Shown here in pieces: positions 1-64,000 of a stretch of DNA of 64,000 nt. Source of the stretch: a cyanobacterium endosymbiont of Rhopalodia gibba. GTDB taxonomy: Bacteria; Cyanobacteriota; Cyanobacteriia; Cyanobacteriales; Microcystaceae. Below the pieces are notes generated by a model. That model was not told the DNA's origin. It saw only the letters and a list, made by a program, of their open reading frames with translations, and searched no databases. The position numbers were made by a program, and so were the translations under genes. Positions within the stretch are counted from its first letter, which is position 1. Every line of letters starts with the position of its first letter. The DNA is taken from contig CP067995.1 of the NCBI GenBank assembly GCA_045159875.1, positions 128,001 to 192,000 of the forward strand, in the 5' to 3' direction.

Positions 1-479
1 GGACTATATATAGTATATAATTAGTAATACATTAATTATATACTATCTAATTTAGATTCTCTTAAAGAGAGACTCTCTTGAGGAAGAGTAATTTCTAGTA
101 ACAAATTATAATAATACTCAAATATTATCGATACAGCCCGAACATTTTTGTATTAAACATCTGCATATATTTCATGTATTTCATATATTTTAGATACATC
201 AATATTATTTTTGACTTCAAAGTATTTCTCTAATCTTGTCAATACAATCGGTTTGTTTTAGCTTCCTCTAATGAGATTAATCACACCTTTTTTCTGTGAA
301 TTAACATAATTAGTTTCATTTGAAACATTTAGGTTGTTATTTCTCGACAAAAAAATTTATCAAAAATTAGTAATTTATATAATTTAAAATCACATCATAA
401 TTTTTTCTTTCTAATATTCTATATTACCTATAATTTAATGTATTAAAATCAACTATAGAGCAATTTTAGGAATAACAAA

Positions 480-506
480 GGTGCGCTACTTCGATTGTAA
501 CGCACC
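480..506 (-). terminator. Hairpin downstream of tal
   Basis: GGTGCGCTAC-ttcgatt-GTAACGCACC stem, followed by T's on the minus strand. Confidence 0.55.
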
Positions 507-539
507 CTATTTAAATAGACTTCAAAAACAGATTTTTAC

Positions 540-647
540 TCAAATCAAACAAACAGCTGACGATTGTCCATTTCTTACGGGTAACAAAAATATCTCCCTC
601 TAAATATCATAATTACAGAAAATATCAACCGCAGTATGACAGACTTT
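540..647 (-). pseudogene. Decayed C-terminal EF-hand extension of transaldolase
   Basis: Past the tal stop: KVCHTAVDIFCNYD-(frameshift)-LEGDIFVTRKKW..LFD, resembling the YDLDGDGFITREEW tail of cyanobacterial Tal. Confidence 0.7.
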
Positions 648-1631
648 TTATTCACCTTCAAGACGGGCTAAGCGTTTTTTTAACAACTCTTCTAAGGCTT
701 CTAATGCCTTTGTAAAACCCTTAATTCCTTCATCAAGCTTATCAAAAGCCATCTTATTTTCTTGGTGCATTTTGTCAAAGTTAGCTTTATCGACAGAGAT
801 TTTCTCTATCTTCATTTCAGCTGCAACTTTTGGATTTAGTTTTCGAGGTAATTCAGCTTCTGTTGACTGCAATTGTTCCAAAAGTTCGGGAGAAATAGTC
901 AATAAATCACAGCCTGCTAACTCAGAAATTTCTCCTATATTACGGAAACTTGCTCCCATCACTTCAGTTTTGTAGCCAAATTTCTTGTAATAGTTATAGA
1001 TTTTGGTCACAGAAAGTACTCCGGGATCTTCAGCGGGAGCATACTCTGTTCCAGTTTCCTTTTTGTACCAGTCAAGAATACGTCCTACAAAAGGAGAAAT
1101 CAGGGTAATACCTGCTTCTGCACAAGCAATAGCCTGGTGAATTCCAAACAACAGGGTTAAGTTACAGTGAATACCTTCTTTTTCCAGGACTTCTGCGGCT
1201 TTAATTCCTTCCCAAGTAGACGCAATTTTAATCAAGATACGATCACGTGAGACTCCATTAGCTTCATACTCAGAAATTAAATAGCGAGCTTTTTCTAGGG
1301 TTGCTTCGGTATCATAAGATAGACGAGCATCTACTTCAGTGGACACCCGTCCAGGAATGATTTCGAGGATTTTCAAACCAAAGGAAATTGCTAGGCGATC
1401 AAAAGCTAAAGTGGCAACATCAGAAGCTGACGCATTTTTGCCTAATTTTGTCCGTGCTTGTTTGAGGGTATCATCCACAATCCCCTGATATTGAGGCATT
1501 TGAGCTGCCGCAGTAATCAATGAAGGGTTAGTGGTAGCATCGCGGGGCGTAAAGATTTCAATAGCTTGAATATCTCCTGTATCAGCGACAACAATAGTAA
1601 ATTCACGTAATTGTTCAAGTAAACTAGTCAT
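648..1631 (-). CDS. tal: Transaldolase
   Basis: [28 protein letters not shown] and [10 protein letters not shown] (catalytic Lys) motifs. Confidence 0.97.
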
Positions 1632-1981
1632 AATTGCTCCTTATGAAACGCCTAATAGATTTTTAAGTTAGGCAGTGAAAGCTAAATAAAGGTTGAGAGT
1701 ACCATTTGCTATAACATTATCAGGGCAACCCTTCTACAGAAGTTAATTTCAGGAAGTTCTAATGATTGTTAGAATAATTGATCTTCTGTGCTGGAAGCAC
1801 ACCATTATAAACTAGCAGTATGCACAAAACTAGGAGAGATATCCGCATTGCGGAGATCTCTAGGTGGGGTAGATGAAGGCAACATTGTCTATCTAGAGAA
1901 AGATCGATGAAGCAATAAAGTCTTAACTTTTGGGATAGAAAAGCTTGCGCCGTATGCTTGCTCAACTCGTTGGGAGAAATA

Positions 1982-2389
1982 TCACGGTTGAGATTCTAAA
2001 CGAATTACCCTGCCATCTCCATTAGTCCGATAAACCCAAGTTTTGGACCCATTTGTCACGACCACCCTCCATCCTTCAACCAACGCTTGAGTACAAAATT
2101 CATCAGGTCTTGTTAGTCCTAGGCAACTATCTGGCCAAGTTTTAGCTTCATATACTTTGATTTCTAGAATAGAGGTTTTTATTCCAATGAGGTTCGACGC
2201 TTTCTGACGAACTGCGTGAATTACTGTTGTTGGAGGTTCACTTTGGGAAATCATAAGTTCGGAGGTTTCCACAGGGTTAGTTCATTGAGATGATCAAATG
2301 ATAGAAGAGATGGGTGGCTGAGTACATCCACAAAACCCTAGCTAGTCCATCAGATAGCAACACCAACAGGGTTTTTTGACAGCTTTCAT
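1982..2389 (-). pseudogene. Conserved cyanobacterial lipoprotein with a disrupted 5' end (residual ORF 1982-2272)
   Basis: Residual ORF has WPDSCLGL..C.QALVEGWRV. The same frame upstream reads LGFCGC (lipobox-like) separated by two TGA stops; ATG at 2389 is frameshifted. Confidence 0.55.
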
Positions 2390-2715
2390 CGACTTTTTTC
2401 CAGTAACAAGACTTTTAAAAAATCTAACATTTTTTTGGAAAAGTCAGGACTTTTAGTTTGTTAAACGTCGTTTTATATAAGTTATCTACCAATTGCTTTA
2501 TAAAGTTTTGATCCATGTCGTAGGTTACCAAATGAGACTGGGTAATTCGATTGTAAGCCTTCTCAAGTTTATGTGATGTATCGTTAATTTCTTGTTACTC
2601 CATCTTTGAGGTTGGATTACACTGAATGTTCAGTACAAATAATTATAATTGACACTTTTTTAAAAGTACGTCAAGATATTTAATGTAAAAGTGACTTTTG
2701 TAAGGCTAAAGATAA

Positions 2716-3363
2716 ATGACTGTGGAGCTACTGTAGCTGGCTAACACATAATAAATTGTGCGTCAATATGGTTACTGGGCAGTGTTTATGGGCATCACCT
2801 TAGAAAATATAGGAATTCCCATTCCTGGGGAAACCATTAATATTACCGGAGGAGTCCTAGCTGGAAGTGGAGATTTAAATTATTGGATAGTGATAGGAAT
2901 GGCCACTGCAGGAGTAGTTCTCGGCAGTAATTTTGGCTATTGGATTGGTCGGTTAGGAAGTTGCGCAGTTTTATTAGTATTTGGGCGTTTATTTAGAATT
3001 CCTCAAACAAAATTAGAGGAAGCTAAGGCATTATTTGGTAATAATGCGGTGAGTGCTATGTTTTTTGGACGCTTTGTAGCGTTGTTGCGGATTTTTGCCG
3101 GACCCATGGCGGGGATTATTAAAATGTCCTATAGTCAATTTTTGCTATGTCACTTTGGTGGGGCTGTGATTTGGGCATCTTTTATGGTGACTTCATCTTT
3201 TTTTGTGGGACGCATTATTCCCCTACACCAATTAGTTGAGTCCATGGCTCAATCGAGTATTGTTGCATTGGCTTTGTTGACAGCTTGGATTGTTATTCCT
3301 TGGTGGCTAGATCGTAGAAATCAGAAGTCTCCGACTTCAGGCTCGAAGACTATAACAGACTAG
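2716..3363 (+). pseudogene. dedA: DedA family membrane protein with three in-frame stops in the first 13 codons (possible re-initiation at GTG 2758)
   Basis: ENIGIPIPGE and FFGRFVALLRIFAGPMAG motifs; in-frame ATG 2716 reads MTVELL*LANT**IVRQYGYW. Confidence 0.7.
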
Positions 3364-4172
3364 AACCTCCATAAATGATTGATTCAGGAATCTTCCATCT
3401 CTATCACTCCTGTGATGAAATATCTGGATAAATTACCCCAATCAACGTAAGTTTGACGAAATTTTAAATAAGAGAAAGGAGGCCAGTTTACTTTTCCTTC
3501 ATGAATCTAAGATAAGGTTTTTTATCTAAAATCAAGTATAAGCAAGTTGTTTATGAGCAAATTACAGTTTGGGTTCTAAATGCCGTCCCACCATAATCTT
3601 AGTCCCATCTAGCTGAGCCTTTAAAAACTTAGTGTGATCTACTGCTAGCCTGATAAACGACTCGTATCGGAGTAGAGTCAATCAATACTAATTCCTGTAA
3701 TTTTTTCCTTGCAAGTCTGTAAAAAACAGAAAGGTGACACCATCGTCTAGGATACAGCCACCACAAAACAATTGGAGTTTATTAGATTAGGAAATACTTT
3801 GTCACAATGGAGAAGAACCCGTAACGTAACTAAATCCTTTAAAAGTTTGGTATCCTGACCCAGGAAAAGTGATTATAATGCTCGTAACTTCATCTCTTTT
3901 CAAATGAGAACGGCATTCTTCTCCAATAAATAAAATACTGTTAATTGAAGAACAGCACTGTTATTCTGTCCAAATTTTTGATGAAAGTCATCTAAATCAC
4001 AAAATATTTTGATAAGTATCGAGACAAAATCTTATATTAATAGCACTAAACTTTAATAAATACTGTTTTTAGTATAAAGTTACCGTCCTGTCTGTCCATG
4101 AGTTTCTTTCGAATCCACTTTACGTTAGTCATTTTTTAGAAAAAGTTGGTAAGCTATTAGGTAATAGGATAA

Positions 4173-4235
4173 ATCGTTCATCTGCCTACTTGGTAGACGG
4201 AAGTAAGGAGTTGTGAGAGCTTCTGAAGGAACGCG
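4173..4235 (+). ncRNA. Glutamine riboswitch, class I (glnA RNA motif)
   Basis: P1 CGTTC(4175-79)/GAACG(4229-33); P2 TCTGCC/GGTAGA; junction CGGAAGTAA; P3 AGGAGTT/AGCTTCT; then GAAG, matching the recalled glnA-motif layout. Confidence 0.88.
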
Positions 4236-4272
4236 CCTCATTCGATAATTCAACGAATTTGAAGGAGGCGAC

Positions 4273-4434
4273 ATGAAATCTCATAATAATTGTCTTAGTT
4301 TTAAGTCCAAAGATAGGTTGCTGTCTGTTGCGGAACAGTTGCGTTTTCTGATCAGCCAGGATCGCCGAAAACAGCAAAATCGCCAACTTTCTATGCGATA
4401 CAGACTAGCGTCTGAAGTAGGGACGGATATTTAA
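4273..4434 (+). CDS. Glutamine synthetase inactivating factor-like small protein (IF7/IF17 family), 53 aa; not in the ORF track
   Basis: MKSHNNCLSFKSKDRLLSVAEQLRFLISQDRRKQQNRQLSMRYRLASEVGTDI; the NRQxSMxxRxAxEVG core resembles IF7; SD GGAGG at 4264-4268; riboswitch directly upstream. Confidence 0.8.
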   Translation: MKSHNNCLSFKSKDRLLSVAEQLRFLISQDRRKQQNRQLSMRYRLASEVGTDI

Positions 4435-4453
4435 CAGTCAATTCATGACTAAT

Positions 4454-4481
4454 GTGGGAATCAATAGTTGTTGATTCCCAC
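4454..4481 (+). terminator. Stem-loop after the IF-like ORF
   Basis: GTGGGAATCAA-tagttg-TTGATTCCCAC, 11-bp perfect stem, no clear U-tract. Confidence 0.55.
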
Positions 4482-4582
4482 CAATGACTCCCTACTGATT
4501 TACTTTAGATGTTCACGACAGAAAAAAATAAATTGTGACCAACAACAACCAACAAAACATTAAACAAATTCACCGCACGAAT

Positions 4583-4810
4583 ATGTTACGGATTCTCAAA
4601 TACCGCTTAAAAGTTACCAAACAACAAAGTAACATCCGGTTAATTGAACAACTCGAAGCTGAATAGGCGTTGTTACAGTGATTTTGCCTTGCAGTGACAG
4701 ACGTTGGTCCTGTCTCATGTAAATCAGAAAGTCTCACGCAAAGTTTTCATAGAGTATGGAGTTGCTATAAGAATTAGAATTCTAGGCTTTTGGTGGGCGA
4801 CGCCCAACTT
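4583..4810 (+). mobile_element. Possible IS200/IS605 tnpB N-terminal relic
   Basis: MLRILKYRLKVTKQQ resembles the TnpB N-terminus (xKYRLYPTxEQ); stops after 27 codons. Confidence 0.3.
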
Positions 4811-4843
4811 AAGTTCAATGATTTTGAGGAAGTTGGCCAATAC

Positions 4844-5296
4844 TTAAAAAGGAATTGGATCTTCTTCTCCATCAAAAGTGGTTAAGGTAGGAGTAGGGAC
4901 AGGCTGGACCGATTCGGGATAGGCGGAAGATTGGTAAGAATCTCTAGAAACAACATTATCCTCAGAAGTAAAAGGGATTGGGGAAGTGGAGTAAGTGTCT
5001 AAGGAATAAATATGGGAAGCGACTAACTCAACCCGTTTTTCTTTAAATCCCTCAGGACGGTCAACAGTATTCATCGAAAGACGACCTTCAATAATCAGGC
5101 AGTCACCTTCTTTGTAGGTATTTTGCATTTGGGTTGCTAAACTACCCCATCCAATCACTTTTATGCTGGAAGCCAAAGCTTCCGGGCGTCTCCCTGTAAA
5201 CTCCACTAACATTTGAGCAATCGGGGTTTTATCGTCTTGAGTATAACGTAATTCTGGGGGACGGATTACTTTAATCATTAAAACACAACTATTCAT
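4844..5296 (-). CDS. ssb: Cyanobacterial single-stranded DNA-binding (SSB-like) protein
   Basis: PELRYT and IIEGRLSMN OB-fold motifs; acidic DPIPF tail. Confidence 0.85.
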   Translation of the reverse strand: MNSCVLMIKVIRPPELRYTQDDKTPIAQMLVEFTGRRPEALASSIKVIGWGSLATQMQNTYKEGDCLIIEGRLSMNTVDRPEGFKEKRVELVASHIYSLDTYSTSPIPFTSEDNVVSRDSYQSSAYPESVQPVPTPTLTTFDGEEDPIPF

Positions 5297-5360
5297 CGAA
5301 TCAACTCCTTAACTATCGTTAATCATCAGTGTGAATTTTTATTGAATTTATTTTCATCGG

Positions 5361-7886
5361 TTACATACTGATCATTTCTCCTTGTTCTTGCTCAATAAAA
5401 CTTTGAACTTTCTGACGGTAATCTTTGAGAGACATATCTACCCATTCACGATCATCACTATTAGCAAAAATATGGACTAAAGGTTCTCCTGCGTCCGGTA
5501 GAATAAGAACCCAACTATCATTTTGAGGATTAATAACCTTCACTCCGTCAATCAATTTTAGCTGTTCTGGGGAGTGGGTTTCTACTAGATAACGCATCAA
5601 AGATCCTTTGACTTTCCAAGGACAGCGAACCGAATAAGACTTATGGCATACTCGTGGCAATTCAGCTCGAATCTGTGCCAATGAGCGCTCTTGAATAGTC
5701 AACATTTCTATTAATTTAGCAATACCGAACATTGCATCAAATCCTGGGTGTAGTTGAGGAAAAATAAAACCCATATCCCCACTTCCTCCCAAAGACACAT
5801 TAGGGTTAGTTTGAGACGCTTCCATCAAAGCGGTGGGGTTGGCTTTAGTGCGAATCACCTTACCATCATGGCGGCGGGCAATTTGTTCGACGGCACTAGA
5901 TACTTCCACCGGGACCACCACAGTACTACGAGGATAAGCTGTAAAAATAGTATTCACCATTAATGCTGTGAGCAATTCTCCGCGAATGGGTAATCCTGAC
6001 TCATCCACCAGGATAAATTGCTCCCCATTGGCAGACACCTGAACTCCTAAATTAGCTGTAACTGCTTCTACCACTTGGCCTAGTTGGTGTAACAAGGCTT
6101 CTCGTTCTTCGTTAGAGACTGAGGTTTGTCGTAAGCTGGCATTGAGAACCACCACATCACAGCCAAATTTTGTCAATAGTTGGGGTAGAATAGCTCCTGA
6201 AACTCCGTAAACATAGTCAATAACAACTTTTGAGCCACTATGGCGAAGTGCTTCCACATTAAGTTGGGTTTCAAAAGTATTGCGGTAGTTTTCAATAATT
6301 TGGGTGGGGTAAGACATATCACCAATCTCTGAGATTCCAACCCGTCGTAGGTCTTCTTTTAAATAGGCTCCTTCAATTTTCTTTTCCTTAGATTTAGAGA
6401 TATTAATGCCCTGTTCATCAAAAAATTCAATGAGGATATGATCAGGGCGATCTGGATGAGCCCGTAGGTGAACTCCGCCAGTAACCTCTAATTTCGGGGT
6501 TAGAATGCGGGTAATGGGAATGGCTGTCGCTTCTAGGTTTTGAATGTCAATACCCACAGACATCAACCCAGCAATCAAAGAACGGCTGACCATACGAGAG
6601 ACACTACGCTGGTCACGGGAGACAACGACCTGAGAACCCAGTTTTAAGGTTGAACCGTAGGCTGCACCCAATTTAACAGCAAATTCAGGAGTAATGTCGA
6701 TGTTGGCTAGTCCTGTTACACCCCTTTGACCAAATAAATTGCGATGGGCTATATTACCCCAAATCAAATTGATATTCAATATAGCCCCCGATTCGATGCG
6801 TTTGCTAGGCCAGACGCGAACACTTGGGCTAATCTGGGCCTCTTCTCCAATCGTGGACAATGAGCCCACCACCGCCCCTTCTAGGATTTGGGCACGCCGA
6901 TCAACCCGTGTTCCCCTAGCAATAACACAGGCAGCTAGATAAGATTCGTCTCCAATTGTAACTCCATTCCATAGAATGGGACGTTTTAGGTCTGCCCCTG
7001 CGCCAACGGTGACATTATCGCCGATTACACTTCCTTTTTCTATAACGACCTCCGGACCAATGCGACAATTGTGACCGATAAGGATGGGGGGGGTAATTTT
7101 AGCTGTGGAGTCGATATAACTATTTTGTCCTAACCAAAATCCAGGGGATGTCTCTTCATAGGCAAAATCTAAAATCACTTTTCCTTCTAGAGCATCATAT
7201 TGAGCTTGTCGATAAGCTTCTAAACTCCCAACATCACACCAGTATCCCTCGGCGATAAACCCATATATGGGTTCACTTTTTGAGAGAAGGAGCGGAAAGA
7301 GATCTTTAGAAAAGTCCGATTCTTCATTATCAGGAAGATATTGTAGAACTTCAGGTTCGAGGATATAGGTTCCAGTGTTGACGGTATCCGAAAAAATTTC
7401 GCTAGTGGAGGGTTTTTCTAAAAAACGGTTAATTCGTTGGTGTTTATCGAGAATCACTACTCCAAATTCAACTGGATTAGGAACGCGGGTGAGGACTAGA
7501 GTGGCTTTAGATTTTTTTTGTTTATGAAAAGTGATCGCCTTTTGGAGATCAAAGTCTGTGATACAATCTCCACTAATTACTACAAAGGTAGTATCAAGGA
7601 GTTCTTCAATATTTTTGACACAACCTGCTGTTCCTAAAGGTTGATCATCTTCTACTGCGTAGGTCATTTCTACCCCAAAATCACTGCCATCTTGGAAGTA
7701 GTCCCGCATTACATCCGGGAGATAGTAGAGGGTAGCAATGACTTCTCGAATGTTATTACGTTTTAACAAATTAATGATATGTTCGGCAATGGGTCGATTT
7801 AGGATGGGAACCATTGGCTTAGGCAGATCGCAAGTTAGGGGTCGTAACCGAGTTCCTGATCCCCCAGCCATTATCACTGCACGCAT
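5361..7886 (-). CDS. Mannose-1-phosphate guanylyltransferase / phosphomannomutase-like fusion
   Basis: MAGGSGTRLRPLT..PKPM NTP-transferase domain, hexapeptide repeats, LFGQRGVTG PGM/PMM-like C-terminal domain. Confidence 0.9.
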   Translation of the reverse strand: MRAVIMAGGSGTRLRPLTCDLPKPMVPILNRPIAEHIINLLKRNNIREVIATLYYLPDVMRDYFQDGSDFGVEMTYAVEDDQPLGTAGCVKNIEELLDTTFVVISGDCITDFDLQKAITFHKQKKSKATLVLTRVPNPVEFGVVILDKHQRINRFLEKPSTSEIFSDTVNTGTYILEPEVLQYLPDNEESDFSKDLFPLLLSKSEPIYGFIAEGYWCDVGSLEAYRQAQYDALEGKVILDFAYEETSPGFWLGQNSYIDSTAKITPPILIGHNCRIGPEVVIEKGSVIGDNVTVGAGADLKRPILWNGVTIGDESYLAACVIARGTRVDRRAQILEGAVVGSLSTIGEEAQISPSVRVWPSKRIESGAILNINLIWGNIAHRNLFGQRGVTGLANIDITPEFAVKLGAAYGSTLKLGSQVVVSRDQRSVSRMVSRSLIAGLMSVGIDIQNLEATAIPITRILTPKLEVTGGVHLRAHPDRPDHILIEFFDEQGINISKSKEKKIEGAYLKEDLRRVGISEIGDMSYPTQIIENYRNTFETQLNVEALRHSGSKVVIDYVYGVSGAILPQLLTKFGCDVVVLNASLRQTSVSNEEREALLHQLGQVVEAVTANLGVQVSANGEQFILVDESGLPIRGELLTALMVNTIFTAYPRSTVVVPVEVSSAVEQIARRHDGKVIRTKANPTALMEASQTNPNVSLGGSGDMGFIFPQLHPGFDAMFGIAKLIEMLTIQERSLAQIRAELPRVCHKSYSVRCPWKVKGSLMRYLVETHSPEQLKLIDGVKVINPQNDSWVLILPDAGEPLVHIFANSDDREWVDMSLKDYRQKVQSFIEQEQGEMISM

Positions 7887-8749
7887 AAGTCCTTATTCTC
7901 CTTATTGTTTTTTTAAACTCACTCAACTTAACGGTCGCAAATATCCTAACTGTTGAGTATGTTTCAATCTTACTGGGTATCGTCTCACTCTTCGTTCAAT
8001 AATCAAATTCATTACCCTGTGAAAGCCTATGTATGGACAAAACATCAAAGTTTAGTCTAAGACGTGCTAGACAGTAATCAATCGAAAAACTTACTGTCAT
8101 CTACCGACTAGAAGAATATAATGTTTATTCATAGATTTTTCTAGTCATTTTTGTCAAAAAAAGCTCGTTTTAAACTTCTACTTAATAAACTCATGCTAAA
8201 GTTTCCCCATGAGGAAGGATAAAGATTCTCAAAACTTAATTTTTTAGATGGAAAACGAGTTTTCGCCATTTCATTTAGTCTTAGTGATGGACCAAATAAA
8301 ACTCTAAAATAGGTCAAAATTACAAGAAAATTTTGCGAACTTTCCGGACAATCTCCTAACACATTGACATAGTAATCACCTAAATTCTCTTGTATTTAAG
8401 AATTTTTCTGTAAAAATTTACACCGTCGAACAACTGATAAGTTGCCTTTTACATTGCACTAGCAACACCTCCTAGTTGACATCAGAGTAAAACTAATAAT
8501 ATATATGATATTGTCATAAATAAGGGATACAATGAATTCTACCGCCAAATAAGGTATAATCATGGGGATAGTCACTCTCTTAAATACACTTTCAAGTAAG
8601 TTTGTTATGTTAGTTGGGAGTAAAGTAGTCAGATAGATATTATTCCTAAATAAGAGTTTTCAAAAATAGAAATATTCAGCATAGACGCAGTAGGATTTAT
8701 TAGGATAATGTTCATCATTGGGGTGTCAACTTAGATCTACATAGACAGT

Positions 8750-8791
8750 AGCATTTTGGTACTTTAGAGCGCTCTAAAGTACCAAAATGCT
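8750..8791. repeat. 42-bp perfect loop-less palindrome downstream of hupL (probable terminator)
   Basis: AGCATTTTGGTACTTTAGAGC|GCTCTAAAGTACCAAAATGCT. Confidence 0.85.
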
Positions 8792-8811
8792 TACTGGAGC
8801 GTGAGCCTGTA

Positions 8812-10407
8812 CTAAGCAGTTCTAAACCGTGCTAATTCTTTCCCTGTCTTCGCATCATGAGCGTGTACCGTACATACTAAACAGGAATCAAACGAACGAG
8901 CTACATGACCAACTTCAACAGGGTTTGCTGAGTCTTCGATAGGAATACCTACCAACGCTTCCTCAATAGGTCCGCGGACATTTTTACCGTCCCTGGGACC
9001 TACATTCCAAGTAGTAGGGGCAATGACCTGATAGTTCTTAATTTTACCGCTTTCTACTTCAACCCAGTGACATAATGCACCACGACTGGCTTCGGTTCCA
9101 CCCCAACCCCGACCATCTTTGGAAGTCGGCTTGATATACCAGGGTTCATTGAGTTTAAATTCTCGTAAGCACCGTTCTATTTCCCGATACAGTTTAACAG
9201 ATTCGTGCATCCGTGCAAACTCTCGTAAATGAATGCTAGGTCCACCCATCTTTTTGAACATATCAAGAATTAATCCATCATAATGTTGGAAGCTTTCTCC
9301 GTGTGTACCGCCTGCGACTAACTGACGTGCCAGAGCCCCCACTTCCATCCGACCTAAATCTTTGTGACTTACCGCAGTTGACCAGGAATATTTATCTTCA
9401 TAATTCCCTGTGTTCTTCTCTTTTGGTCTAGTTTGACGATAGAATGGATGAACATCAGAGGTTCCTTCTTCATACCACGCATGACTGGTATTCTCACGAG
9501 CAAAGGTATGGTCTACCATCTGATGGGTATCAGAGAGGCTATCATAGACACCTGCTTTCATGATGACCGCAGCATTGCGACTTTCGATGGTGGGCTTTTG
9601 ATACCTATCTTCGTGGGGGAGATAACCCCAGGTAAGATAACGTCCAGGTCCTTTACCATATTTATCTAAACCAATGTCTATGCCCATTCTCCAATAGAAA
9701 CCAAGGTCAGAATTAGCATGATTGGGATTTTCCTCTAACCATTCTAGGAAATCTTCGTAGGTTTTAATTCTTTCATAACGTTCTAAAGAACATCCTAACC
9801 AAACTGGTTCTAACCAGTTAGTACGGAAATACTCCATAATACCCCAACCCCGTGTAACATCCGTTAAGGTTGGCGCACACATCACGCCTCCAGGAACCAT
9901 ATAGCTAGAATGAGGCCATTGTCCGCCAAAGAGGGCATACAATTCTACGGGTTTAGCTGAGATGGTGATGGCCAATTCATACGATGTTCCAGTAAATGCA
10001 CTAAAACGTTTACAGGCTTCTTCGTAGAAAAGACTATTCTTATATTTTTTGTTGGTTAAGTCAATTGCATAAAGAGCATAAAAATGCCGGGGATGACTTT
10101 GAAGAGTTTCCACTAATTGACCTAAATTTCTAGCCAAAATAGCATTACGTGGAACTTCAGTTTCCCAGATTGTGTCCAAAGCCCAAGAAGCGCAAGTGAG
10201 GTGAGATGCACCGCAAATTCCGCATATACGAGGAGTAACAATCAAACCGGCTTGAGGATCTTTTCCTTTTAAAATGACTTCAAATCCCCGAAATAACTCT
10301 GCCTTAGTCCAGGCATTAACTACTTTTCCGTCTTCAATATCTACTCGTATATCCAAATCTCCTTCAACTCTTCCAACAGGAGATAGTTCTAATGTTTTAA
10401 TTGGCAT
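8812..10407 (-). CDS. hupL: Uptake [NiFe] hydrogenase large subunit, uninterrupted
   Basis: RVEGD; L1 RICGICGASH; L2 FDSCLVCTVH with C-terminal extension. Confidence 0.97.
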   Translation of the reverse strand: MPIKTLELSPVGRVEGDLDIRVDIEDGKVVNAWTKAELFRGFEVILKGKDPQAGLIVTPRICGICGASHLTCASWALDTIWETEVPRNAILARNLGQLVETLQSHPRHFYALYAIDLTNKKYKNSLFYEEACKRFSAFTGTSYELAITISAKPVELYALFGGQWPHSSYMVPGGVMCAPTLTDVTRGWGIMEYFRTNWLEPVWLGCSLERYERIKTYEDFLEWLEENPNHANSDLGFYWRMGIDIGLDKYGKGPGRYLTWGYLPHEDRYQKPTIESRNAAVIMKAGVYDSLSDTHQMVDHTFARENTSHAWYEEGTSDVHPFYRQTRPKEKNTGNYEDKYSWSTAVSHKDLGRMEVGALARQLVAGGTHGESFQHYDGLILDMFKKMGGPSIHLREFARMHESVKLYREIERCLREFKLNEPWYIKPTSKDGRGWGGTEASRGALCHWVEVESGKIKNYQVIAPTTWNVGPRDGKNVRGPIEEALVGIPIEDSANPVEVGHVARSFDSCLVCTVHAHDAKTGKELARFRTA

Positions 10408-10467
10408 ATTTACTTCCTGAGAAAATTTAACTAATTCAGTTATAACAGAGCGACTCTAAAGAAGATT

Positions 10468-11430
10468 TTAGACAATGAACATATCATCATTAGCCCAAGA
10501 CGGACTAGTATTTTTAGCCATAACTGTCATTACAGCATAATCTTTCTTATTAACTTGCGAGGGTAAGTCCTTAGGAACGCCCATAACTGTTCTAGTTTTA
10601 AAAACTGTTCCTGGTTTCAAATCATAGAAAGGAAACTCAGGTTCGGTACATCCTAAACACGGCATTCCAATACGAGTTTTGGAGGAAACTCTATTCCATA
10701 GGATTCTATTACAAGGAGAATGAGTCATGGGTCCACGACAGCCCATGTCATAGAAAAGACATCCGGTGCGCTGTCCAAATTCCTGGGTACTCGATTTATA
10801 GTTAAAATGCATATTACGAGTACAACCAGTCTGGGTAAAAGATTTAAAGAAAGTTTCGGGACGATGGAATTTATCGAGAGTGATGTCTCCTACTCGTCCT
10901 GCAGCCACTGCCACTAATATTTGAGAAATCCAGTCTGGATGGGCTGGACAACCAGGGATATTAATGACAGGTAAGCCCGCTTGAGAACGGTATTCAGCTC
11001 CTAAAGCTCCCCCCTCTTTGCGCTTGAGAAATTGAAGTCCAACCGACTCGCTAGGGTTGGGGTCCATAGCAGGAATACCCCCATAGGTGGCACAGTCCCC
11101 TACTGCAACTACGAACCCTGCAACCTTGGACAAGTCTGCTAACCAGTTTTTCATAGGACGGCCAGCAAACCGATTCCACTCTCCACTTCCATGAGGGGCA
11201 TTAACAACAGTTCCTTCAAATACAAGTATATCAACAGAGATTTTTCCACTAACACAGTCATTTAGGAGTTTTTGCAAGCTATCCCCTAATTCTAGTCCCA
11301 GAGAAGGATGCCAGAGAATGTTAATATTAAAATCCGTAGCTAGATCTACGAGAGTGGGCTCTTCTGCGTTGAGAAACGATATAGTATTCCCACTGCAGGC
11401 ACCACCCTGAAGCCAGAGAACATTAGTCAT
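10468..11430 (-). CDS. hupS: Uptake [NiFe] hydrogenase small subunit
   Basis: WLQGGACSGN, GDCATYGG, IPGCPAHP and GCRGPMTHSPC Fe-S motifs. Confidence 0.97.
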   Translation of the reverse strand: MTNVLWLQGGACSGNTISFLNAEEPTLVDLATDFNINILWHPSLGLELGDSLQKLLNDCVSGKISVDILVFEGTVVNAPHGSGEWNRFAGRPMKNWLADLSKVAGFVVAVGDCATYGGIPAMDPNPSESVGLQFLKRKEGGALGAEYRSQAGLPVINIPGCPAHPDWISQILVAVAAGRVGDITLDKFHRPETFFKSFTQTGCTRNMHFNYKSSTQEFGQRTGCLFYDMGCRGPMTHSPCNRILWNRVSSKTRIGMPCLGCTEPEFPFYDLKPGTVFKTRTVMGVPKDLPSQVNKKDYAVMTVMAKNTSPSWANDDMFIV

Positions 11431-12439
11431 GAGTAGTTCCGTCCTGATGTTTTCAATTTAACTTCAAAATTTGACCAATCAACTATTAAGCTAATTTTTT
11501 TACAAAAAGGTATTATAAAATTATTTATCATAATATCTTTGATTATTTTTAGTCTCTTAACAAAAAGTAAAGTTTACTTCATTTTATAAATCAAGAGTCA
11601 CCTAGGTTTCTAGAGCCAGACTAATGACAATTAAAAGCTTTCTCATTTTTTTCCTTTTCCAAGAAGACATTGTAAGACAACGATAACGGGTATTTAAGTT
11701 ATATAAAAAATGGACGTAAAATCCTAGGGGAAGAAAGCCCCGAGTCTCTGTTACTAAAGTGATGACTATCTATAGAGGCATACGCTGGTAGTCAGATGAG
11801 TTGATAAACAATATTTTTTAGCTGTTAACTCAGTAATTGATTTAGGTTTACTTTAGCTGAACGAACAATCAAACGGGTGTGGAGGTGTAAGTTGACAAGT
11901 GCCTAAGGTAGTCTCAATACTCATTCGTTCATTGGCGATGCTTAATTAAAGTAGCACAATACTTTTCAGTTTAGGCTTTTTGTAAAATCTAAGTTTGTTT
12001 ACAGCCTGCAATGATACGATGCTCCAGTCATTCAGGAACAGTAGGAATTTCACAACTTTGAGGTTTAACTTGTTTAGTAGTTGTTATTTTTATCCTAAAT
12101 TCGTTGAGAGATAACACATAATGTTGTCCTAAACTTCCTGAACTACAGACTAATCAAGCGCTCGCTTTATAGTTGAGAAAAATCATAGATTATATCTCTG
12201 TTCACATTGTGCTACTTCTGTAAATCTTTGTATTTACAATTAAAAATATTTATGGAAAATACTGTCCTCAATAGAAAAAGTAAGTGAAAAACTATTTAAA
12301 CTTGTGTGTTCATTGTGATCTTGGATTAATACTTAGGTTAAGGCAGTTTAGGGTCAATTAACCCCTGTGTAGGAGTATTAAACGAAATCTAGATTAATAC
12401 ATAATAAACAAACAATGATCATTGATTAACAGTAATATT

Positions 12440-12753
12440 TTTTTTAGGATGAAAGACGGGCGATTGTGAATCGGGGGGGAAAGCGAAGGGTGAAATTTAC
12501 TCTAACACCTAAGGTAAATGACAATCCTAGAGGAGACAAGTACGATCACTGAGAACTCCTCAAATTAGATTATTTATAGTATCTGGAATTTTACCAATCA
12601 TTAGCACAATTACCGCTGCTTTCTCTACCTTAGGGAAGGGAATACTAATAAACAAAGAACAAGAATATTAGCCGCGATCACTGGTCCAGGATTTCCCAGT
12701 CCATGGCCTAATTCTGTCGTAAAATAGAGTCTCTTTGATTTGAGGACAGTCAT
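12440..12753 (-). pseudogene. GPH/MelB-family MFS sugar transporter, N-terminal relic
   Basis: MTVLKSKRLYFTTELGHGLGNPGPVIAANILV, then shifted LMIGKIPDTINNLI*GVLSDRT, resembling KLAYGxGD..IGKIxDAINDPIIGVLSDRT. Confidence 0.7.
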
Positions 12754-12864
12754 ATAAATTATGAATAGTAAATTTATTCTAAAATCATAAGGCAACACGC
12801 AACATGGAAATTGGCTATCCTCTTGACTCAAAAAGTTCTAAATTTCTACTTTTTACTTTAAATA

Positions 12865-13692
12865 ATGCCTAGAACCCGTAAACGTTTTGCACAACATTGG
12901 TTACGCGATGAAAAAGTCTTAACAAAAATAATACAAGCTGCTAAACTTCAAAATAGCGATCAAATCCTAGAAATTGGTCCAGGAACTGGAATTTTAACCC
13001 GTCGTCTTATCCCAAATGTTCAGTCTACCGTAGCGGTGGAATTGGATCGAGATTTATGTCAACGGTTAGCCAAACAGTTAGGAAATATCAAGAATTTTTT
13101 ATTATTACAAGGAGATATATTAACTCTAGATTTAACCACTCAATTACAACAATTTCCAAAATTTCAACCCCTTAATAAGGTAGTAGCAAATATTCCCTAC
13201 AATATCACTGCTCCCATCTTAGAAAGATTACTTGGAACCATTGCCCATCCCCACTATCCTCCATATAATATAATCGTTTTATTAATTCAAAAAGAAGTTG
13301 CTCAACGTATTGTAGCTAAACCTAAAACAAAAGCTTACGGAGCTTTATCGGTTGGGATGCAATATTTAGCTCATTGTGAGTATATTTGTGATGTTCCCAG
13401 TAAAGCTTTTGATCCGCCCCCAAAAGTCGAATCTGGGGTAATTCGTTTGACCCCTAGATCTCTAAAAACTCCTGTTACTAATCCCCAACAATTAGAGACA
13501 CTAGTTAAAGTTGGATTTGCTAATCGTCGCAAAATGTTAAGAAATAATTTAAAAAATATCATTGATGGTGATAGCTTAATCTTCTTCTTAGAACAATTAA
13601 ATATTAATCCCGAAGCTCGCGCAGAAGAACTAAGTTTAGAACAATGGATCATTTTAAGTAACAATTGGCCTACACTCAACGGGAATAACTAA
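12865..13692 (+). CDS. rsmA: 16S rRNA adenine dimethyltransferase KsgA
   Basis: FAQHWL, LEIGPGTG and VVANIPYNIT motifs. Confidence 0.96.
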   Translation: MPRTRKRFAQHWLRDEKVLTKIIQAAKLQNSDQILEIGPGTGILTRRLIPNVQSTVAVELDRDLCQRLAKQLGNIKNFLLLQGDILTLDLTTQLQQFPKFQPLNKVVANIPYNITAPILERLLGTIAHPHYPPYNIIVLLIQKEVAQRIVAKPKTKAYGALSVGMQYLAHCEYICDVPSKAFDPPPKVESGVIRLTPRSLKTPVTNPQQLETLVKVGFANRRKMLRNNLKNIIDGDSLIFFLEQLNINPEARAEELSLEQWIILSNNWPTLNGNN

Positions 13693-13712
13693 ACAATTAT
13701 TTATCAGAAAAT

Positions 13713-14582
13713 ATGTCAATAATTACCGGAAAAACAAAACTACTCGGCATTATTGGTAATCCAGTAAAACATTCCTTATCACCAGTCATACACAATGCAG
13801 CAATTAGTCATTTAGGAGTAGATTATATTTATGTCCCTTTTCCTATAAAATCCAAAGATTTAACCACTGCAATTGCTGGATTTGCTAGTATTGGAATTGT
13901 AGGATTTAATGTTACTACTCCTCACAAGCAAGCAATTATTCCTCTCCTGTCGGAAGCGACTCCCACGGCTAAATTGGTAGGTGCAGTTAACACGGTTTGG
14001 TGCACCGAAACGGGATGGAAAGGGACTAACACTGATATAGATGGCTTTTTATCCCCTCTTCAATCATTACAACGAGATTGGGCTAATATAACTCCAATTA
14101 TTCTAGGAAATGGAGGTGCAGCTAGGGCGGTAGCGGTAGGATTAGCCCAATTAGGATGTCTTCAAATTCACGTTGTGGGGCGAGATCAACATAAGTTATG
14201 GCAGTTTGCACAAAGTTGGAAAAATACTCAATTTACAGCCACTTTAAGGGTTTATTTCTGGGATGAATTATCAGAGATAATAGAGAAAACTGAACTATTA
14301 ATTAATACCACTCCCATCGGAATGTTTCCTAACATTGATGACTCTCCTATAGAGTCGATGCTTTTTGCTAGAATGCCAGAAAATGCGATTGTCTATGATC
14401 TGATTTATACGCCTAATCCCACTCAATTTCTCAAGAATGCACAACAACAAGGGTTAATAATCATTGATGGCTTGGAAATGCTAGTCCGACAAGGAGCAAT
14501 CGCTCTACAATTGTGGTTACAAAAACCTGTTCCTGTTGATGTTATGACTCAATCTTTACGAGATTATTTAAAACTCCAGTAG
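13713..14582 (+). CDS. aroE: Shikimate dehydrogenase
   Basis: HSLSP, GFNVT.PHK, GAVNT, NTD, GNGGAARA and DGLEMLV.QG motifs. Confidence 0.95.
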   Translation: MSIITGKTKLLGIIGNPVKHSLSPVIHNAAISHLGVDYIYVPFPIKSKDLTTAIAGFASIGIVGFNVTTPHKQAIIPLLSEATPTAKLVGAVNTVWCTETGWKGTNTDIDGFLSPLQSLQRDWANITPIILGNGGAARAVAVGLAQLGCLQIHVVGRDQHKLWQFAQSWKNTQFTATLRVYFWDELSEIIEKTELLINTTPIGMFPNIDDSPIESMLFARMPENAIVYDLIYTPNPTQFLKNAQQQGLIIIDGLEMLVRQGAIALQLWLQKPVPVDVMTQSLRDYLKLQ

Positions 14583-14609
14583 TAATTGATAATCCTTTGT
14601 TATGAAAGG

Positions 14610-15272
14610 TTATTGGTTTAATTCCAATAATCCAACTGGAGGATTAATTTCTATGCGTTGATTTTTCAAGTCAACTACAGGAACAATTTCGTACACGAAG
14701 GGGATTAAAACAGTATCTATTTTAGGTTTTTTTTGTTTATTTTTTTGTTTATTTTTTTGTCTTGGACAACGTATTATTTGGGGAGTAGACTCACAGATTT
14801 CTAGTTCTTTTTGAACATTTTTTTTATACAGTTTAACTTCTAATAAATCATGACCTGCGCATAAAATACCAGTAACATTTCCAATTAATTCCCCTGTTTT
14901 TTTATGATAAACTTCTATATCAATCAGATCTGATACATAATATTCTTCTTCTTCTATTTTTGGGCGATCACTGCCAGGAACTACTAATTTGTGATTCCTT
15001 AATGCCTCAGCTTGGGTACGATCTTTCACTTGGGCTAATTCAATAATATATAGGTTTTTTCCAGGTACATACCTACCTCTCACTAACTCAACTTCTTGAG
15101 GATACAACCCTTGAGGAGACTGTAACCATCTTGTTCCTGGTTTTTCAAATCTTTCTGAAAAATCTGAATTGGAAATGACTCTTAATTCTCCTTGTAATCC
15201 TTGCGGCGCAACAATTGTTCCAATTTCTATCCAATTATCTAGACTTTCTGATATTAAATTCTTTTCAGTCAT
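14610..15272 (-). CDS. rimM: Ribosome maturation factor RimM
   Basis: IGTIVAPQGLQGELRV and LIPFV..IVPVVD; Lys-rich insert containing a QKNK repeat. Confidence 0.93.
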   Translation of the reverse strand: MTEKNLISESLDNWIEIGTIVAPQGLQGELRVISNSDFSERFEKPGTRWLQSPQGLYPQEVELVRGRYVPGKNLYIIELAQVKDRTQAEALRNHKLVVPGSDRPKIEEEEYYVSDLIDIEVYHKKTGELIGNVTGILCAGHDLLEVKLYKKNVQKELEICESTPQIIRCPRQKNKQKNKQKKPKIDTVLIPFVYEIVPVVDLKNQRIEINPPVGLLELNQ

Positions 15273-15887
15273 TTTTTTAGATTACTATAATATCTATATT
15301 TTTATTATGTTTATTATAAGCCTTTATGCTATGGTTTTCTCTGAAAATTTATTTTTTTGATAAAAAATATTAAATAGTTTTACTTTAAATCAATCCAATG
15401 ACTTTAAAAACGTGACAGGCATATTTTTATAAAACCTCTTTTCAAAACCAAGAACATCAGTTTTAATGGCAACTCTTAATTTGTAACGCTCAAGAAAAAA
15501 TAATTTATCAAGCTATTTGTGAACAAAAAAAATATGATTTAAGTTGGTTATTAAGACATGAAGAGATTTAAAAGACTATTTGTTGAAAAAAATTGTGGAC
15601 TAGTTTGAATATTTTGTAGGGTAGACAAAAGTTTAATGATAAGTGATATACAATTACTCAAGATGTCCATTATATTTTTATATTCTACTACTCGATACGG
15701 GTACAGTATTTTGTTTCTTTGCTCAAAGAAAACTTTAGAAAGGGTCGCTTATCTTAGTATATTTACTAAAATTAGTTTTTATGTGGGTTAACGAATAAAC
15801 AGTTAAATCGTGTCACCAGTAACGTGATATTGGGAAAACAAGAAACTAATTAAGTTATATGCTAATTTCACAGTAATTTTACACATA

Positions 15888-16811
15888 ATGGCTACAAATA
15901 TGAACTTAGATAAAGAAAAGCTTGAATCTACAGATTTATGGAACAAAGTCATCACTCAGACGAATCATGCTATTAAATGTAGTGCATTACAGTCCATTGT
16001 AACAAATTGTGAATTCATAGAAGACGCCAATATTAAATTTTTAGTTAAAATTTTAGATGATTTTCCACAAAAAGAAAATCTCCAGAAAAAAGAAACTCAG
16101 CAACATAAAAAGATAGAAAAGAAAGTAGATCCTTTTCTTCCCTATGAAAAAGATTTATTTGTCACCAATCTTTCAGATACTCATTTATGTTTATTAAATA
16201 AATATAATGTATTTGATTACCATTTACTAATTACTACTCGTGTTTTTGAAGAACAACAAAGTTGGCTAGACTTCAATGATTTTGCTGCTTTATCTCAGTG
16301 TTTATCGCAGATTGATGGACTGGGATTCTATAACAGTGGCACGCTTTCAGGAGCAAGTCAACAGCATAAACATTTACAATTAGTTCCTTTTCCGTTAAGT
16401 TCTGAAGTCGAAAAAATTCCAATTGAATCAACAATAAAAAAGATTAATTTTCAAGGTGATATTGAATTTTTGTCTAGTTTTAACTTTAGCCATGCTTTAA
16501 CTAAAATTAACCTTCCTCCTGAAAACAAATATTTTCAAAACGCTCTGATTATGTTGGAAAATTATCATAAATTATTAATGGCTATTAATCTACCTTTACA
16601 CAAAGAGAAACCAACAGTAGACTATAATCTTTTAATTACACGAGAATGGATGATGATTATTGAGCGCTCACAAGCAAGCTATGAATCTATTCCAGTAAAT
16701 TCTTTAGGTTTTGCAGGAACATTCTTTATTAAAAATCAGAAACAAATGGAACATTTAAAAAAATTGACTCCTCTGATAATTTTACAGAATGTTGCTAAAA
16801 ATAAGGAATAA
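15888..16811 (+). CDS. Ap4A phosphorylase / ATP adenylyltransferase family protein
   Basis: DPFLPYEKDLFV, LLNKYNV, GASQQHKHLQ (HxHxQ) and NSLGFAG motifs. Confidence 0.88.
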   Translation: MATNMNLDKEKLESTDLWNKVITQTNHAIKCSALQSIVTNCEFIEDANIKFLVKILDDFPQKENLQKKETQQHKKIEKKVDPFLPYEKDLFVTNLSDTHLCLLNKYNVFDYHLLITTRVFEEQQSWLDFNDFAALSQCLSQIDGLGFYNSGTLSGASQQHKHLQLVPFPLSSEVEKIPIESTIKKINFQGDIEFLSSFNFSHALTKINLPPENKYFQNALIMLENYHKLLMAINLPLHKEKPTVDYNLLITREWMMIIERSQASYESIPVNSLGFAGTFFIKNQKQMEHLKKLTPLIILQNVAKNKE

Positions 16812-17468
16812 ACAATAGATTTTAGAGCACAAATATTAGAGACGTTTATTATTGAGTTTTTGGGCGCATAGTTTTCAGTTGGTTAATAGTTTTTTAAAAA
16901 ACTATAGTTAGCCTGTATTTCGATTACTAAATTGATTGGTTTAGAGTTTTAATTAAGGATTAAATAAATGATGATGAGTATAGTAATTAAAAAAAAATAG
17001 TCTATAAATTACTTAGTTGTTAGATCACCTATTTCTATTTCTCTATAAAACAATTATTTTGTGTTATGCAATCAACTACTTATTTCCCTACAAACCACCT
17101 TTTAAATAACACAATATCAGCTTAATTAATAATTAAAAATTATGTTCTATCCCTTTTTTCTACTGTGTTAATTTTGATCAAAATATGTAACTAAAAATTG
17201 ACTACCTTTAGCTAAAGTTATTTTTCCCGTTATTTATTTCCTCAAAAGACTTCGAACTCAAAGTCTTTTTAACCTTTTTTGGGTATTAAAAACCTTGCAA
17301 AGCGAAACTTTCAATCTTTGTTAATTATGATTTTGTCATAGCTAGTCTAGAAGAACTATTTTTCTAAGTTCATTTTCCGGGGTAATATCAAAGGCTTGTG
17401 CTCGTTTGAGGTTAGATAATTCTCACATAGTGACTACGTTTAATTAAAATTTTGAAAAAATTTCATGA

Positions 17469-17801
17469 TTATGAAGCAAGTTTTAAAGCTTCAAAATAGA
17501 GACTATAAACAAAGCCAATTTTAAATATATTTAAAATTTCAAGCCATAGTTTTTTTTTCAACTGTTGTATCTGACTATAGGCAACACGACTAATAGTTTC
17601 TGTAAATAAAATTAGAAATCCAGCAATTGTAATATCCCAATAGGCTTCTTGTCCGGCAGTTGTAGACACAGCTTGACCAACAAAAAAACCGAATAAAAGG
17701 CCCATTAAACTTAAAGAAATGCGCCGCCAAGGATTAGTAAATAGTTGATTAAGACGGGTTTGAGTATTATCAAATAGAGTATTTAATCGAGTTTTTTGCA
17801 T
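17469..17801 (-). CDS. ycf20: DUF565 / Ycf20 family membrane protein
   Basis: MQxTRL..NPWRR N-terminus, KIG..YSL..EALKLAS C-terminus. Confidence 0.8.
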   Translation of the reverse strand: MQKTRLNTLFDNTQTRLNQLFTNPWRRISLSLMGLLFGFFVGQAVSTTAGQEAYWDITIAGFLILFTETISRVAYSQIQQLKKKLWLEILNIFKIGFVYSLYFEALKLAS

Positions 17802-17944
17802 AGTGGATAATGTAAGTAGATACTCATAATTTATTGGACAAAAACTATGACATGGGCAATGATTGCCATTTTGGTGGATATTGCCAACACGGTAATTAAT
17901 TTTATTTAGATATCAAGAAAAATACACTCACTCTTCCCGAAGTA

Positions 17945-18532
17945 CTATTTGGTAATACGACTGAGTAACCACAAAGAGATTCCAATTCCGATAAAATGAG
18001 CGGTAACTGCCGTTGAATTAGCTTGAATACTAAAAATATCCGCCGCTACTACCAAACATCCTGCGCCTCCTCTTACTGCCCCAGTCTGTCTCACAGATTT
18101 TAATAAAACATTACCGACAACAGATTGAGTGCCAACTAACGACAATAGCATTCCGATCAGGTTAATAATCAACCCCCACCGAATCACTTGGACGGTATCG
18201 GTTCGTTTTGGACGACGGGTTGGATCAGCACTCTGCAAGAGATTAGCAATTTTGGTGTAACGAAAAGAAAAATAAACGCTAATTCCGAGGACGACCAGGC
18301 CACAAATAGCGAAAAATATACCAAATCCCGTGCCGGGGTTTTTTTCCCCTTCCCCTAATGAACCCGTTCCAAGAGCTAACAGAGAGATAATACCGAGGAC
18401 AATTTGCATCCAAAAGCTACGCCATCCCCACCATTTTAAAGTTAAAGCAGCTTCTAACATAGCCTCAGGTAAGGGACGGCTAATTGCTGGGTTTTCGCGG
18501 TTGTCGTTCATGGGACTGTTATCATTTTTCAA
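17945..18532 (-). CDS. DUF3611 family membrane protein
   Basis: GWxSFWMQIVLG, NLIGMLL.L.G.Q and AHFIGI motifs. Confidence 0.75.
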   Translation of the reverse strand: MKNDNSPMNDNRENPAISRPLPEAMLEAALTLKWWGWRSFWMQIVLGIISLLALGTGSLGEGEKNPGTGFGIFFAICGLVVLGISVYFSFRYTKIANLLQSADPTRRPKRTDTVQVIRWGLIINLIGMLLSLVGTQSVVGNVLLKSVRQTGAVRGGAGCLVVAADIFSIQANSTAVTAHFIGIGISLWLLSRITK

Positions 18533-18575
18533 GGCACTGCTGACTCAAAAGGGAAAAGAGGACAGAGGAGAAATT

Positions 18576-19454
18576 TTATTTTTTAGGGGAGAAAAACAAT
18601 ACTGGAAACCAACTACGGCGAAGAACCTCGTTAGCTAAACTGGGGTTTGTCCATTCTAAGATGGTGTTGCGATAATCGGAAGCGATGGCGATCGCGCTAA
18701 TATCAAAGTTTAAGGCAGTATCGAGTATTTCTACTAAGGGGTTTCCTTGAGTAACTTTAGTTTTAACGGTTAAATTTAGTTCTTCCAATTCTGCTTTGAC
18801 GCTGTTTAGTTTCTCCTGGGCTTCTCTGTAGTGATATTTTGTAATTTCTTCCGTGCGTTCCCCATCATCAATCACCCATAGTAGTAAGCATTGTTCACAA
18901 GAGTTGTCAGGATAGTCTTTCAGGTGATGTTTAATTTCTCCAAGCAAATATTCCCCAGATTTTTCTCCATTGTAGGGAATCAGCAAGTAACGCCACATAT
19001 GCTGACAACGTAGGGCTAATTCTTCACAAGTATAAGTGGAGATTAACTGAGGACGCAAAATCATTAAAGGTGTTGAGGTTGATTTGACTAACTCTAGAGT
19101 GTGACTCCCAAAGATTTTTGCTTCTATGGCACTGCGAATGGGCATCCCTGTGAGAACAATATCGATGTCATAGGTGTCAATTAATCGTAAAATTACGTCT
19201 TTAGGTTGTCCCGAGAGAACTTCAACTTTAACTTCTATACCGTCGGGAACTTCTTCTAAGGAGGGTGCGAGGAGTTCTTTTGCCTTAGCAATTTTGTCTT
19301 CGTCAACTCTGGCAATTTTTTCCGATTGCCAAACCGAGATACTGTGTAAAAATACGATACGTTTGAGTCCGTTATTAGCTAGAGGGGAGATGAAGTTAAC
19401 TAGGCGATGTAAGCCGTCGGTGAAGTCAGTACAAATTAAACAGTTATGGAACAT
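18576..19454 (-). CDS. Universal stress protein (tandem USP domains)
   Basis: ICTDFTD, G.P...IL, FGSHT and EVLRRSWFPVL motifs. Confidence 0.85.
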   Translation of the reverse strand: MFHNCLICTDFTDGLHRLVNFISPLANNGLKRIVFLHSISVWQSEKIARVDEDKIAKAKELLAPSLEEVPDGIEVKVEVLSGQPKDVILRLIDTYDIDIVLTGMPIRSAIEAKIFGSHTLELVKSTSTPLMILRPQLISTYTCEELALRCQHMWRYLLIPYNGEKSGEYLLGEIKHHLKDYPDNSCEQCLLLWVIDDGERTEEITKYHYREAQEKLNSVKAELEELNLTVKTKVTQGNPLVEILDTALNFDISAIAIASDYRNTILEWTNPSLANEVLRRSWFPVLFFSPKK

Positions 19455-19779
19455 AAGGAAAGGTCTTCATTTTGAAGCAAACCACTCGAGACTACTATAA
19501 CAAGGATAAATAGTTATACTGCTGTTATGAACATTAAGGTTTTAAGAAAACAAACACACGAACAGTAATCCAGAATCTAGATATTTTTTCCAAGAGGAAA
19601 CGTACATAGAAAATAATGTTATTGTTTAAAAAAATCTCTAAAGAGAACTTTGAAAAAATTTTACTACAAAAATTTATCATTTTTTTTTGTTATCATCCTT
19701 ATGATAATTAATTGAATCTTACAATTAAATTAATTGTTGACTTGATTATTTATACTATACTTAATATTTTTTTAATCTA

Positions 19780-20022
19780 ATTTAAAAATAACTAAAACAT
19801 TATAAATACTTAAAAAAGATTCTGCACTACCATGTAATTAACTAATTTTAGCAAAGAGTTCACCATATTTGGTGGTAGCATAAATTCCAGATGTAATGGT
19901 CACAGCCACAAATATTAGAAATACATAAAAGCTAACTTCTGCAGTTTTTGAGCACGAGTAAAAACCCACAAAAATCCTAAATAGGAGAATAACGAAATTA
20001 TAAATAAACTATTAATGATCAT
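19780..20022 (-). pseudogene. DUF3593 family membrane protein pseudogene
   Basis: MIINSLFIISLFSYLGFLWVFTR..(fs)FYVFLIFVAVTITSGIYA..*LHGSAESFL. Confidence 0.75.
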
Positions 20023-20047
20023 CAATTAATAACATCTTGACAAGAAC

Positions 20048-20331
20048 AACGTTAAATCCACCAAACAGCACTAGAAAAAGTACAATTACCAACAACTGTT
20101 ATAACTGCTTGTAAAGTGACTAATCAGTTTGAAAATGGGATATTTTCAAAAAAATGCCAAGCACAAGCACACATGGCAATTAATAAAGTAGGTAACATTC
20201 CTAAAGATAGCCATCTACAATAATGATCTTTAGTCACTTCTCTATAAGTTCAAATCAAACAGATTCCTGATATCCACTCAATGACGCTATGCATTATAGA
20301 TTATTCAGGTGGGCATTGAAAGTGTCTTCAT
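20048..20331 (-). pseudogene. ycf49: Ycf49 (DUF2499) pseudogene
   Basis: MKTLSMPT*II..SVIEWI..MLPTLLIAMCACAWHFFEN..*LVTLQA..VGN; several Trp codons are now stops. Confidence 0.8.
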
Positions 20332-20356
20332 AAATTTTATAATTGATGATTGACAA

Positions 20357-21328
20357 TTATTTCTTCTCTAGCCAATTAATGACTTTTTTTCCTAAATTAG
20401 TCTCATCGAGACGATCAATCTCTCTAATACCAGTGGGACTGGTAACGTTTACTTCTGTTAAATAACCGCCAATAACATCAATTCCGACAAAATATAAGCC
20501 ATTTTTTCGTAATTTTGGACATAAAGCCTCACAGATTTCTAATTCTCTGGAGGTAACTTCTGTTTTTTCACTTTTTCCACCAACAGCCATATTTCCCCGA
20601 AATTCTTTACCTGTCGGGATTCGATTAACTGCCCCAATAGGTTGACCATCAAGGAGAATAATTCGTTTATCCCCATCCTTTGCTTCAGGAATGAAACGCT
20701 GTACCATCACAGCTTCTTGCCCATAAAAAGTACTGACTTCAATTAGAGAATTAAAATTGCGATCACTAGAATCTAACAGTAAAATTCCTTCCCCTGCTTT
20801 CCCTCCTAAAGGTTTGAGAATTGCTAATTTTTTCTCTTCTACAAACTTACGAATAATTGTCTTATCCAAACTGACAATGGTTTCTGGCATTTTTGAATAA
20901 AATTGCAGAGTGTACATTTTTTCATTAGCTTCGCGTAATCCTTGAGGAGAATTAATCACTAAAGTTTTTTCAGAATTAATTAACTCTAAAATGTAGGTAG
21001 CATAGAGATAGCGAACGGTAACCGGGGGGTCTTTCCTCATGAAAACTACATCCATGTCTTCTAGACACTTTAAAACTGTCTCCAAGATTTGATACCAATT
21101 GGGAACCGCTACCCATTTTTGACCTTGTAATTCAACGGGAGTTAACTGAACTTGAGATAAGATTGCCCAGGCCTTTCCTTCAATAACACTAAGTTGATGC
21201 ACTTGTGTTACCCAGACTTCATGACCGGCTGTTTGGGCTGCTTCCATGATAGCTACTGTGCTATCGTGACCGGGATCTAATTGAGGTAGAGAATCAATAA
21301 TAAAAGCAAATTTCATTTGTACAGACAA
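20357..21328 (-). CDS. gshB: Glutathione synthetase
   Basis: FMRKDPP, ANEK, KPLGGKAGEGI, FRGNMAVGG and TEVNVTSPTG motifs. Confidence 0.96.
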   Translation of the reverse strand: MSVQMKFAFIIDSLPQLDPGHDSTVAIMEAAQTAGHEVWVTQVHQLSVIEGKAWAILSQVQLTPVELQGQKWVAVPNWYQILETVLKCLEDMDVVFMRKDPPVTVRYLYATYILELINSEKTLVINSPQGLREANEKMYTLQFYSKMPETIVSLDKTIIRKFVEEKKLAILKPLGGKAGEGILLLDSSDRNFNSLIEVSTFYGQEAVMVQRFIPEAKDGDKRIILLDGQPIGAVNRIPTGKEFRGNMAVGGKSEKTEVTSRELEICEALCPKLRKNGLYFVGIDVIGGYLTEVNVTSPTGIREIDRLDETNLGKKVINWLEKK

Positions 21329-21475
21329 TAGGGAATAGGGAGCGCTAAAAATGTCGGAATTTATTAGTGTAGTGCTTTCAACAATTTATAATAAACAACA
21401 AAACAATTACCTCTCTTTAAAAGACAGAGGATTAGAAGATAGTCAGTTTTTTCCCTCAAAAGAAAAGTTTTAGAC

Positions 21476-22369
21476 CTAAATTAATCTATTGTCTATCGGT
21501 AAATATTTTTGGATTAATACCGCTAACTTTTCTTGAGTTTTCGGTGGAATCTTATCCCAAGGAGTCAACCCCGCATGTTCCAGAGCATTATGAGCTTTGG
21601 ATACTGGAGGATTTTTACTCAACCTTCTTACTGTCTCTACAATAACCTTTTGGGCATTGACAGCATTGTGGTTTAAATTGTCAATGACCATCTTAACGGT
21701 GACATGATCATGATCCGAATGCCAGCAATCATAATCCGTAACTAATGCTAGAGTGGCATAGGCAATTTCTGCTTCTCTAGTGAGTTTTGCTTCAGTTAAA
21801 TTAGTCATTCCAATGATAGACGCGCCCCAACTGCGATAGAGGTTGGACTCAGCAATGGTAGAAAAAGCTGGCCCTTCTATGCAAACATAGGTTCCCCCTC
21901 TGTGTAAGGTAGTGTCAGGTAAGTTAAGACTTTCCACCGCATCCCCTAACACAGCGGCTAATCGGTTACAAAAGGGATGGCCAAAACCGATATGAGTGAC
22001 CATTCCTTCCCCGAAAAAGGTAGAAATTCGGTTACGGGTGCAATCAATGAATTGATCAGGAATAATCAAATCACGGGGTTTAATTTCAGCTTTGAGTGAT
22101 CCTACAGCAGAAGCCGAGATAAGATATTCTACTCCTAATTGCTTCATGCCGTGGATATTTGCGCGAAAAGGCAATTCTGAGGGAATTAAATGATGATTTC
22201 GTCCATGACGGGCGAGAAAGGCTACAGGAGTTCCTTTAATAGTTCCTAAAATGTAAGCGTCGGAAGGGGAACCAAAGGGGGTATCAAGGTAGACTTCTTG
22301 GACATCTCGGAGAGCATCTATTTGGTATAAACCACTACCACCTAGGATACCTATTTTTGCTTTAATCAT
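21476..22369 (-). CDS. mtnP: S-methyl-5'-thioadenosine phosphorylase
   Basis: [26 protein letters not shown] and VTDYDCW motifs. Confidence 0.95.
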
Positions 22370-22487
22370 GATTTGCTTTAGAATTGATATGAGGACATCA
22401 TATCGTCTTTATAAGAAAAATATGGGGTAAGCAAAGTCCGAATTTTTAAAAGTCGGGGTAGTTTTTCTTTTCAAACAACATCTAATT

Positions 22488-24080
22488 TCAATTTGTTAGT
22501 GTCACTTGTGACTTCTGCTGAATTGCAGCATAAAGATGATTCAAGGCACTAATATAAGCTCGTGCCGAAGCAGTGATAATATCAGTATTGGCTGCATATC
22601 CTAAATAGATGCGATCTTCATGGCTTAAACGAATTGTAACCTCCCCTATGGCATCAATTCCAGCAGTAACGGATTTCACCGAAAACTCTATTAACTCATT
22701 GGGAACATTAACCACACGGTTAATAGCTTTGTAAATCGCATCTATAGGACCGGTCCCAATGGCTGCATCGGTTAATTCCTGACCATTCGGAGTCCTTATG
22801 GTAACAGTAGCTGTGGGGACTGCATGATCTCCACAGGATACCTGGACTAATTCTAAACGAAACAATTCGGGGGCTTGTCGAATTTCGTCGTTAATAATGG
22901 CTGCTAAGTCCCAGTCAGTAATTTTCTTCTTTTTATCGGCCACTTCTTTAAACCGTAAGAAAGCCTTATTAATCTCCGCCTCCGATAATTCAAACCCTAA
23001 TTCCTTCAAACAACTACGGAAAGCATTACGTCCTGATAACTTGCCTAAGACAATTTGATTGTGGGTTAACCCGATGGATTCTGCATCCATAATCTCATAG
23101 GTTAACTTGTGTTTGAGTACCCCATCTTGATGGATTCCCGACTCATGGGCAAAAGCATTAGTTCCCACAATTGCCTTATTAGGTTGTACTATCATTCCAG
23201 TTAGTCGGGAGACGAGACGAGATGTGCGGTAAATTTCTTTCGTGTGAATCTGGGTCAGAGGTTCAGTCGAGTCAGGGGAACGACCGAAGAAGGGATTAAA
23301 ATATTGACGGCGCACGTGCAAAGCCATCACTAATTCTTCTAATGCAGCATTACCAGCTCGTTCTCCAATCCCATTAATGGTACATTCAAGCTGTCTAGCT
23401 CCATTCTTAACTGCTTCGAGAAAATTAGCTACTGCTAACCCTAGATCATTGTGTCCGTGAACAGAGATAACAGCCTGCTCAATATTAGGGACGTTTTCTC
23501 TAATACCGCCAATTAATGCACCAAATTCACTCGGAGTTGTATAACCGACTGTATCAGGGATATTAAGGGTAGTTGCACCGGCTGAGATCGCTTCTTTGAG
23601 GACTTGATACAAAAATTCAGGGTCACTTCGGACTGCATCTTCGGGAGAAAATTCCACATCATCCACAAAGGTTTTAGCGTAAGCTACCATTTCAGGAACA
23701 ATAGCTAAAACTTCCTGGCGGGTTTTTTTAAGTTTATATTCGAGGTGAATATCTGAGGTAGCTAGAAAAGTATGTATACGAGCTTTTACAGCCGGTTTAA
23801 GAGCTTCCCCAGCTGCTTGAATATCCTTCTTGGTTGCTCTGGCTAATCCACAGATAGTAGGTCCAGTTTTGGTTCCCACAGTTTGGGCAATTTTTTTAAC
23901 TGCTTCAAAGTCCCCCGGACTAGCATAGGGAAATCCGGCTTCAATGATGTCAACTCCAAGTCGTGCGAGTGCTCGAGCGATGGTTAGTTTTTCTTCAACC
24001 GTTAAACTTGCGCCGGGGGATTGTTCTCCATCTCGTAGAGTTGTGTCGAAAATAATAATCCGGTCAGAGTGATTACTCAT
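22488..24080 (-). CDS. leuA: 2-isopropylmalate synthase
   Basis: [23 protein letters not shown] and HESGIHQDG motifs plus regulatory domain. Confidence 0.96.
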
Positions 24081-25972
24081 AGCCCAACTCGCACTAACTT
24101 ACTTATCAAGGATATTGTCTATTTCAGTGTCTTCTGAGATTATAGCAATTTTATCTGTATTCTAAGCTATAGATTTTCTTAGGTCTAAGACTCCCGATAT
24201 TTCAGTCGTTTTTTTAATCTTTAAATCGATCAAAACTAAACTATATACGATTTCCATACTATTTCTATCTACTTCTGTGAAAATGATGTGAATATCAAAA
24301 CGGCTTTGACAAATATCAACTGTGAGCTTGATGGTGGCTGCTGATATCAGTCTACCCTATTCCTCCATAACCCTAGCTCAAGACTTCTATCGTTCCCAAT
24401 TCTATTGTCAAGGTTATGCTAAAGACTATGCTAATCGCCATTCTAGTTTTTGTGGCAGAGGTGCTAGAGGGGCGATTCATTGTAGCTGATTTTGAGATTA
24501 TTATATCTGTTATAAACATGCTTTTTATACTTGTATCAAAGGAAAATCTCTAATAATAATTTTTTAAATAAAATTTAAAAAATTAGTTAATTAATTTAAA
24601 ATAAATTAGGCTTTTATTAAAAATTTTATTGACTATCTATAGCTATGATTGACTTTGAAGCCAGTTCTGTTCAGGATTCAGGACTGCCAGAAGAAACTAT
24701 GGTAAATCTCAGTAAAATTAGTTTATGTTTTCTTCTGAAAGTACGAGAATAAGACATAAATTTGAAATGATTTTTTTTTGAAAGTTTAATGAGTGCTAAA
24801 AAAAATTAACTGATTATAATAGATAGGATTAAGTCAAGAAAACCAACTAAAGAATAATTGATTACTGTATTGATAATAAATACTAGAGTGATTTTAAATT
24901 AACACTCTAGAGAAGTATCATCAAGGCAAATTTATAAATCTATTTTCTAATGAAGTAGAGATGATGTCTTTTCCTTTTTCGAGTGATTTATTTCATCTCC
25001 GTTAAGATGTTCTTGTAGTTTTTTACACAACATCTGTTATCTTCTTCTGAAGTCTACTTTTACTTAGCATTTTTTCCTTCCTGTATTATTTATTTCCTCC
25101 TTTATGGCGTGTATATTTACCTCTTTTTACTTTTTAAACTATTGTATTTAGGTTAAAGTTGAGCTAATGATTATGAATAATACAAATATTAATTTTTAGT
25201 TTTTATTTATAACAAAATAATAGAAAATTAATTGCTATAATAGCACAAGTAGACAAAAAATATTTCTTAAAGCCTATTTTTATAACAAAAATAATAATCG
25301 AGATAATCATACATATTTTAGTTTTTTTAAAACTATACAAAAATGTTGTAAACAAAATACCGCCACAAACTGAAGTAGTTTTAGATAAATTTTATGCGAT
25401 TAAAGAAGTAACTAATTAATTAAATAATTAAAAAAAATTTAAAATTAAAAGTTAAAGATATCAAAAGTACTAGTTAAAAAATATTCTGGTGTGCCTAAGC
25501 TAAGCAAGAGCAGATATATTTTGCATAAAAATGAAAGAGATTTAAGTAAAAAATAAAAAGTTAAATAAAACAGAGTATATAGAACGTTGCCAGTTCCCTT
25601 AAAAAATCTACTGATTTAAAGAGGGATATAAAACGATTTTTTAAAAAACTCCAGACTAGATATAATGACTATTGTAACTAGCTGATTAGAACCAAAAACT
25701 AATTTGCTAGAGCTGTATAACAACTGGGTAGCGTGCAATAAAATAAATTCTTACCTATTGTAGCCAAGGAATAGTAGAAAATGAAAATATTAATAACAAA
25801 TTGAAGTTAATTAGAAAGAGATATTATAGATTCATAAATCTCGTCTCTAATTTTTTAAAAATTAGCGGTTTACTAGCTAGTTTTACATTTTTTTTAAATA
25901 AAACTAAAAAACAAAGTATAAAAGGGATAAACTTTAATTTTAGCAATATGGAATATTACCAGGTTCCAATAA

Positions 25973-26383
25973 TTAAGACTCCTTTTTATTAAGTTTAATT
26001 CGTTCTTGAGTTAGGACAAACTGACGTAATTTCAGTAAATCAAAAGTCTGTCCTAATTTAAGAGGTAAAAGAGAAATTCCTTCTAATCTAGATTGCACCC
26101 AACCATCGCCCCAAACCCATTCATGATAACCATCAATTCCTTGACTTAGTAGTAATCGCAAGCTATTTTTATTAGCGATTTCTACTTGATGGTGGATGGA
26201 AACGAATCCCAGCCAACTAGTAAAGACTATCCCTGCTTCTAAGGTATCAGGAAGTTCAGAAGATAGGGTTTGAGGAATGAGCCATTTACGGAGATTTTTC
26301 GTTTTTAGTAAACTATTCCCAATAGTACTTTCATTAACATCAACAGCGATGCGTAAATGACTTTCTTGAAAATTTCCCAGCAT
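25973..26383 (-). CDS. Conserved cyanobacterial hypothetical protein
   Basis: Intact 136-aa ORF with GIDGYHEW.WGDGWVQSRLEGISLLPL. Confidence 0.7.
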   Translation of the reverse strand: MLGNFQESHLRIAVDVNESTIGNSLLKTKNLRKWLIPQTLSSELPDTLEAGIVFTSWLGFVSIHHQVEIANKNSLRLLLSQGIDGYHEWVWGDGWVQSRLEGISLLPLKLGQTFDLLKLRQFVLTQERIKLNKKES

Positions 26384-26449
26384 ATGAATTAAGTTAATAG
26401 TTGGACAAAGATGAAGCTACCCGCGAGTTAGGAGAATAATCAACCAATA

Positions 26450-27370
26450 ATTCTTTAGTAGAATTTGACCCCCTTAAACGCTTCTAGTTTAGCATTAGCT
26501 GTTTCCTGATAATTTTAGTGGATAGGAAAACCTTGACCAGAGTTAGCGAAATTATTTAGGATTAGATGCTTCTTGGCACATCTATCGCGTAATTTCTAAA
26601 GCAGTTTGATTAAATATGACATATAACAGTTTTTATAGGTTCCAATACCGTGTTTTCCTCATCAACTTCCTTCAGACTTCACACATTAAGGATTTCTTCC
26701 CCTAATTCTTCTACCTCTTTTCATGCTCCTGCTACAGCATTATCATCAAGAATTGATAGATGTAAGTTGCTATCTTCAGTATGAAAAACATGAGCAATTT
26801 AATAATCCTTATTTTTTCCTGGTTGACCAATTTATCCCAAAATTTTTGCCAATTTAGTCCGAAAAATTTCCCTATCTTGAACAAGATAACTAGGATTAAT
26901 CCTAGTTATTGTAGCAAAGACTACTTTTTGTCCTCTCCAAAATTTTAGACTGCTTTCTACATTATTTAGCTAGTGAAGGTTATTTCCTTAGCTCCATCTT
27001 TCCGACAAATTTAGACGATAAATTCTTTATTCACAACAGATTCTACGTTTAGCCTATTTAGTTCCACTAACAAAATCACTTCAACATCCCTGGGACAATA
27101 GTTAGTGGCTAATCTATCGTTCTATCGCATTAATATAAAGGTTATTCATAATAATAATTTCTATACCGGCTGAAATAATGTCTGCACTAATATTGAGGCT
27201 ACTGCTTGTCCAGCAGCCTCAATATTAGTAAAGTCGGCCAATAAAACACAAATTGCTTCTGGGGTCTTCAAAATGTGTAAACTGATTTCAGTAGCAATCC
27301 ATAATGTACCTTCAGTCCCAACAAATGAATCCGTTAATTTATTCCCAGGCATTTCGGGAACAGTATTCTT
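26450..27370 (-). pseudogene. glcD: Glycolate dehydrogenase subunit GlcD pseudogene (C-terminal part only)
   Basis: PEMPGNKLTDSFVGTEGTLWIATEISLHILKTPEAICVLLADF resembles [27 protein letters not shown]; frameshifts and stops downstream. Confidence 0.85.
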
Positions 27371-27595
27371 ACTTTTGTATAAATTTTAGGACGTGAGCAT
27401 AGACACAATAGATAACGAAATAAAAAGTAACAACTTTTGACCATTTAATTCATTTTGGGAACATTAAACCAGTCATCAACGTTCTCTATAGAGGGTAATG
27501 ATTGAATTTACTTATCAAAAAAAGTAAACCCTTCCTTATTGACAAATAGGGTGTATTCTTTAAATGTGAGTGTGTTGTGTGAGGAAATAGACAAG

Positions 27596-29053
27596 ATGGT
27601 AAGTTCCCTATCTCGTAATGGAAACAGTTTGATGGACCGTGTCAGTGCCACCATAAACCCAGGTTTCCTGGGACAATTTGCCCATCTCCCCAATAGCTCC
27701 TTATTTGGAACCGATGGCATTCGTGGTAAGGCAGGTGACTTGTTAACCGCCTCTTTTGTCCTTCAACTTGGATTTCGGGCAGGACAAGTTTTAAAAATGA
27801 ATCGGGTAACTTTAGGCCCGGTGATTATTGGGCAAGATTCCCGAAACTCTAGCGATATGTTGGCCATGGCTATGGCTGCTGGGTTGACTTCTGCCGGGCT
27901 AGAAGTCTGGCAATTAGGTTTGTGTCCTACTCCTTGTGTTTCTTACCTGACACGCACCAGTGACGCGATGGGTGGAATTATGATCTCTGCAAGCCATAAC
28001 CCCCCTGAGGATAATGGAATTAAATTCTTTAACCATGAAGGAACAAAACTAAGTCAAACGTTAACACAACAGATTGAAAAAGAGTTACGAGGTAATCTCT
28101 CCTTATCATTAGATAATCCTCGAGAATGGGGAAAAACCTACTATCAGCCTGGTTTAGTGGATAAGTATTGCCAATTTTTACAGGGTGCTCTCCCGCAAAA
28201 TCTAGATTTACAGGGAATGCGAGTAGTTTTAGATTTGGCTTGGGGAGCCTCGGTGAATGTAGCAGTTCAGGCTTTTAAATCATTGGGGGCGCAGGTAATA
28301 TGTTTACACGATTACCCTAATGGTGATTGCATTAATGTTAATTGTGGCTCAACCCATCTTGATTTACTTAAACAGGCAATCAAGAAACATCAAGCTGATT
28401 TAGGATTTGCTTTTGATGGAGATGCAGATAGGGTAATGGCTGTCGATGGTCAAGGAAGGGTAGTTGATGGTGACTATATTCTATATCTGTGGGGAAAATA
28501 TCTTCTTCAAAAAGGCAAACTGCCTAATAATCTTTTAGTGGGAACGGTAATGGCTAACCTAGGATTTGAAAGAGCTTGGGAAAACTTAGGGGGTCAATTT
28601 ATGCGGACATCCGTGGGTGATCGCTATGTTCAAGCTAAAATGTGGGAAACTGGAGCGATGCTTGGGGGTGAACAGTCAGGCCACATCATTTGTCATCATT
28701 ATGGCGTGTCTGGAGATGGAGTACAAACTGCCCTTCACTTAGCAGCTTTAGTTCGTCAGTCTGAGGAGTCTTTAGCCACCCTAGTAGATAACAGTTTTCA
28801 AACCTATCCCCAAATTTTACGTAATGTTCGTGTGGAGAACCGCGATCAGCGTCACTCTTGGCAAGAATGTATTCCTTTAAGAGAAGCCATCACCCAAGCA
28901 GAAATAGGGATGGGAAATGCTGGTCGGGTTTTAGTTCGAGCTTCTGGGACGGAACCCTTAATTAGAGTCATGGTAGAGTCAGTAAGTGCTAAAGATGCTC
29001 ATGAGTGGGTTGAATATTTAGTGAAAGTTGTTGAGCGATATTTAGTAAATTAA
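27596..29053 (+). CDS. glmM: Phosphoglucosamine mutase (ATG 27596 preferred over TTG 27539)
   Basis: [28 protein letters not shown] and RASGTEP motifs. Confidence 0.95.
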
Positions 29054-29179
29054 TAGGTCGACCACGTATAACTTAAGAATCCCAGTGTGATTAGTTTGCA
29101 CAGTGACTAAAGCTCTTAAAAATAAAGTCCACCACTTTTAGGGGAGTCTCCATTCTGAATGTTTTTTTGTACATTGGAG

Positions 29180-29520
29180 TTCACATTTGCTTATTTGCAT
29201 TTGTAGTGTTTTGAGTACGATAAAGTCTAGCTTTAAATGCGATACGTATTTCGTTAAAGTCTTAATCAAGTTTTTTCTCAACTAGAGACTCGTCCATAAT
29301 ATACATAAATAATTACTTGTGTGCCCAAAATTTCACACACAGTAAAAATTAAATAAGATTCAATTCATTGAAATCTATCCTGATGCGTGAGAATTATACG
29401 CTTAACCTGCTTGCTATAAATTAGCTTATTTAGACCTATTAATCTCAGAAATATTTTGGATAACTTAACAATTTCAATAATTTTAAAAGTGAGATTTTTG
29501 TACCTTTATGACTTGAGTCG
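29180..29520 (-). mobile_element. IS607-family serine recombinase (TnpA) relic
   Basis: GLNKLIYSKQVKRIILTHQDRF..LIFTVCEILGTQVII and EKKLD*DFNEIRIAFKARLY, resembling THKDRL..ELVEDxxEIITVFSARLYG. Confidence 0.7.
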
Positions 29521-29899
29521 CTCAATCTTCTGGTAGCTGGTTTCTACATAAATCCTTGAATAAACAATCAACAGTCGTTGGTTTAGAACTGCTTTGAGTC
29601 CTCAATAATTTGTTGACATCAAATCTGTACTAGCCACTAGCTGTACTAATAGACTTAGTCTTAATCTTACTGGTCTCAACATCTTAGTACTAATGGCTAA
29701 AAGTTTAGCAGCTTCCTAAATTTAAATAAGATAGTTTTTTATAGTTGTTTATTTAACCATACAATACTTGAGATTAGTAAATACTTTCAGAACAAGTAGG
29801 AGTTATGTATTGTCTGGAATAAATAAATCACTTACTATATAGTTCACTAACTGAGAAATGTTCAATAATAACCAAATATTGAAAAAATAAAAAGGTTAA

Positions 29900-30915
29900 A
29901 CTGTAGCTAAAATATTTACAAAGAAAATCATTGTTAACTTGAATAGATAATCTCATTTAATTTAAAAACTCATTATTAATTAAGTCTTTAGCTTCCATTG
30001 ATTAGAACTTGATAAAAATTTTTGAAGAACCCAAACAGTAATCATAATTGCCTTATATTTTATGAGTATAATATAAAATTATTGATTACACCTAATTATT
30101 TTAGGATCTGGCGGTAACATTTAATAGCCTAATAAGTTGTTCTTAATCTTTCAAAAACTATACTTTTCTTGAATCTTAATTATATTGTTTAAATGGAATA
30201 TATAATTTAATCATATAAGTGATTTTTTTAAAAAAAATTTGATTTTCTTAGATTATCTAAAATAAATAATTTTACTATTTTTCTCTATATCTAATATTTA
30301 ACACAACTGGCACTCTTTTTCTTTGATTACGACTCATCTACTTTTAGCTATTCTTATTAGTCAATTTAATTACTATTTTCTAATCAACCTAAAGTTTTTT
30401 TTAGAAAGAAATCAACTATTTTAGAGCACATGAATTAGATAAAGAGTTGAAACTAAAACTTATGATACAATAAGTTCAAAATACTAATTTTTTTAAAAAT
30501 TACCTTCTCTTTTATTAAATGAACCTCTAAATTTAGAGTAAATAAGACTCAAAACTATTCGGAATAAAATAAAGCAATTATACTAATTGATATAATAGTT
30601 TTATATTTATTTTATAATTGAGAATAGCTAACAATTTACCTTAGGTATACATTACTGTAAAGTATTTGAATGACTGTATTGTCTACACTTAAAAACCTAT
30701 AAAATGAATATCTTGTTTGACTTAATTTAATAAACTAACAGACTTATAACTTTACTCTTAGTCAGAAACAGTTCATGCTGTCATGAGACAAATCGTCAAA
30801 CATTTCGGACAGACTATCACAACTCAGATATTGGTTTTAAGAAATAAAATCCCAAGTACATAGCTCTAAATGAGACTTATCCGTTAATTTTTTTGTGAAA
30901 GTTCTGATAGCTGTA
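29900..30915 (-). mobile_element. IS701-family transposase relic, near full length but heavily decayed
   Basis: CDSLSEMFDDLSHDSMNCF (cf. LSHDSVNRFL), LSVDNTVI (cf. LSVDDTVI), KREG..KN*YF (cf. KEGKTKNDYF). Confidence 0.7.
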
Positions 30916-31264
30916 TCCTGTCTTGACTTTCTCCTCTATTCTAACAGTTTTACGCTCTCGATTTTTGGTAATTGTTTTATGTTCTGTTTTCAGAAATCTC
31001 ATATATAAGTTTATCTGTCAATACATAACTCATAACAATCTTAAAACAATTGCCTTCAGAAAAACGATAAATAGTTAGATATCGATAAACAAAATGCTTT
31101 ATCTTAAGAGAGATAACTAAAAAACTGAAAGCTGTTGTTATTCCAAATTACCTTGACTTATGTTCAACTTTGAATAGTGTGCGATTACTTGGTCTCGTAC
31201 TCTTATGTATATCCTTCTTCTTAACTTCACTCTTAACTAACAATTTTAACAATTAATAATACCA

Positions 31265-32269
31265 ATGAGAACACTCTATTTTTTAGTTCCAGGGACGGGG
31301 GATAAATTTGCTTGTGGCGGGCTATGGGCTGAATTAAAGACCTTTAACCTAGCGCAACAAATTTGCAAATCACAAGTGGTTACCTATCGTCAACGAGAAC
31401 CAGAAACATTATTTCTTGATGATATTGTCCCAGCAAAATCTCTTGAAGATGTTATTTTTGTAATAAGTTGGGGTTTTGATGTTCCTAGTTTAGCGAACAA
31501 ATTGAAGAATTACCACATTGTTTATCATGCTCATAGTGCCGGGTATAATTTTATATTACCGCCAAGTATTCCCATCATAACAGTTAGTCGTAATACCATG
31601 GGTTATTGGGGGCAAAAAGCTCCTAATTCTTTGATTTATTATTTACCCAATCAAATTTCTAATGAGTTTACTAACTTACATATTGAACGGGATATTGATG
31701 TTTTAGTTCAAGTCAGAAAATCCTCGGAATATTTAATTAAACAGTTAGTTCCTGAGTTGAAAAAACATTGTAAAGTTTTTGTCCTTGATTCTTATGTTGA
31801 AGATTTGGGTCAGTTGTTTAATCGGACAAAAGTGTATCTTTATGATTCAGCAGAATATTGGGCACAACAAGGAATAAGTGAAGGGTTTGGATTACAGCCA
31901 CTGGAAGCCTTAGCTTGTGGTTGTCAGGTATTTTCGAGTGTTAATGGTGGATTATCCGATTATTTAGATCCTGGTTTTAATTGTTATAAAATTGCAGGAT
32001 ATTCAAGGATTTATGATGTGCAAAGGATTCTAAAGTCCATTAATTCTTCAGATAAGATGATTTTGTTAGAACAGATATTATCTGAATATCGAGCAGAAAA
32101 TATTATTAAGCGATTAGCATTAATTTTAGAGGATATCAATTTATTTTTTGACAGCAAGATTCAGTATAGTAATGATATTCAAAATTTAACTAAGTTAAAA
32201 GTTACTAAATTATTTGTTAAAAGAGTTTGGAAGAAGATAAAAAAATATAAAAATAACATTGATTCTTAG
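31265..32269 (+). CDS. GT-B fold glycosyltransferase (GT4-like)
   Basis: SEGFGLQPLEALACG (EX7E) motif. Confidence 0.85.
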   Translation: MRTLYFLVPGTGDKFACGGLWAELKTFNLAQQICKSQVVTYRQREPETLFLDDIVPAKSLEDVIFVISWGFDVPSLANKLKNYHIVYHAHSAGYNFILPPSIPIITVSRNTMGYWGQKAPNSLIYYLPNQISNEFTNLHIERDIDVLVQVRKSSEYLIKQLVPELKKHCKVFVLDSYVEDLGQLFNRTKVYLYDSAEYWAQQGISEGFGLQPLEALACGCQVFSSVNGGLSDYLDPGFNCYKIAGYSRIYDVQRILKSINSSDKMILLEQILSEYRAENIIKRLALILEDINLFFDSKIQYSNDIQNLTKLKVTKLFVKRVWKKIKKYKNNIDS

Positions 32270-32941
32270 AAGAATTAATATTATTTTTATACGATTATCG
32301 TATTTTATGCAATAATCATTTTTTGTATAGCCAAACTAATTATTCCTGTTTTTATTGTTGATGAATGAATGCTTGTAAGTTCCAGCTTGATTCTATTACT
32401 GCTACTTATACAAGTCAATAGTTTTTATATGCTATTTTTTTAGATTAAATAGATTGAGTCACTTTAAACCATTTATTTGTTTGGCTTTGGGTTAGTTCTT
32501 AAATTTTTAGGAATTTATTTAGATGTTTTTACTTTTCTATATAGATCAACCTTGGTCATTTTTATTACTTCAAGGCTTTAACACTCTTTATCCTCAAAAA
32601 ATCTATAAATATAGAATAGAGTGGAGAGATCAATAAAACGTCTAAAAATATTTAGATTTACTATTTCTAGGTTTAGCAATTTTTTAGAGAAAAAGCACAA
32701 CTTTTAGTGTTTTTTTGTATAAAAAACTCTACAATAATTCAAGTTCCTTTAAATACAAAACCTAAATTATTGAACTTAGAACTATAGCTTTCTGGAAAAC
32801 CTAGCTAGTAACGATAAAAAAAGTTTTGATAATTACTATCAAATAGTTATTTGATGAGCAAGTTTAAAAAATATATTAGTGTAGTCTAAAAAACTAGATA
32901 ATTTATTAGTTATATCTTAATTTTGATTGATCTGAATCAAT

Positions 32942-35491
32942 TTAAAGTAACGGTGACAATATAAGCCATCCCTTAAAAAGGTTGCCCTGCATTATGGCTG
33001 CGATACCGTATAACATTTGTAATTCTTCAGTATTAGGTTCAAGTTCAAGAGCAGATTTCAACAAAGTTTCTGCAACTTTTGGTTGCCAATCATAGAGATA
33101 AACAAACGCCAGATAGGCATGGTGATAGGGGTTATTGGGATTAAGTTTAATTAGTTGTTTTAAAGCAGTGATCGCACCTTTAGGATTTTCTTGTAAAACA
33201 TGGGACAGTACTAACCCATAAGTCCAGTCTAGTTCATATTGTCCTGGGTGATGATTTAAGCGATAAGTTAATGATTCTTCTGCTTGTTTAAGATAATCTT
33301 GAATTGGATCATATTGGTTAATCCGATCAACTTGCTCAAAAATGGAGTCAAGTCCCTCTATTCCTTGAGCTAGATTTAAGGAAAGTTGTCTTAATCTTGT
33401 GACTAAATCTAATGGGAATGAAGAGATAGGAGAAGCATTATTATCGATGGTAATATTAACATCAGAAATAACGATAGGATAAGTTTCTCCAGTATTGCGA
33501 TTAAGATATATTCCTGTTAATTGATAATCTCCTGAAGGCAAATCTTTAGGAACCATCATTCCTAAATTTTCAATAACCTTAAAGTTTTGTTCGTCTGGAT
33601 AATTTCCAAACAACATTCCTCCTCCAATTCCATGATCGTGTATCCAAAGCTTAACTGATTTTTGAGTTTGGTTTTCTTTGTTTTCTATAAGTTCCCAGTT
33701 TAATAAAAGCAAACCTGATTTTAATTCTTTCCAAGAGCCTGACCATTCATAAGTAATAGGAATAGGAAACCCTGAAGGAATTCTTTGGGGTATTTTAATT
33801 TTATCTAAATTAACTTTATTAGACGTATTTAAGTTTTCTTTGACGATTACAGATGGAAGTTGACGATGGTATAAAGTCAAAATATTTTTATCAGATAGAT
33901 TCCAATTTTTAACAGTTAAAAAGTTAGTATCAGTTTCTAGTTTTTGAGCCAAAGCTAATTGAGGTTTTCTAGCAAATCCATTGTCTCCCGTTTTAGTAAC
34001 AAACCAATCAAAATATTTTTGGTCTTGTTGTATATCTTCTTCTTTATTGCCCAATTCTCGTCCATGAACTTGAAAATTAGCGACTTGTCCATAATAATTA
34101 AGGGTATTATGATTAAAAAAATCTGTATTAACAATCACCCCCAAATTAGATATCTGATAAGGACTTATTTCCTGTACAGTTCTAATAAGTTCAGTATTGG
34201 GAATATCTTCATTAAGATAGGGACGGAATAATCCTCCTGAACTTAATATTAAAGTAAGTTTATCCGTCCCAGGAATAGGAAACAAATTGGTACACATAAC
34301 CACGAAGACAAGTCCTAAAGTGGTCCATCTAACAGGTTCCCATTTTCCTCTCCACTGAATTAAACCGTAAGCCAAAAATATCGCCAAAATTGGCAAATAA
34401 GACATGATATAGCGAGTATCTTTGTTGAAGATAGCTGAACAAATTAAGTATGAACCTATAAAATAAATAGCTAACCAAATAATTCCTTGTCTCAGTTTAC
34501 TTATTTCTATTTCTTGTTTACTTTTAGGAAATTTTCCTAATCCATTTAGTATTAAACCAACTAAAGGAACTACTAGTAATATCCAAGTGACTGCCGAAGG
34601 TAAATCTTGCCAATAATAAGTCCAAGCTGCTAGGGTGTTAAGAGGAGGATCTCCTTCATATGAGGCAGGTATTGCATTAGAATTACGAATTGTACTAAAT
34701 AAATAAATCCAATTAGTTCGATACCAGGGAAACCAAATTAGACTAGATATGATAAAACTAATAGTTAATTGTAATATTCTTTTCCACTTACATTGAAAAA
34801 TGTAGCTTATCGCTAACCATAGTAAAGGAGTAAGCAAGAAAAACATGACACTTTGTTTGGTTAATAATGTCAATCCCCAACAGATTCCAAAGATGACTGC
34901 CCATAGCCATTGTTTATGATAGATTTTCTGGAGTTTCCAAATAGTTAAACAACAAAAACACAGAACTGTCAATGTCATTAATGGAGTATCAATCAAAAAT
35001 TGTAGGCGGCTTTGATATAATCTAGGAAATAACATCGATAAACCAGCTCCCCACAAGCCGATTTGATCATTAAATAGAATTTTACCTAATCTATAAACTG
35101 CTAAGATTAAGATACTATTGTAAAATAAATTAGTAATTAATGCGGTATCATTACCAACCCCAAAAACCTTTTGAAATAAAGCAGCAATAATATAGGTTAA
35201 CGGAGGATACTTTGATGATATCATCCAAAAATTTCGCCACCATTCACTATCAAAAAAGTGTGGAGACTCTAATGCGTGAAGATATTGGAGAGACTTAGTT
35301 AAATGATTACTTTGATCCCAAGGGGGAATAGAATGATCTAAAATTAGCCAGATATGATCACTTAGACTACTGATCAACCAAATTAGTCCTAGTATTATCC
35401 ATACTTTAGTGGGGCTTAGGAATAGTTTTTTGATGTTCATCTTGATAAGACTAATCGTAGAAGTGATATGATCATTAATGTATTCTAACAT
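32942..35491 (-). CDS. Lipid-carrier-dependent GT-C glycosyltransferase (ArnT/PMT-like) with C-terminal TPR; start may be 35440
   Basis: WDQSNH, KYPPL, LLTKQ and KDTRY motifs; many TM segments; TPR-like tail. Confidence 0.8.
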   Translation of the reverse strand: MLEYINDHITSTISLIKMNIKKLFLSPTKVWIILGLIWLISSLSDHIWLILDHSIPPWDQSNHLTKSLQYLHALESPHFFDSEWWRNFWMISSKYPPLTYIIAALFQKVFGVGNDTALITNLFYNSILILAVYRLGKILFNDQIGLWGAGLSMLFPRLYQSRLQFLIDTPLMTLTVLCFCCLTIWKLQKIYHKQWLWAVIFGICWGLTLLTKQSVMFFLLTPLLWLAISYIFQCKWKRILQLTISFIISSLIWFPWYRTNWIYLFSTIRNSNAIPASYEGDPPLNTLAAWTYYWQDLPSAVTWILLVVPLVGLILNGLGKFPKSKQEIEISKLRQGIIWLAIYFIGSYLICSAIFNKDTRYIMSYLPILAIFLAYGLIQWRGKWEPVRWTTLGLVFVVMCTNLFPIPGTDKLTLILSSGGLFRPYLNEDIPNTELIRTVQEISPYQISNLGVIVNTDFFNHNTLNYYGQVANFQVHGRELGNKEEDIQQDQKYFDWFVTKTGDNGFARKPQLALAQKLETDTNFLTVKNWNLSDKNILTLYHRQLPSVIVKENLNTSNKVNLDKIKIPQRIPSGFPIPITYEWSGSWKELKSGLLLLNWELIENKENQTQKSVKLWIHDHGIGGGMLFGNYPDEQNFKVIENLGMMVPKDLPSGDYQLTGIYLNRNTGETYPIVISDVNITIDNNASPISSFPLDLVTRLRQLSLNLAQGIEGLDSIFEQVDRINQYDPIQDYLKQAEESLTYRLNHHPGQYELDWTYGLVLSHVLQENPKGAITALKQLIKLNPNNPYHHAYLAFVYLYDWQPKVAETLLKSALELEPNTEELQMLYGIAAIMQGNLFKGWLILSPLL

Positions 35492-36269
35492 TATAGCTAG
35501 TTCTGGAAATTTGCTTATTTACCTGAATAGCATTGAGAACAAAAAAATAATATTTTTACTATTTTAGTGGTACTTAAATAAACTTTTTTTTATTTTTTTT
35601 ATTAGTCTTATTGACTTCTATTAAAGAGCCAGTAACTGATTCAAATTATTACAAATTTAATGTTTAACTAAGTATTCTAAAAAAGTCTCTAAACTATTCA
35701 AAAAATTCAATTTAGTTAATCGTTTAACTCGTCTTTATTTGAAGCCATAAAAAATATCTCTGTTTAAAGTTTGCTTGATCAATAATTTCAACCTAAATTT
35801 TAAAAAAAATTACCTATTTTATGAAAATTACTATGTCAAAAAAAATTAAAATCATATAAAAAGCTTAGAAGCATATTGATACTGTAGTCACTTTCCTTGA
35901 ATTATCTAATTTAATCTATTCTTAGAATCTAACTTTAAGTTCAAAAATAATCGCTATTAATCTCACAACAATATTATAAATTGTAGGAACTTCTATTGGG
36001 ATAAAGTCTGCTCGAAAATAAAAATCACAAAAAAGTGCGCCACAATTCAAGTAATTGTTACTGATAAATCGGGAGAAGAAGTAAGACTAGGAGAAAGTCA
36101 TACTTTATGAGTAAATCCTATAAATGTCTCTCTTGATAAGAGATTAGTTTCAATTTTAGAAACAATTAAGAAAGTATATTTATTTTTTTAAAAAATTTTT
36201 ACTACTTTAATATATTTGAAATATACAACAATAATTTTCTTATATTATCTAATTTTCGTTTCAAAAAAA

Positions 36270-36880
36270 CTTTCGTTAACGTCACCCTATTTTACTAATT
36301 TATGAACTACATAATACCTTGGCCAGATTTGAGACTATAACTGGCTATTTTACAGAAATGAGGTGGTCAGTATATTTTTTGAATTTAAAACCCAATGACG
36401 GGGATGAGCATCTAGAACATTTAGCTAAATAAATAGTAGACTATATTTATTTAGTAGTGCTTTTAGTCCGAAAAGATTTATAGATTTAATTCTATTTAGA
36501 ATGGGGTAGCGGTGACACTCTATGTATCTCCAATACTTTGGAGGAGTCAAGCAAGCAGAATTTCCTAACATTTCTGCATCTAAAATAATGCAACATTAGG
36601 CACTAACGTTTTGGTGAATTCAGGGATTAAACCAATATGTCCTAATAGTGAATTGCTAACTCATTTAAATCACAATATCCCAAAAAGTCTAGAAATAATC
36701 AATGTTACAGTCATATAGACTCCCTATTGTCTAATAATTTAACTCCTCAAGAGCCAAATAGTTTTAAAATTAATCTAGGTAATGAAATTTAAACTCCAGT
36801 TTTGACTCATGAATGGATGGTTAAAGATATGAAAACTTTAACAGCAATTTCTTAAGCCTTATCTGAACCCGTTAACAGTC
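36270..36880 (+). pseudogene. Lipase/esterase (alpha/beta hydrolase, LipA-like) pseudogene
   Basis: RHPILLI..GYFTEMRWSVYFLNLKPNDG..CPNSELLTHLN..I*TPY..PVLTHEWMVKD..ALSEP, read across frames. Confidence 0.7.
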
Positions 36881-36908
36881 GTATAAACTAGATTAGTAAA
36901 ATAAACTT

Positions 36909-38387
36909 ATGGATTCAATTCAAGCATCTAAAATAGAATATGTTGATGTCGTTGTTGTTGGAGGTGGTATTGCTGGAATTGCTATAACTGAATTTCTCTC
37001 TCGTCATAGTAATTTAACTATTAAAGTTTTAGAAAAATCTCTTAAATTGGGTAACTTAGCATCGGGTAAATTGGAAGGATGGTTTCATACAGGGGCTTTA
37101 TATTCTGGTCAAGACGATGCCCAAACTTTTATCAATTGTGTCAATGGAGTAGAAGACATAATCAATCTTTATAGTTCCTATTTTCCGGAAAACTGTAATA
37201 TTAATTTAACTGAGAAATCTTCTAATTTTTACAGTCCAACTATTATCCCTAATTCCCAAGGATGGTTTGATGCTCGACCAGTACATATTATTCATCCCCA
37301 AGCTGATGCACCAGAAATTAGTTCATCTCGTTTGAGAAGTGATACAGTACAGATTAATATTCAACTAAATAGAGTCTTAGGTAGGTTGGAAGTTGCTTAT
37401 GGAAAACAACATAATTGGAAAAATAATAATAGTTGTATTGCTCCCAGTTACGCCCAAGTAGAAAATCACGAAGGGATATTTTGTTCTTTGCGCCAATCAA
37501 ATGAAACTATTCATAATCTTTGTTCGCAATTTGATAATTCCTATGGAATAAAGCCCTCTAATTATGAAGTTCTCCACACCCTAGATTGTTCGATGAACAC
37601 AAGTATAATTCTCAGAGATTTAGTGGCAAGTTGTCTATATCAGGGAGTAACGTTTGAAACGGGAGTTACCATTGATAAACTCTTAATAGATCGCTACGGT
37701 CCAATTCGTCTGAAAAGTTTAATTTGTAAAACTAAAGAAGGACTACCTAAAAGACTGAAAGCTAAGTTGTTTATTTTTGCAGTTGGGGAAGGATTTGAAT
37801 CCTTTTTAGCAGACTTGCAGGTAAGGGCTAGACTAAAGCGGAGTCGAAGTGCCATGGTGGTAGCCTATCCAGCCTTAGCGAATAATAATTTTGTCAGAAT
37901 GTCTACAAAAAACCGCTTTCATTTCAATCATTTTGTTCAGCAAAGAGAAAAGGGCAACCAAAAATTCATCTACTCAATGTTAGCTAATTCAGGTTATATC
38001 AGAGATGAAGAACCAGAAGACATTGATATTGAGCCTATTCTAGAATTAGCAGAGCGTTATTTTGGTCAAGAAAAACTACATAGTAGTCAGCTTTTTAGTT
38101 ATGAATGTATGAAAACTGAATTTATTAGTGAAGAAGAACAAAAAAGGCGTTACAGTTATTGGATTGAATCCAATCCTAAAAGTAATTATTTATGCGTTCT
38201 TCCTGGTAAATTCTCTTTTTTCCCTACTGTTGCATACCAAGCTTATCAGCGTATTAAAACCTTGATTGACTTCGAAGAATCTTCTCCTAAAATAGCGTTT
38301 GATTCTACAACCTTGAAAGAAGTAAAAGAACAAGCAAAAAATTTAGTTGCTGACTCTTACCCTCTACAAATTTTTGCGGTTAGATAG
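36909..38387 (+). CDS. FAD-dependent oxidoreductase (DAO/GlpD-like), substrate unknown
   Basis: VVVVGGGIAG Rossmann motif; GWFHTGALY; LPGKF. Confidence 0.8.
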   Translation: MDSIQASKIEYVDVVVVGGGIAGIAITEFLSRHSNLTIKVLEKSLKLGNLASGKLEGWFHTGALYSGQDDAQTFINCVNGVEDIINLYSSYFPENCNINLTEKSSNFYSPTIIPNSQGWFDARPVHIIHPQADAPEISSSRLRSDTVQINIQLNRVLGRLEVAYGKQHNWKNNNSCIAPSYAQVENHEGIFCSLRQSNETIHNLCSQFDNSYGIKPSNYEVLHTLDCSMNTSIILRDLVASCLYQGVTFETGVTIDKLLIDRYGPIRLKSLICKTKEGLPKRLKAKLFIFAVGEGFESFLADLQVRARLKRSRSAMVVAYPALANNNFVRMSTKNRFHFNHFVQQREKGNQKFIYSMLANSGYIRDEEPEDIDIEPILELAERYFGQEKLHSSQLFSYECMKTEFISEEEQKRRYSYWIESNPKSNYLCVLPGKFSFFPTVAYQAYQRIKTLIDFEESSPKIAFDSTTLKEVKEQAKNLVADSYPLQIFAVR

Positions 38388-38499
38388 TAAAAGTTGTAGT
38401 CTTTGGACTTTTACTATTACTTTAAAAACTGGAGTTTTGTGTCCGAAAGCTTGTGCAGGTAAAAACTCTAAGTACTAAGTATTCTGGTTATGAACTGTA

Positions 38500-38671
38500 A
38501 TAATAGGATATACAAGAACAGGCTCCTGAAATTGGTTAAACGTCTGAGGAGAGGATTGCCTCTGGGTTGAAGACAAAAGAAGATTTTAATTTAAGCGAAG
38601 CTCGTTGAGCCATAAATCTAAAACAGTGATATTTAAAGAATCCACATACTTCAAAAAGTCGAGTATGTCAA
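38500..38671 (+). mobile_element. IS200/IS605 tnpB 3' end / right-end relic
   Basis: AAGAATCC...GAGTATGTCAA terminus typical of cyanobacterial IS605-group right ends; GGAGAG..TGCCTCTGG upstream. Confidence 0.5.
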
Positions 38672-38729
38672 CCAAGTTTCCTGAATATGACATGATATGG
38701 AATCAGAGTAAATCACCATTCAGCAGTCT

Positions 38730-39552
38730 ATGGAAATACCCTGACTGATTTTTGACGGACTGGTTATTGGAAGTATTATTGCTCTCACTGCAGTATGTTT
38801 AACCCTCACTCATGGAATTCTACGGCTATCTAACTTTACCCACGCTGATTTTATGATATTGTGGGTTTAATTTGACTTGGGTAGCTAAAATTGGCGGCAT
38901 TGTTGCTATGATCATCGCGGAATATCTACTGTGGAAACCAATGTGTGATCGCCGCGCTCCACCACTTTGATTGTTATTTCTATTGGCTTAGCATTGTTTA
39001 TTCGCAACGGAATTGTAATGATTTGGGGGGGTAATAATCAAAGCTATAAACTTCTTCTGGTTCCTGCTTAAGAATTTTTAGGAATTAAATTTGAACGAGA
39101 TCGACTAATAGTGATGGGGTTAGCTATTGTGGCTGTTACAGTTCTTCATTTTCTCTGACAAAAGACTAAACTGGGTAAAGCAATGCGAGCGGTAGCCGAT
39201 AATATAGACTTAGCAAGGGTATCAGGAATTAATGTAGAAAAAGTAGTTCTCTGGACTTGGGTGATTACGGGAGGGCTGACTACTTTGGGAGGAGTTATAT
39301 ATAGACTGATTTATACCATTAAACCGACCATGGGATGGTTCCTGATTTTACCCATATTTGCTTCAGTGATTTTAGGAAGAATTGGCAACTCTTATGAGGC
39401 AATTCTTGGTGGATTAGTGGTTGGTATTGTTTCGATAATTAAGTGTTAGTATTCTCTGGCTAGGTTCAGAATATAAATTAGGGGTATCTTTATTAATTAT
39501 GATTGTCATTCTCTTAGTTCGCCCCCAAGGACTTTTTAAAGGAATGATGTGA
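38730..39552 (+). pseudogene. natD: Neutral/branched-chain amino acid ABC permease pseudogene (NatD/LivH)
   Basis: MEIP*LIFDGLVIGSIIAL..GILRLSNFTHADF..GKAMRAVADNIDLARVSGI..LLVRPQGLFKG; stops and frameshifts. Confidence 0.88.
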
Positions 39553-39602
39553 TATATCCTCTCAAGAAGTAGTAAGATTTAAAAATTACTATTCAAAAAA
39601 TT

Positions 39603-39930
39603 ATGACTAAACTCAATAGACAAGACTGATAGAATCGCCGTGTTATTTATTAGGTTTATCCTTCAACTTTTAATGATGCTAATGGGTATGTACAGGGTGA
39701 TTTAGAAGAAATAATTAATTGCTTAGATTATTTTAAACAATATTTGGTAATTGATGCCATTTGGCTATTTTCAATTAATGAAGTCTTTCGTGATTGATAA
39801 TGGCTATGATATAATGACTATCTTGATATTTATCTAGTTGATAGAATATTTATAATCTCAAAAATATCAAATAAAAATTTTCGTTAGTTTAGTGATAAAC
39901 CATAGTTATAATCAAATCATCAAAGATATA
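39603..39930 (+). pseudogene. GH13 alpha-glucosidase-like N-terminal relic
   Basis: VIY*VYPSTFNDANG..GDL..LDY..IDAIWL..IDNGYDI..LVINHS. Confidence 0.8.
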
Positions 39931-40351
39931 TTGATGATAAAACTTTATATTTATATTTTTAATTGTTATATAACAGATTTAGTAGAATCAATTAAACTTA
40001 TTTAATCAAATAAAAAAAGGAATATACCTAAATATTCCATGGACAGGAAATAGCGTTGAATAAAAGTCTATGAAATTCTCGAAGAGATGTTTAAAAATGA
40101 ATAGGATTTAGCTGAGACAGTTAAACAAAATATTCTTTAAAAGAGTTACTTTAAAAAATACAAATCGAAGCAATATAAATTTAACTTTAATTGTCTAAAC
40201 ATAGGGCTGTAAATTAAAATAATTTGTTTTTTTTACATTTATTTAGAACGACTTACTTAAACATAATAAATTATAAAAAATAAAGCATAATAAAATGACA
40301 AAGCACATCATCATTTCAAAAATACTATTGACGACTATTTATTATTTACTA

Positions 40352-41356
40352 TTAGAATTGCGATAAGAACCGCATATCACTACTATAGAAACGGCGAATA
40401 TCATCAATTTTGTGTAACACCATAGCAAATCTTTCGACTCCTAAACCAGCAGCAAATCCTGTATAAACTTCCGGATCATAACCTACAGCTTTGAGTACAT
40501 TAGGAGCAACCATGCCGCATCCCATCACCTCTAACCATTTCCCTTGCCACTGTACATCCACTTCTGCTGAAGGTTCCGTAAAGGGAAAATAACTAGCACG
40601 GAATTTAACAGGTAATTCCTTCCCAAACATCTGTTTTAAAAACTCTTTAATAGTACCTTTTAAATTAGTAAAAGTTAACCCTTCGTCTACGGTTAAAATC
40701 TCCACTTGGTGGAATACTGCTGAATGGGTTGCATCCACGGTATCCCGACGATAGACACGTCCAGGGGACACAATACGGATGGGAGGTTTATGAGTCTCCA
40801 TATAGCGAATTTGGACAGGAGAGGTATGGGTTCGTAACAAACGACCATCAGCTAAAAAGAATGTATCTTGCATATCCCGCGCAGGATGATCGGAGGGAAT
40901 ATTCAACGCCTCAAAATTATAATAATCTGTTTCTAAATGGGGCCCGGTAGCTACACTGTACCCTAAACCAACAAAAATATCTAACACTTGATCAATAGTG
41001 CTATTAAGAGGATGAATACGACCTAGAGGACGACTGACCCCGGGCATAGTTACATCAAGGGTTTCTACAACAAGTTGAGCTTGAATCTGAGCAATTTGTA
41101 GGGTTTGACGTTGTCGGTCAAGATTAGTTTGTAAAGTTTCTTTGACTATATTAGCCAAGGACCCAACACGAGGACGTTCTTCCTCACTTAATTGTCCCAT
41201 ACCCCGCAAAATTATGGAAAGTTGCCCTTTTTTCCCTAGATAACTGATGCGAAGTTTTTCGAGGTCTTCCAAATCTGTGATAGATGCGATCGCATCTTGT
41301 GCTTCGTCCTGTAGAGTTTGTAATTCCAATTCTAAGGTGTTAGAAGTTGTAGTCAT
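40352..41356 (-). CDS. pheS: Phenylalanine-tRNA ligase alpha subunit
   Basis: [19 protein letters not shown] and YFPFTEPS motifs. Confidence 0.97.
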
Positions 41357-41629
41357 GGGGATAAAGTTAGAAGTTAGCAGTCAAAATTTATCTGAGAAAT
41401 ATTTTGACATCTACACCTTAGTGTATCGAAGTTTTGTCCTTACTCTTGTTTCAATTTTACTTAAATCATGATCACACTGAAACTTGATGAGAAGATTATA
41501 GTTAAGATAAATGTCTCAATTGTTGTGCTGTAACACTGCCCATTAAGGTTAGAACATGTGTAAAAGCCATAACTTTGTTGTACTCAAGTTTTACTTGTTG
41601 CCTTTCTTTTCTCCCTTTCAAGTTTGATC

Positions 41630-42445
41630 ATGGAACCTTTAAAATTACTGATCTGTAATGATGATGGTATTTTCTCTCAGGGTATTCGCACCTTAGCAAA
41701 TACCCTATCCCAGGCAGGCAATGAGGTAACGGTGGTTTGTCCTGACCGCGAACGCTCAGCAACTGGTCATGGGTTAACCCTTCACCGCCCGATTCGTGCC
41801 GAGGTGGTGGAAAACCTTTTTCATCCTCAAGTGGTCGCTTGGTCCTGTTCAGGAACGCCCTCAGACTGCGTTAAATTTGCTCTCAGTGCTGTGTTCAAGA
41901 GCCTTCCTGATGTAGTCATTTCAGGAATTAATCACGGATCTAATTTAGGTACTGATGTATTGTATTCGGGGACGGTTTCAGCGGCTATGGAGGGAGTGAT
42001 CGAAGGGATTCCCAGTATTGCTATAAGTTTAGCTAGTTTTTCTTCAAAAGAATTTCAACCGGGAGCTAATTTTGCTTGTACCTTAGTCCAACAATTAGTT
42101 AGTCACCCATTACCGAAAGCAACCCTTTTAAATGTGAATATTCCTCCAGTCTCCCAAGATGTGATCGCCGGTGTGATGATCACCCGTCAAGGGTTACGCC
42201 GCTATGTAGAGCAATTTGAACAGCGTATTGATCCTAGGGGAAAAAGCTATTATTGGTTGGCTGGGGAGTTAGTCACTGAAATTGAACAACCCGAACATCT
42301 TCATCTTCCATCAGATATTCCTACAGATGTCCAAGGAATTCAACACAATTACATTACCATTACCCCGCTACAGTATAATTTGACAGATATTGAGGGATTT
42401 AAATATCTTTATAAAACTGGCTGGTTAGACACCTACCTAAGTTAA
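41630..42445 (+). CDS. surE: 5'/3'-nucleotidase SurE
   Basis: [20 protein letters not shown] and [11 protein letters not shown] motifs. Confidence 0.96.
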
Positions 42446-42510
42446 TTCTTGTCAATAACTAATGACATTGTGTGATATTCTGATCAACTATCACAGTCCT
42501 ATTCAAGACC

Positions 42511-43092
42511 ATGTCCTCGTTCCAATTTAGTCCAGAAAACGAGCCAGAAGAAATTGATAGTGTTACCCTGACTGATAACGAGGGTCGCACTTTAGAATGT
42601 TATGTAGAAAACGCCCTGGAGGCAGAAGATGGAACTTATATACTTCTTATGCCTGTCGATATTCCTGTTGTTATTTTGTCCTGGGATGAGCAATCAGAGG
42701 AGGAAGACGAAGAAACTAATGTTGTTCTTTTAGAAGACAAAGTAGAAATCCAAGAAATTTTTCCTGATGCTAGGGCTGTTTTAGCTGAATTAGATTTAGC
42801 TTTAAGTTTTACAGCTTTTACTTTAACGGTTAAAGGAGAATTACCTCCCATTGAAGATGATGGTATTCTGAACCTTGAATTAGATACTGAAGAGGAACCC
42901 TTAGACTCAGAAGAATTACAGTTTTTGGCTGGATTCTATCACAAAGACCAAAAATATTCCGTTTATACTCCCCTTGCTCCTTTGTTATTTTTGGCTAAAT
43001 ATGACTTACTTGGACAAGTATCTTTAGTTTCTCCTGATGATCAGCAAATGCAGCCTATTTTGGAGGAGTTATTATTTGATGATACGGAATAA
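42511..43092 (+). CDS. DUF3727/DUF1292 acidic protein
   Basis: LTD..GR.L.C, LLMPVDIPV and YTPL.P motifs. Confidence 0.75.
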   Translation: MSSFQFSPENEPEEIDSVTLTDNEGRTLECYVENALEAEDGTYILLMPVDIPVVILSWDEQSEEEDEETNVVLLEDKVEIQEIFPDARAVLAELDLALSFTAFTLTVKGELPPIEDDGILNLELDTEEEPLDSEELQFLAGFYHKDQKYSVYTPLAPLLFLAKYDLLGQVSLVSPDDQQMQPILEELLFDDTE

Positions 43093-43103
43093 CTGATAAT
43101 TGT

Positions 43104-44357
43104 ATGAAAGACTGGGATTTTAGTGTACCTTCATCTTCTAACTTAGGAGATCATGATGTTCCTCTGGTGGGAAATAATCTCCTCGGACAAAATATTGCCT
43201 TATTGATTACTGGTGGAATAGCTGCTATGAAAACCCCTTTGATTGCACGTGCTTTGCGTCGAGAAGGGGCTAATGTTTCGGCTTTTGTCTCCAAAGAAGC
43301 AACTCGATATGTTACCTTGGATGCTCTAGAGTGGAGCACTAATAACCCCATTGTTACTCAATTAACATCAGTTGCTGAACATTTAAGTGATCGCGCTCCC
43401 TTTGCCGCTTATCTTGTAGCTCCTGCTACCTATAATACTATTAATAAAATGCGTTACGGTATTGCCGATGGGGTGATTACCTCTACCTTAGCATCTGCTT
43501 TAGGACGCATGGAACAAGGAAAAACTAAAATCATGATTGTTCCCACTATGCACGGTAGTTTACACAACTCTATTTTAACAGAATCTTTAAAATTTTTATA
43601 TAATTTAGGGGTAAAAATTATGCCGCCCAGGCAGAATTATGGTAAAAATAATATACCCGATGAACGAAATATTGTAGTAGAAGTTTGCCGTCTAATTAAT
43701 AATTCTCCTTTAAAAAATATCCCTATCTTAGTTACAGGTGGACCGACACCAGTTCCCATTGACAATATCCGTCGTTTAACTAATCATTTTACGGGACAGT
43801 TAGGTGCAACAATTGCTAAAGAATTATATTTGAAAGGGGCAGATATAACTCTAATTCATGGAGAGAGCTCTTACACTCCCCCTGATTACTTGCCATATCA
43901 AATTGCTAAAACTTATCAAGACTATTTAGAATTAGTTATAAAAAAGTTAAGCAATAAAAACTATATCTTTGGAATTTTTTCGGCAGCAGTTGCTGACTAT
44001 CAACCGAAAAAAATTATGCCTGGCAAAATTCCTAGTAAGGAAAAGTTAAAAAGTATTAAGCTGATTCCGACCATCAAAGTAATTGAAGAAGTTAGAAGAA
44101 AGTTTCCTGATCTCTATATGGTGACATTTAAATATCAAGAACAAGTGAGTCATGAAACTTTAATAGAACTTGCTAGTGCTAGAATTAAAAAAGGGTATCA
44201 GGTTGTGATTGCTAACCGAGGAGAAGAAATGGGAGGTCAACAGGGGCATATTGCTTATTTAGTTACTCAAAATGAGTTACCTCAAAAAATGATAGGAAAA
44301 AAAAGAATAGCCACAAAAATTGTCGAACATTTGGAGAATGTTTGTAAATTAACATAG
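43104..44357 (+). CDS. CoaBC-like bifunctional flavoprotein (divergent)
   Basis: TGGIAA, APATYNTINK, VTGGPT..IDNIR..TN..TG and AAVADY motifs; PTMH in place of PxMN. Confidence 0.8.
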   Translation: MKDWDFSVPSSSNLGDHDVPLVGNNLLGQNIALLITGGIAAMKTPLIARALRREGANVSAFVSKEATRYVTLDALEWSTNNPIVTQLTSVAEHLSDRAPFAAYLVAPATYNTINKMRYGIADGVITSTLASALGRMEQGKTKIMIVPTMHGSLHNSILTESLKFLYNLGVKIMPPRQNYGKNNIPDERNIVVEVCRLINNSPLKNIPILVTGGPTPVPIDNIRRLTNHFTGQLGATIAKELYLKGADITLIHGESSYTPPDYLPYQIAKTYQDYLELVIKKLSNKNYIFGIFSAAVADYQPKKIMPGKIPSKEKLKSIKLIPTIKVIEEVRRKFPDLYMVTFKYQEQVSHETLIELASARIKKGYQVVIANRGEEMGGQQGHIAYLVTQNELPQKMIGKKRIATKIVEHLENVCKLT

Positions 44358-44499
44358 AAAGAATTAGAGATTAAACTCTTAAAAAGAACTAGTCTCTCTT
44401 ATATATTAATAAGAATATTCATGAGTATTACCTTAATTTTAGTTAAATTAAAATAGTAAAAGATGTAGATAATAAATTACAAAAAATTAGAAATTTGTT

Positions 44500-45060
44500 A
44501 TGATACTTGAATCAATAAGTTAAATAAATTTATTTTTTTAGAGAGGGCCTATTCTGTCATAATAATAGAAATAAAAAATGTAAATTAGTTAATGGAGAAT
44601 TAAAACTGAAACATCCTGCTAGTAATTTTTACTTACCTTTTTTATAAAGTAGAAATTGATCGAATTCAACAGTAATAGTAAGTAATTTCTAGTCTTATAG
44701 ATATGAGAAATACTGAGAGTAGACTAAGAATTTGTAATGTATTTTTTTTATAGAAAAATTGATATTAAAAAAATTTAAAAATATACACTGTAAGTTTATA
44801 ATTGCCTGACTTCTTAACGGTAAAAATTATTAGTATAGGGAATACCGAACGATAATTATTTTTATAAGTGTCCTGAGTATGTAATGATTGGAGATTATGA
44901 ATATTTAATTATTGAGTTATGAATCAAAAAATAGTATTATCGTTAATTTTTTTTATTTTATAAAGTTTTTGTAAAGCTACATGCTCTAAAGAAACCCTTT
45001 GTTATTATCAATAACAAAATAAATTTTTTAGTCGATTGATATTGAATAACTATATACTTA
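44500..45060 (+). pseudogene. Uma2 (DUF820) endonuclease-family pseudogene
   Basis: KLVNGELKLKHPAS..EIDRIQ..LTVKIIS..DNYFYKCPEY..G..EY, resembling YELVDGEL..PPAS..DYRYKRSEY. Confidence 0.6.
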
Positions 45061-45366
45061 CAGACCTTTTTATATGTCTGCAGAATAAAATAATAGGGTA
45101 AGATTAGAGGCTAACTATCTAAATTTTGCTTTCCCTTACTTAAGATTAATTTCAATGTATTTCAGAAGAAAGTATATTACCTATTTCCAGTAAGATTTCC
45201 TGATTTGTGACAAAACTTTGTTAGTCTAAATTTCATGAGTAAGTTCAATAGCTTACACATAATTTTGATCAATCACAGAAGATAAAGCTATCATGAAAGA
45301 AGTGTTTAAAAAAAACTTAGTCATTACCAGAAATAGTTTCTCAATACAAATATTGGTCAGTTTTTT

Positions 45367-45406
45367 CTAACTAATCTAACTAATTTAACTAATCTAGCTA
45401 ATCTAG
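45367..45406. repeat. Tandem 9-mer (CTAATCTAR-like), about 4.5 copies
   Basis: ctaa ctaatctaa ctaatttaa ctaatctag ctaatctag. Confidence 0.7.
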
Positions 45407-45697
45407 GTCACAGTGGAACTTCAAGGACTCAGTATTCTTTAGAAACTTTTTAGGTTGTTATACTTCATTAGGCAGAATATTTTTAACGATTAAAGCCGTA
45501 TTGAGAAGATTTCTATCATTAGCGGAGTTGCTCGGCAAGTTTTCCTGCTCGAACCATATAGCTGATAATCTACAATTACGCGGTACCATGCGTTAAGTCA
45601 TAGGTATCGAATCAATTAGGTCGCTGAGCCTCTACAACATAGGAGATAAATACTGAAAATTAGGAATGATACATGTATAACAGATTGCCTTACTCTA

Positions 45698-46531
45698 TCA
45701 TCCTTTAACCCCACTTCCTATATCAGTGGGAATAATGTATTTTTGCAAAAACACAAATAATAATAAGGCTGGGGCAATAGAAATGATTGAACCGGCTGCA
45801 ATTAACCGCCAGTCGAGATCTAAAGCACTGGCTAACTTAGCAACGCCCAAAGGGAGAGTATAATGTTCAGGGCGATCAAGAATAATTAATGGCCATAAAA
45901 AGTCACTCCAAGCCCCAATAAAGACAAAAATAGCTAAAGTAACTAAAGCTGGACGTACCGCAGCAATCATAATATGCCACCAAATGTCCAATTCTGAACA
46001 ACCATCAATACGGGCAGCTTCTTCTAATTCTTTGGGGACTCCTTGAAATGCTTGACGTAATAGAAAAATACCAAATGCTGAGGCTAAATTTGGAAAAATA
46101 ATTCCAAGATAAGTGTTACGAAGTCCCAATTGTACTGTCAGGATATACAAAGGAATCATCACAATTTGGAAGGGAATCATAATGGTGGCTACAATGACGA
46201 CAAATAAAAGATCTCGTCCTCGAAAATCTAGTCTAGCGAGGGGATAAGCAGCCAGAGAACAAAATAATAGGTTTAAGCTAACGGTTAAAATCGCAACCAC
46301 AATACTGTTAAATAAATAGCGTCCAAAAGGATAAGTTTGCCAAACTGATAGAAAATTATCCCAGCTGGGGTTTTGGGGAAGCAATTGCCAGGAAACGGTA
46401 AAAATATCTTCTGCGGGAGATTTGAATGCAGTACTAAATAACCAGAAGAGAGGAAAAAGCATTCCTAGGGCGATAAGAGTTAAAAGTAAGTAGCGAATAC
46501 CAGTTTTACTTAGAGATTTACAATTTACCAT
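45698..46531 (-). CDS. Carbohydrate ABC transporter permease (MalG/LacG-like)
   Basis: ELEEAARIDG EAA loop; six TM segments. Confidence 0.92.
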   Translation of the reverse strand: MVNCKSLSKTGIRYLLLTLIALGMLFPLFWLFSTAFKSPAEDIFTVSWQLLPQNPSWDNFLSVWQTYPFGRYLFNSIVVAILTVSLNLLFCSLAAYPLARLDFRGRDLLFVVIVATIMIPFQIVMIPLYILTVQLGLRNTYLGIIFPNLASAFGIFLLRQAFQGVPKELEEAARIDGCSELDIWWHIMIAAVRPALVTLAIFVFIGAWSDFLWPLIILDRPEHYTLPLGVAKLASALDLDWRLIAAGSIISIAPALLLFVFLQKYIIPTDIGSGVKG

Positions 46532-46786
46532 TGATGGAAAATTAACGAGTTTCAGTAGGTGTTGGACTTTTTTGGAAATTAGTATCAGGCTGTATGGGCA
46601 ATATTTTAGCTAAAATAGTGTATTATGATCCAGCTTTATAGTCAGTCTTTTAGGCCTGAAGCAGTAACTGTGGACTTAATATATAAACTAAGATATTTGG
46701 TTCCAAAACTTAAATGGCAATACTATATTTTTACTTTTTATTATAAATACTTTACTTTTTTATCGAACTTTTTTTAGAAAAAAGGA

Positions 46787-48646
46787 GTGTTCATATTGTC
46801 CCCAGTTGTACCCTTACTATCAAATAATGATATCTTAGAAACTCGTTTGAAGGAACTTCCTTCTGAACCAGGGATCTATCTAATGCGTAATGGAGAGGGA
46901 GATATTCTTTATATTGGAAAGTCAAAAAAACTGCGATCACGGGTTCGTTCCTATTTCCAAAAATCCCAATCCCACATTCCTCGCATTGCTTTGATGCTTC
47001 AACAAGTTACCGATATTGAGTTTATTGTTACTGATACAGAAGCTGAAGCATTAGCTTTAGAAGCAAACCTGATCAAACAACATCAACCATATTTCAATGT
47101 TCTCCTTAAAGATGACAAGAAATATCCTTACGTTTGCATTACTTGGTCGGAGGAATATCCCCGTATTTTTATTACTCGTAAACGACGATTAAACAAGGAA
47201 CGTGATCGCTATTATGGTCCTTATGTAGACACTTATTTATTAAGATATACCTTACGGTTAGTTAAACAAGTTTTTCCCTTACGTCAGCGTCCCAAACCTC
47301 TTTTTAAAGATCGTCCTTGTCTTAACTATGAACTTGGAAAATGTCCCGGGGTTTGTCAAGGATTAGTTTCTACTGAAGATTACAATAAAATTGTGGAAAA
47401 GATAGCGATGATTTTTCAGGGGAGAACTGCAGAATTAATAGCAATTCTTAAATACCAAATGGAAAAAGAAGTAGTTAAATTAAACTTCGAAAAAGCTGCT
47501 TCTATTCGGGATCAACTTAAAGCAATAAATACATTAACAGTAGATCAAAAAGTTTCATTACCTGATGATACTATCTCACGAGATGCTATTGCTTTGTCCA
47601 GCGATGCTAAATATTGTTGTATTCAATTATTCCAAATTCGTGCTGGTCGTTTAGTAGGAAGGTTAGGTTTTTTTACAGATGCTGATTCAGGAATTCCTGG
47701 AGCAATTTTACAACGGGTTTGTGAAGAACATTACCTGCAAGCGGATGGGGTAGAAATCCCTACTGAAATTATTGTTCAATATAAGTTGCCAGAAATGGAG
47801 ATTTTGGAAAAATGGTTAAGTAAACGCAAGGGGAAAAAAGTATCTATTATTGTTCCTCAACGGCAATTAAAAGCCCAATTGATTGATATGGTAGAACGAA
47901 ATGCAAACTATGAGTTAGAACGGACTCAACGAACAGTAGAACAAAATTTAACGGCAATGGAAGATCTCACGCAAGTGTTAGGTTTACCAGAGTTACCACG
48001 ACGTATTGAAGGTTATGATATTTCCCATATTCAAGGGGCAAATGCGGTTGCTTCACAAGTAGTTTTTATTGATGGAATTCCTGCCAAACAACATTATCGG
48101 CATTTTAAAATCAAAAGTCCTACGGTAAAAATTGGTCATTCTGATGATTTTGCTAGTATGGCTGAAGTTATTTGTCGCCGCTTTCGTAATTATCAATCTG
48201 ACAGTGAAGATCGTCCCAATATAATTATGATTGATGGAGGAAAAGGCCAACTTTCAGCTGTTGTAACTGTGTTAGAAGAATTAAACTTAATGGAAGAATT
48301 TAAGGTAGTAAGTTTAGCTAAACAAAAAGAAGAAATTTTTCTTCCTAGGGAGTCTAAACCATTAACAACTAACTCGGAACAACCTGGAGTTCTCTTGTTA
48401 AGAAGAGTACGGGATGAAGCTCACCGTTTTGCTGTTAGTTTTCATCGTCAACAAAGGCTAAAAAAAAGTCTGCGATCACGATTAGATGAAATTCCAGGGT
48501 TAGGATTTGAACGTCAAAAACATTTGTTAGCCTATTTTCATTCTATTGATTATATTCGGGAAGCTTCTATAGAAGAATTACAACAAGTTCCCGGTGTTGG
48601 TAAAGCTTTAGCTAAGGAAATCTATAATTATTTTCATCCCCATTAA
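46787..48646 (+). CDS. uvrC: Excinuclease ABC subunit C
   Basis: GIY-YIG domain, [24 protein letters not shown] and HhH motifs. Confidence 0.97.
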
Positions 48647-49132
48647 CTTTACTTTTTATATACTGCTCCATCCCAACGAAAAAAAAGCAACACGCCATAG
48701 ACATCAACATTTATTTTTTCACTAATAGAGTTCTCCTATGTATAAAAAAGGGGTGATGCTAAATAGGTAAGTATAAAAACCATTTTAGGATTTTTGTATT
48801 TTGCTGGGGCTTTCGAATTTTTCTTTTGAGAGATAGAGCGATTATTCAGCAAGACAAAGCCAGTGATTTTATTCTTCAATAGCTCATTTTCTCACAGAAG
48901 ATAGAGCTAAATACTATACACAAGCATCAGCAATCATTGCAATAACTCAGGATTATTTTCAATAAACTACTGTGATTAATGATTAGATTAGTAATAAAAA
49001 CGATCATCATGCAAAGATGATATCACAATAAAAATCTTAGTAATATAGAGTGCGAGTAGTGACATAATCAAGAACATCAAGTTTGTTAGGCGAAAGCTCA
49101 AGGTCTTCCGTTCCCGACAGTCTTGGCTTATT

Positions 49133-49702
49133 TTGTTAACCTCGATGGGGTTTATAACCTGTTTAGCTTTTGAAGGATTAAGACAGTCTCCATTACAAGC
49201 ACAATATGTTTCAACAGTCACTTCTAGAAATATTTGGCAATATACCTCATTTCCAGTAGAAAACTTTCAAACATACACCTCTAAATATGGTTGTCGTACA
49301 TCTCCAATTACTGGAGAAACTCAATTTCATCGAGGGTTAGATATGGCTGCCTCCTTGGGTAGTTATGTGCGAAATTGGTGGGTAGGTCGAGTGATAAGTT
49401 TATCCGATCATACTGCTTGTGGAACAATGATTAAAATTCAATTAGGACAGTGGCAACATATTTACTGCCATTTGATGGGAGCAGTCGAAAACACTCCTCA
49501 GGGAGGTTATTTGATAGATCGAGATGGGGGAATTATCGTTTGGCAAGCTCAAGAAATTCCAGCAGGGGTAAGAATTGGTCGTGTTGGGATTACTGGCAGA
49601 ACTACTGGTTCTCATTTACATTGGGGATTAAAATATGGAGATCAATATATTAAGCCTGGGTTAGTAATTAAGGAGATGTTCTGCTATCAACTATCTTCTT
49701 GA
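49133..49702 (+). CDS. M23 family metallopeptidase (start codon uncertain)
   Basis: HRGLD, YCHL and TGSHLHW zinc motifs. Confidence 0.8.
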   Translation: MLTSMGFITCLAFEGLRQSPLQAQYVSTVTSRNIWQYTSFPVENFQTYTSKYGCRTSPITGETQFHRGLDMAASLGSYVRNWWVGRVISLSDHTACGTMIKIQLGQWQHIYCHLMGAVENTPQGGYLIDRDGGIIVWQAQEIPAGVRIGRVGITGRTTGSHLHWGLKYGDQYIKPGLVIKEMFCYQLSS

Positions 49703-50281
49703 AGTCGACAGTAATAGTTCGGGTTTATCTGTGATCACAAACCAGTAAACTGCTGATGTAAACATATCTACTGCTAACTGCTGTTGTTCAAATTTCTATC
49801 AGTATCCAGATTTATGTTTGGAATAGTTTGTTAGTTTCTGTCATCTTCTTTTCAATAGAACTTATTTTTTTGTATGCTAAATTATCGTTAATATTTTCAG
49901 ATTAACTCTGAATTAGTTAAATCACTATTATCAATGCTTGAATTATAGTTTTTATATTTTTAAAATACATATTAGATTCTAATTTATTGAAATATTTTTT
50001 GTTAAGAACAACTAGTATATCAGTTATAAAAAAGTGTAGTGGCTATCATAAAAAATGAATTAATATCTACATTTATAGATAAAATTCTCTCAAGATTATT
50101 TATTTATTTTTATTTTTAAAATTTAAGTATTAAGGGGTTAGTCTTCTTTTTTTAGCATCTAATAGTTATTTTTTTATCAATTTACATATCTATATAATGT
50201 TTTTGTTGAGAAGATTTAATTAACACCTTTAAGATTTAAGTTAAGATATAATCAAAACTCTAGAATACCTAATCATTAGGA

Positions 50282-50977
50282 TTATATAATCCTACCATAA
50301 CGAGCTGTAGACTCACCTTTTTGCCAAGCCCACATTTGATCCCCTAAAGAAAAATGCCACCATTCCCTAGGATGACGACAAAATCCTGCTTGACTCATAA
50401 TATTATTTAAAATTTCTCGTCGCTGATGATAGGTTCTTTCTGTTTTAGAATTATTATTAATATAATAATTAGGGTGTGAGCGCTCTGAAAGTTCATCAAT
50501 CTCTCCCCCCATATTGAGAGAATTTTCTTGATTATTAACTAAGGTAATATCAATAGCAGCCCCGGTACTATGGGGAGGAGGAGTCGCGCGGTCATCACTG
50601 GGAATTGCCCAAATTTGATATACTTTTTCCCAGATAGTTTGTTGTTGTTGAAGGGTTAAGTTTTCTAGAATTAACTTTTGTTCTTTAATAACTAGATTAA
50701 AGGTATAATCGACCATAAATTGTTGCACTTGTACAGGTCGATAGGCATCAAAAATTTGTATGTTCCATCTTGGATATTCTTGATGTAAATAACTTTGAGC
50801 ATTTAACAAAGCATCCAAAACCCCTTGACGTAAATAATAGGGAGATTTTTCTTTATAAATTGCTCCTAATTTTTTATAGGGATGGGGTGATTCTATAGAA
50901 AATTTTTCAAGGGGAATAGTAACTAACGGTTCCCCGCAATCTTGTATGGGAATGCTATGATAAGGCTTAATATTCAC
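50282..50977 (-). CDS. ddpX: D-Ala-D-Ala dipeptidase (VanX/DdpX, M15D)
   Basis: FDAYRP, HSTGAAID and EWWHF motifs. Confidence 0.88.
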   Translation of the reverse strand: MNIKPYHSIPIQDCGEPLVTIPLEKFSIESPHPYKKLGAIYKEKSPYYLRQGVLDALLNAQSYLHQEYPRWNIQIFDAYRPVQVQQFMVDYTFNLVIKEQKLILENLTLQQQQTIWEKVYQIWAIPSDDRATPPPHSTGAAIDITLVNNQENSLNMGGEIDELSERSHPNYYINNNSKTERTYHQRREILNNIMSQAGFCRHPREWWHFSLGDQMWAWQKGESTARYGRII

Positions 50978-51276
50978 TGATTTACTATTAGTAACTGGTA
51001 AGAAATAAGCGAAGACAAAGAAAGTTTAAAATAAAACACCGTGACTTCACTGTGTAATCTCGTTAAATACTATCGCAAATCGAGAATTATTGCTATTTTC
51101 AGGATTACAGCTTCTAGTCTATTTGAGATAATAGACTTAGTGTTTCTTTATCTAATCGAGTAAATCATTAATAATATATCTAATTAACCCTTATATATAC
51201 CTTTACAGAAGTTAATTTAATATCTCTCTATTATTTCTGATTTTTTTATTAGTTAGGGTTTTTATTCCTTTTAAAG

Positions 51277-51323
51277 ATAACTAACTTAAAGTTAAATTTA
51301 ATATTTAACTTTAAGTTAGTTAT
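51277..51323. repeat. Perfect 21-bp inverted repeat with 5-nt loop
   Basis: ATAACTAACTTAAAGTTAAAT-ttaat-ATTTAACTTTAAGTTAGTTAT. Confidence 0.85.
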
Positions 51324-51886
51324 TGATATAATTAGGTGATTTATTTATGAGTATATTATTTTAAGTTATTGCTGAAAATTTAATACTTCCTCTATCTTTT
51401 TTTAAAGATAATAATTTAGTTAGCAATTCTACCTGAATTTTTAAAAAAATCAGTAATTATACATGGACTTATCCAGAGCTAATTTTTTCAGTGTCTTTTT
51501 TGCTAATTTTAATTTTCAGCTTAAAGTAGCTTAAATATTAAATTAATATGGCGTTCGAGAAGTATATATAATGTTTCTTGTTTAAGATAACCATTGTGGA
51601 GATAGGAAGTCATAAAGCGTTATTAAATCATAAAATAATCGATCATCATCTTCATCATTTATAAGAAGCAAAATAACTTTTATCGGATAGAAATTACTAT
51701 ACTTTAATATTTTAAAACTTAAATTATACTGATTTCGTCCCCAATAACCTATAGTTGGTTATAATTAAACTAAATTAAACAGTCAGTTAATTATATTTGA
51801 TTTGTATTTAACCTTTAAGAGAGTTGATGATTGTCAATTCAGTTTTCGATAACTAATAAAAAATCTGTAATTACTGGTTAATATCT

Positions 51887-53254
51887 ATGAATTCTGTTTG
51901 GAATAAATTTACTCTTTCCTATTTCTCTCCATATCAATGGCTTAGTGGCAGTTATTTATATCGTACTGTCGGTTTACTGAGTCAATGGCAACAGGGAAGT
52001 TTCCTTTTAAAATGGGGAGAGCCTCTTGGTGCATTACTGATTAGTATTGTCTTTGTTTTTGGACCTTTTATTACCACTGGTCTAATTGGGGTTTGGTTAA
52101 TAGCTTTAGCTGGGTATTGGGGAATATTAACCATATCTGATCAGGGACCCCCAGGAGTTACTCCTATTCATCTGATGGTAATGTTGTATTGGGTAATTGC
52201 TGCTATTGCAGTAGTATTTTCTCCCGTAAAAGCAACTGCATTGTCAGGGTTAATTAAGTTAAGTTTGTATATTTTCTTTTTTGGGATATGTGCGCGAATT
52301 TTACGATCATCTCGTCTTACTAACTGGCTGATTACTGTTGTTATACTAATTGGCTTAGTGGTCAGTTCCTATGGAGTCAGACAAAATCTTTTTGGAGTTG
52401 AACAGTTAGCTACCTGGAATGATCCTACCTCTAAATTAGCGCAAGCAACTCGTGTTTATAGTTATTTAGGTAATCCTAATTTACTTTCTGCTTATTTATT
52501 TCCGGCAATCGCCTTGAGTATTGGGGCAGTTTTTGTCTGGCGAGGTTGGTTGCCGAAAACTCTAGCAGTTACCATGGTTTTAACTGATTCTGCTTGTCTA
52601 TATTTTACAGGCAGCAGAGGCGGATGGATTGGCATGATAGCCTTGTTAGTCGTCTTTATGTTATTGCTTTTCCTCTGGTTCTGGGAATTTTTGCCTAATT
52701 TTTGGCAAAAATGGTTATTAACTCTAGTATTAGGAGGGTTTACAGGATTTATCTTGGTTGCGGTGATAACGATAGAACCTTTACGGTTACGAGTTATGAG
52801 TATTTTCGCTGGACGTGAAGACAGTAGTAATAATTTTCGGATGAACGTCTGGATGAGAGTGATCGATATGATAAAAGATTATCCCCTAACGGGTATTGGT
52901 CCAGGAAATGGGGCTTTTAATATTGTTTATCCTCGTTATATGAGTCCTAAATATAGTGCTTTAAGTGCCTATTCTATCTTCCTGGAAACAGCAGTGGAAA
53001 TGGGATTAATTGGCTTAGGAATTTTTCTTTGGTTAATTGTGGTTATCCTTAATCAAGGGGTTCAACAAATGCAACGGTTACGTTTAGGATACAATACCCA
53101 AGGCTTTTGGTTAATAGCGTCGACCGCGGCCATGGCTGGTCTTTTGGTTCAAGGGTTAGTCGACACAGTTTGGTATCGTCCTCAAGTTAATACTTTGTGG
53201 TGGTTTGTCGTGGCTTTGATCGCTAGTAAGTATCAATTTACGACAAAAGAATAA
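51887..53254 (+). CDS. ictB: IctB family (O-antigen ligase-like) membrane protein
   Basis: RVYSYLGNPNLL, TGSRGGW, DSSNNFR.NVW, GIGPGN and DTVWYRPQV motifs. Confidence 0.92.
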   Translation: MNSVWNKFTLSYFSPYQWLSGSYLYRTVGLLSQWQQGSFLLKWGEPLGALLISIVFVFGPFITTGLIGVWLIALAGYWGILTISDQGPPGVTPIHLMVMLYWVIAAIAVVFSPVKATALSGLIKLSLYIFFFGICARILRSSRLTNWLITVVILIGLVVSSYGVRQNLFGVEQLATWNDPTSKLAQATRVYSYLGNPNLLSAYLFPAIALSIGAVFVWRGWLPKTLAVTMVLTDSACLYFTGSRGGWIGMIALLVVFMLLLFLWFWEFLPNFWQKWLLTLVLGGFTGFILVAVITIEPLRLRVMSIFAGREDSSNNFRMNVWMRVIDMIKDYPLTGIGPGNGAFNIVYPRYMSPKYSALSAYSIFLETAVEMGLIGLGIFLWLIVVILNQGVQQMQRLRLGYNTQGFWLIASTAAMAGLLVQGLVDTVWYRPQVNTLWWFVVALIASKYQFTTKE

Positions 53255-54254
53255 ACAATAAAATGATTTTTCTTAAATTATTTTATTGCTGTTTATCTAG
53301 TAAACACCTACCTATGGGACACTTACTACTATTCAAAAAGTTTTTTTAACTCGCAAACACCGACTGTAAAGGATATCTAGGATGTTTATAGCCAAGTCAG
53401 TATAATTTTTTTTCAACGTTCTGATAAATTAGAAATGTCATGTTTGTTATCAGCAAAAATTAATTTTAAAACAAATTTATAAACGTTTTAAAAACTATTA
53501 AAAGCACCACTTATGCTTTTATATTAACACTCCCCATATATGTTTATTTTTTAGTTAACAAACTCCTTTGAGGTTTCTGAATTCTTGACAAGAGATCTTT
53601 CTACTTCTGAACCATTTTGTTCCGGGCGTGATTCGATAGTTTTTATAACTGCTGTCGCTCATTCATGTTTATCTTTCAAGATCCTATCGGTTAATTCATC
53701 ATTCGTTTTTAATACTGTTCGATTTCGTGGAATAAGAATATAAATATTTTTTCTGAGTCTGCTCAACTCTTTTTAGCTCCCTTCGTTCAGATAAGCTACA
53801 AGTGATAGCTTACGCTAGATTAAAGCTTTTTTAAACAAATTTATTCTACAGCTTTGCGGAGTATTCTATAATACTATCAATCCAAATTGATGCCATGGAT
53901 GAATTGTTGTACAGACTGTTCTTAGTATAGATAGCAGTCTTCCCGATTAAATAATGTTCTTCTCTATTCTGACTTTGGAAATATTTTTAAAGAAAAAGAC
54001 GACATTAACTAACTAGAGTTTTTATGGCTAACTCTGTTAAAATACTTTAGGAGCTGTCTGTGGTAATCGTTTTTAACGCTGTAACATACGTTAGCATAGT
54101 GCTACGTATTTATGTATAACTACTTAGGCGAAACAATTTCATTCAAGCAGTCCAGAAATGAAAAGGTTAATCACCTTCCTTTCACCAGAAAATTTGGGTA
54201 AAAGCTCTGTCGTAGAACGATAGCTTTACGTTATAATGTTAAATGGAATAACAC

Positions 54255-56249
54255 ATGAACCCAACCAACAATATTCTTATCATTGGCGGTGGCATTATTG
54301 GCTTGTCCATCGCTGTAGATCTTAGATTGAAAGGCGCGTCTGTCACCCTCCTCAACCGCAATTTTTCCCAAACGGCAAGCCAAGCAGCTGCGGGAATGTT
54401 GGCCCCCCATGCAGAAGCCATAACTCCAGGCCCTTTTCTGAATTTATGTATTAAGTCTCGCTGGTTATACCCTGAATGGGTTCGCAAAATTCAAGACCTT
54501 ACTGGACTCGATCTAGGATACAATCCTTGCGGTATTATAGCTCCTGTCTACGATCTTCCTTCCGAGTATTTGCGCAATACCGCTACCGCTCAGTGGTTAG
54601 ACAAGACCGCCATTCGTTTCTATCAACCAGGGTTAGGAAATGATGTCGTCGGAGGATGGTGGTATCCCGAAGATGGTCAAGTAGACAACTGCAAAGTGAT
54701 GAGAGCTCTCGGCAAAGCAGCCCAGCAATTAGGCATTAACGTCCGCAATGGAGTGACTGTTCAAACTGTTCAACAAAAACAAGGCAAGGTGACTAGTGTT
54801 TTAACGACTGAGGGAGAAATTAAGGCGGAGACTTACGTGATCGCTACTGGATCTTGGGCTAGTCAAATTCTTCCTTTGCCTGTGCGCCCAGTAAAGGGAC
54901 AAATGTTGTCTGTAACCATGCCCCGACAACCCGAAGAACCTTTTCCTTTACAACGGGTGTTATATGGTCCAGCTACCTACCTTGTCCCCCGACGTGATGG
55001 TCGTTTAATTATTGGCGCAACCTCTGAAGAGGTAAGTTGGACTCCTCAAAATACCCCCCAAGGCATCGAGACCTTACTAACTAGGGCGATTCGACTTTAT
55101 CCTGAATTAGCTAATTGGCCGATTCAGGAATTTTGGTGGGGCTACCGTCCGGGAACCCCAGATGAATTGCCAATTTTAGGTCAAAGTTCTTGTGATAATC
55201 TCATCTTAGCAACAGGACATTCTCGTAATGGTATTTTACTGGCTCCTATAACTGCCTCCTTAATTAGTAATTTGATTATTAACCAGAAGTCTGATCCTAT
55301 TCTCGATAATTTTCGAAGTGATCGCTTCTACAGTCTACCTACTCCTACAATTATGACAGCTTTTGAGCCAGCTCCTCCAACTCCGCTCAACGGAACTAAC
55401 GGAGCATTATCCTATCGCGAACTTTCTTCCCCTACTAACGATGACTTGATAATTGCCGGACGCAACTTTCACTCACGTTTAATGACAGGAACAGGGAAAT
55501 ATCCTAACATTGCAAGTATGCAAAACAGTGTGGCTGCTAGTGGTTGCGAAATTGTAACCGTCGCTGTTAGACGAGTGCAAACTAAAGCCCCTGGACATGA
55601 AGGGCTAGCGGAAGCTTTAGACTGGAGTAAAACCTGGATGTTGCCCAATACGGCAGGGTGTAGAACAGCTCAAGAAGCTATCCGAGTGGCTAGGTTAGGA
55701 CGAGAAATAGCAAAATTATTGGGACAAGAAGATAATAACTTCGTCAAGCTAGAAGTGATCCCAGATACTAAATATTTGCTACCTGATCCCATCGGGACTT
55801 TGCAAGCAGCTGAAATATTAGTAAAAGAAGGGTTTGCAGTACTTCCTTATATTAACGCTGATCCTCTATTAGCCAAACGTCTTGAAGAGATAGGATGTGT
55901 TACAGTGATGCCCTTAGGTTCCCCCATTGGTTCGGGTCAGGGTATTCGCAACGAAGCTAACATCACTATCATTATCCAAGAAGCGAAAGTCCCCGTAGTA
56001 GTAGATGCCGGAATAAGAACTCCCAGTGAAGCAGCAAAAGCGATGGAATTAGGAGCTGATGCAGTGTTAATTAATAGTGCGATCGCCTTGTCCAAAAATC
56101 CTGTGGAGATGGCAAAGGCAATGGGGATGGCGACTGAAGCCGGACGTTTAGCTTATTTAGGAGGTCGTATTCCTGTCAAAGAGTATGCTAGTGCTAGTTC
56201 TCCTTTGACAGGAACCATCGATAGTCAAAAGTTATCACTAACTAGGTGA
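54255..56249 (+). CDS. thiO-thiG: Fused glycine oxidase ThiO / thiazole synthase ThiG
   Basis: [21 protein letters not shown]-domain; [17 protein letters not shown] and [14 protein letters not shown]-domain. Confidence 0.95.
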
Positions 56250-56665
56250 TGCTTTTCTCCACGAGTCGCGCAGGCGTACAGCGTGGGCTTCTCTACCTCA
56301 CAATAAGACGTTATTATTTCAATATATAGAAAGTATTAATATTTATCTATTCCCATTCAGATGCCTCCACAGTGAGCATCGCTGACTATTCATCAGCTAT
56401 AAATACATTGTTTTTTAAGCTCCAGAAAAACTTTTCTACTCGCTTTGATCTTTTTAACGTTATTAATTATGTAGCTGGCTCAAGCTAGGGACGTATATCT
56501 CTACTAGCTAGAGCGATGGAGTTTGTCTTTTGTATTTCCCAGTCTGTTTCCATGTATCGATTAGACTTATTCTATTCCAGGTTTTCTAGCTTCGTCGTAA
56601 AGTACTGAAGTACTGAGTGCGCTTTCATCCCGACGCTAAAAAATTGCAGCGGTTATTCTCCTCTG
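56247..56665. mobile_element. Possible IS200/IS605- or IS607-type end relics
   Basis: Minus strand GAAGCCCACGCTGTACGCC...ATCAC; plus strand GCTTTCATCCCGACGCTAAA; both resemble recalled IS605-group end hairpins; no ORF left. Confidence 0.35.
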
Positions 56666-57898
56666 GTTCGATACTTTCCACTCATTTATAGCCCTAAGTC
56701 TCCCGTTTAGAAACTAATAGGACAAAAAGCTTAGTTTAAGTCATAGATAATCCTGATTTGTCTAAAAGACTAAAATCTGACCAGATGTAAGATTGTTAGA
56801 TTTTCTTTATATCTCAGCTAACGTAACATAAATTCCAGAAGGAACAGAACCACCCGGAGTTCACGGTTTAGGAACTAGTAAAAATTTATACTATTTTAGT
56901 TCTTGTCTTGTTGATAGAAAATATAGTTATTTTTTGAACTTTATACTTCAGACGTAGAAGTAGACGTGAGAAAAAAAATTCTAAAAAATAAATGAAAGAC
57001 ACGATAATAAACTATATTGTCAAACAAGTTATTCTAATAAGAATATGAGTGTTACGTTTTCTTAAAACACGGTTGTTATTCTCACTATCTAAGTCAACAT
57101 GAGATAAAATCAACAATTATCTCAAATAGTAATTGCCAATAATCAAGACTACAATTGTTGCTTGAAAACAGCAGCAAGTCAGGCTAACTCACCTTTTTAG
57201 CCTAAATAAAGAGAGATTTTTTTAGATAAATAGATATAAGCAATCAACCGAACAAAAAAGTTAATAAAACATTTCGATTTTTTGAATGTTTAATCTAAAA
57301 TTAATTTTCAAGTATCCGTCAACTGTTTCAATCAAAGAAGGCTTACAAGATTAAATTTTATCAATCAGTTAAGGTATCTATATCATCTAGAGCCTAACTC
57401 GCTCAAGAAGACAAGTTAATGAGTCGATAAAGAGTATAGACTCCTAGGAATTTAGAAAAATTCACTAGATAGTAACTAAGGTAAACACCAATTTTACGAT
57501 AACTTTTTCCCCAATTTTTTAGACCTTCTAATTTACTCAGATATTGAGCATAAGTAACTTCTAGAAAAAAATCCTAAACCATCGAGTTCAACCTCATTTT
57601 TTTCAAAGATAAAATGCTAAAAATAACAAATATTCTACTGATTAGAGTCAGCATAACTGACTGACCCTAATTAATTCTTTTGTTTATTGAAAATATTGTT
57701 TACTTCCCTTGTGCTTAATTTGGAGGATAATACTTTTTCCTAAAAAAGTATTTTTATGCTTACACAAGTTAATAATTTATAGAGGTTAAAACAATCAGAA
57801 TAACTTAAGAACATAAATGAAAAGTAAAAATTTTTTAGACACTAGAGTTTTTACTATTTTTCAACAACTTAAAAAATTTATGTTTTCCTTGCTTTTAT

Positions 57899-58474
57899 TT
57901 ATTCCTGTGTTTTTTCTTGATTACGATGACGTTTTTTCGTATAAAGTTGAATTGAAGCAGCTATTGTGATAATAAGAGTGAAAACTAGCAAAGTAGTCAA
58001 GTCTAATGGTAAATTTTTTTTAAAAACTGCTAGTAAAATAATTATGACCAATAATATGGTCGGAGCTTCATTCAAAGCGCGAAACTGTTGACTTGTCCAT
58101 TGACATTCTCCTTTCTCTAACTGTTTCATAATCCAGCCACAAAAGAAATGATAAGCTAAAAGTAGAACGACGAAAGCTAACTTAATATGTAACCATCCTA
58201 ACTTTAAGATTTCAGGTTTTGTAAAAATCAAACCAATAGCCATAGTTACTGTCATTACCATTCCTGGTGTGGTGATGATCTTATAGAGACGTTTTTCCAT
58301 AATTTCGTATTGAGTTTTAAGGATTGTTTGGGCAGGTTCAGGTTGTTGAGAAGCCTCCACATGGTAGACAAACAAACGGACTAAATAAAATAATCCTGCA
58401 AACCAAACCACAATACCAATAAGGTGAAAGGCTTTGAACCAAAAATAGATCATAATACTTGTTGATAATGACAT
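57899..58474 (-). CDS. hemJ: Protoporphyrinogen IX oxidase HemJ
   Basis: KAFHLIG.V.WFAGLFYL.RLFVYH and FRALNEAPT motifs. Confidence 0.95.
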   Translation of the reverse strand: MSLSTSIMIYFWFKAFHLIGIVVWFAGLFYLVRLFVYHVEASQQPEPAQTILKTQYEIMEKRLYKIITTPGMVMTVTMAIGLIFTKPEILKLGWLHIKLAFVVLLLAYHFFCGWIMKQLEKGECQWTSQQFRALNEAPTILLVIIILLAVFKKNLPLDLTTLLVFTLIITIAASIQLYTKKRHRNQEKTQE

Positions 58475-58800
58475 AAATTGAAACTAATTATTAATTGTGA
58501 GTGTATCGAGTTCTCTGAGAGTTACATAAAAATCTTCAACAAAAATTTATCGAAGACCTTAGATAACTTTTGAGACAATCTGTCTTTGTAGTACAAAATG
58601 TTTAGTTTTCTAAAATCTCAGGAACCAAATCAGCTCCTGATAGCAGATCTGCTTTTACAAGGAGCGGAACAAATCATCGCCTATTTTCCATCAGGTAGAC
58701 TGTATTGAGTTGACTTTAGACAAACCACCTATAGTGACTTAAGACCACCTTGAACTAGCTATAATCTAGAGGGACAATCGAGGAGTGAAACGGAATATAG

Positions 58801-60741
58801 ATGCATATACAAGGCAGTGTGTCATCGGTCGAGATTAACCCATTCAACCTTAGCAAGGCTATCTTGGCTAGCCAAGACTATTTACTTTCCTTACAATATC
58901 CTGACGGGTATTGGTGGGGGGAACTTGAGTCGAATATTACTCTAACAGCCGAAACTGTTCTACTTCATAAAATTTGGGGAACTGACACAATTCTTCCTCT
59001 TCATAAAGTAGAAACCTATCTCCGTCGTCAACAAAATGAACAGGGAGGATGGGAACTTTTTTATGGTGACGGTGGAGAAATTAGTACTTCTGTTGAAGCC
59101 TATATGGCTTTGCGTTTATTAGGAGTTTCTCAAGAAGATCCTGCATTAATTCGAGCTAAGGACTTTATTCTTAGTAAGGGTGGTATTAGTAAAACAAGGA
59201 TTTTTACCAAGTTTCATCTAGCTTTAGTTGGCTGTTATGACTGGAGAGGAATTCCTTCTATTCCTCCTTGGATTATATTATTTCCTAATAATTTTTTCTT
59301 CAATATTTATGAGATGTCTAGTTGGGCGAGAGAAAGTACAGTTCCCTTGTTAATTGTTTTTAATGAAAAGCCTGTTTTACAAATTGATCCAGCTTTTACG
59401 CTCGATGAATTATATACTGAGGAGATTACAAATGTAAAATATATTTTGCCTAGTAATAAGAATTGGTCGGATATTTTTCTGATATTAGATAAAGTCTTTA
59501 AATGGAGTAGAAAAAATAATTTAGTTCCCTTCTATAAAAAAAGTCTTCAAGCCTCAGAACAATGGATTTTAAACCATCAACAAGAAAGCGGAGATTGGGG
59601 AGGAATTATACCCCCAATGATCAACTCATTAATTGCTTTTCGGATACTCAATTATAATGTAGCAGATCCCTGTGTTCAAAGAGGATTTGAAGCCATCGCT
59701 CGTTTTTCCATTGAAGAAGAAGAAACATATCGTGTTCAAGCTTGTGTGTCTCCTGTTTGGGATACGGGTTGGGCGTTAAGATCTTTAGTTAAATCAGGGT
59801 TAAAACCGGATCATCAAGCTTTAGTTAAAGGAGGTCAATGGCTACTCAATCAACAAGTTCTTGACTATGGAGATTGGGCGATTAAAAATTTCCAAGGAAA
59901 ACCGGGGGGTTGGTCTTTTGAATTTAGGAACCGTTTCTATCCAGATATCGATGATTCTGCGGTAGTAGTTATGGCTTTACATGGCGTTAAATTGCCCGAC
60001 GAAAATCGCAAGCAAGCTGCTATTAATCGTTGTGTGGAATGGATGGCAACTATGCAATGTAAACCTGGGGGTTGGGCAGCTTTTGATGTGGATAATGATA
60101 AAAATTGGATCAATGAAATTCCCTATGCAGACTTGAAAGCCATGATCGATCCCAATACGGCTGATATCACTGCCAGAGTGTTGGAAATGTTAGGGTCTTG
60201 TGGCTTGGAAATGGACGGTGATCGCGTCCAAAAAGCTTTAACCTATTTAGACAAAGAACAAGAAGCTGATGGTAGCTGGTTTGGAAGATGGGGCGTAAAT
60301 TATATTTATGGAACCAGTGGAGTATTATCTGCTTTAGGGGTCATTGCTGCGGATACCCATAAACCCCAAATGGAAAAAGCCGTTAACTGGCTAATCAATT
60401 GTCAAAATACTGATGGAGGATGGGGTGAAACCTGTTGGAGTTACAATGACCCTTCCCTCAAAGGAATAGGAGTTAGTACTGCCTCTCAGACCGCTTGGTC
60501 CTTAATTGGATTATTGGACGCGGGGGAAGCATTAGGGACTTTTGCCACCGATGCTATAAAACGGGGTATTAACTATTTACTAGCTAGCCAAACGGTTGAG
60601 GGAACCTGGGAGGAAGTCGAGTTCACGGGAACAGGGTTTCCGTGTCATTTCTATATCCGTTATCACCTTTACTGCCATTATTTTCCGTTAATGGCCCTGG
60701 GCCGTTATTATAATCTATATATCGAAAATGTAATACTTTAA
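58801..60741 (+). CDS. shc: Squalene-hopene cyclase
   Basis: YPDIDDSA (DxDD), QW repeats, GTGFP motif. Confidence 0.97.
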   Translation: MHIQGSVSSVEINPFNLSKAILASQDYLLSLQYPDGYWWGELESNITLTAETVLLHKIWGTDTILPLHKVETYLRRQQNEQGGWELFYGDGGEISTSVEAYMALRLLGVSQEDPALIRAKDFILSKGGISKTRIFTKFHLALVGCYDWRGIPSIPPWIILFPNNFFFNIYEMSSWARESTVPLLIVFNEKPVLQIDPAFTLDELYTEEITNVKYILPSNKNWSDIFLILDKVFKWSRKNNLVPFYKKSLQASEQWILNHQQESGDWGGIIPPMINSLIAFRILNYNVADPCVQRGFEAIARFSIEEEETYRVQACVSPVWDTGWALRSLVKSGLKPDHQALVKGGQWLLNQQVLDYGDWAIKNFQGKPGGWSFEFRNRFYPDIDDSAVVVMALHGVKLPDENRKQAAINRCVEWMATMQCKPGGWAAFDVDNDKNWINEIPYADLKAMIDPNTADITARVLEMLGSCGLEMDGDRVQKALTYLDKEQEADGSWFGRWGVNYIYGTSGVLSALGVIAADTHKPQMEKAVNWLINCQNTDGGWGETCWSYNDPSLKGIGVSTASQTAWSLIGLLDAGEALGTFATDAIKRGINYLLASQTVEGTWEEVEFTGTGFPCHFYIRYHLYCHYFPLMALGRYYNLYIENVIL

Positions 60742-60742
60742 T

Positions 60743-60799
60743 AAGGTTACCAGAAGTGATAAGGTGGGAATCGCCTACCTTATCACTTCTGGTAACCTT
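60743..60799. terminator. Long hairpin between convergent shc and cyclophilin genes
   Basis: 23-bp perfect arms AAGGTTACCAGAAGTGATAAGGT / ACCTTATCACTTCTGGTAACCTT. Confidence 0.8.
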
Positions 60800-60864
60800 G
60801 AAACACTATATTAACTGCAGAGACAAAGAACCTTCCGTCCCTACTTTAATTTGATATTTTTTTG

Positions 60865-61359
60865 TTAGAGTTCACCACAATCAGTAATAACAACTTTTGC
60901 TGTTGTCTGTCCTCCATCAGTTCCAAATTTTTCCATCATTTCTACGATTTCATATCCTTTGGATACTTTGCCAAAAACGACGTGTTTACCATCTAGCCAG
61001 TTACAAGGAACAGTACAAATAAAAAATTGAGAGCCATTGGTATTAGGACCAGCATTAGCCATAGACAAAATTCCAGATTCAGTATGCTTGAGTTGAAAAT
61101 TTTCATCCTTGAAGGAGCTACCATAAATTGATTTACCTCCTGTGCCATCACCTCGGGTAAAATCACCCCCTTGACACATGAAGTTAGGAATGATGCGATG
61201 AAAAGTACTATTTTTGTATCCAAAACCGGCTTCTCTAGTACATAATTGACGAAAATTCTCAGCGGTTTTAGGGACAATATCAGTAAAAAGCTCAAATTCT
61301 ATACGGCCAGTCTTATGGGCATCAATTTCAATATCAAAAAATACAGTTGAATTCGCCAT
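60865..61359 (-). CDS. Cyclophilin-type peptidyl-prolyl isomerase (CypA-like)
   Basis: [33 protein letters not shown] and [10 protein letters not shown] motifs. Confidence 0.95.
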
Positions 61360-61875
61360 GGTAAAAGTTTTGGTATTTAAAATTAAAGGGATGATGCGAT
61401 AACAATAGATTTTACTTATTGAAATCCTCAGTCTTTGATTCTACTATAGATATGTCTACGATAGATTATTTATGAGAGATACAATCAGCTCTTCCGATAC
61501 TTGATTTAGTACAAACATTGGAAATAGTTATCAGATTTCATCTGATGGGTTAGAGTCCGTATAAAAAATTAATTAATTCCATCTAAAATTAACTAAATGT
61601 ACAATTATTAGAGGTATTTATACATTATTAGATTAACTTAAATCTATAGATATAGTCAGTCTGAAAGTGTAAAGCGATTATTACAAATGGAGATTGAAAA
61701 ATTTGTAGAACAGAGAGAATAGTCAGAATAAAAAATGGTTAACATAACTATTGCAAGACAATCAATTTCCCAGTTCAATTTAGACATATATACTTAGTGT
61801 CTTCGCCAATTTTTAATATTTAGACTGCCATTATCCCTATTGTATCTCTATTTCTTGAATTATCTAGATAAAAAG

Positions 61876-61911
61876 CCACCCTATCCGTTAGGACAGGGTG
61901 GATGAGGTCAC
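61876..61911 (+). other. GC-rich hairpin ending in TCAC (IS605-type end relic or terminator)
   Basis: CCACCCTATCC-gtta-GGACAGGGTGG followed by ATGAGGTCAC. Confidence 0.4.
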
Positions 61912-62177
61912 TGGTTCCATCCGAGGAGGAAATCTAAAAACTTTAGAACTAAATTTGCAGGGCGGCATCTCGGAATCACAGCATTATTTAATAGCGGTAA
62001 CACCATGAACCGAACACAAAGCTCTTCATACCTAAGCACAGAGACTGTGTAACTTCCAGCTTTTATTACACCCGTGTTTTGCGGCGATGAGATAATCAGA
62101 GTCAGGGATTTTTATCTTCCACATGCTCACAATATCTCAGCTTTTGTTCTCTTGCCGCTTCACCTAATAGGATGAAT

Positions 62178-62489
62178 TCAAAGGGTGACAGCTAAAAGAG
62201 TATCTAATTTATCAGTATCGTTGAGGGCATAAAGCGCATCACAGCCTCCAATATGTTCATTATTAATAAATATCTGAGGTACACTACGCTTTCCGTTAGA
62301 TCTTTGAGACATTTTATCTCTAGCTGCTTCGCTACCATCAATTTTATATTCAGTAAAGTTAACCCCTTTCCACCACAGAAGGAATTTTGCACGAATACAA
62401 AAAGGACAGGTTCGCCAAGTATAAATTTCAACGTCAGCGTTAATTTTTTCAGGATGACGGCCAAGAAAAGAGTTAATTGTGTTTAACAT
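62178..62489 (-). CDS. grxC: Glutaredoxin 3
   Basis: CPFC, SVPQIFI and IGGCD motifs. Confidence 0.93.
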   Translation of the reverse strand: MLNTINSFLGRHPEKINADVEIYTWRTCPFCIRAKFLLWWKGVNFTEYKIDGSEAARDKMSQRSNGKRSVPQIFINNEHIGGCDALYALNDTDKLDTLLAVTL

Positions 62490-62579
62490 GAGTTGAATCC
62501 TTAATTTGTAATGATTTATAGCCGAGATTATGGAATTTTCTTTGTAAATTTAGCTAATGATTGCATAGATGTTATTTTA

Positions 62580-63184
62580 ACTTAGTTTTGGTTAACGGAA
62601 TTTGTCAATATCCTTGATCCAATATCTTTAATTAATCCTTCCTAGCCATCGAAGATAGATGTCAATAAGGGATCACTTTTTTCTTTCGCTGTAACCTTAA
62701 CATTACCCATTACTCCACTTTGAGTAAATTTTTTTGTCAACTAAGTAAAGAGTAGTTTTCCTTTTATAGTCAGTAAACTATTTTGAGGTAAACTTTGAGA
62801 ATATTTTTTAACTCTTTTTTCTATTTTTACTTAGTTCAGCAATAAAAAAGTAGAACACTAGTTTCTACATTTTTTGCATAAATTCTATACTATAATTTGC
62901 GTTTAATTAACAACTCTTTAACAACATGAAGAACTCACCAAGTAAACAATAGTATAAACAGGGAAAAGCATAAGTGGAAATTCCTGATTCTAATTTTTAT
63001 AATTGCTTTCCCTAAAACCCCCATTCCAATCGCATAATCTACTACCATGGGCAAATGGACGCCATGTTGTCTGACTGCTTCTCCAGATCACACCATAACG
63101 ATATTTTTTAGATTTAACATCTCTTGAATATCTGTCCAAGTTAGACAGGTTATAAAGTATTTTAGGAGGAATAAAATCGTGCAT
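62580..63184 (-). pseudogene. Creatininase-family protein pseudogene
   Basis: MHDFIPP(fs)LTWTDIQEM..QHGVHLPMVVDYAIG..LYY; C-terminal TQSGVMG..KEK.D..IKDI. Confidence 0.8.
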
Positions 63185-63253
63185 AATAATATAAGTTTTA
63201 TTGCTAAAGTTATCTATATCTAGTTAATGTAATCACAAAGAAAATCTTAACTT

Positions 63254-63919
63254 TTAACGTTTGGCTTTATTTAAACGTGGAAATTGACGACGACGACGAT
63301 ACCAAGCTGAAACCCCTATTAACATTCCAGTTAATGTCAAACCACACAGTAGAGGCAAAATATTGCCTCGATTAAGAGACTTAAAACCAGCTCCTATCAT
63401 GATAAAAGGCAAAATTCCTGGAATAATTCCCAAGATAGTTCCAATCAAGTAATCTTGAAATCTAATTGATGTTAATCCTGCCGTAAAATTAACAATTCCA
63501 TAGGGAATAATTGGTAGTAAGCGAATAGCAAACAGATAAAATAAGCCACCCTGACGGATTTCTGCATCTATTACTTCCCATTTTTTGGCAAGTTTTCGCG
63601 TGACATATTTTCTTCCTAGGGTACGGGTGAAGGCGAAAGATAAAATGGCTGCCAACATGGCTGCAATCGTTGTCCAAAATACTCCCCACCCAATTCCAAA
63701 TAATGCTCCACCACTTAAATTGAGGGGAGTTGAAGGTAAAATTAGTAAAGTTGCTAAAATGTAGAGAGTTATGTAGATAATAGGAGCTAAAATTCCCATT
63801 TTATTAAGCCAAACTTGTAATTCTTCAACATCAATTTTCCAAATTAAAACTACCCCAACTCCAGTGATAGCTAAACAAAAAATTGTCAGTAAAATTATTC
63901 TTTGTTTCCCTTTGTCCAT
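63254..63919 (-). CDS. TVP38/TMEM64 (SNARE-associated, DedA superfamily) membrane protein
   Basis: LPSTPL...GG.LFG and RLLPIIPY..VNF.AGL motifs. Confidence 0.88.
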   Translation of the reverse strand: MDKGKQRIILLTIFCLAITGVGVVLIWKIDVEELQVWLNKMGILAPIIYITLYILATLLILPSTPLNLSGGALFGIGWGVFWTTIAAMLAAILSFAFTRTLGRKYVTRKLAKKWEVIDAEIRQGGLFYLFAIRLLPIIPYGIVNFTAGLTSIRFQDYLIGTILGIIPGILPFIMIGAGFKSLNRGNILPLLCGLTLTGMLIGVSAWYRRRRQFPRLNKAKR

Positions 63920-64000
63920 CTACTTTTTTCCTCACGAGATTTAAAGCTATAAGGTTATCATACTAAATCCGGTTATAAAAACATACTTATTTAGAAGAGA

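What the first reader, a model, noticed from the sequence alone, without database searches (positions are those of the whole stretch)
4173..4481. Intact glutamine riboswitch driving an unannotated 53-aa glutamine-synthetase inactivator in a decaying diazotroph genome
Seen: complete class-I Gln riboswitch, SD, a 53-aa ORF with the NRQxSMxxRxAxEVG core and a downstream hairpin, all intact while flanking DNA decays. Known: in Synechocystis this riboswitch is a Gln-ON switch for gifB (IF17), whereas the short IF7 (gifA) is controlled by NtcA/NsiR4. Here the riboswitch precedes an IF7-sized protein lacking IF17's long N-terminal region. Inference: in an N2-fixing endosymbiont, Gln-triggered GS shut-off could act as an overflow valve that releases fixed ammonium to the host.
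Basis: partly seen in the sequence, partly recalled or inferred. Interest (0 to 1): 0.82.

Follow-up and report, generated by a model that had tools for sequence, protein, structure and literature searches.

The report
Glutamine-switched mini GS inhibitor, kept in endosymbiont
A nitrogen-fixing diatom endosymbiont still carries a glutamine-sensing RNA switch in front of a tiny gene for a probable inhibitor of glutamine synthetase; the module is inherited from free-living relatives and has been kept while two neighbouring or related nitrogen-control genes decayed, so it may control how much fixed nitrogen the symbiont keeps.

Summary
Rfam's Glutamine riboswitch model (RF01739) matches window 4173-4237 over its full length at 52.4 bits (cut-off 35). 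An anti-SD (CGCCUC, 4234-4239) pairs with the SD. A 53-aa ORF (4273-4434) aligns with the arginine-bearing core of the GS inactivating factors IF7/IF17. A 12-bp hairpin follows at 4454-4481.

The short form lacks IF17's DUF4278 domain and the IF7 C-terminal tail. It is not an endosymbiont invention: 10 of 31 riboswitch loci examined, including three larger genomes of the same genus, carry it. In those relatives it is usually followed by pirA.

In the reduced genomes canonical gifA is gone and pirA is a wreck; window 4535-4666 is its remnant. The riboswitch and mini-gif are conserved, with dN/dS 0.04-0.14. The cassette is intact in 3 of 5 reduced genomes, tail-frameshifted in one and cleanly deleted in one.

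Best reading: an ancestral glutamine-ON feedback brake on GS that is still in use. The "ammonium overflow valve for the host" remains an untested overlay, weakened by the two reduced genomes that lack the cassette.

An earlier scan report (e1-2585665) noted the mini-IF7/PirA operon in a Crocosphaera genome. I found no paper describing it.

The parts
3590..4100 (.). Debris of a dispersed repeat (probably a dead mobile element) upstream of the cassette. It is not part of the functional unit.
   Evidence: 13 other partial copies at 67-81% identity in G000, and many in sister reduced genomes. There are no long ORFs, and 6 stop-to-stop fragments gave no Pfam hit.
4140..4172 (+). Conserved segment directly upstream of the aptamer; likely the promoter, but its hexamers are not resolved.
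   Evidence: 4147-4172 is 92-96% identical to G006, G001, G004 and G002, against 38-87% for 4100-4146. No GTA-N8-TAC with at most 1 mismatch lies within 75 nt upstream in any reduced genome. The sigma-70 scan found no site ending here.
4173..4237 (+). Type-1 glutamine riboswitch aptamer (glnA RNA motif, RF01739).
   Evidence: 52.4 bits against a gathering score of 35, full model 1-53. It is 94-98.5% identical among reduced genomes while the flanks diverge 13-30%. Both stems show changes on both strands that keep pairing in G002, G005 and G007 (alignment).
4234..4239 (+). Anti-SD CGCCUC, starting with the conserved C that follows P1.
   Evidence: It pairs with GAGGCG at 4265-4270 in both the MFE and the centroid fold. 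CGCCUC, or a one-base variant, directly follows the aptamer in 25 of the 31 riboswitch loci listed. It fits the model of PMC6212724.
4261..4272 (+). Shine-Dalgarno GAAGGAGG plus a 4-nt spacer.
   Evidence: Read directly from the sequence. The platform 4238-4272 is 89-97% identical in all six genus relatives.
4273..4434 (+). 53-aa mini-gif: a homologue of the IF7/IF17 core without DUF4278 and without the IF7 C-terminal tail.
   Evidence: ORF. NF052599 gives E 1.9e-4, aa 18-52 against profile positions 2-36. BLASTP to the canonical IF7 of G007 gives 35% identity over 37 aa. R24, R37 and R44 are invariant in 20 sequences. dN/dS is 0.04-0.14 among reduced genomes. The model is a single helix over residues 7-49, with mean pLDDT 87-96 for the blocks covering residues 21-50.
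4454..4481 (+). 12-bp hairpin after the stop codon, between mini-gif and the pirA remnant.
   Evidence: Fold. 2 of 12 pairs show compensatory change in 5 sequences. It is present in the reduced genomes and G002 and absent in G005 and G007. It has no U tract.
4535..4666 (+). [quoted passage not shown]
   Evidence: NF050139 scores 40.5 bits, below the cut-off of 50. Intact PirA of relatives scores 54.6-84.2. Both ATGs and the SD are lost and the C-terminus is cut. G006 and G001 have in-frame stops, the gene is unrecognisable in G004 and its 5' end is deleted in G003.

Best explanation
This is an ancestral cyanobacterial feedback module that is still working in a reduced, N2-fixing endosymbiont.

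Mechanism:
- The leader RNA folds into a type-1 glutamine aptamer.
- Without glutamine, the C that follows P1 and the next five bases (CGCCUC) pair with the Shine-Dalgarno region and block ribosomes.
- With glutamine bound, that C is recruited into the aptamer's long-range pair, the SD is freed, and the 53-aa protein is translated.
- The protein is a single basic helix equivalent to the GS-binding core of IF7/IF17, with its three conserved arginines. It most likely binds and switches off glutamine synthetase type I.
- Because it lacks the stabilising N-terminal domain of IF17, it is probably short-lived, which would make the brake quickly reversible.

The result is direct glutamine-to-GS negative feedback with no recognisable NtcA input at this promoter.

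Shown here: the aptamer, the SD/anti-SD pairing and its conservation, homology of the core, purifying selection, and loss of gifA and pirA. Inferred: glutamine binding, ON polarity, GS inhibition and short half-life.
For: RNA:
- The RF01739 match covers the full model at 52.4 bits against a cut-off of 35.
- The anti-SD/SD helix appears in the MFE and centroid folds.
- CGCCUC, or a one-base variant, directly follows the aptamer in 25 of the 31 riboswitch loci listed, among them all 20 gif-linked ones.
- Aptamer and platform are 94-98.5% identical among reduced genomes, against 70-87% for the neighbouring non-coding DNA.
- ON polarity and the RBS-release model come from Synechocystis gifB (PMC6212724: passages, Fig. 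S3 legend).

Protein:
- NF052599 (IF7A) gives E 1.9e-4 over the core.
- In the 20-sequence alignment, R24, R37 and R44 are invariant. They align with R8, R21 and R28 of a canonical 65-aa IF7 that scores 125 bits.
- Three conserved arginines are essential for IF7 action (PMC6316151, section 2.3).
- dN/dS among reduced genomes is 0.04-0.14. For example, 6 synonymous against 1 non-synonymous change (G000 vs G006) and 11.5 against 7.5 (G000 vs G001). Binomial p ranges from 1e-4 to 6e-4, though the pairs are not independent.

Matched internal control: the equally small pirA next door is broken in all 5 reduced genomes.

Target and pathway are present: GS is intact at 473 aa, and GOGAT, NtcA, PII, Amt and nifH are all found.

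This is the only gif-like gene left in G000.
Against:
- The protein scores 21.6 bits against the IF7A model, well under the cut-off of 70. It lacks both the IF7 C-terminal tail and the IF17 N-terminal domain, which the review says improves GS inactivation and stability.
- The cassette is dispensable. G003 deleted window 3235-4575 yet keeps an intact GS. G019 (1.5 Mb) has GS but neither gif nor riboswitch.
- G004 carries an 8-nt duplication that replaces the last five residues.
- Transcription of this unit could not be shown. RNA-library contigs of about 8.3 kb cover the whole region, silent DNA included.
- No promoter hexamers could be assigned.
Confidence: 0.7

Rival explanations
1. The mini-gif is a real, selected protein, but its target is not GS, or not only GS. 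It might act on another nitrogen-status protein such as PII, or serve as a partner of PirA in the ancestral two-gene operon.
For: - It keeps only about 35 residues of the IF7 fold and fails the IF7A cut-off.
- In relatives it is co-transcribed with pirA, whose product binds PII (PMC8092223 abstract).
- Small basic helices can be promiscuous.
- A third, acidic gif-like paralogue exists in larger relatives (L066, L067), so the family has diversified.
Against: - The three arginines that the review calls essential for IF7-GS interaction are invariant, and so are M41, L26 and E48 at 90% or more.
- Many riboswitch-linked long forms also lack the C-terminal tail, so the core is the common denominator of the family.
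- The protein is kept after pirA decayed, so its role does not depend on PirA.
Confidence: 0.15
2. The cassette is a relic with no present function in this genome. It survives only because it is small and has not yet been hit, and it will go the way of gifA and pirA.
For: - It has been deleted in G003, is absent in G019 and is frameshifted at the tail in G004.
- A related database protein (P0003) ends at V49.
- The surrounding DNA is decaying.
Against: - dN/dS is 0.04-0.14, with synonymous divergence of 0.2-0.5 between reduced genomes.
- Aptamer and platform are far more conserved than the flanks.
- pirA, a target of the same size in the same transcript, is broken in 5 of 5 reduced genomes. 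The mini-gif core is unbroken in 4 of 5.
Confidence: 0.1
3. The riboswitch's main job here is transcriptional or RNA-level control, through attenuation or stability via the downstream hairpin, rather than translational control of the ORF.
For: A conserved hairpin follows the ORF, with 2 compensated pairs. PMC6212724 states that the mode of action of type-1 switches remains unclear.
Against: - No terminator-like stem lies between the aptamer and the start codon. The only strong helix there sequesters the SD.
- The hairpin lies after the stop codon and lacks a U tract.
- It is absent in G005 and G007, which have the same switch.
Confidence: 0.05

Closest known systems
Synechocystis sp. PCC 6803 gifB leader: type-1 glutamine riboswitch controlling IF17 (Klähn et al. 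2018, PMC6212724)
   Same: Both use the same aptamer family (RF01739), with a C-led anti-SD that follows P1 and pairs with the RBS. In both, the gene downstream encodes a protein with the IF7-like GS-interacting core. The logic is the same: glutamine turns on a GS inhibitor.
   Different: The product here is 53 aa rather than 149. It has no DUF4278 N-terminal domain and no C-terminal YW..IQGK tail. No NtcA box was found at the promoter, whereas gifB is NtcA-repressed. In relatives the gene is followed by pirA in one unit.
IF7 (gifA) of Synechocystis and IF7A of Anabaena (NCBIfam NF052599)
   Same: Both are small and share a basic helical core with three arginines at spacings of 13 and 7 residues.
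   Different: Only profile positions 2-36 of 66 are matched, at 21.6 bits against a cut-off of 70. The protein here has an extra, poorly conserved 17-aa N-terminus. It is controlled by a riboswitch; published passages describe gifA as repressed by NtcA and IF7 as the target of the sRNA NsiR4. The canonical gifA of larger relatives (L061-L063) has been lost from all 5 reduced genomes.
IF17-like DUF4278 peptides behind type-2 (Downstream-peptide) glutamine riboswitches in marine picocyanobacteria (PMC6212724)
   Same: These are also glutamine-riboswitch-gated small proteins derived from the gifB family by truncation.
   Different: They kept the opposite half. Picocyanobacterial peptides retain DUF4278 and lack the GS-interacting C-terminal part (passage). 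This protein retains the GS-interacting core and lacks DUF4278.
Mini-IF7 plus PirA riboswitch operon noted by this scan in a Crocosphaera genome (e1-2585665)
   Same: Both have the same architecture: RF01739, a cut-down gif, then pirA. I confirmed it independently in G002, G005, G007, G009, G010 and G040.
   Different: Here the second gene is a pseudogene and only the first half of the operon is maintained. The host is a reduced endosymbiont.

Membership tests
Glutamine riboswitch, type 1 (Rfam RF01739, glnA RNA motif) | Covariance-model score above the curated gathering score over the whole model | tested here: met
   52.4 bits against 35, model positions 1-53 of 53, not truncated. The own-genome search gave the same result.
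Glutamine riboswitch, type 1 (Rfam RF01739, glnA RNA motif) | Helices maintained by compensatory change in relatives, with invariant junction nucleotides | tested here: met
   The junction strings AUCGUUCAUC, GACGGAAGUA and GAAGGAACGC match the consensus exactly. Stem positions change on both strands in G002, G005 and G007. I did not run a formal covariation count.
Glutamine riboswitch, type 1 (Rfam RF01739, glnA RNA motif) | Expression platform: the conserved C after P1 and the following bases pair with the RBS | tested here: met
   4234-4239 pairs with 4265-4270. The pairing is conserved across loci. The model is described in PMC6212724.
Glutamine riboswitch, type 1 (Rfam RF01739, glnA RNA motif) | Selective binding of L-glutamine and ligand-dependent gene expression | not testable with these tools
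   This needs in-line probing or ITC and reporter assays.
GS inactivating factors IF7/IF7A (NCBIfam NF052599 equivalog) | Profile score above the curated cut-off over the full length | tested here: not met
   21.6 bits against 70, with only profile positions 2-36 of 66 matched. The canonical IF7 of G007 scores 125 bits.
GS inactivating factors (gif family, IF7/IF17 core) | Homologous basic core with the three conserved arginines needed for GS interaction | tested here: met
   R24, R37 and R44 are invariant in 20 sequences. They align with R8, R21 and R28 of canonical IF7. The essential role of three arginines comes from PMC6316151. Assigning that role to these particular positions is my recollection of Saelices et al. 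2011, which I did not see.
IF17 (gifB) | N-terminal DUF4278 (PF14105) domain | tested here: not met
   The protein has no Pfam hit, and DUF4278 is found nowhere in G000 at E up to 10. A long form (L030) has it at aa 1-57.
GS inactivating factors (gif family) | Binds and inactivates glutamine synthetase type I | not testable with these tools
The PDB copy holds no solved IF chain.
GS inactivating factors (gif family) | NtcA-repressed promoter (GTA-N8-TAC over the core promoter) | tested here: not met
   No match with at most 1 mismatch lies within 75 nt upstream in G000, G001, G004, G006, G005 or G007. G002 has one 1-mismatch site at -63. Degenerate sites cannot be excluded.
PirA (NCBIfam NF050139), for the second ORF 4535-4666 | Profile score above the cut-off and an intact reading frame with a start signal | tested here: not met
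   40.5 bits against 50. Both ATGs and the SD are lost and the C-terminus is truncated. Orthologues in G006 and G001 carry stops.

The most novel reading that the evidence does not exclude
During genome reduction the diazotrophic endosymbiont lineage discarded the NtcA/sRNA-controlled inhibitor (gifA) and the arginine-branch regulator (pirA). It kept only the riboswitch-gated mini-inhibitor. GS in the symbiont would then be throttled directly by its own glutamine pool: when glutamine backs up, GS is shut off and newly fixed ammonia leaves for the host. Lineages that lost the cassette (G003, G019) would have handed this control to the host or to other means.
Probability: 0.25. Interest if true: 0.75.

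Novelty: new variant of a known kind. Interest (0 to 1): 0.52.

Why it matters
How nitrogen-fixing endosymbionts are made to give up fixed nitrogen is an open question. [quoted passage not shown] Another proposes simple ammonia diffusion (PMC12377750).

This locus supplies a concrete, testable molecular handle. It is the only remaining GS-inhibitor gene in the genome, it is wired to glutamine alone, and it is under purifying selection. Nature also provides comparison lineages that lack it.

More generally, the data show that the published link between the glutamine riboswitch and DUF4278/IF17 misses a second widespread product class: a mini-inhibitor without DUF4278, often in an operon with pirA. 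Pfam-based surveys cannot see this class.

Tried and rejected
- **Expression.** Four RNA-seq runs of one sample hold the stretch. Their assembled contigs of about 8.3 kb cover 3300-5400 uniformly, including the repeat debris. They show neither transcription of this unit nor its ends, so they are not evidence either way.
- **Solved structures.** The PDB copy holds no IF7/IF17 chain for the peptide, the 20-sequence profile or the canonical IF7.
- **GS contact residues.** I recalled E419, N456 and R459 from Saelices et al. 2015. A search for these terms found no relevant paper. The three residues are invariant in all 27 GS sequences aligned, including gif-less G003, so they discriminate nothing.
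- **Nature of the upstream repeat.** Six stop-to-stop fragments gave no Pfam hit. A dead transposase is only a guess.
- **Promoter.** No sigma-70-like site ends just before the aptamer and no NtcA box was found.
- **Literature.** I searched for a glutamine riboswitch together with diazotroph or endosymbiont terms, PirA together with glutamine riboswitch, and gifA together with Crocosphaera. I also searched terms in four diazoplast papers. None of this turned up a description of the locus. For some searches only the listings were seen, and bioRxiv supplements are closed.
- **Hairpin as a repeated element.** Only one 21-nt partial copy exists elsewhere in G000.
- **Origin of the short form.** I did not attempt a tree on about 35 aligned residues to decide whether it descends from gifA or gifB.

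Full report
**1. What is in the sequence**

Rfam's Glutamine riboswitch model (RF01739) gives the only Rfam hit in the 64-kb window. It matches 4173-4237 (+) at 52.4 bits (gathering score 35), E 1.2e-8, over all 53 model positions. The junction strings AUCGUUCAUC, GACGGAAGUA and GAAGGAACGC match the consensus exactly.

The SD GAAGGAGG lies at 4261-4268, and the ATG at 4273 opens a 53-aa frame that ends at 4434.

The leader RNA folds so that CGCCUC (4234-4239, beginning with the C that follows P1) pairs with GAGGCG (4265-4270). This helix appears in both the MFE and the centroid structure.

After the stop codon a 12-bp hairpin occupies 4454-4481. It has no U tract, and the terminator scan found no site.

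**2. What the protein is**

- Pfam finds nothing.
- The NCBIfam model for IF7A (NF052599) matches residues 18-52 to profile positions 2-36 of 66, at E 1.9e-4. The score is only 21.6 bits against a cut-off of 70.
- I aligned it with nine other short riboswitch-linked ORFs and ten long IF17-type proteins taken from riboswitch loci of relatives. It covers exactly the shared core, and R24, R37 and R44 are invariant in all 20 sequences.
- BLASTP against a canonical 65-aa IF7 of a larger genome of the same genus (125 bits on NF052599) aligns these three arginines with R8, R21 and R28.
- A review states that three conserved arginines are essential for IF7 to bind and inactivate GS. It also states that IF17's 82-residue N-terminal part confers stability and improves inactivation (PMC6316151, section 2.3).
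- The long forms carry DUF4278 at residues 1-57. The window protein has no such domain, and none was found anywhere in this genome.
- It also lacks the C-terminal YW..IQGK tail that canonical IF7 and the longest IF17 forms share.
- AlphaFold2 on the 10-sequence alignment gives one helix over residues 7-49. Mean pLDDT is 87-96 for the 10-residue blocks covering residues 21-50.

The protein is thus a minimal 'core-only' member of the gif family. It is not an IF7 or IF17 orthologue in the strict sense.

**3. The arrangement is not an endosymbiont invention**

RF01739 was found in 28 of 41 genomes searched (G000 and 40 relatives), including all 7 other genomes of the genus. I classified the first ORF behind the switch in the 31 loci fetched:

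| ORF behind the switch | Loci |
|---|---|
| Short core-only forms, 49-61 aa | 10 |
| Long DUF4278-plus-core forms, 101-152 aa | 10 |
| 72-76-aa membrane protein | 4 |
| Small proteins with an F.F..W motif | 3 |
| Other or unclear | 4 |

The 10 short forms lie in 10 genomes: G000, G001, G004, G005, G006, G007, G009, G010, G021 and G040. They include genomes of 4.6-5.5 Mb.

In G002, G005, G007, G009, G010 and G040 the short gene is followed within about 20-95 nt by a 49-54-aa ORF. Four of these (G007, G009, G010, G040) were scanned and score 54.6-84.2 bits on the PirA equivalog NF050139, whose cut-off is 50. An earlier report of this scan (e1-2585665) had noted this 'mini-IF7 plus PirA' operon in a Crocosphaera genome. 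That note led me to test the second ORF, and the test here confirms the layout independently.

Klähn et al. searched 600 nt downstream of each aptamer with Pfam. For three strains they list a non-DUF4278 result or none: DUF2996 for Cyanothece PCC 8801, and 0 for two Cyanobacterium strains (Table S1). A core-only product would have been invisible to that method. The searches listed under Tried and rejected turned up no paper describing it.

**4. What happened in the reduced genomes**

The genus holds five genomes of 2.5-3.1 Mb (G000, G001, G003, G004, G006) and three of 4.6-5.2 Mb (G002, G005, G007).

A profile of the short forms finds a second paralogue in each of the three larger genomes at E about 1e-8. 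That of G007 scores 125 bits as canonical IF7. A weak third paralogue appears in G005 and G007. The reduced genomes have at most the riboswitch-linked copy, and G003 has none. tblastn in G000 confirms there is no canonical IF7, no long IF17 and no second PirA.

The pirA behind the mini-gif is degraded in all five reduced genomes:

| Genome | State of pirA |
|---|---|
| G000 (window 4535-4666) | Both ATGs and the SD lost, last residues cut, 40.5 bits (below cut-off) |
| G006, G001 | In-frame stops |
| G004 | Unrecognisable |
| G003 | 5' end deleted |

The switch and mini-gif are maintained by contrast. Identity of G000 to G006, G001 and G004 by segment:

| Segment | Identity to G006 / G001 / G004 (%) |
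|---|---|
| Aptamer | 98.5 / 98.5 / 93.8 |
| Platform | 97.1 / 97.1 / 94.3 |
| 100 nt after the ORF | 86 / 77 / 70 |
| 4100-4146 | 87 / 72 / 83 |

Pairwise dN/dS of the ORF among the four reduced genomes is 0.04-0.14, with dS of 0.2-0.5. The excess of synonymous changes gives binomial p of 1e-4 to 6e-4 for the five of six pairs tested. These pairs share branches and are not independent.

Against essentiality:
- G003 has a clean deletion of window 3235-4575 that removes the switch and gene.
- G004 has an 8-nt duplication that replaces the last five residues while keeping all three arginines.
- A related database protein ends at V49.
- A 1.5-Mb genome of the same family (G019) has GS but neither gif nor switch.
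- GS is intact at 473 aa in all eight genus genomes.

**5. Context**

G000 encodes nifH, GS, Fd-GOGAT, NtcA, PII and an Amt transporter.

No GTA-N8-TAC with at most one mismatch lies within 75 nt upstream of the aptamer in six of seven genus genomes. Glutamine therefore appears to be the main input at this gene.

A second RF01739 copy in G000 (C1:1765765-1765842) precedes a 76-aa membrane protein of unknown function. All five reduced genomes have a riboswitch match of this kind.

**6. Mechanism and its limits**

The platform fits the published model for Synechocystis gifB. On glutamine binding, the conserved C after P1 forms a long-range pair with a G of the aptamer. That C and its neighbours otherwise pair with the RBS, and the authors postulate that glutamine melts this helix and allows initiation (PMC6212724; passage, Fig. 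S3 legend).

Glutamine-ON polarity is experimental there and is inferred here. GS inhibition by this core-only form is likewise inferred from homology. The complex predictor was unavailable, no IF structure exists in the PDB copy, and the RNA-library contigs were uninformative.

**7. Verdict**

The finding is real. It belongs to a known kind of system: a glutamine riboswitch driving a GS-inhibitor homologue. The product class, core-only and ancestrally paired with pirA, is one I did not find described in print.

The module is inherited, not new. What is notable is its selective retention while gifA and pirA were lost, together with natural loss-of-cassette lineages available for comparison.

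The 'overflow valve' remains a hypothesis, and I put it at about 0.25.

Noticed in passing
window 4535-4666 (+); L054, L059, L060 for sister genomes: [quoted passage not shown] It is intact in larger relatives. No other pirA copy was found in G000.
   Followed up: yes
G000:C1:1765765-1765842 (L002:1501-1578), ORF L002:1616-1846: A second glutamine riboswitch (50 bits) precedes a 76-aa predicted membrane protein with no family. The expression platform differs and has no CGCCUC. The same ORF was seen in G002 and G003, and riboswitch matches of this type occur in all 5 reduced genomes, including the gif-less G003. The protein atlas gave only hypothetical cyanobacterial clusters.
   Followed up: partly
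window 3235-4575 versus L037 (G003): A clean 1.34-kb deletion in one sister reduced genome removes the 3' end of the VTT/DedA-family gene, the repeat debris, the riboswitch, the mini-gif and the start of the pirA remnant. The VTT gene copy left in G003 is only 81% identical, and the printed stretch shows stop-like codons.
   Followed up: partly
window 3590-4100: Fragments of a dispersed repeat, with 13 other partial copies at 67-81% identity in G000 and many in G001, G003 and G006. One minus-strand fragment reads like the start of a transposase, but no Pfam hit was obtained.
   Followed up: partly
L005, L007, L010 (G020, G012, G013): A further class of riboswitch-linked small proteins (51-69 aa) shares a C-terminal D/E-F-x-F-x-x-W-x-x-x-V motif. 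They are unrelated to the gif core and their function is unknown.
   Followed up: no
L066 (G005) and L067 (G007): A third gif-like paralogue of 71-74 aa occurs in larger relatives. It starts like IF7 (24.7 bits on NF052599 for L067) but is acidic and seems internally repeated. It is absent from the reduced genomes.
   Followed up: no
window 4454-4481 and G000:C1:2018776-2018796: The hairpin after the mini-gif arose as an insertion shared by G002 and the reduced genomes and is absent in G005 and G007. A 21-nt exact partial copy lies elsewhere in G000.
   Followed up: partly
L008 (G028) and L014 (G035): Riboswitch-linked ORFs with YRG repeats of the DUF4278 type but without the gif core. One has a hydrophobic tail. 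These are the mirror image of the core-only form.
   Followed up: no
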